A stretch of DNA of 64,000 bases, from positions 32,001 to 96,000 of IMG/VR virus record IMGVR_UViG_3300043449_000492. One strand, 5' to 3'. Of the stretch, positions 1 to 64,000 are shown in pieces. A program made the translations under genes and the position numbers. Numbering within the stretch: position 1 is the stretch's first letter; each line of letters opens with the position of its first letter. This stretch comes from a virus. Under the pieces are notes generated by a model. It did no database searches and was not told where the DNA came from. It saw nothing but the letters and a program-made list of their open reading frames with translations.

Positions 1-1292
1 TATCTAATAACATTTCAAAGTTTGTCTTTGCAGAATCTATTGCAGATCGTTATAGAGACAATGTTAGAATTACCACTGTTCAAGGATCATACGGCGGCGT
101 AGATAAAGAAAATATTGAGAGCATTCGTTTTCGTGCTCCTTATTTCTATACTGCACAGAATCGTTGCGTCACAATCAACGATTACGAATCTCTTATTATG
201 AAAGATTATAACAACATTGACTCTGTAGCAATTTGGGGCGGCGAGGACAATGATCCTGTTGTATATGGTAAGGTCTATCTTTCACTTAAGACCAAAAACT
301 TCTATGCTCTATCTAATCTAGAAAAAGAAAAGATTAAAACCTCACTTATCAAGAATCGTAATGTTCTAACAATTATTCCAGAAATTGTTGATCCGGATTA
401 CGTTTATCTTATGATTAGAGGAAGAGTTAAATACAATCCATCGCTAACATACAAGTCAGCAAACGAAATTCAAGATATCGTCAAAGAAGCAGTTGTGCGT
501 TATAGCGATCAAGAACTAAGCAAGTTCAAGTCAACATTTAAAAAGTCAAAACTTCAGGCATATATTGAAGCTTCTGATCCATCTATCACAGGATCGGATA
601 TCTATGTGTTTATGCAAAAGCGTGTTCCAATTAATATTAATCAGACCAAGAACTACTATATCAAGTTTAATGCTCCGCTTACTAAAGGCGACTACGTTAA
701 AAAGCTATACACCTATCCCGAACTATCCGTTCTCGATAGTGGTAATGTAATTCGTCAAGTCTTTTTTGAGGAAGTTCCAAGTTCATTTACAGGTATCGAT
801 GCCATTCAAGTCGTATCTGGAGGTATTAATTATGAGTCAACTCCTATTATCACAATTCAAGGTGATGGTACTGGAGCTACTGCAGTAGCTGAAATGGCAG
901 GCAATAGAGTTAAGTCTATCAAAGTTACTAATAAGGGCGTTAACTATTCAAGAGCCACTGTTCTCATTTCTGGTGGTGGAGGCTCGGAAGCTTATGCTCT
1001 TCCTGTGCTTCAAGCAAGAAACGGAACTATCAGATCATTTTATTATAAGACAAACGGCGAAAAAGTTGTTGTCAACGAAAACGCAGGTACAGTAAACTAT
1101 AATACAGGCGAAGTTGTCCTTACAGCACTTAATCCATTGAATGTTACAAAGAATGAATACTATGGAACTGACATTCTAACACTCAATTCTGTTCCTTTTG
1201 AGGATATCATTGTTCCACAAAGAAATCGAATCCTCTCTATTGACGAAAACAATATTCAAAGCATTCAGCTCGAAATCATTGCGGAAACTTGA
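1..1292 (+). CDS. gp6: Baseplate wedge subunit, T4 gp6-like (5' truncated by window edge)
   Basis: Frame is open from nt 3 (SNNISKFVF...GGVDKENIESIRFRAPYFYTAQNRCVTINDY) into the listed ORF at 198. Motifs 'AIWGGEDNDPVVYGKVYLSLK' and 'GTVNYNTGEV' are typical of gp6. Lies upstream of gp7/gp8. Confidence 0.9.
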   Translation, partial: SNNISKFVFAESIADRYRDNVRITTVQGSYGGVDKENIESIRFRAPYFYTAQNRCVTINDYESLIMKDYNNIDSVAIWGGEDNDPVVYGKVYLSLKTKNFYALSNLEKEKIKTSLIKNRNVLTIIPEIVDPDYVYLMIRGRVKYNPSLTYKSANEIQDIVKEAVVRYSDQELSKFKSTFKKSKLQAYIEASDPSITGSDIYVFMQKRVPININQTKNYYIKFNAPLTKGDYVKKLYTYPELSVLDSGNVIRQVFFEEVPSSFTGIDAIQVVSGGINYESTPIITIQGDGTGATAVAEMAGNRVKSIKVTNKGVNYSRATVLISGGGGSEAYALPVLQARNGTIRSFYYKTNGEKVVVNENAGTVNYNTGEVVLTALNPLNVTKNEYYGTDILTLNSVPFEDIIVPQRNRILSIDENNIQSIQLEIIAET

Positions 1293-4200
1293 TGGACAAC
1301 TCAAACAATAAAACATCATTATTAATTAGTTCTCAGGTACCTCAGTTCGTTAAAGACGATCATGAGACCTTCGTCAATTTCCTTGAAGACTATTATAAGT
1401 TTTTAGAGCAAGATGGTCAGCTAAGTTACGTCCAGAAGAACTTTCTACGTTTTTTGGACATTGACAATATCAATCAAGACATTAAAGAAGATGCTCTTTT
1501 TGAAGGACATACTGAAGAAGGTGGATATCACAGTTTTCTTCAAAAGATGTATGATAACTTTATTGCACTTATTCCTGCAAAAGTTCTTGCTGACAGAACC
1601 CTTATTCTTAAACATGCCAAGGACTTCTATCGTGCCAGAGGCTCTGAGAAGTCTGTTCGCTTTCTTCTACGCATTCTATTCAATAAGGAAATTAGCTTCT
1701 ACTATCCGAGACAAGATGTTCTCAAAGCATCTGACGGTAAGTGGTATATCGAAACTGCTATTAGAGTAGGAAACATTCAAGTCAATAATGTTTCTAATAC
1801 TAGTGCAGCAACTAAGTTCGTATCTAAACAAATTATTGGAGAAACATCAAACACAACGGCCATCGTTGAGTTCGTTGATACATTCTATGATAAAGGCAAA
1901 CTTGTCACTGAGTTAAAAATTTCTAACTTCGATAGAGAATTTTCTGCCAGTGAAATTGTTCACGCAAGATATGAAGAAAATGGAGAAGAAAAGTTTCTTT
2001 CTGGTAGACTCTATTCTGGTAGTATCTCATATGTTAGCTTGATTGATGGAGGTGTAGGTTATACTCTTGGTGAAGAAATTCCTATTGAAGGCGACGGAGC
2101 TAATGCTAAGATTATTGTTTCAAGAGTTACCAAAGGCTCTCTTACATCTATTGGTGTATTGAAACCTGGTGCTGGATTTAAAGTTGATGACAATATCTTC
2201 ATTCTCGGCGGTGGTGGAGACGGAGCTAATGGTCGTGTTTCTATTGTCGATCTATCTAACAAGTATCATCCAAACACATATCAGATTGTCGCTGATCAGA
2301 TTTATCTAGAAGCTAATACGCCAATTGGCAATACAATCTATGCTAATCTAAAACCTGAGATTATCGATCCAGCAAATAACTGGATTGCTAACTCTATGCA
2401 TTACTGGGCATATGCTAACTGTGGTCCTGTTCTCTTTGCTGAACTTGTGAGAGAAGGCGAAGGTTATACATCTATGCCTGTTGCTGATATTCAATCAAAT
2501 ACTGCAGTTAGGTCACTCGGTATTGTAGGTCGCATGGAGATTAGACGAGGTGGAGTGAATTATCAAGTTGGTGACACCATCGAGTTTGATAATCCATATG
2601 GTTCATTTGGCACAGGCGCATATGCTAATGTTACTAATGTTGCTGCTAATGGTATGATTACATCAGTTAACTGGGTCACTCAGCCTGGTCATTTCCCAGG
2701 CGGTGAGGGTTATAATCAAGCTACTCTACCACTAGCAAGAGTCGTTTCTGGAACAGGAAGCAATGCTTATATTGAAGTTGTAGCTACAATTGGTGACGGC
2801 GAACAACTTATTGAATCATCTACAACATTTGGTACAATTCTTGAAATTAAAGTTATTGCGGCAGGCGATGGATTCACCTATGCTCCGTTACTCAATCTTG
2901 CAAATATGTCAACAGGTTCAAACGCATCAGCTCTAGCCTATATTGTTCAAGGCACATATGTCTATCCAGGTCGTTATCTAAACGATGATGGCCATCTATC
3001 ATCTTATAACTTCCTTGAAGATAGAGACTACTATCAGAACTATTCTTATGTTGTTAAGATTGACGAACCTATTAGTAAATATAGAAAGCCCCTTAAGGAT
3101 CTAACTCACCCTGCAGGTATGAAGCTATTTGGTCAGTATGACTTTGTTACTAATAACTCTCTAAATGTTCGCACATCTGCTGCAAATACTATTAATAGCA
3201 AGATGGTTCTTTCTGAGTATTATGTCAATACAAATGATGTGACTAAGAGTGGTTCATATAATGTCAAGACTCTTGTGGGAACTTATGAACCTTATATCGG
3301 AACGGCAACATTCAATATTATGCCGACTTCAACAACGACATATGGTTCTAGAAACTCTAGAATTTATGTTAAGTCATTTAGACATAGCTATAAGTCTGGA
3401 CAAAAAGTATTTCTAAAGTTCAATCAAGGTTATGCAAACATCGTCAATGGACTCTATACCGTTGTAATGGCAAATACCAACTACTTTTCGGTTGATGTTG
3501 TAAATGGAAATACAAACATCATTACTCCTAAGCCTAATACATCTAATCTAGTATTAAGCTCAGGATCAGGTAATACAGTATCATTTATTAACGTAAGTTA
3601 TTGGGTAGCTAACTCAAACAATAAGTTTGACGTTGGCGATACTCTAAATGTTCGTGGCAATCTCGTTAGTGTCGTTTATGCTAGTCAGAACTCTGCGACA
3701 TTTGCAGTCTTTCCTGCAGTATCGGGAAATATTTCTGGTGAGGACTTCATTGTTCTTCAACAACCTTATCCAGCAAATGGTAATGTTATTATATACGATC
3801 CTAAGATTCGTATAAACTATTCCGACAAGAGACAGACTGCAAATGCAAGCGTATATCTCAAATTCCAAACAGACGATACAACATATGAAAATACATTCTA
3901 TGAAGTAACTACTGCTAACTCTGTGGCTTTCTCCGTTCAGCATAGCAATATTGCCAATGCGATAGTCAAGAATGGACTTGTGAGAGTTTATTCAAATACC
4001 ATAGTTGTAACAGCAAATAGTCATGACATTGTTGAAGGAGAGTCAATTTATCTTACATTCACTACTGGCGATGTTGCAAATGCAACCAGTAACTTCTACA
4101 ATGTATATCATTCTACTGCTAATACATTTAATATAGATACTCCTAATACTGTTATGACTGGAGGAGCTGTAGATATCAAGACAGCAAATATCACTGTTAC

Positions 4201-4609
4201 TGTTACTAATCATGGATTTAGAACAGACGATTCGATTTATATGTGGTTCACTTCTGGTGATATCGCAAATGTCTCAAATGGCTACTATACAGTTTTTGTT
4301 AAAGACATAAATACAATGTATATCACAGATTTTGGTGAGAAGATCGGATCTAATGGTGAGCTTACAATCTATAGAGGTTATATGAATGCCACTCTCACTA
4401 GAGCCGATCATGGATATAGTATCGGTGATTATGTTAGAGTAATGTTCGATTCAGGTAATCTCGCCAATATATCAAACGGAATCTACTATGTCAATGATGT
4501 TGCTGATAGTAGCACCTACAACATTGCACACAGAAATATCATTATATCAGGAAATCTAACTAACTTATTACCAAATAATTCAGGTAATGTTTATGTATCT
4601 AAAGCATAA
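1289..4609 (+). CDS. gp7: Baseplate wedge initiator, gp7-like, with C-terminal repeat extension
   Basis: N-terminal 'SQVPQFVKDDHETFVNFLEDYYKFLE', 'KDFYRARGSEKSVRFLLRILF' and 'DYYQNYSYVVK...HPAGMKLFG'; position between gp6 and gp8. Confidence 0.82.
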   Translation: MMDNSNNKTSLLISSQVPQFVKDDHETFVNFLEDYYKFLEQDGQLSYVQKNFLRFLDIDNINQDIKEDALFEGHTEEGGYHSFLQKMYDNFIALIPAKVLADRTLILKHAKDFYRARGSEKSVRFLLRILFNKEISFYYPRQDVLKASDGKWYIETAIRVGNIQVNNVSNTSAATKFVSKQIIGETSNTTAIVEFVDTFYDKGKLVTELKISNFDREFSASEIVHARYEENGEEKFLSGRLYSGSISYVSLIDGGVGYTLGEEIPIEGDGANAKIIVSRVTKGSLTSIGVLKPGAGFKVDDNIFILGGGGDGANGRVSIVDLSNKYHPNTYQIVADQIYLEANTPIGNTIYANLKPEIIDPANNWIANSMHYWAYANCGPVLFAELVREGEGYTSMPVADIQSNTAVRSLGIVGRMEIRRGGVNYQVGDTIEFDNPYGSFGTGAYANVTNVAANGMITSVNWVTQPGHFPGGEGYNQATLPLARVVSGTGSNAYIEVVATIGDGEQLIESSTTFGTILEIKVIAAGDGFTYAPLLNLANMSTGSNASALAYIVQGTYVYPGRYLNDDGHLSSYNFLEDRDYYQNYSYVVKIDEPISKYRKPLKDLTHPAGMKLFGQYDFVTNNSLNVRTSAANTINSKMVLSEYYVNTNDVTKSGSYNVKTLVGTYEPYIGTATFNIMPTSTTTYGSRNSRIYVKSFRHSYKSGQKVFLKFNQGYANIVNGLYTVVMANTNYFSVDVVNGNTNIITPKPNTSNLVLSSGSGNTVSFINVSYWVANSNNKFDVGDTLNVRGNLVSVVYASQNSATFAVFPAVSGNISGEDFIVLQQPYPANGNVIIYDPKIRINYSDKRQTANASVYLKFQTDDTTYENTFYEVTTANSVAFSVQHSNIANAIVKNGLVRVYSNTIVVTANSHDIVEGESIYLTFTTGDVANATSNFYNVYHSTANTFNIDTPNTVMTGGAVDIKTANITVTVTNHGFRTDDSIYMWFTSGDIANVSNGYYTVFVKDINTMYITDFGEKIGSNGELTIYRGYMNATLTRADHGYSIGDYVRVMFDSGNLANISNGIYYVNDVADSSTYNIAHRNIIISGNLTNLLPNNSGNVYVSKA

Positions 4610-4635
4610 ATAATGTCAGATGAAGGAACACGTTT

Positions 4636-5961
4636 TTGACCGCTATTAAGTCTAAAGATTTACAAATCTTCAATGCAGCACGTTTTAAGAAATCCGTGTC
4701 TGGCGTTGGAGCTGCTAATGTTTACTTCACATTTGGAAGAGCATATGCATGGGAAGATGAGTTCGATCCCCCTTTAGCAAATACAAGTATTGATGCATAT
4801 TATGAAGTATGGGATAATATGATCGGCGGTAAGAAAGTTACCGGTAACAATGTTCGTCATGCTATTCCTCGTAATAACTGGACTTCGGGTGCAATCTATA
4901 ATGGTTATGATAATTCTATAGATTCAAATGTTCTTATGAATGGAGAAGTCCCGTTCTATGTCGTTACCGACGAATGGAACGTCTATAAGTGTATTAGTAA
5001 TAACTATGGGGCTCTTTCTACATCTAAGCCAATTTCAATCTCAACAACATCTGATGTTCAGACACAAGACGGTTATATCTGGAAGTATATGTATACCGTA
5101 ACTGCAGAAGAGCAGCTACGATTTGTCACTGACGACTTTATTCCTGTTAGAACACAAGACATTAACGATCAATCACTGCAGTGGCAGGTTCAGAACAACG
5201 CTATCTCCGGTGCCATACATTATATTAAAGTTCTTGAGGGCGGCACATTTTATGCTAATGATATCTCCGTCATCATCAAAGGTGACGGTCAGGACGCTAA
5301 TGCTTTTGCTGTCAGAGACGTTACATCAAATTCAATTTCTGAGATTGTTGTTGATAATCTAGGCATCAATTACACATATGCTGCAATCTCATTCTATTCT
5401 ACGTCTGATGGCAAAGGTGCAGTAGCCCGAGCGGTCATTAGTCCTCCAGGCGGTCATGGATCGGATCCACTTGCTGAGCTTGGTGGTTCAAACATCATAA
5501 TCAATATGACGCTCAAGAATTATGAATTTGGTAAGTTGCCAGTTACAAATGAGTATAGACAGATTGCGCTTGTCGATAGTCCTCTAGTATATAATAAAGA
5601 CACTATTAGCTCAAACGCTGTTGTATCACAAACCACACAGATTGAATTGAATGGTGTGTCATCAGATTACTCAGTAGATGAATGGGTGTTCCAAGGCAGA
5701 AGCTTACCTAATTATACATTCAAGGGTAAAATTGTTGAATGGGATTCAGCAAACAATCTTCTTAAACTTGCTAATGTTACAGGTAAGCCTAAATCAGAGC
5801 TTTTGATTGGTGCTAATACAACGGCAGCTCGATTCCTGTCATCAATTACATATCCAGATTTACAACCTCGTTCTGGAAAAATTCTATATATAGATAACAT
5901 ACTCCCTATTGAACGTGCCGCAGATCAGGCCGAAGATTTCAAACTAGTTTTAAAGTTCTAA
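4636..5961 (+). CDS. gp8: Baseplate wedge subunit gp8
   Basis: 'FYVVTDEWNVYKCISNN', 'DGYIWKYMYT', 'PPGGHGSDPLAELG' and C-terminal 'SGKILYIDN..PIERAADQAEDFKLVLKF'; TTG start after AAGGA. Confidence 0.9.
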   Translation: MTAIKSKDLQIFNAARFKKSVSGVGAANVYFTFGRAYAWEDEFDPPLANTSIDAYYEVWDNMIGGKKVTGNNVRHAIPRNNWTSGAIYNGYDNSIDSNVLMNGEVPFYVVTDEWNVYKCISNNYGALSTSKPISISTTSDVQTQDGYIWKYMYTVTAEEQLRFVTDDFIPVRTQDINDQSLQWQVQNNAISGAIHYIKVLEGGTFYANDISVIIKGDGQDANAFAVRDVTSNSISEIVVDNLGINYTYAAISFYSTSDGKGAVARAVISPPGGHGSDPLAELGGSNIIINMTLKNYEFGKLPVTNEYRQIALVDSPLVYNKDTISSNAVVSQTTQIELNGVSSDYSVDEWVFQGRSLPNYTFKGKIVEWDSANNLLKLANVTGKPKSELLIGANTTAARFLSSITYPDLQPRSGKILYIDNILPIERAADQAEDFKLVLKF

Positions 5962-5976
5962 AAGGAAAAAAGTAAA

Positions 5977-8900
5977 ATGGCTGACAATGTTGATGTTACC
6001 GCAAATTCAGAATTTTTCTATTCTAATGTGCGATCGGTTACGACTAACTTTAACGTAAGTCCGTATTACGACGATTATGACGGTACATCTAATTACTATA
6101 AAATTCTTTTTAAGCCAGGTTATGCGGTTCAGGCTAGAGAACTTACACAGATTCAGTCTATTCTTCAAGAGCAGATCAATCGTTTTGGTCAGCATATCTT
6201 TAAAGAAGGTAGCATGGTTCTTGGAGGAAAATATAATATCGACACCAGAGCCCACTATGTTAAAGTAAAAGATTTTGATTTGTTTGACAATAAAGTTAAT
6301 ATTGACAATTTTAAAAACGAAATTGTTACTGGTCAGCTAACAGGTATCAAAGCATACGTTAATCTTGTAATTGATGGTTCAGAAGGAACCGATACGCCCA
6401 AGACACTTTATGTAACTTATATGTCAGGTAATTCAGATACTGATGAAGTTGTATTTGTTGCTGATGAACCTCTAGTTTCAAATGTTGGTACTCTTATTGT
6501 AGGAAATACTGTTCCTGTTGGTTATGGTTCTGTATTCACAGTCAATGAAGGTATTCGATTTGCTAAAGAGCATTTCATCTACCATAATAAACAGTCAGTA
6601 GTTGTTGATAGATATGACATATTTCCAACATGTAAGGTAGGCTTTGTTCTTGATGAGACAATCATCAATCCATCACAAGATTCTTCGCTACTTGATCCAG
6701 CATTGGAAGCATCAAACTATGCTGCACCCGGTGCAGATAGATTTAAAATTATTCCAACTCTTACTCGTTTGGATATTGACGATGAAGCAGGATTTCCTAA
6801 TTATGTAAATCTATTCACTATTGATAAGGGCAATGTTACTGAGCTTAATGAAAGACCTGTCTATAATGTTATTGCGGATGAAATTGCTAAGAGAACCTAC
6901 GACGAATCAGGTGATTACTATGTTCGTGGTTTCAATACTGTAATTGAGGAACATCTTGATCTTGGAAATGGTGGATATCTTATAGAGTCTAGAGGTGGAG
7001 ATTCTCAGTTACTTTCAATTCAGGTCGAGCCTGGAACTGCTTATGTCAAAGGTTATGAAGTTAACAAGCTTGTTACTGAGTTTTTGACTACAGAAAAGGC
7101 AACATCATTTGCTAATGTCAATGGACAAATTATATCATCGAAAGTTGGTAGCTATATTATAGCAAACAATGTCGTTGGTGCTTGGAATGTTAATATTGGT
7201 CAGAATATTGATCTGTATGATACTGCACAAAAGCGTGTCTTTTTAGGAACTGCATCAACAGCTTCACAGACTGGTAAAAAAATTGGAACTGCCAGAATCA
7301 AATCTTTGTCTAAAGAAGGCGGAAAGTTAGGTTCGCCTGATGGAGCTATTCGTATTCACTTATTCGATGTTAATATGCTCGGATCAAATTCATTTTCTTC
7401 TGTAAAGAGTGTTTACTACAATAATTTGACCACAGCAGATATGGGTGCAGACGTTGTATTAGAATCAGGTTCTGCTAAAATTGCTGACGTATATTCTCCT
7501 CTTCTATATTATGTAGGTTCAAACTACACAAAAACAATTCGTTCACCAGACGGAACGGTTGATACATCTTTCTTCTTTAAGAGAACAACGGACGTTTCTA
7601 TTGATTCATCTGGAGCATTTTCACTCACATCACCAATCGCTTCAGAGAATTTTCCATATGGAACAACTACTCTTTCAGCTAGTGATCTTGATGATATCTT
7701 TTTAAATCTTAATCTAGATAGTCCTATTACTATCGACATAGGAACTGCATCTAGTGGAGCAGGAACAACTGTTCTTAGAACATCAGGAACAGGATTTAGC
7801 ACTCTTAATATTGGCGACAAGATTACTCTTTCAGGAAATGGTAAAATTTACGTTGTTAGTTCAATTGCTAACAACAATACTCTAACAGTAACTCAGACAT
7901 TGCCATCAAGTGTAAGTGCAGCAAACACAATCTATAAGACTTTTCTTAATGGTGACACTATTGAGCTAACGGGCGCCGGTACCGGGGGAAGTAGAAGCGT
8001 TTCAGCTACGCCACTGGCACTTAACTTTAACATTGCTGAAAATTTTGGAACTTCTGTTACAGGCACAGTTACCTATACAATGTATAAATCAAATGCCAGA
8101 GAAATTCGAAAAGTTCTAAGACGCAATCGTTACGTTCTAATCGATTGTTCTACTGCAGGAACTTCTGGTTCATATTATCTAGGTTATTCTGACATTTATG
8201 CTGTTAAATCTGTGCGTAAGGCAACATCATTTACTGCAGTGACTGATGGTGACGATGTTGGATTAAGAACTACTATTGATAGAGGTCAAAGAGATAATTA
8301 TTATGGTACAGGAAAACTTTTTTATAATGGCACACTCACAGCATCCGACAAGCTTTTAGTATGTTTAGATTATTTTGAACCTGATTATACTCTTGGCGTA
8401 GGATATTTCTCCATTGATTCTTATCCAATCGATGATACTGTACCTTCTGCAGACCAGATTAGAACACAAGATATTTCATTCTATATCTCTAAAGATACTG
8501 GTAAAACATATGATTTGAGAAACCATTTAGACTTTAGACCTGTATTTACTAATACAGCAGGTGATGCTACAACAATTGATCAGGTTTTAAACAATGTTGC
8601 AAATAAAAATCCTCCTCAGTCAACGACATTAAGATATGAAGCTAATGGTCTTAGAATACCCGCAGATTCTGAATCAATTATCTATGACTATTCATACTAT
8701 CTCGCTAGAAAGGATATTGTCACCTTAAATAAAAAAGGTGATTTTATGATAATCAAGGGTGTTCCTGCATCAGTTCCTATAACTCCAGCATGTCCACAAC
8801 ATTTAATGTCGATTGCAAAACTTTTTATACCTCCATATCCTTCACTTTCGCCAAGCTATGGTAGATTAATACAAAGAATCGATCTTGCTGCTCATTCAGA

Positions 8901-11900
8901 AAGAACTTCTCAAGTTCGATTCACAATGAAAGATATTGGTGTATTAAAGCAGAGAGTTGACAATCTGGAAAATTATGTGTCACTTTCTCTACTAGAGAAA
9001 TCTGCTCTTGATATGAAGATTTTAGATGAAAATGGACTAGATAGATTTAAGAACGGTATCTTTGTAGATTCATTCACATCATTTGCATTGTCTGATTATA
9101 ACAATCCGGATCATCATATTTGTTATGATCCTAAAGAAGGCTCAATTCGTCCTCTTTTCAATTCACACGGATTAGGTTACAAATACTTTTCAGGTTCTAA
9201 TATTGTAGTTGAAAATAATCTTCTAATGCTTCCTTATACGGAAGTAATGGCACTAACACAACCATATGCTACAACTACTCGTAATGTTGAGACAACCGTA
9301 TATCGATTTATCGGAAAACTATTCTTAGATCCTGATTCTGACTATTGGGTAAATACTGATCGTTTGGCTAGTCAGACTTTCAATTTTGGTGCCACAGATG
9401 CTGATGTGACCCCTTACTCAATTGTTTACGCTTCTTGGCAGACAACTGTAACAGGAGTGACAACTACAGATCCTGTTCTTATCTCTTCTGCAACTGCTTT
9501 AAGTTCAACTTCTCAGACAATCGGCGGAGGACCAGCAGGTGAACAGTCTATTGCTGCATTCTATCAAGGAACGGACATTCTTGATAATATTGGTTCACTT
9601 ATCGATACTTACGGTGCAGATACTCCAGTCACTTGGACGACCTGGGTTGATGGTTATGCAACCAATCATAATGCTACTTTAGGAGATTTTTATCCTGTTG
9701 GTAGATATTTTGGTATTGCTGGAGAAGCAACAACAGCAACAAATTTATATCAACAAATAGGACCAACTATAGGACAATATGCCGGTATTATTAGTCCAGC
9801 AGATAAATTATGGATTTTGCAAAATCCAGGAACTATTGACGTTACTACAACGACAACAACTGCTACAACAACTAATACATATCAAACAACAGCAACAACA
9901 GGTACGCAAGCTACTAGAAACTATAAAGAAACATTTCAGACACTTAAGACCGAATCACATAGCATTGGTGACAAGGTTACAGCAGTTGCTCCAATAGCTG
10001 ATATTCGTCCTCAGACAATTGCGTTCGAAGGGGCAGGTCTCAAGGCAAGCACACGATACTATGTGTATTTTGACGGACAACTTATGTCTGCATATGTAAC
10101 TCCTGGTATAGCTAGTTCAATTCCTTCTAGTTTAGGTAACAATAAGTTTAAAAATCTTATTACTGCTACTGATGTTGAAGGTGGAAAGCTATATTCAGAT
10201 GCTAACGGCTACGTTCATGGATTTCTAAGACTTCCTGTCAATGCTACAAAAACATTTAGAACTGGTACTAAGGAAGTTATTCTTACCGATAGTCCTACAA
10301 ATGAGCCTGATGCTACAGCAGCTGCAAAGGGATACTTTGTAGCACAAGGTATAACACAGACTATTCAAGAGACAATTATCTCAACAGGTCAGGTTATTAC
10401 TACTGAAAAGAGTGGTACAGAATCACAACCAATTCGTTATTCTACGACAACAAACACTTATAGCACAGTAACTTCTACCACAGATGTTGTTGTTGCTAAT
10501 AATAGTATTCCAGGATCTTTAACATTTAATTATATTGATAATCCAAGTTGTATGGCTTATTCATTTAAGCTAACAACACCAAATGCAGAAGAAGGAACAT
10601 TTCTTTCAAGTATTGATGTGTTCTTTGCTGAAAAAGATCCAAATCTTGGTGTTTGGTTTGAAATTCGAGCAATGGATAATGGAGGAACAATCACAAAAAC
10701 TCAAGTTCCTGGATCTGAAGTTTGGCTACAATCAAATCAGGTCAATACTTCCGACAACGGATCGGTGGCAACAAACATTAAGTTTAAAGATCCTGTATTT
10801 TTAATGAACAACCAGGAATATGCTTTCATCATTCATACTGTTGGAATCAATCCAAACTATTATATGTATGTTTGTGTGCTTGGTCAAGCTGACATTATCA
10901 CTAATCAAAAAATCAATAATCGTCCTCTTACAGGCACTTTATTCACCACAAATAATAATACAGATTGGGATATAGTACCGAGAGTGGATCTTAAGATCAC
11001 ATTCAATCGTGCTAAGTTTAGTACCGATGTTGTTGGTGAAGCGATTATTGGTAATAAACGTAATGAATATGTTCAACTTCCATTAACTCAAGCTACGGGT
11101 TCTAATACTGCATGGTTTGGCGATAGAATTAGAGGAAATGATAAGTTACAACTTCAAGCTCCAACTGGTCCTATTAGCGTGGGTGATTATCTGATTGGTC
11201 AGGTAAGCTCAACTAATACAGCAGTTAAAGCTATTGATGGTTCGACATATTCAATGAGTGGCACAGGTTATGTTCAAAATGAGAACATTTCTGTAAGACG
11301 AGCAAACGGAAGTCTTGCAACTGGAGTTACTTCGTCTGTTGTCTCAACTAATACTGCTACTGGAGCAATCTATAAAGTTACACCAAAAAATGACATTACA
11401 GCATTTAATGGAAATAGTGCTATTCTTATTGTTGAAGATTCAAATGGGCTATTTGAGGCTAATGATACACTTCATATGGAATTGACTGGATCAACAGTCT
11501 TCGTAAATAAAGTCACAAAGATGCGTTATTCTTCAATTCAATTTGAACCAAGCTATCTTGATTTTATTCCAACAGATATTAGTTTCTCTATGCTAACAAC
11601 TAGCAATAGCGGTTCAGTAGGCGAATATCAATCAATCGTTGTTAGTAATCCAATGGATTTTGATGATGAAAAAGCATTGTATTCACATTCTGCAGAAATT
11701 GCAAACTTTGGTGGAGCTCCCTCTAATCGTGTCAAGATTAGAATGACAACCACTTCAGATTATTTGACACCTATTGTCAATCTAGATAGAACATACTCAG
11801 TTTATATTGATAATCTTATTAACTCAAATACTTCTGGTGAGCTTTCATCATCTGGTGGAGGTCTAAAAGATAAATACCTTTCACAGGTTGTCACTCTGGC

Positions 11901-12294
11901 TGACGGTCAAGATGCTGAGGATCTAAGAGTAGTTCTAACAGCATATCGTCCACCAGGTTCCAATTCAGATATTAAGGTATATGCTCGTATATCTAATGCT
12001 GAAGACTTTGAATCTATTAAGAGTAGAAATTGGTTCGAACTAACTCCATATGATTCATCTGTCTATTCTTCACTTACTAATAGAAAAAATTGGAGAGAGT
12101 TTCAGTATAAAATTCCAGATAGTCTCATGACTGGATCTAATGATCAGGATGATCCAATTGTTCGATATACAAACTCTGCCAACACTGTATTTGAAGGATT
12201 TAAGCAATTCCAAATCAAAATTGGTCTAGTTTCGGACAATAGTGCAATATATCCAAGAGCTACTGATCTTCGTGTTATTGCTCTACAAAAGTAA
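5977..12294 (+). CDS. Large virion structural protein (VrlC-like, baseplate-associated)
   Basis: 'FNVSPYYDDYD...YYKILFKPGYAVQARELTQIQSILQ', 'RTYDESGDYYV' and 'DRFKNGIFVDSF' motifs; standard position after gp8 in far-T4 phages. Confidence 0.8.
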   Translation: MADNVDVTANSEFFYSNVRSVTTNFNVSPYYDDYDGTSNYYKILFKPGYAVQARELTQIQSILQEQINRFGQHIFKEGSMVLGGKYNIDTRAHYVKVKDFDLFDNKVNIDNFKNEIVTGQLTGIKAYVNLVIDGSEGTDTPKTLYVTYMSGNSDTDEVVFVADEPLVSNVGTLIVGNTVPVGYGSVFTVNEGIRFAKEHFIYHNKQSVVVDRYDIFPTCKVGFVLDETIINPSQDSSLLDPALEASNYAAPGADRFKIIPTLTRLDIDDEAGFPNYVNLFTIDKGNVTELNERPVYNVIADEIAKRTYDESGDYYVRGFNTVIEEHLDLGNGGYLIESRGGDSQLLSIQVEPGTAYVKGYEVNKLVTEFLTTEKATSFANVNGQIISSKVGSYIIANNVVGAWNVNIGQNIDLYDTAQKRVFLGTASTASQTGKKIGTARIKSLSKEGGKLGSPDGAIRIHLFDVNMLGSNSFSSVKSVYYNNLTTADMGADVVLESGSAKIADVYSPLLYYVGSNYTKTIRSPDGTVDTSFFFKRTTDVSIDSSGAFSLTSPIASENFPYGTTTLSASDLDDIFLNLNLDSPITIDIGTASSGAGTTVLRTSGTGFSTLNIGDKITLSGNGKIYVVSSIANNNTLTVTQTLPSSVSAANTIYKTFLNGDTIELTGAGTGGSRSVSATPLALNFNIAENFGTSVTGTVTYTMYKSNAREIRKVLRRNRYVLIDCSTAGTSGSYYLGYSDIYAVKSVRKATSFTAVTDGDDVGLRTTIDRGQRDNYYGTGKLFYNGTLTASDKLLVCLDYFEPDYTLGVGYFSIDSYPIDDTVPSADQIRTQDISFYISKDTGKTYDLRNHLDFRPVFTNTAGDATTIDQVLNNVANKNPPQSTTLRYEANGLRIPADSESIIYDYSYYLARKDIVTLNKKGDFMIIKGVPASVPITPACPQHLMSIAKLFIPPYPSLSPSYGRLIQRIDLAAHSERTSQVRFTMKDIGVLKQRVDNLENYVSLSLLEKSALDMKILDENGLDRFKNGIFVDSFTSFALSDYNNPDHHICYDPKEGSIRPLFNSHGLGYKYFSGSNIVVENNLLMLPYTEVMALTQPYATTTRNVETTVYRFIGKLFLDPDSDYWVNTDRLASQTFNFGATDADVTPYSIVYASWQTTVTGVTTTDPVLISSATALSSTSQTIGGGPAGEQSIAAFYQGTDILDNIGSLIDTYGADTPVTWTTWVDGYATNHNATLGDFYPVGRYFGIAGEATTATNLYQQIGPTIGQYAGIISPADKLWILQNPGTIDVTTTTTTATTTNTYQTTATTGTQATRNYKETFQTLKTESHSIGDKVTAVAPIADIRPQTIAFEGAGLKASTRYYVYFDGQLMSAYVTPGIASSIPSSLGNNKFKNLITATDVEGGKLYSDANGYVHGFLRLPVNATKTFRTGTKEVILTDSPTNEPDATAAAKGYFVAQGITQTIQETIISTGQVITTEKSGTESQPIRYSTTTNTYSTVTSTTDVVVANNSIPGSLTFNYIDNPSCMAYSFKLTTPNAEEGTFLSSIDVFFAEKDPNLGVWFEIRAMDNGGTITKTQVPGSEVWLQSNQVNTSDNGSVATNIKFKDPVFLMNNQEYAFIIHTVGINPNYYMYVCVLGQADIITNQKINNRPLTGTLFTTNNNTDWDIVPRVDLKITFNRAKFSTDVVGEAIIGNKRNEYVQLPLTQATGSNTAWFGDRIRGNDKLQLQAPTGPISVGDYLIGQVSSTNTAVKAIDGSTYSMSGTGYVQNENISVRRANGSLATGVTSSVVSTNTATGAIYKVTPKNDITAFNGNSAILIVEDSNGLFEANDTLHMELTGSTVFVNKVTKMRYSSIQFEPSYLDFIPTDISFSMLTTSNSGSVGEYQSIVVSNPMDFDDEKALYSHSAEIANFGGAPSNRVKIRMTTTSDYLTPIVNLDRTYSVYIDNLINSNTSGELSSSGGGLKDKYLSQVVTLADGQDAEDLRVVLTAYRPPGSNSDIKVYARISNAEDFESIKSRNWFELTPYDSSVYSSLTNRKNWREFQYKIPDSLMTGSNDQDDPIVRYTNSANTVFEGFKQFQIKIGLVSDNSAIYPRATDLRVIALQK

Positions 12295-12303
12295 GGAATT
12301 TTT

Positions 12304-12561
12304 ATGGACGTTTTAGATTATCTTTACTTAAACGGAGAAAAGAAAACCGCCCCTTTACCTTCTATAGATACAAAAACAGATGTAGACGGCTATTATAAAA
12401 CTTCAGCGGGAGCGGTAGTCTCTAAAGATGATAATATTCTTAATGCTTATAAGAAGCAAAAGGTAAAACAAGCACAACTAAATAGTATGAAGAATGACAT
12501 AGATCAGCTAAAGAACGACATGTCGGAAATCAAAGAATTGCTCAAAGGACTTGTAAAGTAA
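12304..12561 (+). CDS. Small protein with C-terminal coiled coil, typical follower of the VrlC-like gene
   Basis: AAGGA RBS; C-terminus 'LNSMKNDIDQLKNDMSEIKELLKGLVK'. Confidence 0.7.
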   Translation: MDVLDYLYLNGEKKTAPLPSIDTKTDVDGYYKTSAGAVVSKDDNILNAYKKQKVKQAQLNSMKNDIDQLKNDMSEIKELLKGLVK

Positions 12562-12562
12562 T

Positions 12563-14641
12563 ATGGCATTATTAGCAAACGTATCCCTTCAAGACACATT
12601 TGATACCTGGCGCATTAGAACTAATCAGCTAATTGCAGTATCAGAACAAGCATATGAAATCTCGTTATTGTCTGCTAATGCTGTCGGCAATACAATCAAT
12701 GTTACCATGGCATATTCAAATGATACGTCCAATAGCTTTAGAACTATAGCATATGCTTATTCAAATAACATGGGCAACACAGTTAATAGTTATGTTACCT
12801 ATGCTATTGGTCTTATCGACATTAATATGCAATCTTCTATGGTTTACTCCAATGCAGTTGGCAATAGCGTTAACTCATTTACAAGATCATCATATACAAC
12901 ATTAGCTAATGGTCGAGCAGCTTTCACCACTGCCAACTCAAAAATTGCTACGGTTGCAGGAAATGCTGGTCGTATCCTTGTTACCAATACAACAGCTGGA
13001 GCAAATATTACTGCTACTGTTGATCTAGCATCAATTGTTACCGCAACAAACTATACTGGCGGTATTTCAGCTATCAATGTCGATGCTTACGGTCGTGTTA
13101 CCGGTGTCTCAGGTAATGCTAACTATCAGCCTAATTTGGGATTCACTCCTGTCCAGCAGGGCGGTGGAACTAGTCAATCATCAAATAAGATTTATATTGG
13201 TTGGTCTGCAGGAAGTGTTCTTAGACTTCAAGTCGATGCGACTGACTTTGGCGCATCTTGGCCGATAAATGTTACAGGTACTTCAAGCTATTCTACAACA
13301 TCGGGAACATCTGCACTAACTAATCAAACATCATGGACTAATCTGACAGTTACAAATTCTCTTTCTGCTCCAATTATGTATGATTATAATAATACAAGTT
13401 TCTATGTCAATCCTAATGGAACTTCTATTTTTTCAGTTCTATCAGTAGGACGTGTAGCAGCAGGATATGATTCTGGAGTAGGAAACTCTATTAATTGTAA
13501 TGGCTGGTTTAGATCAGGTGGTGCAACTGGTTGGTTTAATGGTGATTACGGCGGCGGCATCTATATGACCGACACCACTTGGGTTAGAGTCTATGGTAGT
13601 AAAGCGTTTTGGGCGGCAGGGACTATTCAATCTGATACGGATTTAAGAGCACCATTATTATATGATACAAATGACACAAGCTACTATCTGAACCCTAATT
13701 CAACTTCAAGATTATTTACTCTAAACACTTTGAATCAGATTAACGCTCAAGGTAATCAGGGAATCGGAATCCAGAATGCTACTAGTGGCGCAGGTGGTAT
13801 AATGGTTCAGGGCTCAGGCTCTGCAGCATTCATGTCATTTCATAGACCGGGCGCATATGCTTCTTATTTTGGTATTGATACAGATAATCAATTTGCTGTC
13901 GGCGGATGGTCTGCAGGTGCAGGACTTGCTTATTTCAAAGCGGCTGGTATTGGTGTAGGAACAGCAGCAACCGGACCAGGCAACATCAATGCAACTGGCA
14001 CCATGACGGCTGCTGCCCTTGGCGGCGCAGCAGCTACAGGTGTAGGAGCGTCTGGAACTTGGAATATTAGTTCTAACAATGGTAGAACATTGTTGCAAGA
14101 TACTATTATTGCAAATGGAGCTGGTGATGTAGGAGCTCCGTATACGTTCTCTGGTAATCCTGACTACAATACTTTCGAAATTGAACTTATAAACCTTTTA
14201 CCACAACTTAATTTGAATTATTTGTATATAAGATTTACTCAGGACGGAGCGTATAGAGGAGAGTCATTATATTCTTCGACTATTGTAGGACCTGGTAGCA
14301 CGCAGCAATATCAGAACTCAAAGACCGTCGGATTTCTTACCAGTTATGCAGGAGGATTTTACAGTTACTCTCCTCTAATTTATGCTGGATGGGTTTCAAA
14401 CACTGCCGCTCTTGGAGGCGTTAACGGCACTCTACGTATGACATTTCCTCATGATGGATCAAATTATAAGTCTATGTATGGTTTTGTCAATTATAGACAA
14501 GCTGACTCTACTACTTATCAGTTAAACACTTCCACTAATATATCATTGGCTAGACTTGCAGCTGTTCAAGGATTTCAGATATTTTGGGATCATGGTGCAT
14601 TCGCTAGTGGACGTATTCGTGTGTATGGTTATAAGGTATAA
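12563..14641 (+). CDS. Tail fibre protein
   Basis: N-terminal anchor 'DTFDTWRIRTNQL'; fibre modules 'LGFTPVQQGGG...NKIYIGWS', 'YDYNNTSFYVNPN' (twice), 'GGGIYMTDTTWVRVY' and 'FHRPGAYASYFGIDTDN'; C-terminal 'SGRIRVYG' head. Confidence 0.8.
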   Translation: MALLANVSLQDTFDTWRIRTNQLIAVSEQAYEISLLSANAVGNTINVTMAYSNDTSNSFRTIAYAYSNNMGNTVNSYVTYAIGLIDINMQSSMVYSNAVGNSVNSFTRSSYTTLANGRAAFTTANSKIATVAGNAGRILVTNTTAGANITATVDLASIVTATNYTGGISAINVDAYGRVTGVSGNANYQPNLGFTPVQQGGGTSQSSNKIYIGWSAGSVLRLQVDATDFGASWPINVTGTSSYSTTSGTSALTNQTSWTNLTVTNSLSAPIMYDYNNTSFYVNPNGTSIFSVLSVGRVAAGYDSGVGNSINCNGWFRSGGATGWFNGDYGGGIYMTDTTWVRVYGSKAFWAAGTIQSDTDLRAPLLYDTNDTSYYLNPNSTSRLFTLNTLNQINAQGNQGIGIQNATSGAGGIMVQGSGSAAFMSFHRPGAYASYFGIDTDNQFAVGGWSAGAGLAYFKAAGIGVGTAATGPGNINATGTMTAAALGGAAATGVGASGTWNISSNNGRTLLQDTIIANGAGDVGAPYTFSGNPDYNTFEIELINLLPQLNLNYLYIRFTQDGAYRGESLYSSTIVGPGSTQQYQNSKTVGFLTSYAGGFYSYSPLIYAGWVSNTAALGGVNGTLRMTFPHDGSNYKSMYGFVNYRQADSTTYQLNTSTNISLARLAAVQGFQIFWDHGAFASGRIRVYGYKV

Positions 14642-14650
14642 GGAATAAAG

Positions 14651-14905
14651 ATGAGTACCAAATTAAATTACCGACTTAGATTTGAAACAGATTCAGTTTT
14701 TAGATTAACTGATAATTTCATCATTTCTCCTCATATGGAAAAAGATTGGGCCGAATATCAAGCTTGGTTAAAGCAGGGTAATACCCCTTTACCTGCAGAA
14801 AATTTTATTACTCCTGAAACTGCAAGTCAACCTACTATTGAAGAAAAACTAGCATCTGTTGGATTGGATCTTAATGATCTTAAAAAAGCTCTAGGAATCA
14901 ATTAA
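14651..14905 (+). CDS. Putative tail fibre assembly chaperone
   Basis: 'DWAEYQAWLKQGNTPLPA' motif typical of small proteins downstream of fibre genes. Confidence 0.6.
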   Translation: MSTKLNYRLRFETDSVFRLTDNFIISPHMEKDWAEYQAWLKQGNTPLPAENFITPETASQPTIEEKLASVGLDLNDLKKALGIN

Positions 14906-14917
14906 AGAAAGACCCCA

Positions 14918-15253
14918 ATGGCCGAATATGTAGAACTATACATCGATCAAGGAGCCGATTTTGAATCGACTCTAGTTCTTGAGGACGATGTTACCAATCT
15001 TCTACAAAATGTCTCAAGTTATGTAGTAACGGGAACAATGAGAAGGTCATTACTTTCTCAAAACGCTTCTGGTATTCTTAGTTGCGCCATCAATGCTAAT
15101 GCTACTGGCGAGATTCTAATGACAATGAATGCTGCAAACACAGCTAATTTAAGACCAGGAACACATCTTTTTGATGTTAAGACATTTGATGGAAGTAAAT
15201 ATAATAGACTGATTGAAGGTATCATTATAGTAACACCCTCTATCACAAAGTAA
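14918..15253 (+). CDS. Virion structural/adaptor protein (Ig-like)
   Basis: 'LYIDQGADF...FDVK...RLIEGIIIVTPSIT' pattern common in T4-like fibre clusters. Confidence 0.6.
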   Translation: MAEYVELYIDQGADFESTLVLEDDVTNLLQNVSSYVVTGTMRRSLLSQNASGILSCAINANATGEILMTMNAANTANLRPGTHLFDVKTFDGSKYNRLIEGIIIVTPSITK

Positions 15254-15258
15254 GTTCA

Positions 15259-15492
15259 ATGTCCAGCAACAAGATTACTGTTATAACACAACCTAAAAAC
15301 CGAATTATGATAAATAATTCTCAGAAAGCTCAAATTAAGAACGTCACAACGCCTGTTACTATCAATAAGTTAGCACAGATGCTCGATGTGGACGCTTCTA
15401 GCATAGATAACAACGAAACAGTAGTTTATGATGAGGTAAGTGGCAAATTTGTAGTGAAAGAATTACCCATCATAAACGGAGGAACCTTCTAA
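15259..15492 (+). CDS. Small fibre-associated protein
   Basis: 'LAQMLDVD...VVYDEVSGKF' and a C-terminal 'INGGTF' motif like the 'LDGGSF' end of the next gene. Confidence 0.55.
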   Translation: MSSNKITVITQPKNRIMINNSQKAQIKNVTTPVTINKLAQMLDVDASSIDNNETVVYDEVSGKFVVKELPIINGGTF

Positions 15493-15493
15493 C

Positions 15494-16990
15494 ATGTCTA
15501 ATACATTAATTCAGATCAAGAGATCCCAAACAACGTCAGCTCCTGGATCTCTGCAGATCGGTGAGCTGGCGTATTCTTATTCATCTAATAATCTCTTTAT
15601 CGGTACTCCAGACGGTGCTAGTGTTATCGCTATTGGCGGCGCATCAATGGGTATTGGCGCTAATGCTTATGCAGCTGCTGTAGGCGTATCTGCTAACTCA
15701 TACGCAGCAGCAGTAGGTGTCTCCGCTAACTCGTATTCAGCAGCCGTCGGTGTTTCTGCTAACTCATATGCCTCTGCTGTAGGTGTATCTGCTAATAGTT
15801 ATGCAGCTGCAGTTGGTGTTTCTGCAAATGCGTTCGCTACATCAGTTGGAATTGCTGGCAACAACTATACAAACTCTGTAGGCGTTGCTGGAAATAACTA
15901 TACTAATGCAGTAGGAACGGCAGGCAATAACTACACAAACGCCGTCGGTCAGTCTGGTAATGCTTATGCAGAATTTGTAGGCGCATCAGCAAACGCATAT
16001 GCAACCGCTACATACTATGCAAAGACAGGCGGAACAATCTCTGGTGACGTTACAGTTACTGGAAATCTTACAGTTTCAGGACAGACAACTTATACCAATA
16101 CAAATACATTGCTTGTTGGTGATAACATTGTCACACTTAATGCTGACCTTCCAGGTACCGCAGCTCCAACAGAGAATGCTGGTCTAGAAGTCAATCGTGG
16201 TAATGCTGGCGCTAACGCTGCTCTTTTCTGGAATGAAACAACTGACAAGTGGCAAATTTCTACTAACTTTGGTTCAGGTTCAACTTGGCTAAACATTGCA
16301 TCTAATACTGATGTTGAGTCAGTAGCATCTGGTGCAAACGCTTACTCAGCCGCTGTTGGTGTATCAGCCAATAGCTATGCCGCCGCAGTCGGAGTCTCAG
16401 CTAACTCTTATGCAGCCGCTGCAGCAGTTTCCGCTAATTCATACGCTGCAGCAGTTGGTGTATCAGCTAATCTATATGCAGACACTAAAGTATCTTCTGT
16501 CACTGGCACAGCAGGTCAAATCTTTAGTTCAGGTGGCACGACACCTACACTCAATCTAATTTCAACAGGCGTAACAGCTACTACTTATGGCGGTTCTACA
16601 CAAGTTCCAACATTTACAGTAGATGCTTTTGGTCGTCTGACATCTGCAGCTAACGTATCAATCGCTGCGATGGACTATGCATACGTTAATACTGCTGCTA
16701 ATAATGCTAACTCATATGCTGCTGCTGTTGGTGTATCTGCTAACTCTTATGCGGCGCAGATCACAGGTTATGCTAACACTAACGCATCAAACGGTTCTTA
16801 TATCAGCACTGGTGTGGTTCGTGTAGCTTATGGCGGTACAGGAAATACAACCTTCCTTGCAAACAGCGTTCTCATCGGCGCAGGAACTGATCCAATCTGG
16901 GGTCTTGCATCTTCTACAGAAGGTCATCTACTACAGATTAGTTCTGCTGGTGCACCACAGTTTGCAATGCTTGACGGAGGTTCATTCTAA
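15494..16990 (+). CDS. Tail fibre protein with 11-residue coiled-coil repeats
   Basis: N-terminal 'IQIKRS...LQIGELAYSY...LFIG' fibre-joint domain; SANSYAAAVGV repeats; C-terminal 'LDGGSF'. Confidence 0.75.
   Translation: MSNTLIQIKRSQTTSAPGSLQIGELAYSYSSNNLFIGTPDGASVIAIGGASMGIGANAYAAAVGVSANSYAAAVGVSANSYSAAVGVSANSYASAVGVSANSYAAAVGVSANAFATSVGIAGNNYTNSVGVAGNNYTNAVGTAGNNYTNAVGQSGNAYAEFVGASANAYATATYYAKTGGTISGDVTVTGNLTVSGQTTYTNTNTLLVGDNIVTLNADLPGTAAPTENAGLEVNRGNAGANAALFWNETTDKWQISTNFGSGSTWLNIASNTDVESVASGANAYSAAVGVSANSYAAAVGVSANSYAAAAAVSANSYAAAVGVSANLYADTKVSSVTGTAGQIFSSGGTTPTLNLISTGVTATTYGGSTQVPTFTVDAFGRLTSAANVSIAAMDYAYVNTAANNANSYAAAVGVSANSYAAQITGYANTNASNGSYISTGVVRVAYGGTGNTTFLANSVLIGAGTDPIWGLASSTEGHLLQISSAGAPQFAMLDGGSF
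15650..16010 (+). repeat. Tandem 33-nt (11-aa) repeats SANSYAAAVGV / AGNNYTNAVG; further copies at about 16330-16480 and 16700-16760
   Basis: Visible in the translation; codons are synonymously diverged between copies. Confidence 0.85.
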
Positions 16991-17011
16991 CATTTAATTA
17001 GGAGATACAAA

Positions 17012-17650
17012 ATGAGTGATACAAATGTGAACTATATGAATGCTTATGTTGACTTGACTATGGAAACAGTTCATTCGTATCTCAATGAAATTCTACAACT
17101 AAAAACGCAGTTGAAGCTACTCAATGGCCTGGTTTTGGACAAAGACCAGGTCATTTCTTCATTGCAGCAGCAAGTAGATACATTGAGCGATGAGCGTGGA
17201 AATCGTGAACAGATAGAAGCTGAACTACAAAAGGTTCGTGACGAATCAAATGGTGAAATACAAAAGCTTCGTGAAAATGCAGCTACTTGGGAATTTCAAT
17301 TCAATAGTATGAAAGAAAAAGTATCTCACATGGATACTTTGATTAATCAGCATAATGATCTACAAAAAGAGTTTGTCATTAAGACTAATGAACTGGAACA
17401 TGTTAGCACAGTTTTGGCAGAATTGAAGCCTAAGTTAGATGAATCAAATCGACAGGTTGAAAATCTTACAGCAGAATTAGCTAGTGCAAACAAGAAAATT
17501 GATCGTCTCACTAAGAAGGAAGAAAAGAAAGTTTCTGTAGTGACACCAGTCACCCCTTCTAAGAAAGACATAAATAAGGATGAGACTAAATCGACTTCCC
17601 TATCTCAGAAGATTGTGGACAAACCTAAAGAGACAGACGACGACTTCTAA
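17012..17650 (+). CDS. Coiled-coil protein of unknown function
   Basis: AGGAG RBS; long heptad-rich helix; charged C-terminus ending DDF; TAATG overlap with the next gene. Confidence 0.7.
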   Translation: MSDTNVNYMNAYVDLTMETVHSYLNEILQLKTQLKLLNGLVLDKDQVISSLQQQVDTLSDERGNREQIEAELQKVRDESNGEIQKLRENAATWEFQFNSMKEKVSHMDTLINQHNDLQKEFVIKTNELEHVSTVLAELKPKLDESNRQVENLTAELASANKKIDRLTKKEEKKVSVVTPVTPSKKDINKDETKSTSLSQKIVDKPKETDDDF

Positions 17651-20600
17651 TGGCTAATACCACTATTGCAATCAAAAAATCTGGAACTCCTGCCGCTGTA
17701 CCTGCGGCACTAGCTAATGGCGAGCTTGCTATTAACTATGCTGACGGTAAGCTATATTATAAGAATACAACAGGCCAGATTGTTTCGATTAGCGGTTCTG
17801 GTGGTAACTCGTTTGGTATTGCTAATGTTGATAATATTCTTATTTTATCTAGCACAGGCAATGACGTTCTAAACTTCCGTTCTGGTAACGGTGTCTCTCT
17901 ATCCGCTTGCTCTACAACTAGAACAATCACATTCAATGGAACAACAAATGTTCCTATATCACCTACTGCTCCATCTACTCCAGTTGCTGGTGACGTATGG
18001 TGGAATAGTAATCTTGGTAGTTTGTTTATCTATTACAATGATGGCGATTCTAGTCAGTGGATTGAAGCAGTTCCTACTGGTGGAACAACGGCCGGCGGCA
18101 GTGGTAGTGACGCCGCCGCTTTTACTCATGCTAATGCTGCATTCGACCAAGCTAACAATTCGTATGTAAACGCAAATAATGCTGCTAACTCATCAAACTC
18201 TTTTGCAGTAACTATTGGTGCGTCATCTAATGCATGGGCTAACTCATTATCAACTATTGATAGAGCAATAGCAAATGCTGCCGCTAACTCGGCAAACTCT
18301 GTAGCGTCCGCATCATATTATACCATTGCAAACGGAACCTCAGCTTTTGCTAAAGCTAATGCTGCACTTGCTAACTCTACAGGAACTTTTGCTGGTGACC
18401 TAAGAGTTACTGGTAATGTTGTTACTAACACAATAAACTCAATGAGTGGGTTTATTGACTTAGGTCCTGGTTCTAGACCAAGTTATCTTGAAGGTCGTAT
18501 CTACTATGACAATGTTGATAAGTCACTAACAGTATTCAATAACGATTCTAACTTTGTTCTTCCTTTAGGTCAAAAAGAGTTTGTCAAAGTATTGAATAAC
18601 TCAGGTGCTACAATCAATAGAGGTCAGCCTGTTTATGCTACAGGTTTCCATGCCACTTCACATCATCATATTACAATTGGTCTAGCTGATGCATCTGATG
18701 CAGCTAAGTATGACGTTATTGGACTAGCAGGACACGACATTTTAAATGGTGACCATGGTTATGTTATTGTTCGTGGTTGGATAGGTGGATTCGATACTTC
18801 TGGTCTAACACAGGGTCAAAGATTTCATCTAGGTTTTGCTTCACCAGGGACTCTAGTTACTACTTCTCCTGAGTATCCTAATTATCCGTATGACATTGGA
18901 TATTGTATCGTATCAGATGCAACAAATGGCTTTCTTTATGTCGATAGACAGTCACACACGCAAGAAAGTATTAGAGTCTTAAACGGTGCTCGTATCGGCG
19001 GTGACATGACTGTCGAAGGAGACTTCACGGTTCTAGGAACACAGACAGTTACTAGCACATCAAGTCTATCAGTAGGCACACAATACATCTATCTTTCTGC
19101 TGGTGATAGTATTCCTAATTCTAACATAACATTCACAGGCACTGGTCTAAATGACTTGTCCTTCAAGGGTCATTATGAAGGTATAGGAACTACTACCTTC
19201 TATGTTAAGATTACTGGTTCTAATGTTGACGGCGAATACTTTACTTGGTCATATAACAACTTTGTCTCGAATGTTGCAACAAACACTAAGATTCTATATC
19301 AAACTAGTCAACCTCTTTCTAATGGCATTAGTGTATATTTCCAAGCAAATACAGGACACACTGTTGGCGACACTTGGAATGCATCAGTCACAGCCGTTTC
19401 TACAGATTCTGGCTTTGTAACTAATCATACAGATCCTGGACGTTATACTCATGCGGGTATGTTCCGGGATGCTACCGACGGCACATTTAAGTTTTTCAAT
19501 ACATATGATGCTGAGCCTGCAGGTAACATTGATATTGCCAACTCAACATTTAGTTTGGGTAATGTTCAAGTTCTAAAGATTACCGCAGATGAAATATTTG
19601 CAGGAGCTACAGAGATTGGTGGTCTAGTTCCACTATCATATGATACTGCAAATGCCGCATATAGTGCTGCCAATACTAAACTATCAAACACATCTGGTGT
19701 AGCATTCATCGGTAGTCTATATTTCCCAAGTGGTAATATTGCTATTGGCTCAGGCTTTTCTAACTATCCTCTTACTATTGTCAGTGGCGGTGTCACCCCT
19801 CTAGCAGGTCTAACAGGCGCTCTAGCAACTGCTGAAGGTACAGTCAACGGAACTAATCAGTTCAATCTTCGTAATGCTGGTGCAGGATCGGCAGCTTCAA
19901 GTGACTATATCGCTACATCTAATGATGGTTCAGAGACTACAAACTTCATTGACTTAGGTATTAACAACTCAGGATACAATGCACCAGCGTTTTGGACAAT
20001 CAATGGTCCAAGAGATGGTTATTTGTATATGCCTGACGGCAATCTATCTATTGGTGTTGCTAATACAACTGCAACATATAAGTTTGTTAATTTCTTTCTT
20101 GGTGGCGCTCTTGCAGCCGATGAAGTTATGCGTCTACAAGATTCTGCAGGCGGAGCTAATGTCGGTATCGGCACAACATCACCTGACTATAAGCTATGCG
20201 TCACAGGAACAATTAACGCAGCAAATATTCTAGTCAATCAGGTTCCCGTAGTATCTAATGCAGCAACCACACTATTTACAGGTACATCAAACAATACTAA
20301 CTTCGTCGCCGGCGCCAATGCTGCAGAAGTCATCACAGCATCTATCGGATTTGTCATCGACGGTGGTGGAGCAGTAATTGAACCTGGTCAAAAAGGTCAC
20401 ATCGAAGTTCCTTTCTCTGCTACAATCAATCAGTGGACAATGCTACTTGACCAGACTGGATCTGCTAACGTAGAAATCTGGAAAGAATCGTATGCAAACT
20501 TCCCGCCAACAAATGGTGATACTATTAACACAGGCGGGTTCCAAGTCTCTACAGGTGTTAAGAATCAAGGAAGTCTATTCAATACATCATCAACAATCAA

Positions 20601-20685
20601 TGCTGGTGATATTCTAGCGTATAACGTAGCTACAGTAGATGCAACAACTCGTCTCACCATTTCGCTAAAAGTGACTAAGACCTAA
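17650..20685 (+). CDS. Long modular tail fibre protein
   Basis: N-terminal 'IAIKKSG...LANGELAINYADGKLYYK'; 'GDVWWNSNLGSLFIYYNDGDSSQW'; 'NVGIGTTSP' repeat; C-terminal 'IGFVIDGGG...' adaptor-like domain. Confidence 0.78.
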   Translation: MANTTIAIKKSGTPAAVPAALANGELAINYADGKLYYKNTTGQIVSISGSGGNSFGIANVDNILILSSTGNDVLNFRSGNGVSLSACSTTRTITFNGTTNVPISPTAPSTPVAGDVWWNSNLGSLFIYYNDGDSSQWIEAVPTGGTTAGGSGSDAAAFTHANAAFDQANNSYVNANNAANSSNSFAVTIGASSNAWANSLSTIDRAIANAAANSANSVASASYYTIANGTSAFAKANAALANSTGTFAGDLRVTGNVVTNTINSMSGFIDLGPGSRPSYLEGRIYYDNVDKSLTVFNNDSNFVLPLGQKEFVKVLNNSGATINRGQPVYATGFHATSHHHITIGLADASDAAKYDVIGLAGHDILNGDHGYVIVRGWIGGFDTSGLTQGQRFHLGFASPGTLVTTSPEYPNYPYDIGYCIVSDATNGFLYVDRQSHTQESIRVLNGARIGGDMTVEGDFTVLGTQTVTSTSSLSVGTQYIYLSAGDSIPNSNITFTGTGLNDLSFKGHYEGIGTTTFYVKITGSNVDGEYFTWSYNNFVSNVATNTKILYQTSQPLSNGISVYFQANTGHTVGDTWNASVTAVSTDSGFVTNHTDPGRYTHAGMFRDATDGTFKFFNTYDAEPAGNIDIANSTFSLGNVQVLKITADEIFAGATEIGGLVPLSYDTANAAYSAANTKLSNTSGVAFIGSLYFPSGNIAIGSGFSNYPLTIVSGGVTPLAGLTGALATAEGTVNGTNQFNLRNAGAGSAASSDYIATSNDGSETTNFIDLGINNSGYNAPAFWTINGPRDGYLYMPDGNLSIGVANTTATYKFVNFFLGGALAADEVMRLQDSAGGANVGIGTTSPDYKLCVTGTINAANILVNQVPVVSNAATTLFTGTSNNTNFVAGANAAEVITASIGFVIDGGGAVIEPGQKGHIEVPFSATINQWTMLLDQTGSANVEIWKESYANFPPTNGDTINTGGFQVSTGVKNQGSLFNTSSTINAGDILAYNVATVDATTRLTISLKVTKT

Positions 20686-21635
20686 TGGCTACTAACGTAT
20701 ATGTCGCTATTACCACAACTAGTCAATGGACAGTTCCTGATGATTGGAACAATATTGATAATAGCATCATTTGTATTGGTGCAGGTGCTGGTGGTTATCT
20801 AGCTCCTGCAACTACAGGTTCTCCTGGTGGCGGCGGCGGTTCGTTTGCTATCTCAAATAACTTTACACTAACACCTGGCACAAACATCTTCATTAACTGT
20901 CAAGGTGTATTAACCGCTGCTAATACTAATGGTGCTAATACTTGGGTTAATGTTGCTTCTAATGCTGCTCCCGCATCAGCGGCAGGAGGAGCATTAGCAA
21001 CAGGTGGTAGAACACCTACTACTCAGACTACTGGCGGTATTGCCGTTGCAGGTTCTATAGGAACAGTAACTAATCTTGGCGGCAACGGCGGTACAGCTAC
21101 TACCGCTACATTTACTGCTGGTGGCGGTGGAGGATCTGCTGGACCTGCTGGTGTAGGTAGAAACGGTGGTAACGGCGATACTGCAACAGCAGGTGACGAC
21201 GGTGGTGGCGGCGGCGGTGGTTCTAATGGAGGCTCATCTACCGCTGGTGGTAACGGTGGTACTGCTGGTGGCGCTGGTGGTCAGGGTTCTGGTGGTACAG
21301 GAGCAGGAACTGGCGGCTCCAACGCTGATGGTGGCGATGCTACAGCAGGTTCAGGCGCTGGTGGCGGCGGCGGCGATAACGGTAGAAATGGCGGCGATGG
21401 CGCTATACAAAACATCTGGAATATTAGTGGCGTTGATTATGGCCCGGGCGGCGGTGGAGGTGGTACAGGTAACCAAAGTGCTGGTACTAACTTAACTGGC
21501 GGAAACGGCGGCGCATTTGGTGGCGGTGGAGGTGGTACAGAGACTGCTGGTAGCGGTCTTGGCGGCGGTGGTCTTGTTATTGTTCGTTATAGTCTTCCCT
21601 CAAAAGGTTACGCATACGGTTATATAATAGGATAA
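20685..21635 (+). CDS. Glycine-rich (polyglycine-II) adhesin-like protein
   Basis: 'WTVPDDW...ICIGAGAGG...GGGGG...GGGGLVIVRY' glycine-rich domain; translationally coupled to the upstream fibre. Confidence 0.7.
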   Translation: MATNVYVAITTTSQWTVPDDWNNIDNSIICIGAGAGGYLAPATTGSPGGGGGSFAISNNFTLTPGTNIFINCQGVLTAANTNGANTWVNVASNAAPASAAGGALATGGRTPTTQTTGGIAVAGSIGTVTNLGGNGGTATTATFTAGGGGGSAGPAGVGRNGGNGDTATAGDDGGGGGGGSNGGSSTAGGNGGTAGGAGGQGSGGTGAGTGGSNADGGDATAGSGAGGGGGDNGRNGGDGAIQNIWNISGVDYGPGGGGGGTGNQSAGTNLTGGNGGAFGGGGGGTETAGSGLGGGGLVIVRYSLPSKGYAYGYIIG

Positions 21636-21659
21636 ATAGACAAGCAACAAGAGTTATAG

Positions 21660-23327
21660 ATGGCATTAAATTTCCCAAGTTCACCAATTAACGGTCAAAT
21701 ATATTTCGATGCATCATCAGGCAATCGTTATGTGTATGATTCTGCGAATACGATTTGGACATATGCTGCTAATAACTCATTAGTCGGTTCAGCAAACTCA
21801 CAGATTCTATTCAATAACGAGGGGTCTATAGATGGATCTGATGCTCTCGTTTTTGAAGCCAATACTCTTTATCCTCAAGAAATCGTTGTCACACAAAACT
21901 CAACCGCTACTTACTACTTTGGTAACGGTGCGTTTCTTACAGGTATTACAGCTGGTGTAACCGACTTAAGTGGTGCAAACGGATGGGCAAATAGTCTATC
22001 AACTATCGATAGAGCTATTGCTAACTCTGCTGCTAACTCTGCTAATGCTTATGCGATCACAATAGGTGCTGCAGCCAATGCAACTCATTACATCTATGCA
22101 AATAACGTAGCAAACAATTCCAACGCTTATGCTGGTACTCTATGGACTAATGCTCTTATCAATGCTAACAATGATGCCAATAGTGCTAATGCTTATGCAG
22201 GAACACTTTGGACAAACGCTTTAATCAATAGCAATAACTCCGCTAATTCTGCCAACGCATATACTGTAACAGTTGGTGCAGCAGGGAATACTGCTGCTTA
22301 CATCTTTGCTAACGGCGTCGGCAACGCAGTTAACGCATTTGCTTCGGCGACATACTATGCTAAATCTGGAGGAACAGTATCTGGCGATGTTGTTATTACA
22401 GGTAATCTAACTGTTTCTGGTCAAACAACATACGCTAATACAGGCACTCTACTTGTAGGCGACAATATTGTTGTTCTCAATGCTGACATTCCAGGTTCAA
22501 TGTCGCCTATTGAAAATGCTGGTATCGAAATCAATCGTGGTTCTAAGAGTGCTAATGCTCAGATTCTATGGATTGAGTCTGCAAATGCTTGGGGTTTCAC
22601 AAGTAATTCACAAAACGGTGTCACAACTTACTTTGCTTCTAATGCTGATATTGTCTTAGATCGTGCAATAGCTAATGGTGCCGCAAACTCAGCAAATGCA
22701 TATGCGGTGACAGTAGGAGCAGCGGGCAACACTGCAGCATATGTTTTTGCAAACGGAACTGCCAATAGTGCAAATGCTTATGCAGTCACTGTAGGAGCAG
22801 CAGGAAATACTGCTGCTTACATCTTTGCAAACGGAACTGCTAATAGTGCAAATGCTTACGCCGTTACAGTTGGTGCTGCAGCTAATGCCACACATTACAT
22901 ATACGCAAACAATGTGGCTAATAGTGCTAATTCATTTGCGGTAACAATTGGAGCATCTTCTAATAACTGGGCTAATACTAAAGGTGTAGTCAATAACACT
23001 CTAACATTTACTAATTCATCAATTTTTGCTAATACACTTCTTACAACATCTGCAACAAGCCAAATTCTTGATGTGTTTTCGACTTCAACTTGGAGGTCAG
23101 CTAATTACATAATTACAATGAATACGACTCCATCGCTATTTCATACTACCCAGATTGTTCTATTACATGACGGAACAAATGCATATATTACTGAATATGG
23201 CACATTGTTTACATCTAACAATTTAGCCCTATTTGATGCAACTATTGTCTCTGGAAACGTAAGATTGAATGTTGTTCCTTCTGTAGCGGTTACCACAATC
23301 AATTTTGTAAGAACGACAAATAAATAA
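21660..23327 (+). CDS. Tail fibre protein with Ala/Asn coiled-coil repeats
   Basis: N-terminal 'ALNFPSSPINGQ...YVYD'; ~26-aa repeats 'ANSANAYAVTVGAAGNTAAYVFANGT'; C-terminal 'RSANYII...LLHDGTNAYITEYG' domain. Confidence 0.75.
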   Translation: MALNFPSSPINGQIYFDASSGNRYVYDSANTIWTYAANNSLVGSANSQILFNNEGSIDGSDALVFEANTLYPQEIVVTQNSTATYYFGNGAFLTGITAGVTDLSGANGWANSLSTIDRAIANSAANSANAYAITIGAAANATHYIYANNVANNSNAYAGTLWTNALINANNDANSANAYAGTLWTNALINSNNSANSANAYTVTVGAAGNTAAYIFANGVGNAVNAFASATYYAKSGGTVSGDVVITGNLTVSGQTTYANTGTLLVGDNIVVLNADIPGSMSPIENAGIEINRGSKSANAQILWIESANAWGFTSNSQNGVTTYFASNADIVLDRAIANGAANSANAYAVTVGAAGNTAAYVFANGTANSANAYAVTVGAAGNTAAYIFANGTANSANAYAVTVGAAANATHYIYANNVANSANSFAVTIGASSNNWANTKGVVNNTLTFTNSSIFANTLLTTSATSQILDVFSTSTWRSANYIITMNTTPSLFHTTQIVLLHDGTNAYITEYGTLFTSNNLALFDATIVSGNVRLNVVPSVAVTTINFVRTTNK

Positions 23328-23555
23328 ATGACAACATCTAATGTTACAGTTGTTCAAGCAGAAGTTCTTTATACAGGAAATCCGACGGTCAATGTTTCGA
23401 CTGTTCAGACAGAAGTTCTTTATGTTCCTAATACTGTCAGTATTAATGTTGCTTCGTTTGGATTGCAAATCTTTTATCAGTTTGGTCCTGAACCTCCATG
23501 TTCAAGAGCAGTTATTAATAGATATACTTCTATTAGAGGACAAGTTTCATTTTGA
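23328..23555 (+). CDS. Small protein of three tandem beta-strand repeats; paralogue of 37136..37435
   Basis: Repeats SNVTVVQAEVLY / VNVSTVQTEVLY / INVASFGLQIFY; ATG immediately follows the upstream stop; clear paralogue elsewhere in the window. Confidence 0.8.
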   Translation: MTTSNVTVVQAEVLYTGNPTVNVSTVQTEVLYVPNTVSINVASFGLQIFYQFGPEPPCSRAVINRYTSIRGQVSF

Positions 23556-23592
23556 TAAACTAAATAAGTAAAACCTGGGGAAAGGGAACTAG

Positions 23593-24849
23593 GTGGCTAA
23601 CAAAGAATTTCAAGCTCGGCACGGGCTTATTGTCAATACTAATCTTCTTATTGCTAATGTCATCACTAATAATGTTAGTGTCAATGGCAATTTTTGGACT
23701 AGCAATGTCATATCATTAGGTCCTTATAACAATACCTCTCTCTTTCAATCCGGTAACAACTTTATCATTCAATCGAACGGAGCTAATGTTCTGGTTGTGT
23801 CAGGAAACACGACAGGTATCTTGCTCGATGTAGTCAATAGTGCCTCTCAGGTTCGAGTCTTTTCTGTTTCTGATACTGGTAACGTATATTCTGCGGATAA
23901 CGTCAATGCTAACTATTTTTATGGAAATGGTGCAACTCTTACAGGTCTAAATACACAACCCGATATTGTTTACAGCACTAATTTTAGTATTAGCATTGGA
24001 TATGGAAATGCCAATACGGTAGGTAACTCAGCAAATATTTTTGCAATGACTTACGCTAATGGTGTAGGTAACTCTGTTAATTCTGGTAAAGTTACATCAG
24101 TTACAGGTACATCAGGTCAAATTTTTAGCTCCGAAGGCACAACTCCTACTCTAAATCTAATCAATACATCGGTTACATCATCTACTTATGGCGGATCAAG
24201 TAACATTCCCGTCTTTACAGTCGATGGTCAGGGACGCCTAACATATGCAGCGAATGTTGCAGTTACTTCTGGTGGTATGGACTATGCCTATGCTAATAGT
24301 ATTGGTAACAATGCTAATTCATTGTCTAGCACTAAACTAGCGAACACTACAACAACATTTGCAGGTACATTGACTGTTAGTGGAGATTTAGTTGTAACAG
24401 GCAATGCCAATTTAGATTTTGGAATGGTTATAGTTGATGCATTAAACAATAAAGTAGGAATTGGCGTCGGATCATCGTCTCCAGCAGCCACTCTTGATGT
24501 TGTTGGCTCTGTTTCAACTGCTAGAGCAAACATTCTATCTCAAACACTTACCTTTGTTGCTTCACCTTCTACAACAGCATGGAATGCCGCAAGCGGACAG
24601 ATTGCTACACTTACACTAACAGGTAATGCTATTCTTGCTGCACCAACTAATCTTAGAGTTGGCACATATATACTTCATGTAATACAAGATGGTGTAGGAG
24701 GTAGAACACTGGACGTTTCTAATGCAGTATTCAAGTGGCCAGGTGGCGTTGATCCAGTAGCTACCGCAACAGCAAGTGCCCGTGACGTTTACACATTCGT
24801 CTCAGACGGAACTAACATGTATGGTTCTTACATTCAAAACGTAAAGTAA
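23593..24849 (+). CDS. Tail fibre protein with C-terminal adhesin-docking-like domain
   Basis: GTG start; 'KEFQARHGLIV' N-terminus; shares a module with 15494..16990; C-terminal 'IQDGVGGRTL...FKWPGG...DVYTFVSDGTNMYG'. Confidence 0.72.
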   Translation: MANKEFQARHGLIVNTNLLIANVITNNVSVNGNFWTSNVISLGPYNNTSLFQSGNNFIIQSNGANVLVVSGNTTGILLDVVNSASQVRVFSVSDTGNVYSADNVNANYFYGNGATLTGLNTQPDIVYSTNFSISIGYGNANTVGNSANIFAMTYANGVGNSVNSGKVTSVTGTSGQIFSSEGTTPTLNLINTSVTSSTYGGSSNIPVFTVDGQGRLTYAANVAVTSGGMDYAYANSIGNNANSLSSTKLANTTTTFAGTLTVSGDLVVTGNANLDFGMVIVDALNNKVGIGVGSSSPAATLDVVGSVSTARANILSQTLTFVASPSTTAWNAASGQIATLTLTGNAILAAPTNLRVGTYILHVIQDGVGGRTLDVSNAVFKWPGGVDPVATATASARDVYTFVSDGTNMYGSYIQNVK

Positions 24850-24862
24850 GGAGTTTCTTTAC

Positions 24863-27547
<2,685 letters not shown>

Positions 27548-27563
27548 TAATAGGGAGAAACTA

Positions 27564-27917
27564 ATGAACCTAAAATATCGTATTCTTAGAGTAAACGCAG
27601 AAGATCATTCATTCGCCGTAAGATACTTTACAGATATTCTTACAGAAGATTTGCTTTGTAGTTATTTTGACGCAGACGGAAACATTGTTAGAGATGAAAA
27701 CAATTATCCTTTGTCATGTAAGACCGATACAAATGTAACAATTTTCAATAATCCTAATCCTTCTCAAGATGATATTATCAAACTAGTTACAGACTATTCA
27801 TCTACAATGAAAGATTATCTGGCAATTCTTGAACTTCAGCTACAACCCAACGCAGTGGAACGAATGGCAAATGTAACATCACTAGTGAATACAACAGGAG
27901 TTATCACACTCGATTAA
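27564..27917 (+). CDS. Hypothetical protein, possibly adhesin-associated
   Basis: GGGAG RBS; 117-aa ORF; no recognised motif. Confidence 0.65.
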   Translation: MNLKYRILRVNAEDHSFAVRYFTDILTEDLLCSYFDADGNIVRDENNYPLSCKTDTNVTIFNNPNPSQDDIIKLVTDYSSTMKDYLAILELQLQPNAVERMANVTSLVNTTGVITLD

Positions 27918-27926
27918 GGATATATT

Positions 27927-28544
27927 ATGTATAAGTCGTTATGTAACAATACGTTTGAGAGAAATCGTGTCACATATCAAACATGTTGGTGGGATAATGC
28001 TTTCAATGATGATGAATTAAACAAACTAATAAATCTTTGTGACGATTCATTGTTAGAAAGAGCAGGAACTATAGGTGAACAAAATGCAGATCAGACAAGA
28101 CTTATTAGAAGATCAAAGGTAAAGTTTATTGAAAGAGACTGTGCAAGTTCATGGATTTTTGATAGATTCAATGATGTTGGCGCCAAACTAAATGAACAGT
28201 TTTATGGTTTCAATCTTTATGGTTATGATAGTTTTCAATATACGGTATATGAGGGAACTGATCAAGGCGAATATAATTGGCACATGGACATGGAATTAGG
28301 CGGATCAACTATGGAACTCACTCGTAAGATGACAATGGTTCTTTTACTTAGTGAGCAGGGTAAAGACTTCTTAGGAGGTGATTTTGAAGTTACGATGGGT
28401 AATCAAAATACACCAGATAGAGTTGACACTAGAAAAGGTCGCATAGTTGCTTTTCCTTCTTTTCTCTTGCATCGTGTTAAACCTATCACAATGGGAGTTA
28501 GAAAGTCTATTGTAATTTGGATCACAGGTCCTAAGTTTATATAA
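27927..28544 (+). CDS. 2OG-Fe(II) oxygenase, prolyl-4-hydroxylase/PKHD-like
   Basis: HxD ('WHMD'), distal His in 'FPSFLLHRVKPI' and 2OG-binding R-x-S ('RKSIVIW'). Confidence 0.88.
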   Translation: MYKSLCNNTFERNRVTYQTCWWDNAFNDDELNKLINLCDDSLLERAGTIGEQNADQTRLIRRSKVKFIERDCASSWIFDRFNDVGAKLNEQFYGFNLYGYDSFQYTVYEGTDQGEYNWHMDMELGGSTMELTRKMTMVLLLSEQGKDFLGGDFEVTMGNQNTPDRVDTRKGRIVAFPSFLLHRVKPITMGVRKSIVIWITGPKFI

Positions 28545-28547
28545 ATA
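28540..28547 (+). promoter_or_regulatory. Late promoter TATAAATA upstream of the 28609-gp13 block
   Basis: Exact consensus. Near-consensus NATAAATA boxes also precede genes at 4605, 17569, 21631, 32481, 39571, 48561 and 52136. Confidence 0.75.
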
Positions 28548-28608
28548 AAAGAGAAGCTAAAACACAATACTAAATAACCATATAAGTAGCTAACAAAGAG
28601 GTAGTAAA

Positions 28609-28947
28609 ATGGCAGTTACATACAAATGGGAAGTGACAGGTCTCAAGACAAGACCAGGTGATAAAAATTCTAATGTTATTGTTCAGACATATTGGAAAAA
28701 GATCGGTACCGATGAGCTTGGCAATGAAGGCGTATTTGACGGTGCCACCCCATTTTCGGCAGACTCAATGCCTAAGGGAACTAAGTTTGTTCCTTTTGAG
28801 AAACTAAAAGAAGCTGACGTTATTGAATGGATCAAAGCGGGTGTTGTTGATCTATACGAACAGCATGTCAATGATATTATTCAAAAGCAAATTGACGAGA
28901 AAAGAAATCCACATGTGGATGCAGCCCTACCCTGGGTAAAGAAGTAA
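28609..28947 (+). CDS. Conserved hypothetical phage protein (fibre-cluster associated)
   Basis: GAGG RBS; 'TYKWEV...FVPFEKL...VIEWI...LPW' pattern. Confidence 0.65.
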   Translation: MAVTYKWEVTGLKTRPGDKNSNVIVQTYWKKIGTDELGNEGVFDGATPFSADSMPKGTKFVPFEKLKEADVIEWIKAGVVDLYEQHVNDIIQKQIDEKRNPHVDAALPWVKK

Positions 28948-28963
28948 ACTTAAGGAGTATATC

Positions 28964-29149
28964 ATGGAACCTAAGATCACAGTAGAACTAAATCTGCAGC
29001 AGCTTAACACTATTCTTTCAGGATTAGCAAAGCTACCTCTTGAGCAGTCTATGGAAACATTTACAACTGTTCGTCAACAGGCAGAAGCTCAAGTTAATTC
29101 ACAAGAAGTTCCATCAGGACCGCTCGCAGATAAGGTTCTGAACAAGTAA
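28964..29149 (+). CDS. Small hypothetical protein
   Basis: AAGGAG RBS; 'LNTILSGLAKLP' helix pattern. Confidence 0.65.
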   Translation: MEPKITVELNLQQLNTILSGLAKLPLEQSMETFTTVRQQAEAQVNSQEVPSGPLADKVLNK

Positions 29150-29163
29150 GGTAAACCAAAAGC

Positions 29164-29913
29164 ATGTCACTCACTAAGCCAGCTAATAGAGAAGAACTTA
29201 AAGACTTCTGTTTAAGACAGTTGGGTTATCCTGTTATTCAAATCAACGTGGACGATGAGCAAGTTAACGATGCCATCGAGCTTGCATTTGAATACTGGAA
29301 TGAGTTTCATTTTGATGGCACAGAAAGAACATATGTCAAGCATCAGATCACTGCACAAGATAAGACAAATGGTTATATTCAACTAAGTGATCAGATCATT
29401 GGAGCTGTTCGTATCTTTCCTATTGGTGGAAACAACATGGCTATGAATATGTTCGATCTGCGCTATCAGCTAAGACTTAATGATCTTTGGGATCTTTCGT
29501 CTACCTCTTATGTCAACTATTCGCTAACGATGCAACATTTGGCTACACTCGATCTTATCTTCACTGGTCAGACGCCAGTTCGCTTTAATAAGATCAACAA
29601 TCGTCTCTATATCGATCATGACTGGGTAAACGATGTTGATGTTGGAGAGTTTGTCATTGTTGAAGGAATGATTATCACAGATCCAGTTCAGTTCACTGCT
29701 GTCTGGAACAATCGTATGCTCAAGAAACTAGCTACAGCATATGTAAAGAAACAGTGGGGAGCCAACATGTCAAAGTTTGACAAGATGCAGCTTCCTGGAG
29801 GAGTTACCATGAGAGGCGTGGACATTTATAATGAAGCTGTAGCCGAGATAGCGGCGACTGAACAAGAAATAAGGAATGTTTATGAGAGCCCTCCCGGCTT
29901 TTTGGTAGGCTAG
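29164..29913 (+). CDS. gp13: Neck protein gp13
   Basis: 'ELKDFCLRQLGYPVIQINVDDEQ', 'HFDG' and 'KKQWGANMSKF..MQLPGGVT'. Confidence 0.93.
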   Translation: MSLTKPANREELKDFCLRQLGYPVIQINVDDEQVNDAIELAFEYWNEFHFDGTERTYVKHQITAQDKTNGYIQLSDQIIGAVRIFPIGGNNMAMNMFDLRYQLRLNDLWDLSSTSYVNYSLTMQHLATLDLIFTGQTPVRFNKINNRLYIDHDWVNDVDVGEFVIVEGMIITDPVQFTAVWNNRMLKKLATAYVKKQWGANMSKFDKMQLPGGVTMRGVDIYNEAVAEIAATEQEIRNVYESPPGFLVG

Positions 29914-29916
29914 ATA

Positions 29917-30591
29917 ATGATAAACTATGTACCTTACACATATCTGATAGGATGGTCTAAGCACAATAAGTGGTATTATGGCTGTCAGTATGGTGTAAAC
30001 GCAAATCCTAGCAATTTATGGAACATTTATTTCACTTCTTCTAAAAAAGTTAAAACTTTCAGAAAAGAGTTTGGTGATCCGGATATTATTCAAATAAGAA
30101 GAACTTTTAAGACTAAAGAGTCTGCTAGACTTTGGGAACATAGAGTCATAGAACGCACAAATGCGGTATCCAAAGACAAATGGTTAAATGCAGGAAACGG
30201 CGGAAAAGAGTTTCTAAACAAAGGCGGTTATAAGTTATCTGAATCAACTAAGATGAATCAACGAAAGCCTAAGCCTGAGGGATTTGGAGAAAAAATAAGT
30301 AAAGCAAAAAAAGGTGTGCCTGGAGTAAGTGGTGCTAGTCATCCTATGTTTGGAAGAAAACAGAGTTATGAGTCCAGACAGTTAATGAGTGACGCCAAGA
30401 AAGATAAGTATGTAGGAAAAGATAATCCGTTCTTTGGAAAACAACATAGTATCGCAATGAGACAGCATCTTAGTGATAGAGCAAAATCAAAGTTGAGATT
30501 GACATGTCCTCAATGTAACAAGACTATGGACTCAAGTAACTTCAAGAAATATAATCACGGTCTAGAATGTAAAAGGTTTATATGCCTGTAA
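29917..30591 (+). mobile_element. Free-standing homing endonuclease (Seg/GIY-YIG-like with NUMOD3 repeats)
   Basis: 'YTYLI...WYYG...YFTSS...E...WLN' catalytic-type N-terminus; 'HPMFGRKQS' and 'NPFFGKQHS' NUMOD3 motifs; C-terminal CPQC; inserted between gp13 and gp14. Confidence 0.82.
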
Positions 30592-31472
30592 ATAGATACT
30601 TTCAAAATTATCCTGGGCAGGCACGTTTTAATAACGAACACATGCTCATAGAAGATGTTATTGTTGAGTCCATAGAGATTATGGGTCATGCCATGTATTA
30701 TATTCCTAGAGAGTCTTTTGATGAAGGGGATATGATTTTTGGTGAGTATAGTAAATCTAAATTCAATAAAGCATATCTCATTGATGGTTATTTGGCTAAC
30801 GTAACGGGATTCGAGGGAGACGGGGATTTTTTTGGTCGTTTCGGTCTAGAGATTAGAGATACCTCAAACTTTGTTATCTCTCGTCGTTCATTTGCTAAAC
30901 ACGTTCCTTCATCTATGAGACATAGACCCCAAGAAGGCGATCTAGTTTACGTTCCAGTTCTTCATAAAATGTTTGAGCTTAAGTTTGTCGAACAGGAACT
31001 ACTCTTTCACCAAGTCGGCAAGCGTCTACCATATGTGTATGAGCTACGTTGTGAAGCATTCCGTTTTGCACAAGATGAGATTGATACTGGTGTTGAGGAT
31101 ATCGATCTTGTAGCAGAAGAGAATGCTTACAAGAGAAAACTAAATCTCAATACATCTGGCACAGGTAACATTCTTGAAGGCGATGTTATCTATCAAAGTG
31201 AAGATGGAACCTGGGCAAATGCAACTGCTCATGCAACCGTATCCGATTGGTTCAAGGCTAACGGCACAACATTCATCTATGATATTTCAGGAATATTTAC
31301 TGCTGGTAGTAATGTTTATGCTAATAGCACAAATGCAATTTATAGAATTACATCTATAGATGATGAAAAGTCTGATTTTGTTAAGTATGACATTTATGAT
31401 AATGAAAACTTTGACACAGGAGCCGATCTAATTCTTGATCTGACCGAAGTTAATCCGTTTGGAACACCATAA
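30582..31472 (+). CDS. gp14: Neck protein gp14
   Basis: 'ESIEIMGHAMYYIPR', 'GFEGDGDFFGRFGLEIRD', 'RPQEGDLVY' and C-terminal 'DLTEVNPFG'. Confidence 0.92.
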   Translation: MPVNRYFQNYPGQARFNNEHMLIEDVIVESIEIMGHAMYYIPRESFDEGDMIFGEYSKSKFNKAYLIDGYLANVTGFEGDGDFFGRFGLEIRDTSNFVISRRSFAKHVPSSMRHRPQEGDLVYVPVLHKMFELKFVEQELLFHQVGKRLPYVYELRCEAFRFAQDEIDTGVEDIDLVAEENAYKRKLNLNTSGTGNILEGDVIYQSEDGTWANATAHATVSDWFKANGTTFIYDISGIFTAGSNVYANSTNAIYRITSIDDEKSDFVKYDIYDNENFDTGADLILDLTEVNPFGTP

Positions 31473-32485
31473 TGTTAGGACATGCTAATTTCTATCATCA
31501 TCTAACAAGAAAAGCAGTCATTCTCTTCGGTAGAATGTTTGATGACATTACGATTGTCCGTAAGAACGATCAGACAGGTAAAGAAGTATCTCGCTCACTA
31601 GTTCCTATTGTATATGCCCCTAAAGAGAAGATGGTCACTCGCATTCTTGAGGATCCTGATCTACTAAGACAGCTACAGACTATTCTTCCTCGTATGTCGT
31701 TTGAGATTACAGGCATTACATACGATGCAGCAAGAAAGCATAACTCACTACTTAAGACAAATAAGACTAGCACATCAACATCAGCCTCGACAGCTTATGT
31801 AGGTGTTCCTTATGATATCACATTCTCGCTTCATGTGTATGCTAGAAACATTGACGACGGAACACAAATTGTTGAACAGATTCTACCATTTTTTAATCCG
31901 GATTTCACCGTTACCGCTAGAATGGTACCTGATCTGGGGTTTCTTAAAGACATACCAATCGTTCTTAACAACGTAAGCAATCAGATTGAGTATGAAGGAA
32001 ACTATGACTCGGTAAGATATGTCTACTGGACATTAAACTTTACAATGAAAATGGACTACTATGGTCCAATCACTAATACTAAGATCATTCGTACCGTCTA
32101 TGCGAATATCTATAATGATCCAAGTCTTAAATCAGGATATATCACTAAGCTAAATCTAGCTAATGCAAATGGCACTTTTAAAGCCGAAGATATGGTATAT
32201 CAGGGTAACACTTATAAAACCGCAACGGCTTATGCTTTTATCTTGCATCATGACACAAATAACAATCTATTGACTCTTGGAGCTACTCAGGGTCAGTTTA
32301 AGGTAAATAACAAGATACATGCTGTATCAACAAATGCTAATGCAACTATAGCTTCTTTCTATGCTAATCCATTGCATCTAGTAGAAATCAAGATAACGCC
32401 AGATCCGATTACAGCAAATCCTGGCGACGATTACGGTTATAATATTGATATAACTGAATGGCCTCGAACTGAGGCAAACACATAA
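31472..32485 (+). CDS. gp15: Tail sheath stabiliser/terminator gp15
   Basis: 'FYH...RKAVILFGRMFDDI', 'VPIVYAPKEK', 'LPRMSFEI' and 'QIVEQILPFFNP'. Confidence 0.93.
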   Translation: MLGHANFYHHLTRKAVILFGRMFDDITIVRKNDQTGKEVSRSLVPIVYAPKEKMVTRILEDPDLLRQLQTILPRMSFEITGITYDAARKHNSLLKTNKTSTSTSASTAYVGVPYDITFSLHVYARNIDDGTQIVEQILPFFNPDFTVTARMVPDLGFLKDIPIVLNNVSNQIEYEGNYDSVRYVYWTLNFTMKMDYYGPITNTKIIRTVYANIYNDPSLKSGYITKLNLANANGTFKAEDMVYQGNTYKTATAYAFILHHDTNNNLLTLGATQGQFKVNNKIHAVSTNANATIASFYANPLHLVEIKITPDPITANPGDDYGYNIDITEWPRTEANT

Positions 32486-32513
32486 ATACTATAAACACAA
32501 ATAGAGTGGAAGA

Positions 32514-33839
32514 ATGCCTCAGAAACTTATAAACATCGGTACAGAACCAAATGACGGCAATGGCGACACGCTTAGAGGAGCGTTTGCTAATACGAACAAT
32601 AACTTCGTAGAGTTGTATGGTCTTCTTAGCGGAACTTTTTCTCAAGCAGAATATGCCGCAACACTAGCAAATGCGGCATATAGTTATTCTAATGCCGTAT
32701 ATAGCAACTTTACCGACGTTTTCAATAGTGCTAATCTAGCACTAGATCAGTCAAACACGGCAATCCTACGACTAGGAACTGCCAATCTTGCTTATGATAC
32801 TGCCAATCTTGCATACATGATGGCAAATAATTCTATATCAGCATTCATTGCAGCTAACAACGCTTCAAATACAGCTATTAGCTCTTTTAGATCAGCCAAT
32901 CTGTCTCTTACTAACTCAATTACTGCATCTAGGCTTTCAAATACTGCATCAATAACTGCCAATGCTGCTTTTGAAGCTGCAAATTCTGCTTTACTTTCAT
33001 CACCTGTTCCAGCTTTTGATCAAGCTAATGCGTCTTATACTTTAGCTTCATTTGCACTTAACAACTCTGTGCAAGCAACAAATGATGCCATGGTTGCACA
33101 TGATAAAGCAAATGCAGCTTATACCGCAGCAAACGATGCTTTTGGATTGGCAACGTCTTCATACAATTATGCTAATGACACATACATCGTTGCTGATGCT
33201 GCAGGATATGTTGCAGATTTATCATTTGATAAAGCCAATCTAGCATTTGAATATGCAAATATTTCTCTTGCTCAAATCAATTCAGCTTTTGAGTTTGCTA
33301 ATAGTTCTTATAACACTGCTAATCTTTCCGGAGTCATAGCGGGTCTCGCTTTTGATAAAGCAAATTCCGCATTTGAGTCATCTTCTGTTCCTGCATATAA
33401 TACAGCCAATGCGGCATACTCTCAGGCTAACTTAGCATTTTCTGCTGCTAATGATGGCACTAATATTGCTATCTCAGCATTCAATAAAGCTAATGTTGCA
33501 GCTTATGATGTTGGAGGTTTTGTTACTGGTGTCACCTTAGCAAGCGAAAGAATCTTTCAATTTAATGTTGTTAGAGACTTTATGATTGCTGCAAATTGTT
33601 CAGGTTCTAGAGGTAATACCACAAATACTGCAACAGCAACGTCAATTTTTACAATTAGCAAGAACACCTCAAATGTTGGAATTATGATTTTTGATACTGG
33701 AGCGATTTCTGCAACATTCAATACATCAGGAAACATTCTCTACATGAATGTAGGAGACTACTTGTCTGTTACTGCTCCAGAGTCACCAGATGCCACATTG
33801 TCCGACTTCTCGTTCACATTCAAGGGAGTTCTAGTCTAA
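32514..33839 (+). CDS. Coiled-coil fibre (neck/whisker or tail-associated) with gp9/gp10-type N-terminal anchor
   Basis: 'INIGTEPNDGNGDTLRGAF..TNNNFVELY' N-terminus; long 'AFDKANSA'-type repeats; small beta C-terminal domain. Confidence 0.75.
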   Translation: MPQKLINIGTEPNDGNGDTLRGAFANTNNNFVELYGLLSGTFSQAEYAATLANAAYSYSNAVYSNFTDVFNSANLALDQSNTAILRLGTANLAYDTANLAYMMANNSISAFIAANNASNTAISSFRSANLSLTNSITASRLSNTASITANAAFEAANSALLSSPVPAFDQANASYTLASFALNNSVQATNDAMVAHDKANAAYTAANDAFGLATSSYNYANDTYIVADAAGYVADLSFDKANLAFEYANISLAQINSAFEFANSSYNTANLSGVIAGLAFDKANSAFESSSVPAYNTANAAYSQANLAFSAANDGTNIAISAFNKANVAAYDVGGFVTGVTLASERIFQFNVVRDFMIAANCSGSRGNTTNTATATSIFTISKNTSNVGIMIFDTGAISATFNTSGNILYMNVGDYLSVTAPESPDATLSDFSFTFKGVLV

Positions 33840-34924
33840 TGGCTCTTTTATTTTGGGACGGATTTGACTCATATAGTAATATGGCACAATTAGCCGCGGC
33901 ACGACCCTTTGTGAATCCTTATCTTTCACAACTAGGTTTCGTATTGAATCTCTATACAACTGGCGGCCGCTGGAATGGTGGTTATGTAGGATCTACTGGA
34001 AGTTCCTTTCAAGGAACGGGTATAATTGATATTAGTTCTTTTGCTACACCTACAGAAATGTATCAGGGAAGAGCAGTATATATCACACAAAATACAGCAA
34101 GTTTAACACAGATTTATGAAAATGCTGTTTTTGGATATATTTCTCCTGCAGTGTGTATTTCTGTTAATAACGGCGTAGTTAGTGCATGGAGAGGATATTC
34201 TACCGCTAACTATCTGATAGGAGCATCCGCCGCAGTATTTAATCTTAACACTTGGAACTTTATTGAGACAAGAACCAAAATATCATCTTCTGCTTCTACT
34301 GCTGATGGCATAGTTGAAGTTTGGCTAAACAATAGAAAAATTATTAGTAATACTTCTTGCGTGACTAAAACATCAAATTCTTCCACATATTACAATGGCG
34401 TTAACATCAGTCAAGTAGAAGGAAACCTGGGTGGTAGAACAGATGATATCTATGTTCTAGACACAACTGGTCCTGCTCCATGGAACGAGAGACTGGGTGA
34501 TTGTCGCATTGCATCTATAACTGTAACCTCTGATGCTGGTCCTAATGAAGGCACAACATCAACAGGCAATAATTCACATTATACTGTTGTTGATGAGATA
34601 ATAGCTAACAATTCCGATTATATACTTTTTAGTGCTGAACAATCTGGTTTAGGCGAAATGTTTACACATTCAAGTCTACCTAATACAAATGCATTTTCCA
34701 TTCTAGCAACTTCTATAATAGTTTCAGCCGCTAAGACAGATGCAGGAAATGCTACATTTAAAATTGCAATGAAGTCTGGAGCATCCACGTATAATTCAAC
34801 TACACAATATATGTCTACTTCTAATACTAAATATAGACAGGATTGGACAACAAATCCTGCCACAAGTATTCAATGGACGCTAGAGGAATGGGCCAATGCC
34901 AATGTTGGTTTTTACGTAGTTTAA
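33839..34924 (+). CDS. Lectin/ConA-like virion protein, paralogue 1 of 3
   Basis: 'MALLFWDGFD', 'WNFIE...GIVEVWLN', 'DDIYVLDTTG...RLGD' and C-terminal 'NPATSIQWT'. Confidence 0.7.
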   Translation: MALLFWDGFDSYSNMAQLAAARPFVNPYLSQLGFVLNLYTTGGRWNGGYVGSTGSSFQGTGIIDISSFATPTEMYQGRAVYITQNTASLTQIYENAVFGYISPAVCISVNNGVVSAWRGYSTANYLIGASAAVFNLNTWNFIETRTKISSSASTADGIVEVWLNNRKIISNTSCVTKTSNSSTYYNGVNISQVEGNLGGRTDDIYVLDTTGPAPWNERLGDCRIASITVTSDAGPNEGTTSTGNNSHYTVVDEIIANNSDYILFSAEQSGLGEMFTHSSLPNTNAFSILATSIIVSAAKTDAGNATFKIAMKSGASTYNSTTQYMSTSNTKYRQDWTTNPATSIQWTLEEWANANVGFYVV

Positions 34925-34933
34925 GGAAACAAG

Positions 34934-35983
34934 ATGGCACTTATTATATGGGACGGTCTAGATCCATACGCCTCATTAGCAGAGTTTAGAAACTGTCAGC
35001 CAAGAGTATTGACTGGAACGTCAGAGGTTTTTCAGACTACGAGCGGCCGCTTCAATGGCTGTCGTTTATATGTTGATGGCAATACTAATGATGCTTTTAA
35101 GGTAGATATTTCTGATATAAACGCTAGTCAGATATGGACAGGACGAGCAAGTTATCATCAATCAGCATATTCAGCAACAAATGTTCTTCTCTTTGTAGCT
35201 AGAAGCAATACAGGTATCGAAGCTAGTGTTACAGCAGATTCCGATGGAACCGTTAAAGTTTACAAAGGTGATAGAGGAACTTTAATTGCTAACTCTGCTT
35301 CTGGTGTATTTTTAAGAGACCAATGGACATGGCTTGATATTTTTTATAACATGGACGCCACCACAGGAGGTGTGGAAGTCTGGATCAATAACAGTCGTGT
35401 CGTCAATCTAACAAATGCTAATACAAAAAATTTTGGCAACATTTCAAACAATGTTATTAACTCTGTCACAATTGCGACCAATCAATACGGATCTAGCGAC
35501 GACTTTTATATTCTAAATACAACTGGTTCTGCTCCATGGAATACAAGACTTGGTGATTCCCGAGTTGTTAATTTAATTCCAATTACAGATTTTGGAGCTA
35601 ATTCTGGTACGCCATCAACAGGCACAGCACACTATGCAGTTATAGATGATTCTAGAGGTACAACAGATTATCTTAGTATACCAGTCACTAATGGAACAAG
35701 CATCGAAAGATTTGTCAAAAATACATCACCATTGGGAGCAAATGCTACTATTTTAGCAGTAGGACCCTATAATTATAGTAGAAAATCTGATGCTGGTATA
35801 GCTAATTTAAGATCATTGATTATTAACAATAGTTCAGGATATTTTATAAATGGCAATTTACAAATAACGTCTACCTCTTGGCAACCTTATGTCGATTTCT
35901 ACACAACAAATCCTGAGACTGGTACTCAATGGACATACGATACACTATCTACTAATCACATTGCATTAGTCGTTACTAAATAA
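34934..35983 (+). CDS. Lectin/ConA-like virion protein, paralogue 2 of 3
   Basis: 'MALIIWDGLD', 'GGVEVWIN', 'DDFYILNTTG...RLGD' and 'NPETGTQWT'. Confidence 0.7.
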   Translation: MALIIWDGLDPYASLAEFRNCQPRVLTGTSEVFQTTSGRFNGCRLYVDGNTNDAFKVDISDINASQIWTGRASYHQSAYSATNVLLFVARSNTGIEASVTADSDGTVKVYKGDRGTLIANSASGVFLRDQWTWLDIFYNMDATTGGVEVWINNSRVVNLTNANTKNFGNISNNVINSVTIATNQYGSSDDFYILNTTGSAPWNTRLGDSRVVNLIPITDFGANSGTPSTGTAHYAVIDDSRGTTDYLSIPVTNGTSIERFVKNTSPLGANATILAVGPYNYSRKSDAGIANLRSLIINNSSGYFINGNLQITSTSWQPYVDFYTTNPETGTQWTYDTLSTNHIALVVTK

Positions 35984-35993
35984 GGAAATAAAA

Positions 35994-37139
35994 ATGGCAC
36001 TTCTATTCTGGGAAGGTTTCGATTCAATCACTACGTGGCAAGAAATGTTTAGTATGATTCCAAACTTTGTAACCACCTGGGATCTCAGTCAGGGAGGCGC
36101 CACCATTGCAACTAACTGGTCCAGCACTTCAGGACGATATGGCGGTGGTTCAACATATCCCGGGGTCGCCGACGGATGGGGAAGAATTTATCTTTCTTCC
36201 ATTCCATCGGAGGTATATACAGGCCGTGCAATCTATTTGGGAATAACAGCCGCAGGTCCAGTCTGCGGCATCGTGTGTTTCTGGGGCAACGATAAAAATA
36301 ATGCTGGTTATAGTCAAGACGGACCTGCTCCAGACATTTGGCTTGAACATGCTGGAGCAGGTGTCCTCAGAGTATATAACTCTACGAATGGTGCCAGCTG
36401 GAGTTCCTCACGTTATGGAGCCGGCAGCGGTGTATTAATCGGCACGACGCCCGCTGGTACATTCAGACCTTATAGTTGGCAATGGATCGAAGTAAGATGT
36501 AAAATGTCTTCAAGCAATACTACAAATGATGGTATTGTGGAAGTATGGCTTAACGGTACTAAAATCATTAGTAATACTTCTTGTATCACTAAATCAAACA
36601 ATGCTGCGACAGGCTATTTTGGTGTTAATACTAACTCATCTTATGGAGGAGCGACTGATGACATTTATGTTACCGATACTACGGGAGCAGCTCCATGGAA
36701 TGGTAGACTTGGTGATGTAAGAATCACTACGGCTGTTCCTAATTGGGACGTTGGAGCAAACTCTGGTACTCCTTCGACAGGAACATCACATTGGGCTGTC
36801 GTTGATGAAACTTCCTATAATACAACTGACTATCTTATTATTCCAAATGTTGTTACAAATACAGAGCGTTTTTATCATACTAGATTGCCTACACCAGCAG
36901 CTAACATATTTGCAATCAATCCCAATATATATGCTCTTAAGTCTGACGCAGGTGTAGCAAACATTCAGCCGATCATTGTTGCCAATGCTTCTGGTTACTA
37001 TACAAATGCTAATACGATTGTATTGACTACATCTTATCTCAGATATAAGGATTCTATCACAGTCAATCCTGAAACTGGACTTCCATGGACCGATACAGAG
37101 TTTACTAATACTCAAATCGGAGTTGTTGTAGTAGCATGA
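35994..37139 (+). CDS. Lectin/ConA-like virion protein, paralogue 3 of 3
   Basis: 'MALLFWEGFD', 'GIVEVWLN', 'DDIYVTDTTG...RLGD' and 'NPETGLPWT'. Confidence 0.7.
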   Translation: MALLFWEGFDSITTWQEMFSMIPNFVTTWDLSQGGATIATNWSSTSGRYGGGSTYPGVADGWGRIYLSSIPSEVYTGRAIYLGITAAGPVCGIVCFWGNDKNNAGYSQDGPAPDIWLEHAGAGVLRVYNSTNGASWSSSRYGAGSGVLIGTTPAGTFRPYSWQWIEVRCKMSSSNTTNDGIVEVWLNGTKIISNTSCITKSNNAATGYFGVNTNSSYGGATDDIYVTDTTGAAPWNGRLGDVRITTAVPNWDVGANSGTPSTGTSHWAVVDETSYNTTDYLIIPNVVTNTERFYHTRLPTPAANIFAINPNIYALKSDAGVANIQPIIVANASGYYTNANTIVLTTSYLRYKDSITVNPETGLPWTDTEFTNTQIGVVVVA

Positions 37140-37435
37140 CCACTGCTAATGTTACGGTTGTTCAAACAGAAGTTCTTTATGAACCAACTCCTGCTGATAT
37201 TAGAGTAACTTCTACAACTAATGAGGTTCTATATGAACCTTCTAATGTAACTGTTAACGTCGCTTCTTTTGGCGTTCAGGTACTAATGAAGAATCCGTAT
37301 GAACAATTTCAGGCTATTAGCTCAGAAGTATTATATACTCCTACTAGTAATATTCAAGTTCAAACGGTTACTGTTGAAGTCCTTCTGAAGTTTGTTACTA
37401 ATAACCGTAGAAGACCAGTTTATGTTGCAGGATGA
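37136..37435 (+). CDS. Small protein of five tandem beta-strand repeats
   Basis: ANVTVVQTEVLY / IRVTSTTNEVLY / VNVASFGVQVLM / FQAISSEVLY / IQVQTVTVEVLL; ATGA overlap with the upstream gene. Confidence 0.8.
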   Translation: MTTANVTVVQTEVLYEPTPADIRVTSTTNEVLYEPSNVTVNVASFGVQVLMKNPYEQFQAISSEVLYTPTSNIQVQTVTVEVLLKFVTNNRRRPVYVAG

Positions 37436-37441
37436 TAAAAC

Positions 37442-37894
37442 ATGGGACTTGAAAAGAATCTATCAGATGCATTAGGCATCGAACATGCTCCAGTTGAGGT
37501 GAAAGAAGTGAAACAGGAAGTAATACCATATGAAGCTCCACAAGAGCTAACCGATGAAGATGAAGATTACATTCTAGTGAGAAAGACCCTTCGCAATCTA
37601 ATAGTAAAGGGAAACGACGCTATTGAAGAAATCGCCCAAATTGCTAGACAAAACGAAAGTGCAAGAGGTTTTGAGGTTGTTTCTAATCTCATCAAAACTG
37701 TTGGAGAAACGTCGAAAGACTTATACGCCTTACAGAAAACAAAGAAAGACCTAAAAGACCCTGATCCTGATTCTGATCCTCGTAGGAAGAATCCTGAAAG
37801 CATCAACGTGGAACAGGCTGTGTTTGTGGGTTCTGCTGCTGAGCTTTTGTCTGCGATAAAGAAGAACAAAGAAAATGGCTCGACTTCCTCATAG
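37442..37894 (+). CDS. gp16: Terminase small subunit
   Basis: 'DYILVRKTLRNLI', 'ARGFEVVSNLIK' and 'AVFVGSAAELL'; overlaps gp17. Confidence 0.9.
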   Translation: MGLEKNLSDALGIEHAPVEVKEVKQEVIPYEAPQELTDEDEDYILVRKTLRNLIVKGNDAIEEIAQIARQNESARGFEVVSNLIKTVGETSKDLYALQKTKKDLKDPDPDSDPRRKNPESINVEQAVFVGSAAELLSAIKKNKENGSTSS

Positions 37895-39551
37895 CTATCA
37901 AAGCAATCCAAACTTACCTAACGAGCAGTATCGTCACTCATTCACACAACATGAGTTGGATGAGTATATCAAATGTGCAGAAGATCCTGTTTATTTTGCT
38001 CGCAAATATATTCGTATCATCAACGTCGACCGCGGCTTGATTCCTTTTGATATGTGGGACTTCCAAGAGAAGATGCTTTCTACATTTCATGAGAATCGTT
38101 TCTCTATTTGTAAACTTCCCCGACAGGTCGGCAAGTCAACAACAAGCGTTGCATACATTCTTCATCAGGTATTATTTAACGAAAACTTTGTATGTGCTAT
38201 TCTGGCTAACCGTGCACCAACTGCTAGAGAACTACTAGGTAAACTTAAGCTCGCATTCGAGTATCTACCGATGTTTCTTAAACAAGGCATCAAAGAATGG
38301 AACAAGGGTTCAATCTATCTTGCTAATGGTTCAAGAGTTCTTGCAGACTCTACATCAGGTTCATCAGTTCGTGGTTTCTCGTTCAACTTAATCTTTCTAG
38401 ACGAGTTTGCGTTCGTACCAAACAACATTGCCGAAGAGTTTTTCAATTCAACTTATCCTACCATTTCATCTGGTAAGACTTCTAAAGTTGTTATCGTCTC
38501 GACACCAAACGGCATGAACTTGTTCTATAAGATGTGGACAAAAGCAGTTGATAAGACGAGCGATTATAGGCCCATCGAGATTCATTGGTCTATGGTACCT
38601 GGAAGAGACTCGGCATGGGCAGAAGAAACGATCAGAAACACTTCGCAAAGACAGTTCGATCAGGAGTTTGGTTGCGAGTTCTTAGGATCATCCAATACAC
38701 TAATCAATGGTTCTAAGCTTGCTGCACTACATTGGAAAGAGCCTGTTCGTCGTATGGAATGTATGGACGTATTTGAGGAACCTATTCATAAGCATACATA
38801 CGTTCTCACAGTAGACGTTTCAGAAGGTCAAAGTCTTGACTATTCAGCATTCTCTGTGTTTGACGTTACGGAAATCCCATATCGACAGGTAGCTAAATAT
38901 AAAAACAACGAGATAAGTCCTATGCTTCTACCAGCAGTTGTTTATTCTGCGGCAAGAAAGTATAACGACGCTTTTGTTCTAGTGGAAATCAATTCTATCG
39001 GTTTGCAAGTCGCTGACATTCTACATCATGAATTAGCATATGAGAATCTTTTAAAGTTTCAGCAAAAAGGTAAACAAGGAACACAAGTATCTGGAGGCTT
39101 TGCTGCTGGTAAGAACAAGCTAGCCTTCGGTCTTAAAATCACGCCTCAGTCGAAGATGATTGGGTGTTCTAATCTTAAGACTCTAATTGAGAACGATAAG
39201 CTTATTCTCAATGACGAAGATACAATTACTGAGTTATTTTCTTTTGCTGCCGATAAAAAGTCATTTAGAGCAGAAGAAGGAGCTAACGACGATCTAGCAA
39301 TGACACTAGTTCACTTTGGTTGGCTCACCGCACAAAAATTATTTAAAGAAACCGTTTCTAACGATATTCGTTATGCATTGCAAAAAGAACAAGCATATCT
39401 ACAAGATGTTGACAATGTTCCTTTTGGATTTATAGACAACGGCCTGAATGATGACGTGGAACAAGATGCTGATGGTGATTTATGGACGAGAGATAGAGAA
39501 AAACACTATCCTTTTGATGACCTTGGATATGACTGGCTAGCCAGACTTTGA
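37875..39551 (+). CDS. gp17: Terminase large subunit
   Basis: Walker A 'PRQVGKST', Walker B 'IFLDEFAF', 'STPNG', nuclease 'VDVSEG...DYS' and 'DDLAM'. Confidence 0.97.
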   Translation: MARLPHSYQSNPNLPNEQYRHSFTQHELDEYIKCAEDPVYFARKYIRIINVDRGLIPFDMWDFQEKMLSTFHENRFSICKLPRQVGKSTTSVAYILHQVLFNENFVCAILANRAPTARELLGKLKLAFEYLPMFLKQGIKEWNKGSIYLANGSRVLADSTSGSSVRGFSFNLIFLDEFAFVPNNIAEEFFNSTYPTISSGKTSKVVIVSTPNGMNLFYKMWTKAVDKTSDYRPIEIHWSMVPGRDSAWAEETIRNTSQRQFDQEFGCEFLGSSNTLINGSKLAALHWKEPVRRMECMDVFEEPIHKHTYVLTVDVSEGQSLDYSAFSVFDVTEIPYRQVAKYKNNEISPMLLPAVVYSAARKYNDAFVLVEINSIGLQVADILHHELAYENLLKFQQKGKQGTQVSGGFAAGKNKLAFGLKITPQSKMIGCSNLKTLIENDKLILNDEDTITELFSFAADKKSFRAEEGANDDLAMTLVHFGWLTAQKLFKETVSNDIRYALQKEQAYLQDVDNVPFGFIDNGLNDDVEQDADGDLWTRDREKHYPFDDLGYDWLARL

Positions 39552-39624
39552 GTTCTAAAAGTCGCAAAACAATAAATAAGGTGTAATGGAAGAAATCCCA
39601 TTTCAACCTACAAAGGAGTAAAAG

Positions 39625-41355
39625 ATGGCCTATCAATTATCCCCAGGAGTAAGATGGTCTGAAATCGATCTAACAACAATCATTCCATCAGTATCGACTA
39701 CTGAAGGGGCGTTTGTTGGTGATTTTGCATGGGGACCAATCAACGAAGTGTTTGCCGTAGGTAGTGAACTTGAGCTAGTTCGTTATTTTCATAGACCAAC
39801 AGCAGATACATTCAAGTCATGGTTCACAGCTGCTAACTACCTATCTTATGCCGAATCACTTAAGCTGGTTCGTGTCGCTAACACCAATGTTTCACGCAAT
39901 GCAACATCTGGCGCACAAGCAATTCTAATCACAAATGATGATGACTACACAACAAACTATGCTGATCTTTCTGCAGGTCTTAATTATGGTATGTTTGCTG
40001 CCAAGTATGCAGGAGCACTAGGCAATAGCATTAAAGTTTCGATGTTCGCCGATTCAAGTAACTTAGCTTCTTATGGAACATGGGAATATTATCTAGAGTT
40101 CGATGCTATTCCTGGAACATCAAACTGGGTTGGTTCACGTGGCGGTGCCAATGACGAAATGCATGTCATTGTTATCGACTCACTAGGTTCAATCACAGGC
40201 ATTGCAAATACTGTTCTAGAAAAGTTCTCATTCGTCTCTAAGGCATCTGATGCAAAGACAGACGACGGTTCTTCAAACTACTATCTCAATGTTCTAAATG
40301 ATCGTTCAGAATTTATTCGTGTTCTTAATCATGGTCTTAGCGGAAGCAATACAGATACATCTACATGGGGTTCTGTATCACCTGGTGTAAGCTTTACTCA
40401 AAATACAGCATCATATACATCAACGCTTTCTGGTGGTGTTCTATCACTTGCTACTGATGCAGATATTGCACTTGGTTACGATCTATTTAAAGATCCTGAA
40501 GAGTGGGATATTTCTTTAATCATGACTGGTGCTCATTCACAGACAGTTGCCGAACACGTTATTGAAAATGTTGCCGGCGGCACATCTGCTAATCCTGATA
40601 CTGGGCGTCGTGACTGCGTAGTCTTCGTATCACCTGATATGAGCGACGTTGTTGATAATGCAGGATCAGAAGCAAATGATATTGTCACTAAGAGAAATCT
40701 ATTCAACTCATCTTCTTACGTTGTCTTTGACTCAGGTTGGAAGAAGCAGTTTGACAAGTATAACAATGTCTATCGTTGGATTCCTCTCAATGCTGACATT
40801 GCAGGTCTTTGTGCCCGCACAGACTTTGAGCGTGATCCGTGGTTCTCACCAGCAGGTCTAAATCGTGGTCACATCAAGAATGTCGTCAAGCTTTCTTGGA
40901 ATCCAGGTAAAGATGATCGGGATACACTCTATAAGAACGGAATTAACCCAGTTGTTAACTTCCGTGGCGAAGGCGTAGTTCTATATGGCGATAAGACCAT
41001 GTTGACAAAGCCTTCAGCATTTGATCGTATCAATGTTCGTCGTCTATTCATTGTTCTCGAAAAGGCAATCTCTAAGGCTGCTAAGTATTCACTATTCGAG
41101 TTCAACGATGAATTTACAAGAGCCCAGTTCGTTGCTCTAGTTGAACCATATCTTCGTGACGTTAAGGGTCGTCGTGGTATCTACGACTTCCGTGTTGTTT
41201 GTGACGAAACAAACAATACACCTGAGGTCATTGATAGAAATGAGTTTGTCGGAGACATTTATATTAAGCCTGCTAGAAGCATCAACTTCATTCAGCTTAA
41301 CTTCGTCGCAGTTAGAACCGGCGTAGCGTTCTCAGAAGTAGTTGGACGTTTCTAA
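39625..41355 (+). CDS. gp18: Tail sheath protein
   Basis: 'QLSPGV..SEIDLT', 'WFSPAGLNRG', 'FDRINVRRLF' and 'IKPARSINFIQLNFVA'. Confidence 0.97.
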   Translation: MAYQLSPGVRWSEIDLTTIIPSVSTTEGAFVGDFAWGPINEVFAVGSELELVRYFHRPTADTFKSWFTAANYLSYAESLKLVRVANTNVSRNATSGAQAILITNDDDYTTNYADLSAGLNYGMFAAKYAGALGNSIKVSMFADSSNLASYGTWEYYLEFDAIPGTSNWVGSRGGANDEMHVIVIDSLGSITGIANTVLEKFSFVSKASDAKTDDGSSNYYLNVLNDRSEFIRVLNHGLSGSNTDTSTWGSVSPGVSFTQNTASYTSTLSGGVLSLATDADIALGYDLFKDPEEWDISLIMTGAHSQTVAEHVIENVAGGTSANPDTGRRDCVVFVSPDMSDVVDNAGSEANDIVTKRNLFNSSSYVVFDSGWKKQFDKYNNVYRWIPLNADIAGLCARTDFERDPWFSPAGLNRGHIKNVVKLSWNPGKDDRDTLYKNGINPVVNFRGEGVVLYGDKTMLTKPSAFDRINVRRLFIVLEKAISKAAKYSLFEFNDEFTRAQFVALVEPYLRDVKGRRGIYDFRVVCDETNNTPEVIDRNEFVGDIYIKPARSINFIQLNFVAVRTGVAFSEVVGRF

Positions 41356-41366
41356 TCTAATCAGTG

Positions 41367-41395
41367 TGTGGAGGGAAAATCTTGATCCCTCCACA
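41367..41395 (+). terminator. 10-bp stem-loop between gp18 and gp19 (terminator or processing site), abutting a late promoter
   Basis: TGTGGAGGGA (41367-76) pairs with TCCCTCCACA (41386-95); no clear U-tract. Confidence 0.5.
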
Positions 41396-41396
41396 T

Positions 41397-41404
41397 TATA
41401 AATA
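41397..41404 (+). promoter_or_regulatory. T4-type late promoter TATAAATA upstream of gp19
   Basis: Exact consensus, 24 nt upstream of the ATG; gp55 is encoded in the window. Confidence 0.85.
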
Positions 41405-41428
41405 GTTCCATATAGGAGAAAACTTAAA

Positions 41429-42028
41429 ATGGCTTTTAATGTTCAAGATTTTAGAGCAAGCTTAGTAAGAGATGGAGCTAGAGCAAGCCTTTTCGATGTT
41501 CAGTTGACATTTCCTCTAGCAGTGGGTACAGGCGGATCAGCACCTGGTTCTTTCGGTACCGCTCAACAACAGGTTACTTTCAGAGCAAAGTCTACCTCAC
41601 TACCAGGTGATAGTGTTTCATCAATCGGAGTTAACTACTTTGGTCGTGAAATTAAAGTTGCTGGAACAAGATCATTCACAGATTGGTCTATTACAGTAAT
41701 TCAAGACGAAGACTTTACGCTACGCAATGCTTTTGAAAGATGGATGAGCGGTATCAACTCACACGTTGGTAACCTTCGTCTTCCTTCAATGCTTTCTGGT
41801 AGCGGCGGATATCAGCAGGATGCATTTGTAACCCAGTATGGTAAGACAGGTGATATCCTTAAGGTATATAAGCTTGTTGGTTGTTTCCCAACCGATGTGT
41901 CAGCTATCGACGTTGATTGGGGTGCAGATAATATTGAAGAATTTGCAGTAACATTCGCCTACCAGTGGTGGGAAGCAAGAGCTACTACAGATTCTACATC
42001 TTCTGCAAGCTCAATTCAGAACTTCTAA
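41429..42028 (+). CDS. gp19: Tail tube protein
   Basis: 'GAR..LFDV', 'YFGREIKVAG.RSF.DW.IT' and 'IEEFAVTFAYQWW'. Confidence 0.95.
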   Translation: MAFNVQDFRASLVRDGARASLFDVQLTFPLAVGTGGSAPGSFGTAQQQVTFRAKSTSLPGDSVSSIGVNYFGREIKVAGTRSFTDWSITVIQDEDFTLRNAFERWMSGINSHVGNLRLPSMLSGSGGYQQDAFVTQYGKTGDILKVYKLVGCFPTDVSAIDVDWGADNIEEFAVTFAYQWWEARATTDSTSSASSIQNF

Positions 42029-42038
42029 ATAATGTTAT

Positions 42039-42067
42039 AATCCACGGGATGCATAGTCCCGTGGATT
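42039..42067 (+). terminator. 11-bp perfect stem-loop between gp19 and gp20
   Basis: AATCCACGGGA-tgcatag-TCCCGTGGATT followed by CTC; weak U-tract. Confidence 0.55.
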
Positions 42068-42086
42068 CTCATAAAGGGAAAATATA

Positions 42087-43976
42087 GTGAAGTTATTTGG
42101 CTTTCAGATCGGTCGTGACGATACTCTAAATCGTGACGCTAACCAACAACCACAGAACAAAACATTCACGCTACCTCAAAACGAGGACGGCGCTGTTACT
42201 ATTGCTGGTGCTGGTTATTACGGAACATATGTTGATCTTGACGGAACCTTTCGTAATGAAACACAGCTTATTACAAAGTATCGTGAACTTGCTATTCAGC
42301 CAGAAATGGAATCAGCAATCGATGAGATTGTTAACGAAGCAATTGTTCATGAAGACTCAGGTCATTCAGTAGAAATCAATTTAGACGAAGTTAAGCTTCC
42401 TGCAAACGCCAAGAAGCGTATCGAGCAAGAGTTTGAACTAGTCCTCAAGTTACTTAACTTTGGTAACATGGGTCATGAGATTTTCCGTCGTTGGTATATC
42501 GACGGTAGACTTTTCTATCACTTAGTCATTGATGAAACAGCTCCTCAGTATGGAGTTCAAGAACTAAGATACATCGATCCTAGACGCATTCGTAAGATTC
42601 GTGAAATCAAGAAAATGCGTGATCCCCAAACTGGCATTGAGATTATCCAAAAACAGCTAGAATACTATCTCTATAATGAAAGAGGTATGATGGGTGCAGG
42701 ATCTAATATGGGTGCAAAGATTGCAGTTGATTCTGTTGTCAATATCAATTCTGGCATCATGGATCCTAAGCAGACAATTGTTCTTTCTTATCTTCACAAA
42801 GCAATTAAGCCATTCAACAATCTAAGAATGGTGGAAGACGCTACGGTAATCTATCGCCTTTCTAGAGCACCTGAGCGTCGAGTTTTTTATATCGACGTTG
42901 GCAACATGCCTACAGTTAAGGCAGAGCAGTATGTTCGTGATATCATGGTCAAGTATCGTAATAAGCTAGTTTACGATTCTAATACTGGTGAACTAAAAGA
43001 TGATCGTAAGCATCTATCAATGCTTGAAGACTTTTGGCTTCCTCGTCGTGAAGGCTCTAAAGGTACAGAGATTAGCACACTAGAAGGTGCTAGAAACCTT
43101 GGTGAGCTAGAAGACGTTAAGTATTTCCAAACCAAGCTATACAAGGCGCTTGGTGTTCCTGTTTCTCGTCTAGAACAGAATCAAGGTTTTTCTCTTGGTC
43201 GAACTACCGAAATCACAAGAGACGAAATCAAGTTTAATAAATTCGTTGTTCGTCTTCGTGGCAAGTTTTCCACACTCTTTGATGAAATCCTTCGTGTTCA
43301 GTTAGTTCTTAAGAACGTCTGTACAGAAGCCGAATGGAAAGAGATTAAGGAAGACATTTGGTATGATTACAAGAAAGACAATAACTTTGACGAACTTAAG
43401 GATGCCGAGCTTCTTAATGCTCGTCTCGATACACTAATCAAGGTTGATCCTTTCGTTGGTAAGTATTATTCTGCAATGTGGGTTCGTAAAAATATTCTTC
43501 AGCAGACAGACGATGATATTGAAGAAATCAATACACAGATGCAGGAAGAGAATGCTATTCTTGCTCAACAGCAGCAACAAGCTATGGTCGACCAACAGGC
43601 TCAGCAACAGCAAGATCAACAGAATCAGATTGACTTTAATGCACAACAACAGATTGCTCAAGCACATGTTAGCAATGAAGTAGAAAAGATTACAGGCAAT
43701 GATGAAAAGGATAATCAATCTCGTCAGCATGAAAAAGAAATGACTGACAAGAAAATTGAAATTGAAAAGTTAAAGACTAAGACCGATCTTGCTAAGGCTA
43801 AGATTGCAGCTAAAGATGTTAATAAGAAGCCTGAAGCTAAAAAGAAAAAGAAGACCGTTTCCGAAGAAGCAAGAGAGTTAAGATTGTCATATATTGGAAA
43901 TGGTAAATACATTAATGAAAGTGGTGTCATAACCCACATTAATGAAAATGGTATACTAACTCCGTCTAAGGGATAA
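42087..43976 (+). CDS. gp20: Portal protein with long C-terminal extension
   Basis: 'RRWYIDGR', 'YRLSRAPERRVFYIDVGNMP' and 'MLEDFWLPRREG'. Confidence 0.97.
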   Translation: MKLFGFQIGRDDTLNRDANQQPQNKTFTLPQNEDGAVTIAGAGYYGTYVDLDGTFRNETQLITKYRELAIQPEMESAIDEIVNEAIVHEDSGHSVEINLDEVKLPANAKKRIEQEFELVLKLLNFGNMGHEIFRRWYIDGRLFYHLVIDETAPQYGVQELRYIDPRRIRKIREIKKMRDPQTGIEIIQKQLEYYLYNERGMMGAGSNMGAKIAVDSVVNINSGIMDPKQTIVLSYLHKAIKPFNNLRMVEDATVIYRLSRAPERRVFYIDVGNMPTVKAEQYVRDIMVKYRNKLVYDSNTGELKDDRKHLSMLEDFWLPRREGSKGTEISTLEGARNLGELEDVKYFQTKLYKALGVPVSRLEQNQGFSLGRTTEITRDEIKFNKFVVRLRGKFSTLFDEILRVQLVLKNVCTEAEWKEIKEDIWYDYKKDNNFDELKDAELLNARLDTLIKVDPFVGKYYSAMWVRKNILQQTDDDIEEINTQMQEENAILAQQQQQAMVDQQAQQQQDQQNQIDFNAQQQIAQAHVSNEVEKITGNDEKDNQSRQHEKEMTDKKIEIEKLKTKTDLAKAKIAAKDVNKKPEAKKKKKTVSEEARELRLSYIGNGKYINESGVITHINENGILTPSKG

Positions 43977-43977
43977 G

Positions 43978-45936
43978 ATGAAAAGTTTTAAAGTCTTCAT
44001 TAACGAAACTAATGCCGGAGTAACTGGCGTTGATGGTGTTAGAGGACTAGGATTTACATCTGGCAATCCGTCTGTAGTTAATTACGTTGATAAGTATGTC
44101 AATACTAACACAATGTCTTATAACGACGAAAACGGAAACAAGTTAGCACTAATTAAAAAGATGCATCATAATCTTCATAATAATAAGTTAGGATATAAAG
44201 CTTTTGATCCTACTAAGATTGGTGCATCAAAAAACTTTGGTAATATTGAAGAAGCTAAACTTAATGAACTTGGCGGCGACTATGATCGTTCTGCACAGGG
44301 CGTTGATGTTATTGGAGACTTAACTGGAGCATCAAGAAAAGTTGCTAAGGTTAATGAAGTTAAAAAGATTGTTCCTAAAGCAAAGAAAGCAGCTGCAGCA
44401 GGTATGGTTCTTGCAAACGTAGCTACTCTTGGAAATGTTGCTGGTGGAGCTGCAGAGGGTAAGGGTCATCCAGTTAAAGACATTGCACAAGCTGTCTCTG
44501 GACTACCTGGTAAATCGGGATGGGCTGCAATGTCAGGCAACTATACTCTTAAGGGTGTAGAAGGTATTAGAGATTACGTTAAAGGAAAGCTAATGAAAGA
44601 AGATAAAGATCCTTGTTGGAAGGGCTACGAAATGGTCGGCATGAAGACCAAGAAGGGACGTAAGGTTCCTAACTGCGTACCTACAGAAGAACAAAAGAAT
44701 CTAGTACCTGCTAATAGCACCGAACGAGGGATCTATGAAGTGAAGTCTTCTCGTAATCCTGCAAAAGCATATGGAATTAGAAAATCTGCAAATGCATCTT
44801 CAGAAGATGCCATTAGTAAGTCGCATCCAAACTGGACAGGACTTAATATGACTTCTGCAAAAGCAGCAGAAGAAAAAGCTAGAAGAATTGCTGCTGATAA
44901 GGCATCTGCGGAGCGTCGTGCTAAAGAAGGTACAGTTGAAGAAGCAACATATAAGGGAAAGACAGTTACTCTTAACAAGCCAATGAAGGGTGATGTTAAG
45001 AAGTCAAAAGTATTCGTTGATCCTGATGGCGATGGTAAGGCACAGAAGGTAAACTTTGGTGACAAGAGTTTATCAATCAAAAAGAATCAACCAGGTCGTA
45101 AGAAGTCATATTGCTCTCGCTCAGGCGGTATCAAAGGAACTAACGACAAGACAAGTGCTAACTATTGGTCACGCAGAGCTTGGGACTGTGAAGAAGAAAC
45201 ACAGATTGATGAAATCTCAGCAGAGCTAGTCGGCAAGGTTTCTAATGCTCGCTGGAGACAGGGTAAAGCACCATCTAAGACTCTATCCCGTGCAATCAAT
45301 AAGAAGTTTATTGAATCTGGTAAGAAGAAGGAAGATGATACTCCTTTTGAAGGTTCACATAAGAGAAGCCATGAAAAGTCTTCTACACACGTTCGCAGGC
45401 TTGCAGTTAAGGCAATGAAAGCTCATATGAAAGAAATGGATACTTCAAGTTTTCCTACATCAAGAAACATTGATGATAGAAGACCTAGATTAGATTCTTT
45501 GAAAGGCGTGGCAAATGCAACATCTGATGCAATTTCCGGTGTTATAAATGGAAAATCCATGCAACAATCTATCAATGATGTTAAATCACATATAGATCGT
45601 CAAGATAAAAATGATTCCAGTGCTTTGGATAAAGATTCAGGAAATAAACGAAAAGTATCCAATGATGAGCTTACACAAAAAACATCAGATATGCTCAAAC
45701 CAAAAATGAATAGTATATCATCAGCACCAAAATATACATCTAGTCTGTCATCAAAACCAGTAAAAGAGGAAACAACAATGGACACCAAAGAACTTGTCAA
45801 TGAAGCTCTTGATAATATCCTTGAAGATAATCTAGTCGGTATGAAGGAAAACCTTCAGGCTGCTCTTCAGGAGAAGATGATGGAGAAGCTTGAAGAACGC
45901 AAGAAGAATATTGCCGCAGATTATTTTGCACAGTAA
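43978..45936 (+). CDS. Prohead core/internal polyprotein with C-terminal gp67-like domain
   Basis: CTS-like start MKSFKVFINE; multiple basic modules separated by [ILVM]-x-E sites; C-terminal helix 'ALQEKMMEKLEERKKNIAADYF'; lies between gp20 and gp21. Confidence 0.65.
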   Translation: MKSFKVFINETNAGVTGVDGVRGLGFTSGNPSVVNYVDKYVNTNTMSYNDENGNKLALIKKMHHNLHNNKLGYKAFDPTKIGASKNFGNIEEAKLNELGGDYDRSAQGVDVIGDLTGASRKVAKVNEVKKIVPKAKKAAAAGMVLANVATLGNVAGGAAEGKGHPVKDIAQAVSGLPGKSGWAAMSGNYTLKGVEGIRDYVKGKLMKEDKDPCWKGYEMVGMKTKKGRKVPNCVPTEEQKNLVPANSTERGIYEVKSSRNPAKAYGIRKSANASSEDAISKSHPNWTGLNMTSAKAAEEKARRIAADKASAERRAKEGTVEEATYKGKTVTLNKPMKGDVKKSKVFVDPDGDGKAQKVNFGDKSLSIKKNQPGRKKSYCSRSGGIKGTNDKTSANYWSRRAWDCEEETQIDEISAELVGKVSNARWRQGKAPSKTLSRAINKKFIESGKKKEDDTPFEGSHKRSHEKSSTHVRRLAVKAMKAHMKEMDTSSFPTSRNIDDRRPRLDSLKGVANATSDAISGVINGKSMQQSINDVKSHIDRQDKNDSSALDKDSGNKRKVSNDELTQKTSDMLKPKMNSISSAPKYTSSLSSKPVKEETTMDTKELVNEALDNILEDNLVGMKENLQAALQEKMMEKLEERKKNIAADYFAQ

Positions 45937-45946
45937 GGGATAGATT

Positions 45947-47161
45947 ATGAAGACCATCAAGCAAATCAGAGAAGAATATGATAGTAAATTTCTCAATCAG
46001 GTTTTTCCTGAAGAGATTATGCTTGAGGGTGCTGACAAAGGTGATACACCATTTTCTAATAGAGTACCTTCTTCTAAAGAAATGCCTATCATGCTTATCT
46101 TTAAGAGGGTACAGTTTCGTAACTATCCTAACAAACTAACTGTAGCTCTTTACTACTCAAAGGCACTAGACAAATATCTTACGATTCCTTTTGGCCCCAA
46201 GGGCAATGTCAATCTAAGTGAAGCAGTTCTACTTGAACCTGAAATGCTTGATGAAGATTGGAAAGAAGTTAATCGTAAAGATAATACATCAGGCATGTCA
46301 CAAAAGGCTGTCAATGCTTATCGTCGGGAGCATCCTGGATCTAAGTTACAAACTGCTGTAACTGAAAAGAATCCTTCAGGTAAGAGAGCATCCAGAAGAA
46401 AGTCATTCTGTTCACGCATGGGTGGAATGAAAAAGAGACTAACATCTGCAAAGACTGCAAATGATCCTGATTCACGCATTAATAAGGCGCTTCGTCGTTG
46501 GAGATGTGAGGAATCGTTTAGAGCAAAGCTAGAAGAAAAACGTCAAGAGAGACTTGACGAGATTGCTCCTTTGATTGCTGCAGCAGGCGAAGCATTACTA
46601 GGATTAGGAGCAAGAGCTGCAGCATCTGGAGCTGTTAGATCAGCAGCAGGTGCAGTTGCTCGTGGTGCAACTAGACTAGCTGGCTCGGCAATTCGTAAGG
46701 GAGCTAGAGTTGGCAAGTGGGCACTTAAGAAAGCACTTGCACCTGGAAAACCAGAAGCAAAAGCTAAGCCTGAAGATCAACCATCAGGATCAGGACCTAT
46801 AGAAAAGCCAAGACCTGAAGCAAAGGTTCATTCGTTTAGTGCATCTTCACTTGCACACAATAGAGCAGGTGACACAACCAAGTCAATTGAAAGTCAAGCT
46901 GCAAAAAGATACGCAAAAGGTACACTTGCTGGACAAGTGCAAGAGAATAAAGTTTCCGATCTTCGTAAGTTAGTTAATGAAAATTCTACAATGAATTTAC
47001 AAATTAACGGAAGAACTGTTACACTAAATAGTAATATGGCAAAAAGAATAGTTGAAGTTTATGACTCGGTCAATGCCAAAAACAAGAAGGTAGTTGAATC
47101 AATGCTCAACGAAGACCTTGAGTCCTTCAAGAAATTACTAAACTTTTCAATAAAGGTATAA
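45947..47161 (+). CDS. Prohead core/internal protein (modular)
   Basis: MKTIKQIREE start; 'RRKSFCSRMGGMKKRLTS...SRINKALRRWRC' module; C-terminal 'AKRIVEVYDSVNAKNKK...FKKLLNF'. Confidence 0.6.
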   Translation: MKTIKQIREEYDSKFLNQVFPEEIMLEGADKGDTPFSNRVPSSKEMPIMLIFKRVQFRNYPNKLTVALYYSKALDKYLTIPFGPKGNVNLSEAVLLEPEMLDEDWKEVNRKDNTSGMSQKAVNAYRREHPGSKLQTAVTEKNPSGKRASRRKSFCSRMGGMKKRLTSAKTANDPDSRINKALRRWRCEESFRAKLEEKRQERLDEIAPLIAAAGEALLGLGARAAASGAVRSAAGAVARGATRLAGSAIRKGARVGKWALKKALAPGKPEAKAKPEDQPSGSGPIEKPRPEAKVHSFSASSLAHNRAGDTTKSIESQAAKRYAKGTLAGQVQENKVSDLRKLVNENSTMNLQINGRTVTLNSNMAKRIVEVYDSVNAKNKKVVESMLNEDLESFKKLLNFSIKV

Positions 47162-47164
47162 TAG

Positions 47165-47653
47165 ATGGCAACGGTCTTAACAACTCAGACATTAGTAGAT
47201 ACAAACCGACACGCAGTTATTAAGATTGTTGGTGTTGGTGGTGGAGACACTAATGCTCCTCTTATTGTAGCAGCTAATTTAGCGTTTGCTATCAATGCTA
47301 CAGGAATAATTAGTAGAACAAATCCTAAACGCCTTAATAGAATTGCTATCAAGCGTATTTGGGGTCAGGGTCAAATGGCAGCTGCAAAGAATGTCATGCT
47401 ACAGTGGGGTGGCAATACTAACACAGCCATCGTAACTTTCGGAACAGGTCAGTTTGATTATAACTTTGATGCAGGAAGCACAGGAGGAACTATCGAGATT
47501 CCTGATTCTGCTAACTGTACAGGAGACATTGTGTTTACTAGCACAGGTGGCGCTGGTGATGCATGGACACTATTCATTGACATTAAGAAAGACGGCAGAG
47601 ACTTCGATCAGGGTCAAACTGCTGACGCAACCGCATTTAATAGGATCGTCTAA
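47165..47653 (+). CDS. Hypothetical beta-rich virion protein
   Basis: 162-aa ORF tightly coupled within the head operon. Confidence 0.6.
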   Translation: MATVLTTQTLVDTNRHAVIKIVGVGGGDTNAPLIVAANLAFAINATGIISRTNPKRLNRIAIKRIWGQGQMAAAKNVMLQWGGNTNTAIVTFGTGQFDYNFDAGSTGGTIEIPDSANCTGDIVFTSTGGAGDAWTLFIDIKKDGRDFDQGQTADATAFNRIV

Positions 47654-48555
47654 TGAGTATAGAACTAGTTGAAGCAATCATTAATGGTGATCTTGTGAAT
47701 GCTCAAGATATCTTTGAGCAGAGACTTAATGATATCCAAGAAAATAAGCTTTACGAAGAAAAGCGTCGTTTTGCTGCTATCAATGAAATTGTTAAGCCTG
47801 TTAAGGGAAAACCTGGCGAATTTAAAGGTTCTAATACTAAAAAAGATTGGGCAAAGTATCGTAAGCAAAATCCAACTCTATCAGTTCATGGAACACCAGA
47901 CAATCCTAGAGCAAGAACTCCTGCTGAGAAAAAAGAAAAAACATCAACAGGTGCAATGACTAAACATGGATTAGCTGTTCGTAGAAAGCGTGGATATCTT
48001 AAAGCAGGAGAAGCAATTCCAGCTAAAAAGTTTATTGATGCTGTTAGTAGTTATCTTGAAAAGAAAAAGGGTCTATCAGAAGAAGATTTCATGGGATCAT
48101 CAATTGAAAGACTTAAGAGAGCGCAAAAAGCTCCCGAACCACCAAGAGATACTACTACAATTGGTGGCAAAGAAACTACATCATCCACTTTAGATACAAA
48201 AAAGCTTTCCGATGCAGGCAAAAGAAAATCATATGGTCCTAAAAAATCATACATGGACGTAAAAAAGCTAACATCTTATGGTCAAAGAGGTGCGTCAGAT
48301 GATTCAATTTCATCAGGAATGAGACGAACTCTTAGACAAAAACATAGAGAAACAACAGGTGTTACTTTAGGTAGTTTAGCTAAAAAAAGTTTTGGTAAAG
48401 CATTTCAGCCCGGAAAGTCTTTAAGTGGTCGTTACAGATCACTGTCAAGAGCAGCTAAACTTGCTAGTAAGACAACTGCGGGTAGAGTAGTAGTTGGTAC
48501 TGCTAAGAGAGTCGGCGGTGGACTCGCTGATATCGGCTCGCAATTAGAAGAATAA
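47653..48555 (+). CDS. Prohead core protein (gp67/gp68-like) with basic extension
   Basis: N-terminal 'LVEAIINGDLVNAQDIFEQRL...EEK' helix resembles T4-like core proteins; very Lys/Arg-rich; directly before gp21. Confidence 0.6.
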   Translation: MSIELVEAIINGDLVNAQDIFEQRLNDIQENKLYEEKRRFAAINEIVKPVKGKPGEFKGSNTKKDWAKYRKQNPTLSVHGTPDNPRARTPAEKKEKTSTGAMTKHGLAVRRKRGYLKAGEAIPAKKFIDAVSSYLEKKKGLSEEDFMGSSIERLKRAQKAPEPPRDTTTIGGKETTSSTLDTKKLSDAGKRKSYGPKKSYMDVKKLTSYGQRGASDDSISSGMRRTLRQKHRETTGVTLGSLAKKSFGKAFQPGKSLSGRYRSLSRAAKLASKTTAGRVVVGTAKRVGGGLADIGSQLEE

Positions 48556-48573
48556 AAAAGGATAAATACTACT

Positions 48574-49221
48574 ATGAAACTTATTAGAGAAGAAGTTCAA
48601 GACATTCAGTATCTTGTCGAAGCGGACGGTAAAGGTGGCAAGAACCACTTTATTACTGGCGTGTTCATGCAAGCTGAAAAGCAGAACCGTAATGGTCGTG
48701 TATATCCTATGAGCATTCTATCTAAGGAAGCAGATCGTTACAATAGAGAATATGTTCAGAAGAACAGAGCGTTTGGTGAGCTAGGTCATCCTGAGAATCC
48801 TCAAATTAACCTAGACCGTGTCTCGCATATGATTACTAAACTTCATGCAGACGGAACTAATTTTATTGGTAAAGCAAAAATATTGGATACTCCTAACGGT
48901 AAGATTGTTAAGAGTCTACTAGACGGCGGTGCAAGTCTTGGTGTGTCAACAAGAGGCGTAGGGTCTCTTCGTCCACACAATGGATATCAACAAGTCCAAG
49001 ACGATTTCAAGTTGGCTACAGCGGCAGACATTGTAGCAGATCCATCAGCACCCGACGCATTCGTGAGAGGCATTATGGAAGGTAAAGAGTGGGTATTTGA
49101 AAATGGTAAGTGGAAAGAGCAGGATTATTATCGTGCTAAGAAACTTATCACTGAAGCCTCTAAGAACGAAATAGAGTCAGTGGCTCTAAGAATTTTTGAA
49201 AACTATCTTTCAAAACTTTGA
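48574..49221 (+). CDS. gp21: Prohead protease
   Basis: 'NRNGRVYP', 'GELGHP', 'GVSTRGVGSL' and 'DIVADPSAPDAFV'. Confidence 0.96.
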   Translation: MKLIREEVQDIQYLVEADGKGGKNHFITGVFMQAEKQNRNGRVYPMSILSKEADRYNREYVQKNRAFGELGHPENPQINLDRVSHMITKLHADGTNFIGKAKILDTPNGKIVKSLLDGGASLGVSTRGVGSLRPHNGYQQVQDDFKLATAADIVADPSAPDAFVRGIMEGKEWVFENGKWKEQDYYRAKKLITEASKNEIESVALRIFENYLSKL

Positions 49222-49255
49222 AATACTAAATAAAAGGAAAAGGAGTATATATCCA

Positions 49256-50635
49256 ATGGCATCACTAACAGAATCAGCTAGAGCTGTTCTCGAAGGCAAG
49301 CAGGTTAATGAAGGTCTTTATCCTGAGGTTTCCCCAGGTAAGATTTCTAACCCAAATCCTGTCGATCCTTCAACAGCATCTACAGCAAACGCTAAGACAC
49401 TACGTCCAAAGTCAAAGGCATCAGAAGATCGTTTTGCTAATCCAAACGCACAGCCAGCTACACTAGGTTTTGACGATCTTGGTGGAGCAACACCAACATC
49501 AACAGCTAAAGACAATTTAGGTTCTAAGGCGGCTGGTGGCAATAAGCGTGACACATCAGTCAAGGGTTCAGGCTCACACGCAGAACCAACAAAGAAGCTC
49601 GCTGCCGAAGAAATGGAGCAGGACGGAGATATGGTCGAGGAAGAAACATATTCTCTAGCAGAGCGTCTTAAGGCTCTTAAGGAAGCTCGTAAGGCAAAAG
49701 CTTGTGACATGGAAGAGGAAGCTCTTGAAGAGGATTCAGAGGAGCTAGAACTTTCCGAAGAGCTAGAAGACTTCATCAACGAAGCTATCGAAGCTGGTCT
49801 TTCAGAAGAAGAAATCATGGAAGCTATTGACGAGAACTTTGACTTCATTTCCGAAGAGGACGAATCTCTTGAGGAAGACGTTGAAGAGGCTCTAGAGTCA
49901 TACGAAGTTGACATGACTGAGCATGTCAACGCCCTTCTAGAAGGCGAGAACCTTTCAGAAGAGTTTCATGCTAAGGCTACAACAATCTTTGAAGCTGCTG
50001 TTAAGGCAAAGCTAGAAGAAGAAGTTGCTCTACTTGAGCAGGCTTATGCAGAGACACTAGAAGAAAGAGTCAACGAAATCATGGAAGAACTTGCTTCCAA
50101 TGTTGACGACTATCTTAACTACGTTGTTGAGCAGTGGGTCGAAGAAAACGAAGTTGCAGTTGAGTCTGCTCTCCGTTCAGAGCTAACAGAAGACTTCATT
50201 TCAGGTCTCCGTCAGCTATTCTCAGAACACTATATCGATATCCCAGAAGAAGAAGTTCCAGTTGTTGAAGAACTATCAGCAACAGTCGAGGAACTAGAGG
50301 CAAAGCTAAACGAAGAAATTCAGCGTAATGTTGAACTTACTTCAATGCTTTCAGAATCCCGTAAGTCAGAGCTAACAGCAATTGTTTGTGAAGGCCTAAC
50401 AACCACACAGGCATCAAAGCTTCAGGCTCTAGCTGAAGGTGTTGATTATACATCTGACGAGGAGTTCATTGAAAGAGTTTCCACTCTTAGGGAGAACTAC
50501 TTCCCAGTGTCAGTCAAGGCTGATGATGTTCTTGACCGTGTTGAACATGGTGACCCACAGGCTCTAACAGAAGCCACACTAGAGGGTCCAATGGGCAAAT
50601 ACGTTCAGGCACTTGGTCGTTCACTTCCTAGATAA
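49256..50635 (+). CDS. gp22: Prohead core scaffold protein
   Basis: Start reassigned to ATG 49256 (AAGGAG RBS upstream); acidic; 'KATTIFEAAV' and 'VDDYLNYVVEQW'. Confidence 0.93.
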   Translation: MASLTESARAVLEGKQVNEGLYPEVSPGKISNPNPVDPSTASTANAKTLRPKSKASEDRFANPNAQPATLGFDDLGGATPTSTAKDNLGSKAAGGNKRDTSVKGSGSHAEPTKKLAAEEMEQDGDMVEEETYSLAERLKALKEARKAKACDMEEEALEEDSEELELSEELEDFINEAIEAGLSEEEIMEAIDENFDFISEEDESLEEDVEEALESYEVDMTEHVNALLEGENLSEEFHAKATTIFEAAVKAKLEEEVALLEQAYAETLEERVNEIMEELASNVDDYLNYVVEQWVEENEVAVESALRSELTEDFISGLRQLFSEHYIDIPEEEVPVVEELSATVEELEAKLNEEIQRNVELTSMLSESRKSELTAIVCEGLTTTQASKLQALAEGVDYTSDEEFIERVSTLRENYFPVSVKADDVLDRVEHGDPQALTEATLEGPMGKYVQALGRSLPR

Positions 50636-50643
50636 TATAAATA
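50636..50643 (+). promoter_or_regulatory. Late promoter TATAAATA upstream of gp23
   Basis: Exact consensus in the intergenic region. Confidence 0.85.
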
Positions 50644-50685
50644 TAATATAGTAATTTTTACTAACATAGAAAGAAGGGTAAAAAA

Positions 50686-52077
50686 ATGTATCTTACAGAA
50701 AACCTAGAGCAGAAGTGGTCCCCAGTTCTCGACCATTCTGGTCTCAATCCAATCAAGGACTCATATCGTCGTGCAGTTACTGCCGTCGTTCTTGAGAACC
50801 AGGAAAAGGCTATGGCCGAAGAGTCACGCACTCTTAACGAAGCCGCTCCAACAAACGCTGGTGGTGGACTCGGTGCAGGTACAGCAATTGGTTCATACGA
50901 TCCAATTCTTATCTCTCTAGTTCGTCGTGCGCTTCCTAACCTAATCGCTTATGACGTTTGCGGCGTTCAGCCAATGACAGGTCCAACAGGACTTATCTTT
51001 GCTATGCGTTCACGCTATAAGCAGCAGCAGGCACAGGGCGTTTCGCCATCAACTACAGGTGAAGCTCTATTCTTCGAGGCTAACACAGGATTCTCAGGAA
51101 AGAATGCTGGTGCTAATACTGGTGGAGCTCCTGGCACAGAATGGTCAAACACATCATTCGGTGACATGTCTTCAACAAACCCAGTTGCTGACCTAGGCGG
51201 CGACGGCACATCATTCGGTGTTGGTCGTGGTATGACCACATCACAGGCAGAAGCACTTGGTGACGCTGCTAACAACGCATTTGCTGAAATGGCATTCAAC
51301 ATTGACAAGGTCACTGTTACTGCTCGTAGCCGTGCGCTAAAGGCAGAGTATACCACAGAACTCGCTCAGGATCTTAAGGCCATTCACGGTCTCGATGCTG
51401 AGACAGAGCTAGCCAACATTCTCTCAACAGAGATTCTAGCTGAAATCAATCGTGAGGTTATCCGCACAATTTATCGTTCAGCTACAGTTGGCGCCCAGTA
51501 TGGTGTAACAACTGCTGGTACCTTCGATCTTGACACCGACTCAAATGGTCGTTGGTCAGTTGAGAAGTTCAAGGGTCTTATCTTCCACATCGAGCGTGAA
51601 TGTAACGCTATTGCGAAGGCAACTCGTAGAGGCAAGGGCAACGTCCTTATCGTTTCTTCAGACGTTGCTTCAGCTATGGCTATGGCTGGTGTTCTTTCTT
51701 ACACACCTGCTCTTTCAGCCGATCTACAGGTAGACGACACAGGCAATACCTTCGCTGGTATGCTCCACGGCCGTATTAAGGTTTATATCGATCCTTACTT
51801 CGGTGGTTCAGCAAACGGCGACGAGCTAGTTACTGTCGGCTATAAGGGAACTTCACCATTCGACGCTGGTATGTTCTACTGCCCATACGTTCCACTACAG
51901 ATGGTTCGTGCAATCGGTCAGGACACCTTCCAGCCAAAGATTGGCTTCAAGACACGTTACGGCATGGTAGCAAATCCATTTGCTACTGCAGCTGGTGACG
52001 GTGTTGTTGCTGGTAGAGAGAATGCTAACAACGCAAACATCTACTATCGCATCTTCCGTGTTCGTAACCTAACCTAA
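50686..52077 (+). CDS. gp23: Major capsid protein
   Basis: 'KWSPVLD', 'LISLVRR..PNLIAYDVCGVQPMTGPTGLIFAMRS', 'ELAQDLKAIHGLDAE' and 'FQPKIGFKTRYG'. Confidence 0.98.
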   Translation: MYLTENLEQKWSPVLDHSGLNPIKDSYRRAVTAVVLENQEKAMAEESRTLNEAAPTNAGGGLGAGTAIGSYDPILISLVRRALPNLIAYDVCGVQPMTGPTGLIFAMRSRYKQQQAQGVSPSTTGEALFFEANTGFSGKNAGANTGGAPGTEWSNTSFGDMSSTNPVADLGGDGTSFGVGRGMTTSQAEALGDAANNAFAEMAFNIDKVTVTARSRALKAEYTTELAQDLKAIHGLDAETELANILSTEILAEINREVIRTIYRSATVGAQYGVTTAGTFDLDTDSNGRWSVEKFKGLIFHIERECNAIAKATRRGKGNVLIVSSDVASAMAMAGVLSYTPALSADLQVDDTGNTFAGMLHGRIKVYIDPYFGGSANGDELVTVGYKGTSPFDAGMFYCPYVPLQMVRAIGQDTFQPKIGFKTRYGMVANPFATAAGDGVVAGRENANNANIYYRIFRVRNLT

Positions 52078-52100
52078 GATTAGGACAAAAACATAACTAA

Positions 52101-52129
52101 AGGCGGGGCTTTCGGGCCCCGCTTTTTTT
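52101..52129 (+). terminator. Rho-independent terminator after gp23
   Basis: GCGGGGCT-TTCG-GGCCCCGC stem with UUCG loop followed by T7. Confidence 0.92.
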
Positions 52130-52159
52130 GTGTCTGATAAATAGATAGCGGAGGATGCA

Positions 52160-52687
52160 ATGACAACAGAATCATTCACTACTAACACACCAGAGAATAC
52201 GTCAATTTTACAATCTACAAAATTTACGTTTCTAATACCTGACAAGCCATTTCTAAAATACTTTTGTCAGACTGTAAGCATACCTTCCGTATCAACATCA
52301 GAGATTCAAGTTAATACTCCTTTTAGTGCTACATTTCGTCATGGTGAAAAATTGAATTATGACGCACTAGTAATTACTGCAATGATGGATGAGGATCTTC
52401 GTGTTTGGGAAGAAACATATAACTGGCTTAAGTCACTAACTCGTCCTACATCATTTGGCGAATATCCAAGAAAAACTTTTAATGATACCCAGACACCACT
52501 TTACTTTGATGGCTTTCTTACGACCAATACAAATGCCAATAGAACAAATATGAGATTTAAGTTTCGTAATTGTCATCCTACTTCAATAGGTATGATTAAC
52601 TTTGACACTAAGGTTGATGCTGATACCATTCCTACATGTGACTTTACCTTTAGATACGATTACTATGAGGTTGAAAGGCTTGCTTGA
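52160..52687 (+). CDS. gp3: Tail tube terminator/completion protein gp3-like
   Basis: 'YFCQTVSIP', 'MDEDLRVWEETYNWL' and 'F.NCHPTSIG.I.F...FRYDYY'; usual position between gp23 and uvsY; GATAAATA at 52136. Confidence 0.82.
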   Translation: MTTESFTTNTPENTSILQSTKFTFLIPDKPFLKYFCQTVSIPSVSTSEIQVNTPFSATFRHGEKLNYDALVITAMMDEDLRVWEETYNWLKSLTRPTSFGEYPRKTFNDTQTPLYFDGFLTTNTNANRTNMRFKFRNCHPTSIGMINFDTKVDADTIPTCDFTFRYDYYEVERLA

Positions 52688-52712
52688 CTTTTCCATTTAG
52701 CTATGTTATAAT
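52684..52712 (+). promoter_or_regulatory. Sigma70-type early promoter for uvsY-uvsW
   Basis: TTGACT-17 bp-TATAAT with extended -10 TG. Confidence 0.85.
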
Positions 52713-52733
52713 GTGATTTTGAAAGGATAAAGA

Positions 52734-53180
52734 ATGAAGCCGCCAGTTGATATTGAAGCCTTAATGAAAGAGTGGTCAAAAGATTCAGTCATTGATTCCA
52801 CATCAATGGAATTAGAACTATTGAAGACTTCCTTTCTTCATGGTAAGTATCTTAATATCATGTCCTATCATAGGCATCTTGTTCGCAAGATGGAAGCTGA
52901 CTATAAGCTCCTTAAAGGACTTCGTGAGGATTACTACCAAGGTCATCTTACACAGGAAGACTTAGAAGAACGTGGCTGGGAACCTATGCAGCATGTTCTA
53001 TCTAATCCACAGATTGCTCGTAAGCTTGATGCTGACGCTGAACTAAATAGACTACTACTTAAGAAAGTTGCCCACGAAGAAATAGTATCTTATTGCGAAT
53101 CAGTATTAAAGTATATTTCATCTAGAACCTGGGACCTCGGGAACTACGTTAAGTATCTACAACTCACTTCTGGTAAATAA
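52734..53180 (+). CDS. uvsY: Recombination mediator UvsY
   Basis: 'WSKDSVID', 'LHGKYL', 'YYQG' and 'LDAD...ISSRTW'; upstream of uvsW. Confidence 0.88.
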   Translation: MKPPVDIEALMKEWSKDSVIDSTSMELELLKTSFLHGKYLNIMSYHRHLVRKMEADYKLLKGLREDYYQGHLTQEDLEERGWEPMQHVLSNPQIARKLDADAELNRLLLKKVAHEEIVSYCESVLKYISSRTWDLGNYVKYLQLTSGK

Positions 53181-54649
53181 TGAATCATTTGGTCTTATAT
53201 AATCACGACGAAAGCTATATCAAAGTTCAATGCGAGGAGTCTATCGCATGGGAACTTCGTGACGCTTTTTCTTTCCGTCCACCAGGTTTTCAGTTTGTTC
53301 CTTCTTACAAGCAAAAACTCTGGGACGGTTTTTTGAGGTTGTTCAATCCTGCAACTAGAACAATCTATAGAGGTCTTGGTCCACAAGTCATCGAGTGGAT
53401 TAAAGAAAGAGGTTATACCTATGAATACGCAGATGAAGACCTTGATACATCGTTTTCAATCGAGGAAGCGAAAGAGTTTGTGGAAAAGCTTAACCCTAAG
53501 CACCTTCCTAGAGACTACCAGATGGATGCTTTTGTTCACTCTATCCGTAGCAAGCGTCGTATTGTTCTTTCACCTACTGGCAGCGGCAAGTCTTTACTAC
53601 TATATTTGGTTTGTAATTATCTTCTTAAGCAAGGTAAACGGGGACTTCTAATCGTTCCACGTTCAGCACTTGTTGAGCAGATGTTTTCCGACTTTCAAGA
53701 TTACTCTGCTAAGAACGGCAAGGATATGTTCAAGTATTGCTGGAGAGTGTATTCTGGTAAAGACAAACATGCACAGCATCCTATTATCATATCAACATGG
53801 CAATCACTTTATAAGATGCCTAAAGAATACTTTCAACAGTTTGACTATGTTATCTGCGACGAGGTTCATCAAGCACAAGCAAAAGCATTGTCCGATATCG
53901 TTACCAAATGTACCAAAGCAGAGTATCGTCTTGGTGTAACAGGAACACTATCTGGAGCTAAGGCACATGAGTGGGTGCTTACTGGACTCTTTGGTCAAGT
54001 GTATAAAGCTACTACATCTGCAGAACTAATGAAGAATAAGCAACTGGCAGAGCTAACAATCAAATGTCTATTGCTTAAATACTCTGACGAAGAATGTCAG
54101 TATATGAAGTCTGCATCATATCAGGATGAGATTAAGTATCTCGTAAGCAATCCTGCAAGAAACAAGTTTATAGTGAATTTGGCTTTGTCATTAGAAGGTA
54201 ATACACTATTGCTATTCAACTTTGTTGAATCCCATGGTCGTGTTCTATATGACATGCTAAATAAAAAGGCGAACGGCCGAAAGGTCTTTTTTATTCATGG
54301 AGGTACAAATGTTGATGATAGAGAAGAAATACGTCGAATCATTGAATCGGAAACTAACGCTATTATTGTGGGCTCTATTGGTGTCCTTAGCACTGGTACT
54401 AACATTGTCAATCTTTCCAATGTCATCTTTGCGTCACCAAGTAAGTCTAAGATCAGAAATCTACAATCCATCGGGCGTGTCCTTAGAGTTAACGAATCTA
54501 AACAATCCGCTACACTCTTTGACATTGCCGACGACTTTAGCTGGAGAAAGAAAGAAAACTTTACTCTTAAACACTTTTTCGAACGACTCAAGACTTACAG
54601 TGATGAACAGTTTAAATTCAAACTCTACAAGATAAGCATGAAGGAATAA
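53180..54649 (+). CDS. uvsW: DNA/RNA helicase UvsW
   Basis: 'WDG..RLF', 'SPTGSGKS', 'DEVH', 'TGT' and 'LQSIGRVLR'. Confidence 0.95.
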   Translation: MNHLVLYNHDESYIKVQCEESIAWELRDAFSFRPPGFQFVPSYKQKLWDGFLRLFNPATRTIYRGLGPQVIEWIKERGYTYEYADEDLDTSFSIEEAKEFVEKLNPKHLPRDYQMDAFVHSIRSKRRIVLSPTGSGKSLLLYLVCNYLLKQGKRGLLIVPRSALVEQMFSDFQDYSAKNGKDMFKYCWRVYSGKDKHAQHPIIISTWQSLYKMPKEYFQQFDYVICDEVHQAQAKALSDIVTKCTKAEYRLGVTGTLSGAKAHEWVLTGLFGQVYKATTSAELMKNKQLAELTIKCLLLKYSDEECQYMKSASYQDEIKYLVSNPARNKFIVNLALSLEGNTLLLFNFVESHGRVLYDMLNKKANGRKVFFIHGGTNVDDREEIRRIIESETNAIIVGSIGVLSTGTNIVNLSNVIFASPSKSKIRNLQSIGRVLRVNESKQSATLFDIADDFSWRKKENFTLKHFFERLKTYSDEQFKFKLYKISMKE

Positions 54650-54653
54650 CCTT

Positions 54654-55088
54654 ATGTCTGATAATGAAAAACCATTAGCAAAGTTTTTACGTTTGCAAAA
54701 TGGTGATGATGTGATTGCAGAAGTTGTTGAGACAGAGGATGAGCAGGGTATTCTTTATACCTTGTTTCATCCTCTTAAGCTTGTATATGTTCCCGCTGAA
54801 GATACCGGATATGTTTCCATAGCATTTATGCCATGGGTATTTCCTCGTGTATGTGAAGAACAGATATTTTCATTACATGCAGAAGATGTAATGCTACTAA
54901 ATGATATCACTCAGAAGATGAATATATACTATTGGGAGAGCGTCGAATCTTACTTGAATATGAGTAAGAAGATCGAGGAGGAGTCTGAGCCAGAAAGGCA
55001 TCCTGATACGGATATGACTCCTGACGAAGAATTAGAATTATACAATAAGATAGTAGAACACTTAGGAACTAAAAGGACTTATCATTAA
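54654..55088 (+). CDS. Conserved hypothetical protein (Sm-like N-terminus) between uvsW and gp55
   Basis: 'LRLQNGDDVIAEV...PL...PW' pattern; conserved position. Confidence 0.65.
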   Translation: MSDNEKPLAKFLRLQNGDDVIAEVVETEDEQGILYTLFHPLKLVYVPAEDTGYVSIAFMPWVFPRVCEEQIFSLHAEDVMLLNDITQKMNIYYWESVESYLNMSKKIEEESEPERHPDTDMTPDEELELYNKIVEHLGTKRTYH

Positions 55089-55384
55089 TGGCAACAACCA
55101 CAACTAACCCATATCTTTCTTTAGATGATGCCGATTTAGTTGACGATTTTGGCTTTACATTTGGCAACGAAGATGATATAGTAGCAGAAGCTATAGCACC
55201 AGCATCAGATGAAATCCAGGATCTTAAGAACCGCTTGGCAGCTATTCGTAAGATTTATATGCCTCTACTGCAGAATCTAGCCAAGAACGCAGACCAGCCC
55301 ATTATCAAGTGGCCTGATCGTGGCCCGATTCTACAAAAGCAAATAACGAAACTTACTACCCTTACCGAACCTGGATTTAAGTAA
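55088..55384 (+). CDS. Hypothetical protein
   Basis: 'DFGFTF...PLLQNL.KN....IKWPDR' pattern seen in T4-like phages; TAATG coupling. Confidence 0.65.
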   Translation: MATTTTNPYLSLDDADLVDDFGFTFGNEDDIVAEAIAPASDEIQDLKNRLAAIRKIYMPLLQNLAKNADQPIIKWPDRGPILQKQITKLTTLTEPGFK

Positions 55385-55463
55385 TTGCTTCGCAATGTCT
55401 CGCTTCGCTCGACGGGAGCAATCTGGTTGCAGTTTTGTTAAATCTGTTGTTGTCTTAAAGTCC

Positions 55464-55492
55464 ATTATACCGCAATGCCGAAAACATGTCAA
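55464..55492 (-). promoter_or_regulatory. Perfect-consensus sigma70 promoter on the minus strand (antisense, no ORF with RBS downstream)
   Basis: Reverse complement reads TTGACA-tgttttcggcattgcgg (17 bp)-TATAAT. Confidence 0.85.
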
Positions 55493-55500
55493 GGGCATAA

Positions 55501-56109
55501 ATGAAAGAAAGTGAAAAAATGTTAGCAAAACCAAAGAAAAAGCCGAATCACTATGTTGATAACGCCAAGTTTCTCGCAGATATCGTTGAGTATAAGAAGA
55601 AAGTTGCTTATGCTGCTGAGAACGGACTAGAGAAGCCACGTGTTTCGGAATACATTGGCAAGTGTATTTGGCTTATTACGGAAAACTTAGCTCGTAAGCC
55701 TCGCTTCATGAATTACTCATTCATTGATGAAATGAAGTCTGACGCTATCGAGAACTGCTTTCTATACTTTGACAATTTCAATCCAGCGATTAGTCAAAAT
55801 CCTTTTGCTTACTTTACCCAAATCATCTACTACGCCTTTCATCGTAGAATTTCCAAAGAAGAAAAGAATAGATATATAATCTATAAAAAGTTTCAGGAAA
55901 GCGTTCTGGACACACCAGATGCATCTTTAATGGTTGATGGTGACGATAACCACTTGATTTCTTCGACAATGTATGATAATCTTAATGTCTTCATAAGAAA
56001 CTTTGAGACAAGAGAACAGGCAAAGAAGTTAAAGAGGAAACTTAAGAAAGAAGGCTTAGAGAAGTTTGTAGGAGAAGATGATGAGCAACAGCAACAGCAA
56101 GAGGGATGA
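55501..56109 (+). CDS. gp55: Late-transcription sigma factor (start may be 55519)
   Basis: 'HYVDNAKFL', 'YIGKCI..I.ENL...PRF.NY', 'DAIENC' and 'NPFAYFTQIIYYAF.RRI.KE'. Confidence 0.95.
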   Translation: MKESEKMLAKPKKKPNHYVDNAKFLADIVEYKKKVAYAAENGLEKPRVSEYIGKCIWLITENLARKPRFMNYSFIDEMKSDAIENCFLYFDNFNPAISQNPFAYFTQIIYYAFHRRISKEEKNRYIIYKKFQESVLDTPDASLMVDGDDNHLISSTMYDNLNVFIRNFETREQAKKLKRKLKKEGLEKFVGEDDEQQQQQEG

Positions 56110-56305
56110 AAACGTCTATGAAGTTCCTTTCCAAGTGCAATCATTGATAGATTCACTTAAGAATAAACAAGAGAGAGTTCATGTTAGAGGTAATTATCGA
56201 ATGAGGCTTGAAGGTATCAAGCGAGCAATCGATCGGGCTATCTATGACTATGATGTAGAAATGGGTGATAGTAAGTCTATGTTTTTTCCTAAAGGAAAAC
56301 GCTAA
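56078..56305 (+). CDS. Hypothetical protein
   Basis: GGAG RBS; 'VP..VQSLI...VRGNYRMRLE' pattern. Confidence 0.6.
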   Translation: MMSNSNSKRDENVYEVPFQVQSLIDSLKNKQERVHVRGNYRMRLEGIKRAIDRAIYDYDVEMGDSKSMFFPKGKR

Positions 56306-56985
56306 TGCCTTTGTCATCAGCATTATTTAAGCGAGAAACAAAAGAATGTATTAAGTCTAATATTAATACTAATGTCAGAATACTTGATATTGGAGTAGGT
56401 GTAGGAACATATGCAGATCTACTGGCTAATGAAAGATATATTATTGACGGTATAGAAATCTATACTCCATACGTTGATATATTTAAGCTTGAAGATAAGT
56501 ATGATACATTGTTTGTAGGCGACGTTCGCAAGCAGACAAAAAAGTTTTTTGATAAGTATGGTTTAATCATTCTTGGTGATGTTTTAGAACATCTATCCGT
56601 GTTGGAAGCACAAGAACTTCTCTCTAAGTTAAAAGGCAAATCAATCATCATTGCTGTTCCGTTTAAAGGAGAACAGCATGTTGCTCACGGAAATGAGCAT
56701 GAGATTCATTATCAAGATGACTTGACTCCACAAATTTTCACTGAAAGATATCCAGATTTTTATCCGTTAGGAATCTGTTCATGGTATGGGGTTTTCACCA
56801 ACATTAGACGTAATTACTTTTATGCCACTATAGATGCATTAGAAGAAGACATTAAGTTTATCACCACAAAATTTGGTATGATTAAAGTAGATGCAAGTCC
56901 TGAATTTTTTATATATCAACATGAAGGAAGGTCACATAATGTTCCTAAAGAGTATTATGATCTTTTAAAGGAATATCCGCTATGA
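56305..56985 (+). CDS. Class I SAM-dependent methyltransferase
   Basis: Motif I 'ILDIGVGVG', 'GIEI' and 'GDVLEHL'. Confidence 0.8.
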   Translation: MPLSSALFKRETKECIKSNINTNVRILDIGVGVGTYADLLANERYIIDGIEIYTPYVDIFKLEDKYDTLFVGDVRKQTKKFFDKYGLIILGDVLEHLSVLEAQELLSKLKGKSIIIAVPFKGEQHVAHGNEHEIHYQDDLTPQIFTERYPDFYPLGICSWYGVFTNIRRNYFYATIDALEEDIKFITTKFGMIKVDASPEFFIYQHEGRSHNVPKEYYDLLKEYPL

Positions 56986-57173
56986 GTAACTATGATGATT
57001 TTGTTGAAAGAGTTGAACAGGACTTACATTGGTTTTGTGATAAGATAGTTGAGCCTTTTCCTATTCATCCAAAAGATCGAGAGAAGATATTTCAAAGAAT
57101 GATAAATCTCGGTTGGCTAAGACAATCTGAGTATGATACTTATATGGAGCTAACGAAAAAAGATGATGATTAA
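56982..57173 (+). CDS. Hypothetical protein
   Basis: ATGA coupling; 63 aa. Confidence 0.55.
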   Translation: MSNYDDFVERVEQDLHWFCDKIVEPFPIHPKDREKIFQRMINLGWLRQSEYDTYMELTKKDDD

Positions 57174-57768
57174 TCGAACTGAAGACATTGAGTTGTTTCC
57201 TACATTACTAATGAGAGTTCCTAACTTTCTCACCAAAGAGAAGTGTGAATGGATTTTGAATACTTATCGTAATAGTGAGATTCTTGCTCCTCATAAATAT
57301 TTTGTTGGACCAGGTTCTAGGTCTTCTCATGCTTATGACAAGCACGTTGATGTTTTAGCGGATATAAACGAAAGTGATATGTGCTTTGGTATAACTGATA
57401 TGGTCAAGGGAGCCATAACAGAGTATATAAGAAAAACAGGAATTGCTAATGTTGCAATCACTAATAGCTGGTTGAATATTCAGAATGAGGGTGGCAAGAT
57501 TTTTCGTCATGCTCATCCAGGTAGTATTATCACTGGCATAATCTATATCAATGCGGATGAAGGAAGTTCTTTATACTTTTATGATAACAATATAGCCACA
57601 TGTTGGACTCCTAATCAGGCAGATTCAAAATACAAATCAGAAAAGTATCGTTTTGTTCCTACATCAGGAGATTTGATTATCTTTCCGTCTTGGCTTCAAC
57701 ATGGAACAGAGGAAGACTTTACCACACATGAAAGAACTGTTCTGGCATTTAATACTCACGCATGTTAA
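57163..57768 (+). CDS. Putative 2OG-Fe(II) oxygenase (phage family)
   Basis: 'LFPT', 'SWLN', 'HAHPGS..TGIIY', 'IFPSWLQH' and 'RTVLAFN'. Confidence 0.82.
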   Translation: MMINRTEDIELFPTLLMRVPNFLTKEKCEWILNTYRNSEILAPHKYFVGPGSRSSHAYDKHVDVLADINESDMCFGITDMVKGAITEYIRKTGIANVAITNSWLNIQNEGGKIFRHAHPGSIITGIIYINADEGSSLYFYDNNIATCWTPNQADSKYKSEKYRFVPTSGDLIIFPSWLQHGTEEDFTTHERTVLAFNTHAC

Positions 57769-57774
57769 AAAAGC

Positions 57775-57803
57775 TTGACGAAATCGTTTTTATGCTTTAT
57801 ACT
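57775..57803 (+). promoter_or_regulatory. Sigma70-type promoter for gp47-ftsH-gp46
   Basis: TTGACG-17 bp-TATACT in the intergenic region. Confidence 0.75.
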
Positions 57804-57841
57804 GTATCTTTGAATTTGATCAAAGATTTGAAGGAACAACT

Positions 57842-58918
57842 ATGGCCTTAATTGCTATGCCTACCGATACCCACGCTGGTGTCAGAAATGACAATCCGGC
57901 TTTTCAACTATATCAGAAGCGATGCTGGCAATGGTTCTTTGACTATATTGATAAGTATAACATTAAGCATGTAATCCATCTTGGTGACATTTATGATCGT
58001 CGCAAGTATATTAATTTCATGTCTGCGAAGCGACTTCGTGAGGACTTTTTAGAACCTCTAGAGGAGCGGGGAATTGAAACCCATATTATTCAAGGTAATC
58101 ACGATTCTTATTACAAAGATACGCATGAAGTTAATGCACTTGAGGAAGTTATCTCTGGAAGATATCGTTACATTAGGACTCATAGTGTCCCTACTGTTAT
58201 CAGTATTGATGGGCTTGATATTCAATTAATGCCATGGATCACTGACTCTAATCGTCAGGAAGCCTATGAAGCAATCAAAAATCCTAAAGCTTCGATACTC
58301 ATGGGTCATCTTGAGTTAAACGGCTTTACAATGCATAGAGGACTCATATCAGATCATGGACTGGATCGTAAGCTTTTTGAGAAATTCGACGCTGTTTATT
58401 CTGGCCACTATCATCATCGTTCTAGCGTTGGCAACATTACTTATATTGGAGCCTTGGCAGAATATACTTGGCATGATTATGGGGACCCACGAGGATTCAG
58501 CATCCTAGATACTAATACTAGAACTATGGAGTTTGAACAGAATCCACATAAGATGTTTAGACTTGCAAAGTATGATGACATTGCTAATCCTGAGATAATT
58601 GACAAGATTCAAAAGACAGATTTCTCCAAGTATAAGGATTGTTTCGTCAAGCTAGTTGTGGTGAACAAGTCTAATCCATATGCATTCGACCTGTTGTTTG
58701 ATTCGCTTTATAAAGCAGGTCCTCTTGATATTCAGATTGTTGAAGATCCTACTATTCTACTCGACGGTGAAGTCTCTGACGAGATTGACGAAGCGGAAGA
58801 TACAGTAACGATTCTTCGCAAATATATCGATGGTTTGACACTCTCGGTTAATAACGAGAGAATGAAAAAATTCATGATTGATGTTTACAACGAAGCCTTA
58901 CAGGTTGAAACGATATAG
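57842..58918 (+). CDS. gp47: Recombination nuclease subunit (Mre11/SbcD-like)
   Basis: 'TDTHAGVR', 'HLGD.YDRRK', 'GNHD', 'GHLE' and 'SGHYH'. Confidence 0.95.
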
Positions 58919-58928
58919 GAATCGTATT

Positions 58929-60719
58929 ATGAAAAAGTTTGTACCCTTTATTATTTTCTTTTTGGTAGGTGTAGTCCTTTATTGGATGTCACTACCTGCT
59001 GAACACAAGCTAACGAATGAGATTAGCTATTCTGACTTCATCGGTCAGGTAGATCGCAATAACATTCATGATGTTTATATCTCAGGTAATCAGCTTACAG
59101 GACACTTTACTTCTGACAATAGAGAGTTTAAGACTGCTATTGCAGGTATATCTTCACTTCTACCAAAGTTAGAAGAACACAAAGTAAGTATCAAGATTAG
59201 AACAGACGATCCAGAATCTACTTTCTGGACTTCAATGTTTATCAATCTTCTTCCTGTTCTTCTATTCTTCGGTCTTTGGATTTGGTTATCTCGTCGTTCT
59301 GGTACAGGTGGTCCAGGCGGCATCATGGGAATGGGCAAGTCAAAAGCAAAGTTACTGACCGAGTCTGCAACAACAAAGACATTTGAAGATGTTGCTGGTG
59401 TTGATCAAGCTAAAGAAGACTTGCAAGAGATTGTAGAGTTTCTAAGAAATCCTGCTAAGTTTGAAAGACTTGGTGGTAAGATTCCAAAGGGAATTCTACT
59501 CGTTGGTCCTCCAGGCACTGGTAAGACACTATTAGCAAGAGCAGTTGCTGGACAAGCGGGTGTTCCTTTCTTTAGCATTTCAGGATCTGACTTCGTTGAA
59601 ATGTTTGTTGGTGTTGGCGCTTCCCGTGTTAGAGACATGTTCGATCAAGCAAAGAAGAATGCACCATGCATTGTCTTCATTGACGAAATCGATGCTGTTG
59701 GCAGATCACGTGGTTCTGGTATGGGTGGTAATGATGAGCGTGACCAGACACTAAATGCAATGCTTGTTGAAATGGACGGATTCAATGATAATGCGGGTGT
59801 TATTGTTATTGCTGCTACTAACCGTGTGGACGTTCTGGATAAGGCTCTAACAAGACCTGGTCGTTTCGATAGACAGATTCAAGTTCCTAATCCAGACTTT
59901 GTTGGTCGTCAACATATTCTCAAGGTTCACACTCGCAAGGTTCCTGTTGGACCCGATGTTGATCTAAAAGTTATTGCAAAGGGAACATCAGGCTTCTCTG
60001 GTGCTGATCTTGCAAATCTAGTTAACGAAGCTGCTCTCCTTGCTGCTCGACGTTCAAAGCGTATTGTAACAGCACAAGAGTTTGAAGATTCCCGTGATAA
60101 GATTCTAATGGGATCTGAGCATAGAACACTAGCAATGACTGATGAAGAAAAAAGAATGACAGCATATCATGAAGGTGGTCATGCTCTCGTATCACTTAAC
60201 ATGTCAGGCTCTATTCCAATCCACAAAGCAACGATTATCCCCAGGGGCCGTGCATTAGGTATGGTACAGTCTCTACCTGAGCGTGATCAAATCTCACAGT
60301 CATATGAAGAAATGATTGCACACCTTGCTATGGCAATGGGTGGTCGTGCCGCAGAAGAAATCGTCTTCGGTAAAGATAGTGTAACATCTGGTGCTGCATC
60401 TGATATTCAAGCAGCTACTAAGATGGCTAGAGCAATGGTAACTCAGCTAGGATTCTCTCCACTTCTTGGTCGTATGGCTTATGAAGATCCTAATGCTGAT
60501 GCCTTTCGTGGACCTAAGGTTGCAGAAGAAACACAGAAGATTGTGGATATTGAAATCAAGCGCCTCGTTGAGGAAGGTTATTCTACTGCTAGAAGAATCC
60601 TCACTCTTAAGAGAAAAGACCTTGACACACTAGCCGAAGGCCTGTTAGAATATGAGACTCTAACGGGTAAAGAGATTAAGGACTTGTTAGAAGGAAAGAA
60701 ACCTAAGCGAGACTTTTGA
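58929..60719 (+). CDS. ftsH: ATP-dependent zinc metalloprotease FtsH, full length
   Basis: Start reassigned to ATG 58929. Two TM helices flank a periplasmic domain; Walker A GPPGTGKT, pore FVEMFVGVG, Walker B IVFIDE, SRH 'TNR...LD.AL.RPGRFDR', HEGGH zinc motif and 'GGRAAEE...SGA.SD'. Confidence 0.96.
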
Positions 60720-60904
60720 TGAGACGTTTTTATCCTCCACGGTATTATTCTAAACAATATCGTGATAGTATGAAAGAAGCATTATCATGGGATTACACTA
60801 AAGCTAAAGTTCGCCGTAACATGCCAGGTTGGGGTAGAATAAAAGTGATTGGTTCCTATGCAGATTATATTAAACATGTTAATGATAGGGTGAAGAAAAA
60901 GTGA
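60716..60904 (+). CDS. Small basic hypothetical protein
   Basis: Overlaps both neighbours by a few nucleotides. Confidence 0.5.
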
Positions 60905-62622
60905 TAACTTTTAATGCGATTAGATGGAAGAACTTTCTATCTTCTGGTAATGTGTTTACTGAAATTAGTTTAGATTCAGCTAAGAATACTCTTATTATAG
61001 GTCACAACGGTGCGGGCAAATCTACCTTTCTAGACGCCCTCACCTTCTCTCTCTTTGGTAAACCTTTTCGTAAGGTGAACAAAGGTAATGTGGTCAACTC
61101 TATCAATAATAAGAACTGTGTGGTCGAGATTGAGTTTACTATCAATACACACAAGTATAAGGTCATCAGAGGTGTTAAGCCAAACATCTTTGAGATTTAC
61201 TGTGATGATATCAAAATCAATCAAGACGCAGCAACTAAGGACTATCAAGAGCATCTGGAGAAGATCATTCTCCGTATGAACTATAAGTCCTTTACACAGG
61301 TTGTCATTCTAGGTTCTGCATCGTTCGTTCCGTTCATGCAGCTATCTGCAAATGATCGACGTTCTGTGATCGAAGACTTGTTGGACATTCAAATCTTTAC
61401 AGCTATGTCAACTGTGGTAAAGAACAAGCTACAGTTGAATCGTGAAACGATTGATAAGAACAAGGTGCTTCTATCTAGCAAAGAAGATAACAAGTCTTAC
61501 ATTGAACGAACACTAGCCTCACTTAAGATTAACAACGAAGAAAAACTAAAAGAGCTAGATGCTAAAAGGCATGAAATAGCAGCTAAACTTCAATTCGAAA
61601 AGATTGATGTTGCTAATCGTCAGGCTGCATTAGATAAAGCCTTAGAGAATGACCTTGATCTATCTCCATTCAAGTCCAAGCATTCTAAGCTTGTTAGCTT
61701 TAGAGCTAAGATGGAAGCAAATCGTGATAAGTATATCAAAGATACTGACTTCTTTGCTGAATCAGGCACATGCCCAACTTGTCGTCAAGACATTGCGCCT
61801 GAGTTTTCTAAGAAAATGATTGATGATAACGAGAAGAAGGTTCATGAACTTTCAGATGGACTAAATAAGGTTGAGCAGCAAATCGACTCTGTTCTAGTAG
61901 AGATAGACGAGATTGAAAAGATACTCACAAATATTAACAACCTTAAGTTGGAACTTTCATCTGCTAAGGCTTCCTATAACAATCTTGTTGATAGGCTTAA
62001 TCAAATTGTGGCTCAGATTGACAGCTTTGCTAAGGCTGACAAAACAACCCAAGATAGCGAACGACAACTCACCGAAGTCGAACATGATATTTCCACCCTC
62101 GAAAAAGAGAAGAAGACCCTTCTAGATGAAAGACAATACATCGACATGGCAACTACCCTTCTCAAAGACGGTGGTATCAAGACACGGATCATCAAGCAGT
62201 ATCTACCTATCATCAACAAGCACATTAACAAGTATCTGGCAAAACTTGGTTTCTTCGTCAATTTCAATATCAACGAATCATTCGAGGAGACCATCAAGTC
62301 TCGTTATAGAGACGAGTTCAGCTATCACAATTTCAGTGAAGGCGAGAAACTACGAATCGATCTTGCTATCCTTCTGACATGGCGCCAAATTGCCAAGATG
62401 AAAAATTCGGTCAACGTCAACATTCTTGTGTTTGACGAAATCCTTGATCGAGCAATGGACACTACAGGAATCGATGAGTTTATTAGGATCATGTGGGATA
62501 TGGGAAATGAAGGGGCCAATATCTTCGTCATTTCCCACAAAGACATTATGGTCGATCGATTCCAGAGAACATTACGATTTGAGAAGATAAAGAACTTTTC
62601 TGTATTGACAAGTGACGGATGA
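60901..62622 (+). CDS. gp46: Recombination ATPase subunit (Rad50/SbcC-like)
   Basis: 'WKNFLSSGN', Walker A 'GHNGAGKS', zinc hook 'CPTC', signature 'FSEGE' and 'FDEILD'. Confidence 0.96.
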   Translation: MITFNAIRWKNFLSSGNVFTEISLDSAKNTLIIGHNGAGKSTFLDALTFSLFGKPFRKVNKGNVVNSINNKNCVVEIEFTINTHKYKVIRGVKPNIFEIYCDDIKINQDAATKDYQEHLEKIILRMNYKSFTQVVILGSASFVPFMQLSANDRRSVIEDLLDIQIFTAMSTVVKNKLQLNRETIDKNKVLLSSKEDNKSYIERTLASLKINNEEKLKELDAKRHEIAAKLQFEKIDVANRQAALDKALENDLDLSPFKSKHSKLVSFRAKMEANRDKYIKDTDFFAESGTCPTCRQDIAPEFSKKMIDDNEKKVHELSDGLNKVEQQIDSVLVEIDEIEKILTNINNLKLELSSAKASYNNLVDRLNQIVAQIDSFAKADKTTQDSERQLTEVEHDISTLEKEKKTLLDERQYIDMATTLLKDGGIKTRIIKQYLPIINKHINKYLAKLGFFVNFNINESFEETIKSRYRDEFSYHNFSEGEKLRIDLAILLTWRQIAKMKNSVNVNILVFDEILDRAMDTTGIDEFIRIMWDMGNEGANIFVISHKDIMVDRFQRTLRFEKIKNFSVLTSDG

Positions 62623-62633
62623 TAGTCTATAAT
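62605..62633 (+). promoter_or_regulatory. Perfect-consensus sigma70 early promoter
   Basis: TTGACA-17 bp-TATAAT overlapping the gp46 3' end; AGGAG RBS downstream. Confidence 0.88.
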
Positions 62634-62658
62634 AGTCGTTTGATCAGGAGTATAAGAA

Positions 62659-62967
62659 ATGGATAAGGATCTCATCCGAGCTATGGCCAAGGCGGAAAGA
62701 ATGATGGACAAAGGAGAGATTCCTTTTGTCTGGGCTCCAAGTGCTAGAGGTATTATGGAGAGACTTGCTTGCACAAATGCTATTATGGAAGAGTTTGGTC
62801 TAGAGAACGCACAGACTGTCAATTCCATGATTCGTGAAGCAATCTTAAATTATAATCTAGAACAGCTTAGACAACGCATCGAAGAAATCACTGACAACCT
62901 TGGACTCGATTCTGAGTTTGACTTTCGCAAACAACTAGATGAGGACGAAGATGATAACAGTAATTAA
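62659..62967 (+). CDS. Acidic hypothetical early protein
   Basis: Strong promoter and AGGAG RBS. Confidence 0.7.
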   Translation: MDKDLIRAMAKAERMMDKGEIPFVWAPSARGIMERLACTNAIMEEFGLENAQTVNSMIREAILNYNLEQLRQRIEEITDNLGLDSEFDFRKQLDEDEDDNSN

Positions 62968-63038
62968 TACGCCGTTTGGTTACTTCGTCTATAACATAGA
63001 CAATCTTTGGAATGGTCTTAGTCAAATGGGTTGGATGA

Positions 63039-63278
63039 ATGTCGATGAAATGGAATCTTGAATTTATTATTGAATGGGTTTCTACCATTCTTGTCATTGT
63101 AGGAGCGATGCTTACCGCTTGGAACATCTATCCTATGAATCTGGCATTTCAGTTTGTTGGAAATGTTGGCTGGTTTGCTGTTGGATATATGTGGAAGAAA
63201 TGGTCACTCATGACCATTCAAGCAGTCATTAGTGTAATCTATATCGCAGGACTTATCTCGAAAGGATATCTTATATGA
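63039..63278 (+). CDS. Small membrane protein (three predicted TM helices)
   Basis: Hydrophobic segments; 'EW.ST...GA.L...NIYP.N...GN..W...W' pattern. Confidence 0.65.
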   Translation: MSMKWNLEFIIEWVSTILVIVGAMLTAWNIYPMNLAFQFVGNVGWFAVGYMWKKWSLMTIQAVISVIYIAGLISKGYLI

Positions 63279-63382
63279 GATATAATCATTGGTTTTGGAA
63301 TAGTAGATTCATGAATCGTGTGGCTGGTTTTCTCGTCTTCCTAAATAGCTATATCTGGAGCAAGCAGTATGGAAAAAACTGA
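63275..63382 (+). CDS. 35-aa hypothetical protein (not in ORF track)
   Basis: MRYNHWFWNSRFMNRVAGFLVFLNSYIWSKQYGKN; ATGA overlap and AAGGA RBS. Confidence 0.5.
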   Translation: MRYNHWFWNSRFMNRVAGFLVFLNSYIWSKQYGKN

Positions 63383-63548
63383 TTCTACTAAATCTCACTC
63401 ATACTCTCACGATCAGCTACTCATATCTGCTTTTGGACATGAGATTAGAAACACTATTCGTTTAGTAGAAGATACCACTAACGAACTAGCAGTTGTTGAA
63501 GCCTACTTGCAAAAGAGAATTGATGAGATTAAAGAACGCTGGAAGTAA
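63369..63548 (+). CDS. 59-aa hypothetical protein (not in ORF track)
   Basis: MEKTDSTKSHSYSHDQLLISAFGHEIRNTIR...IKERWK; GGAG upstream; fills the gap between neighbours. Confidence 0.55.
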   Translation: MEKTDSTKSHSYSHDQLLISAFGHEIRNTIRLVEDTTNELAVVEAYLQKRIDEIKERWK

Positions 63549-63561
63549 CATATGGTGAGCT

Positions 63562-64000
63562 ATGACCTTTGACAAAATTTTAGAAAATGTTTTAGAAGAT
63601 AACTTAAGAGAACAAGATGTAGCTATATTATTCTCAGGTGGTATTGATTCAATATCTTTAGCTTTCGCAGCACATCGATTAGGCAAGAAACTACACTGTT
63701 ACACAATGTATGTGAATGGTGTAGTTTCTAAAGACGCACAGAACGCTATAGATGTTGCAGACAAGTTCGGTTGGGAAATGACTCTCATTGATGTTCCAAT
63801 CGACAATCTAGTAAATGACTTCAAGCATCTAATCAATCATTACGGTTGTAAGAAGAAGACCCAGGTCGAATGTGCCTGGCCTTTTCTGTATGTATATCCT
63901 CATATCAAAGAGAGAGAAATTATCTCTGGTCTAGGAGCAGACGGCTTGCAAGGCTCATCTAAGAAAGTCTGTCTGCATTTTAAAGAACCTAAAGAGTTAT
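63562..64000 (+). CDS. Asparagine-synthase-like N-type ATP pyrophosphatase (3' truncated)
   Basis: My translation: MTFDKILENVLEDNLREQDVAILFSGGIDS...ISGLGADGL; PP-loop SGGxDS and SGxGAD motifs. Confidence 0.75.
   Translation, partial: MTFDKILENVLEDNLREQDVAILFSGGIDSISLAFAAHRLGKKLHCYTMYVNGVVSKDAQNAIDVADKFGWEMTLIDVPIDNLVNDFKHLINHYGCKKKTQVECAWPFLYVYPHIKEREIISGLGADGLQGSSKKVCLHFKEPKEL

Follow-up and report, generated by a model that had tools for sequence, protein, structure and literature searches.

A 64,000-nucleotide stretch of DNA (the window) from the 169-kb genome of a marine, T4-like phage carries a tail fibre gene followed directly by three related lectin-like genes and a gene for a very small protein made of strand repeats, which raises the question of whether these genes form a functional unit and what the small protein does for the larger ones. 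In the original prediction, each lectin-like subunit lacks a beta-strand that the small protein supplies in trans, so that several subunits would be strung at a fibre tip. Open reading frames were recovered exactly where that prediction had placed them:

32514..33839, + strand: fibre protein, 441 aa, with a sub-threshold gp9/gp10-like motif at the N-terminus, a shaft rich in Ala and Asn and a C-terminal tip domain
33839..34924, + strand: paralogue 1, 361 aa; phrog_2448 E 9.2e-28 over profile positions 1-332 of 335, family HMM E 2.1e-96
34934..35983, + strand: paralogue 2, 349 aa; phrog_2448 E 9.1e-19, family HMM E 7.6e-91
35994..37139, + strand: paralogue 3, 381 aa; phrog_2448 E 4.3e-21; modelled by AF2
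37136..37435, + strand: EVL-repeat protein, 99 aa, in which five ~17-residue strand repeats precede a basic-hydrophobic tail, RRRPVYVAG

The 99-aa reading frame and paralogue 3 overlap, start on stop, in the sequence ATGA, and all five genes keep this order on a related contig (L005). Nine proteins across 30582-39551 were scanned with Pfam and PHROGs, and the named neighbours are phage neck, tail or packaging proteins. The paralogues open with MALLFWDGFD, MALIIWDGLD and MALLFWEGFD and end with NVGFYVV, HIALVVTK and QIGVVVVA (paralogues 1, 2 and 3, respectively), and pairwise identity to paralogue 1 was 32% and 44% for the other two. As had been described from the sequence, the N-terminal half is more variable than the C-terminal one, but the difference is modest: identity is 28-37% in residues 1-140 and 36-49% from residue 205 onward.

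In order to place the paralogues in a wider family, membership was defined as a full-length match including the N-terminal MALLxxDGFD strand and a C-terminal DPxT..W..(16-19 aa) end. All three are full-length members of a phrog_2448-type family of 4,211 clusters (E <= 0.001), matching its HMM over profile positions 1-341 at E values of 1.5e-100 to 7.6e-91, and are the only members in the 169-kb genome, all within 33839-37139. The AF2 model of paralogue 3 is confident (pLDDT 88.5, pTM 0.90), and its N-terminal half is a jelly roll resembling PL14 and PL20 lyases, CBM66 and calreticulin, in agreement with the ConA-like assignment made from the sequence. Using VIA-align, model residues 1-244 matched 8q28_A with Z 16.9 (rmsd 3.2 A, 199 residues aligned), PL14 5gmt with Z 16.2 and PL20 2zzj with Z 15.7. 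Fold searches with full-length models were dominated by this N-terminal domain; in BFVD, full-length matches to paralogue 3 reached TM 0.7-0.78 and included an AchV4 virion structural protein. The polysaccharide lyase family PF21294 was matched at E 7.9e-5 and 22.9 bits, under its cut-off of 27, and the family profile matched the PL20 chain 2zzj at E 0.0022; PDB sequence searches yielded no solved relative of either the family profile or the repeat profile. The N-terminal domain is probably glycan-binding or glycan-cleaving.

The C-terminal beta domain was central to the original prediction, which read its abrupt ending as a missing strand. This part is not supported. Of 94 family representatives, 93 stop 16-19 residues past the conserved Trp, confidence in the monomer model is high along its whole length, with the last strand at residues 374-380, and members in phage S20 and phage Kimi occur with no repeat protein nearby. 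Because the ends are so uniform and the paralogue 3 model so confident, the abrupt end is the norm of the family and no sign of a missing strand.

Relatives of the lectin-like proteins are virion components. In Achromobacter phage AchV4, gp25 and gp26, which the HMM places in the family, were identified among the virion proteins by LC-MS/MS (PMC7996906, Table 1), while the third paralogue, gp27, and the repeat-bearing gp28 are absent from the MS-detected virion proteins in the same table.

The fibre preceding the paralogues is rich in Ala, Asn and Ser and poor in Pro and Gly. Its N-terminus showed sub-threshold similarity to Pfam T4_gp9_10_N (PF07880; E 0.029, 14.9 bits, under the cut-off of 25), and residues 4-39 matched phrog_958, a baseplate wedge subunit, at E 0.0014. 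At its other end lies a distinct domain:

33498..33836, + strand: fibre C-terminal tip domain, residues 329-441, ~110 aa; phrog_7049 'tail fiber protein' C-terminal region E 1e-18

Matches to phrog_11585, phrog_22757 and phrog_29809 were also obtained. A phrog_7049/11585-type domain was likewise found at the C-terminus of AchV4 gp24, a 366-aa protein of Leszy, a 721-aa protein of L014, phiCbK gp317 and Mesorhizobium phage gp115, all five encoded directly upstream of family members or a repeat protein. On this sequence evidence, the fibre C-terminal domain is a third conserved component common to several such cassettes. A 1011-aa fibre considered as a further carrier of the phrog_7049 tip was dropped, as PHROGs assigns its tip to other families.

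The five strand repeats described for the 99-aa protein were confirmed, with EVLY, QVLM or EVLL motifs at residues 12, 30, 48, 64 and 81, spaced 16-18 residues apart, ahead of the RRRPVYVAG tail. The consensus is h-x-h-x-Q-x-x-h-E-V-L, with ~17 residues per unit, and the protein thus shows both features by which EVL-repeat proteins were recognized, namely tandem ~17-residue units ending E-V-L and an adjoining phrog_2448-type gene. An HMM built solely from eight repeat proteins of other phages recovered the 99-aa reading frame at E 7.8e-8 among all six-frame reading frames of the 169-kb genome; since only foreign repeat proteins went into the model, the repeats are beyond chance. The protein aligns in register with phiCbK gp316 and other repeat proteins, and hhalign comparison of A3 with A9 gave a probability of 80.5% (E 1.3e-5). 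Its likeness to other repeat proteins is moderate, with no PHROG hit and an hhalign probability of 80%. Searches of Pfam and PHROGs gave no match to it, nor does it reach the phrog_13560 profile; tblastn against 50,697 phage records gave no match, and no longer proteins fused to it were found with a word index that is noisy for so short and repetitive a query. ESM Atlas features provided low-scoring leads only. Literature searches found no paper on EVL repeat motifs and nothing on these cassette genes in the phiCbK and phage Chi cryo-EM literature.

One further reading frame of the genome was detected with the repeat HMM, and apart from these two none scored under E 6:

23328..23555, + strand: second EVL-repeat ORF, 75 aa, three repeats; repeat HMM E 1.1e-4, tail divergent and without the RRR motif

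This second copy directly follows a 555-aa fibre gene, with which it is in frame, and no lectin-like gene lies near it.

Furthermore, to establish whether the association is peculiar to this phage, other genomes carrying family members were compared. EVL repeats adjoin family members in ~19 of the 21 lineages compared, clearly in 14 and more weakly in 5, and the cassette extends from T4-like marine myophages through phiCbK-like and Chi-like (Casjensviridae) siphophages to Sphingomonas phages and a 595-kb huge phage. Cassettes contain one to four family members, and the repeat proteins, which often end in an Arg-rich, hydrophobic tail, contain 1 to ~10 units placed N-terminally, C-terminally, internally or free-standing, the fused forms being on other tail proteins. 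In phiCbK, for example, only 8 nt separate gp316, with its three repeats, from family member gp315; the huge phage LR756511 encodes an 80-aa four-repeat protein at a distance of 50 nt from a family member; in Mesorhizobium phage Cp1R7A-A1 two family members precede a 103-aa protein with five repeats; and in Brevundimonas phage Leszy the repeats form the C-terminus of the next protein. Providencia phage Stilesk encodes four paralogues and then a 662-aa protein with four N-terminal repeats, and AchV4 encodes three paralogues and then a 578-aa protein with five variant repeats. Repeats were present at the start of the next gene in all six IMG/VR loci (some weak) and, among six arbitrarily chosen family representatives, were clear in four and weak in one. 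The repeat modules of the huge phage and Leszy match phrog_13560.

The linkage was also specific. Across 360 kb of six-frame reading frames, every repeat HMM hit under E 1e-3 lay beside a family member, with the exception of the second copy in this phage, and in four complete phage genomes (1.03 Mb in total) hits occurred exclusively within 1.2 kb of a family member. The predicted functional link between lectin-like proteins, strand-repeat protein and fibre C-terminal domain is supported by the same three parts recurring together in very different phages, and recurrence in many unrelated phages indicates that the cassette is a real, so far undescribed tail module.

The number of repeats does not track the number of paralogues, with paralogue-to-repeat pairs including 1:3, 2:4, 2:5, 3:3, 3:5, 4:4 and 2:4+10. 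This bears on the strict form of the original prediction, in which the paralogues lack a strand, each repeat donates one and a single peptide strings up to five lectin heads. The four paralogues and four repeats of Stilesk and the three and three of L029 agree with one head per strand, as do the amphipathic character of the repeats and their gene linkage with the idea of strand donation, but ratios of 1:3, 2:5, 3:5 and 2:4+10 do not. Together with the uniform C-termini, the confident monomer model, members without repeat partners and the lack of any chaperone or usher analogue among the nine proteins scanned, this makes the strict reading very unlikely, even though cis fusions provide a strand in the expected position.

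Such natural fusions, the search for which had been proposed, were found in Lucius-type proteins. In all 13, a single EVL-type strand is conserved immediately past the final family strand, together with an invariant C-terminal RRRQ tail; the Lucius protein itself is a putative tail fibre. In the AF2 model of this type, strand 348-360 has pLDDT above 90 and begins four residues past the last family strand (334-343), while tail residues 517-527 fall under pLDDT 50. From the DSSP strand assignments and the four-residue turn only, we infer that the cis strand would pair with the last family strand. The fusions also clarify a motif named in the original prediction, RVTQxxVEVxY, said there to end related domains often. 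The strand exists, as RVTQETVEVIS three times in phiCbK gp316 and as VRITQQPVEVLG four times in LR756511; 'often' fits only the rare Lucius-type fusions.

Taken together, the donor-strand scaffold proposal is supported in its linked three-part set, its RVTQxxVEVxY strand and its cis fusion, and not supported in the missing strand. Since the lectin-like proteins appear to be complete folds, edge-strand addition is suggested and not completion of a missing strand. Our preferred explanation, tentative and at slightly less than an even chance, regards the locus as a copy of a conserved three-part cassette of the tail-fibre tip, in which the EVL repeats would serve as a portable docking tether binding by beta-strand addition. 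The parts are a fibre or tail protein ending in the ~110-aa phrog_7049-type domain, one to four paralogous proteins with a ConA-like N-terminal and a conserved C-terminal beta domain, and a tandem EVL strand-repeat protein, free-standing here and elsewhere fused to other tail proteins. Each repeat would be added as a beta-strand against the exposed last strand of a lectin-like C-terminal domain, as in the modelled cis fusions, and the RRR-hydrophobic C-terminal tail would plug into another partner, thereby tying the lectin-like proteins to one another and to the fibre or tail tip. A complex prediction for paralogue 3 with the 99-aa protein reached 0.01, where the mark was 0.32, and was counted neither for nor against binding.

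Several observations count against a tether: the unmatched paralogue and repeat numbers, the one L027 protein whose ~10 regular repeats resemble a self-contained repetitive fold, and the lone second copy in this phage, as well as AchV4 gp27 and gp28 undetected by MS, phiCbK gp315 and gp316 without the 'virion-associated' note that gp317 and gp319 carry, the absence of repeats near the S20 and Kimi members, and the moderate likeness of the 99-aa protein to other repeat proteins.

A more elaborate version, in which EVL proteins are multivalent strand scaffolds holding one lectin-like subunit per repeat, with the RRR tail anchoring the string to the fibre tip domain, appears unlikely. A self-assembling element is a possible, if doubtful, alternative: alone or with two sister chains, the repeats would fold into a short beta-solenoid or a trimeric beta-spiral or prism and provide the tail tip with a shaft or adaptor segment. 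The lectin-like proteins would then join such a folded unit, or merely share the same tip, instead of being bound strand by strand. The regular 16-18-residue period, Gly/Pro-rich turns and copy numbers of three to ~10 are consistent with such a fold, as are the frequent position of the repeats at the N-terminus of long fibre-like proteins (450-873 aa), where fibre shafts usually begin, and the prevalence of three repeats even with a single family member. However, the ESM Atlas models the 99-aa protein poorly (pLDDT 0.43, pTM 0.24), no solved relative was found by sequence, and a solenoid cannot explain the conserved single cis copy, a lone modelled strand next to the family domain.

The gene position, immediately after the genes to be served and with a start overlapping their stop, would also suit a non-structural factor chaperoning the lectin-like proteins or the fibre, similar to the Tfa/gp38-type factors whose genes come right behind those of fibres, and repeat-bearing proteins are not reported in the AchV4 virion proteome, nor does phiCbK gp316 carry a virion note. 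As the repeats often occur within large tail proteins, as well as in the Lucius putative tail fibre, a structural role fits better, and an assembly factor is considered highly improbable.

Returning to the docking tether, comparison with known systems helps to define what would be distinctive about it. Phages CBA120 (TSP1-4) and G7C (gp63.1/gp66) build branched multi-tailspike complexes, in which tandem-encoded receptor-binding proteins are clustered via dedicated docking modules, specifically folded N-terminal adaptor domains. The present locus likewise has tandem genes for different candidate receptor-binding proteins, which would be gathered into one cluster, and its fibre starts with a sub-threshold gp9/gp10-like motif. 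Docking here would instead depend on a string of 17-residue strands carried by a small protein of its own, and the heads belong to an uncharacterised family of two-domain proteins with a ConA-like half. As in chaperone-usher pili (Fim/Pap), the proposal has an amphipathic beta-strand from one chain pairing with a beta-sheet in a different chain; in contrast to pilins, which lack a strand and are unstable alone, the domain here ends uniformly and is modelled complete, the strands lie in tandem on one peptide, and no chaperone or usher family was matched in Pfam or PHROGs among the nine proteins scanned across 30582-39551. The concept of a multivalent scaffold bearing carbohydrate-active or carbohydrate-binding subunits via a portable docking tag is shared with cellulosome scaffoldin, although the unit here is 17 residues and not a domain of ~150 residues, and Pfam gave no cohesin or dockerin hit in the paralogues or the small protein (in the latter even at E <= 10). 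The N-terminal domain has the same jelly roll as the ConA-like tail-tip domains (CBM or receptor-binding) of the Lactobacillus phage J-1 evolved Dit CBM2, mycobacteriophage TM4 gp23 and the Douge baseplate, and matched phage tail-tip structures 5ly8 (Z 12.2), 9n6a (Z 12.2) and 8zdo (Z 13.4). In J-1, TM4 and Douge such domains are located inside Dit or RBP chains, while here each belongs to a protein of its own that has a further, conserved C-terminal domain and is accompanied by a repeat protein.

Both phrog_2448 and phrog_13560 are annotated 'unknown function', and their linkage is unrecorded in those libraries. The findings therefore join two such families, one with thousands of clusters, and a tail-fibre tip domain into one cassette, which is carried by culturable phages including phiCbK, AchV4, Stilesk and Mesorhizobium phage Cp1R7A-A1. 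Were the multivalent scaffold true, phages could display mixed, exchangeable clusters of glycan-binding heads with valency set by repeat number, a docking principle not yet described in phage receptor-binding organelles. If the repeats are docking strands, they would provide a simple, portable rule for attaching interchangeable lectin-like heads to phage tails, of use for host-range prediction and for the understanding of receptor-binding modules.

The cassette lies in a T4-like virus record of 169 kb, in which the assembly ends are direct terminal repeats and the large terminase is approximately 53% identical to marine cyanomyophage counterparts. Genes are ordered as neck protein, gp15 tail sheath stabiliser, cassette, gp16 small terminase, gp17 large terminase and gp18, which makes the cassette an insertion into the late structural block, with gp15 on one side and gp16 on the other. 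The reading frames of the original prediction for the fibre, the three lectin-like paralogues and the small protein were all recovered at the same positions.

Features of the window
20685-21635, Gly-rich 316-aa protein
21660-23327, 555-aa fibre gene with a TAA stop
23328-23555, 75-aa second copy of the repeat protein
29917-30591, 224-aa ORF among structural genes, immediately upstream of the neck gene
32514-33839, fibre gene of the cassette
33839-37139, three lectin-like paralogues
37136-37435, 99-aa repeat protein

Judged from sequence, the N-terminus of the 224-aa ORF looks like that of a GIY-YIG-type homing endonuclease. The three paralogues share an N-terminal start strand and an NP.T..W.. 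C-terminal end, with two of them 32% and 44% identical to the first. Their description as a variable N-terminal and a conserved C-terminal half holds insofar as the contrast is present, but C-terminal conservation is only moderately higher. The start of the 99-aa ORF overlaps the stop of the third paralogue (ATGA), and its product comprises five strand units, repeating every 16-18 residues, and ends in RRRPVYVAG. Only four recognisable homologues were found among 5.8 billion sequences, one of which is the 75-aa copy. The related contig L005 carries the identical order of fibre, three paralogues and a 100-aa protein, followed by gp16.

The paralogues match phrog_2448, annotated as 'unknown function', and an exhaustive search placed 4,211 clusters, almost all 320-370 aa long, in this family at E <= 0.001. 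The C-terminus falls 16-19 residues past the conserved Trp in 93 of 94 representatives, so the abrupt stop from which a missing strand had been proposed is the norm of the family. An AlphaFold2 model of a paralogue from a 94-row alignment yielded two confident domains (pLDDT 88.5, pTM 0.90), with the last strand (residues 374-380) itself confident, and the family fold is complete as modelled. Strict donor-strand completion, in which the small protein would supply a strand that the paralogues lack, is considered improbable. Residues 1-244 of the model form a ConA-like jelly roll (Z up to 16.9), with best fold matches to a Teredinibacter domain of unknown function, PL14/PL20 lyases, CBM66, calreticulin and several phage receptor-binding domains. 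Pfam lyase matches were under threshold, and both a lectin and a lyase are thus possible. Full-length fold matches occur in many phages (BFVD, TM 0.7-0.78), and PDB sequence searches with the family and repeat profiles found no solved relative. The final strands of the window paralogues (VGFYVV, IALVVTK and IGVVVVA, within 33839-37139) present a hydrophobic surface on either face; in most family members Lys or Glu alternates at these positions (e.g. GVKVTA, GVEVV). A partner may cover the strand in this lineage.

The 99-aa protein is no orphan, as like repeats (units of approximately 17 residues ending in EVL) recur beside family members in other phages. Brevundimonas phage Leszy encodes two family members, then a Gly-rich protein with five C-terminal 'xxxxxEVLx' units; an 80-aa protein encoded 50 nt from a family member in huge phage LR756511 has four VRITQQPVEVLG units; and phiCbK gp316, flanked by tail protein gp317 and family member gp315, contains three RVTQETVEVIS units and the tail RPRRLIFMLGA. 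In Mesorhizobium phage Cp1R7A-A1 two family members precede a 103-aa protein that contains five units and has a KRR tail. Longer proteins carry the repeats in Providencia phage Stilesk, where four units open a 662-aa protein encoded after the tail fibre and four family members, and in Achromobacter phage AchV4, where the tail fibre and three family members precede a 578-aa protein containing five variant AQFAQVL units. These two (L030 260-6489 and L031 15318-20991) are Chi-like (Casjensviridae) siphophages with the cassette just before the lysis genes, its 3-4 family paralogues standing between the tail fibre and a large protein with N-terminal repeats.

At six IMG/VR loci from the family-alignment search, the next gene began with repeat units in every case, in proteins of 74, 265, 450, 784 and 873 aa. 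Six arbitrarily chosen family representatives gave a mixed, mostly positive picture: a 105-aa protein with four units (L025); a 70-aa protein containing three units, preceded by a protein whose C-terminus has another four (L026); a 68-aa protein with four units, then a 189-aa protein with approximately ten (L027); and an arrangement matching that of the window, in which a 68-aa protein that has three units and ends in an RRRPLYIS tail comes after three tandem paralogues (L029). One of the remaining two was weakly positive and the other unclear. The 189-aa protein (L027 4266-4832), located after two family members and the 68-aa protein, consists almost entirely of tandem 'RVSQVAVEVL' units and is the most repetitive member seen. 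Family members without repeats were found in Tetraselmis viridis virus S20 and Sphingomonas phage Kimi. The Kimi family member (L021 2896-5768) is encoded immediately after the tape-measure gene. The protein downstream of it opens with the discoidin-like HRYW domain to which the family domain is joined in Sphingomonas phage Lucius, so that Kimi has the components of the Lucius fusion as separate proteins and lacks a repeat strand between them. Repeats are found at N-terminal, C-terminal and internal positions as well as free-standing, and are in this sense portable.

A repeat HMM built from eight repeat proteins of other phages was searched against 4,037 six-frame ORFs (360 kb). It recovered the window small protein (E 7.8e-8) and its second copy (E 1.1e-4), with no other ORF of the 169-kb genome below E 6. 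Apart from the second window copy, all matches below E 1e-3 in the 360 kb adjoin a family member, and across four complete phage genomes (1.03 Mb in total) repeat matches occurred only within 1.2 kb of one. Profile-profile comparison aligned window-type and foreign repeats with a probability of 80.5% (E 1.3e-5). Some adjacency cases were found by inspecting the surroundings of family members; others are independent, namely phiCbK and Stilesk, to which the repeats themselves led, and the six IMG/VR loci and six random representatives, whose selection took no account of repeats.

The third part of the cassette is the fibre tip. The last ~110 residues of the fibre match phrog_7049, phrog_11585, phrog_22757 and phrog_29809, and a domain of this type also ends AchV4 gp24, a 366-aa protein of Leszy, a 721-aa protein of contig L014, phiCbK gp317 and Mesorhizobium phage gp115, all just upstream of family members or the repeat protein. 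This recurrence makes the cassette tripartite, bearing out the three-part arrangement implied by the original prediction; the existence of the cassette and of each part is established.

The stop codon of the 555-aa fibre gene is immediately followed by the first base of the second repeat ORF, and the two share a reading frame. Likewise, phiCbK gp316 and gp317 lie in one frame interrupted by a single TAG (1493-aa open frame, 1 TAG). A read-through fusion of the fibre or tail protein with the repeat ORF is conceivable, and the shared frame could also be due to chance. The Gly-rich 316-aa protein lies two genes upstream of this ORF, and the Leszy protein (L002 5720-7150; Pfam ALK_LTK_GRD, E 1.9e-11) is a Gly-rich protein fused to five repeats. 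A Gly-rich protein may stand in for the lectin-like proteins at the second locus, which would then be a variant of the cassette.

Two relatives within the lectin-like family are virion proteins, as AchV4 gp25 and gp26, family members by HMM, were detected in virions by LC-MS/MS (PMC7996906, Table 1). AchV4 gp27 and gp28 are absent from the virion proteome (PMC7996906), and phiCbK gp315 and gp316 carry no virion note, which is present for gp317 and gp319. This weakens a structural role for the repeat proteins. A chaperone role for the small repeat protein is given little probability.

Natural fusions place a repeat-like strand in cis. In Lucius and Kharn, both Sphingomonas phages, the family domain is within a 527-aa putative tail fibre, and thirteen homologues keep the order of last family strand, four-residue turn, one EVL-type strand (e.g. 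GGATEVRVSQLGYQVLVP), discoidin domain and an invariant RRRQ-hLVL tail at the C-terminus. The best repeat-HMM alignments, individually weak, fell on the EVL-type strand in 11 of the 13, and it was the sole or top-scoring domain in 10. In a Lucius-type AlphaFold2 model (pLDDT 83.8, pTM 0.82), residues 348-360 form a strand (pLDDT above 90) that comes immediately after the last strand of the family domain (334-343), and the RRR tail has a pLDDT below 50. Given the four-residue turn between them, we infer that the two strands form a hairpin.

We tentatively propose, as a reading with close to an even chance, that the repeats would dock onto the C-terminal domain of the family by edge-strand addition and the RRR tail elsewhere, so that the small protein would tether the lectin-like proteins at the fibre tip. 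The main rival, that the repeats form a solenoid or trimeric shaft of their own, is rated less likely. In its favour are the ten-repeat protein and the frequency with which repeats sit at the N-terminus of long proteins; against it are the conservation of a single strand in cis and the low-confidence ESM Atlas prediction for the 99-aa protein (pLDDT 0.43).

Among known principles, the branched multi-tailspike complexes of CBA120- or G7C-type phages come closest to the proposed tether. A similar idea underlies pilus donor-strand complementation and cohesin-dockerin scaffolds, but the window cassette appears to lack their defining features. Both phrog_2448 and phrog_13560 are without assigned function, and a literature search on the repeat motif found no paper. 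We rate the cassette among phage receptor-binding modules with docking adaptors, the window representing one member of a widespread, so far undescribed cassette.
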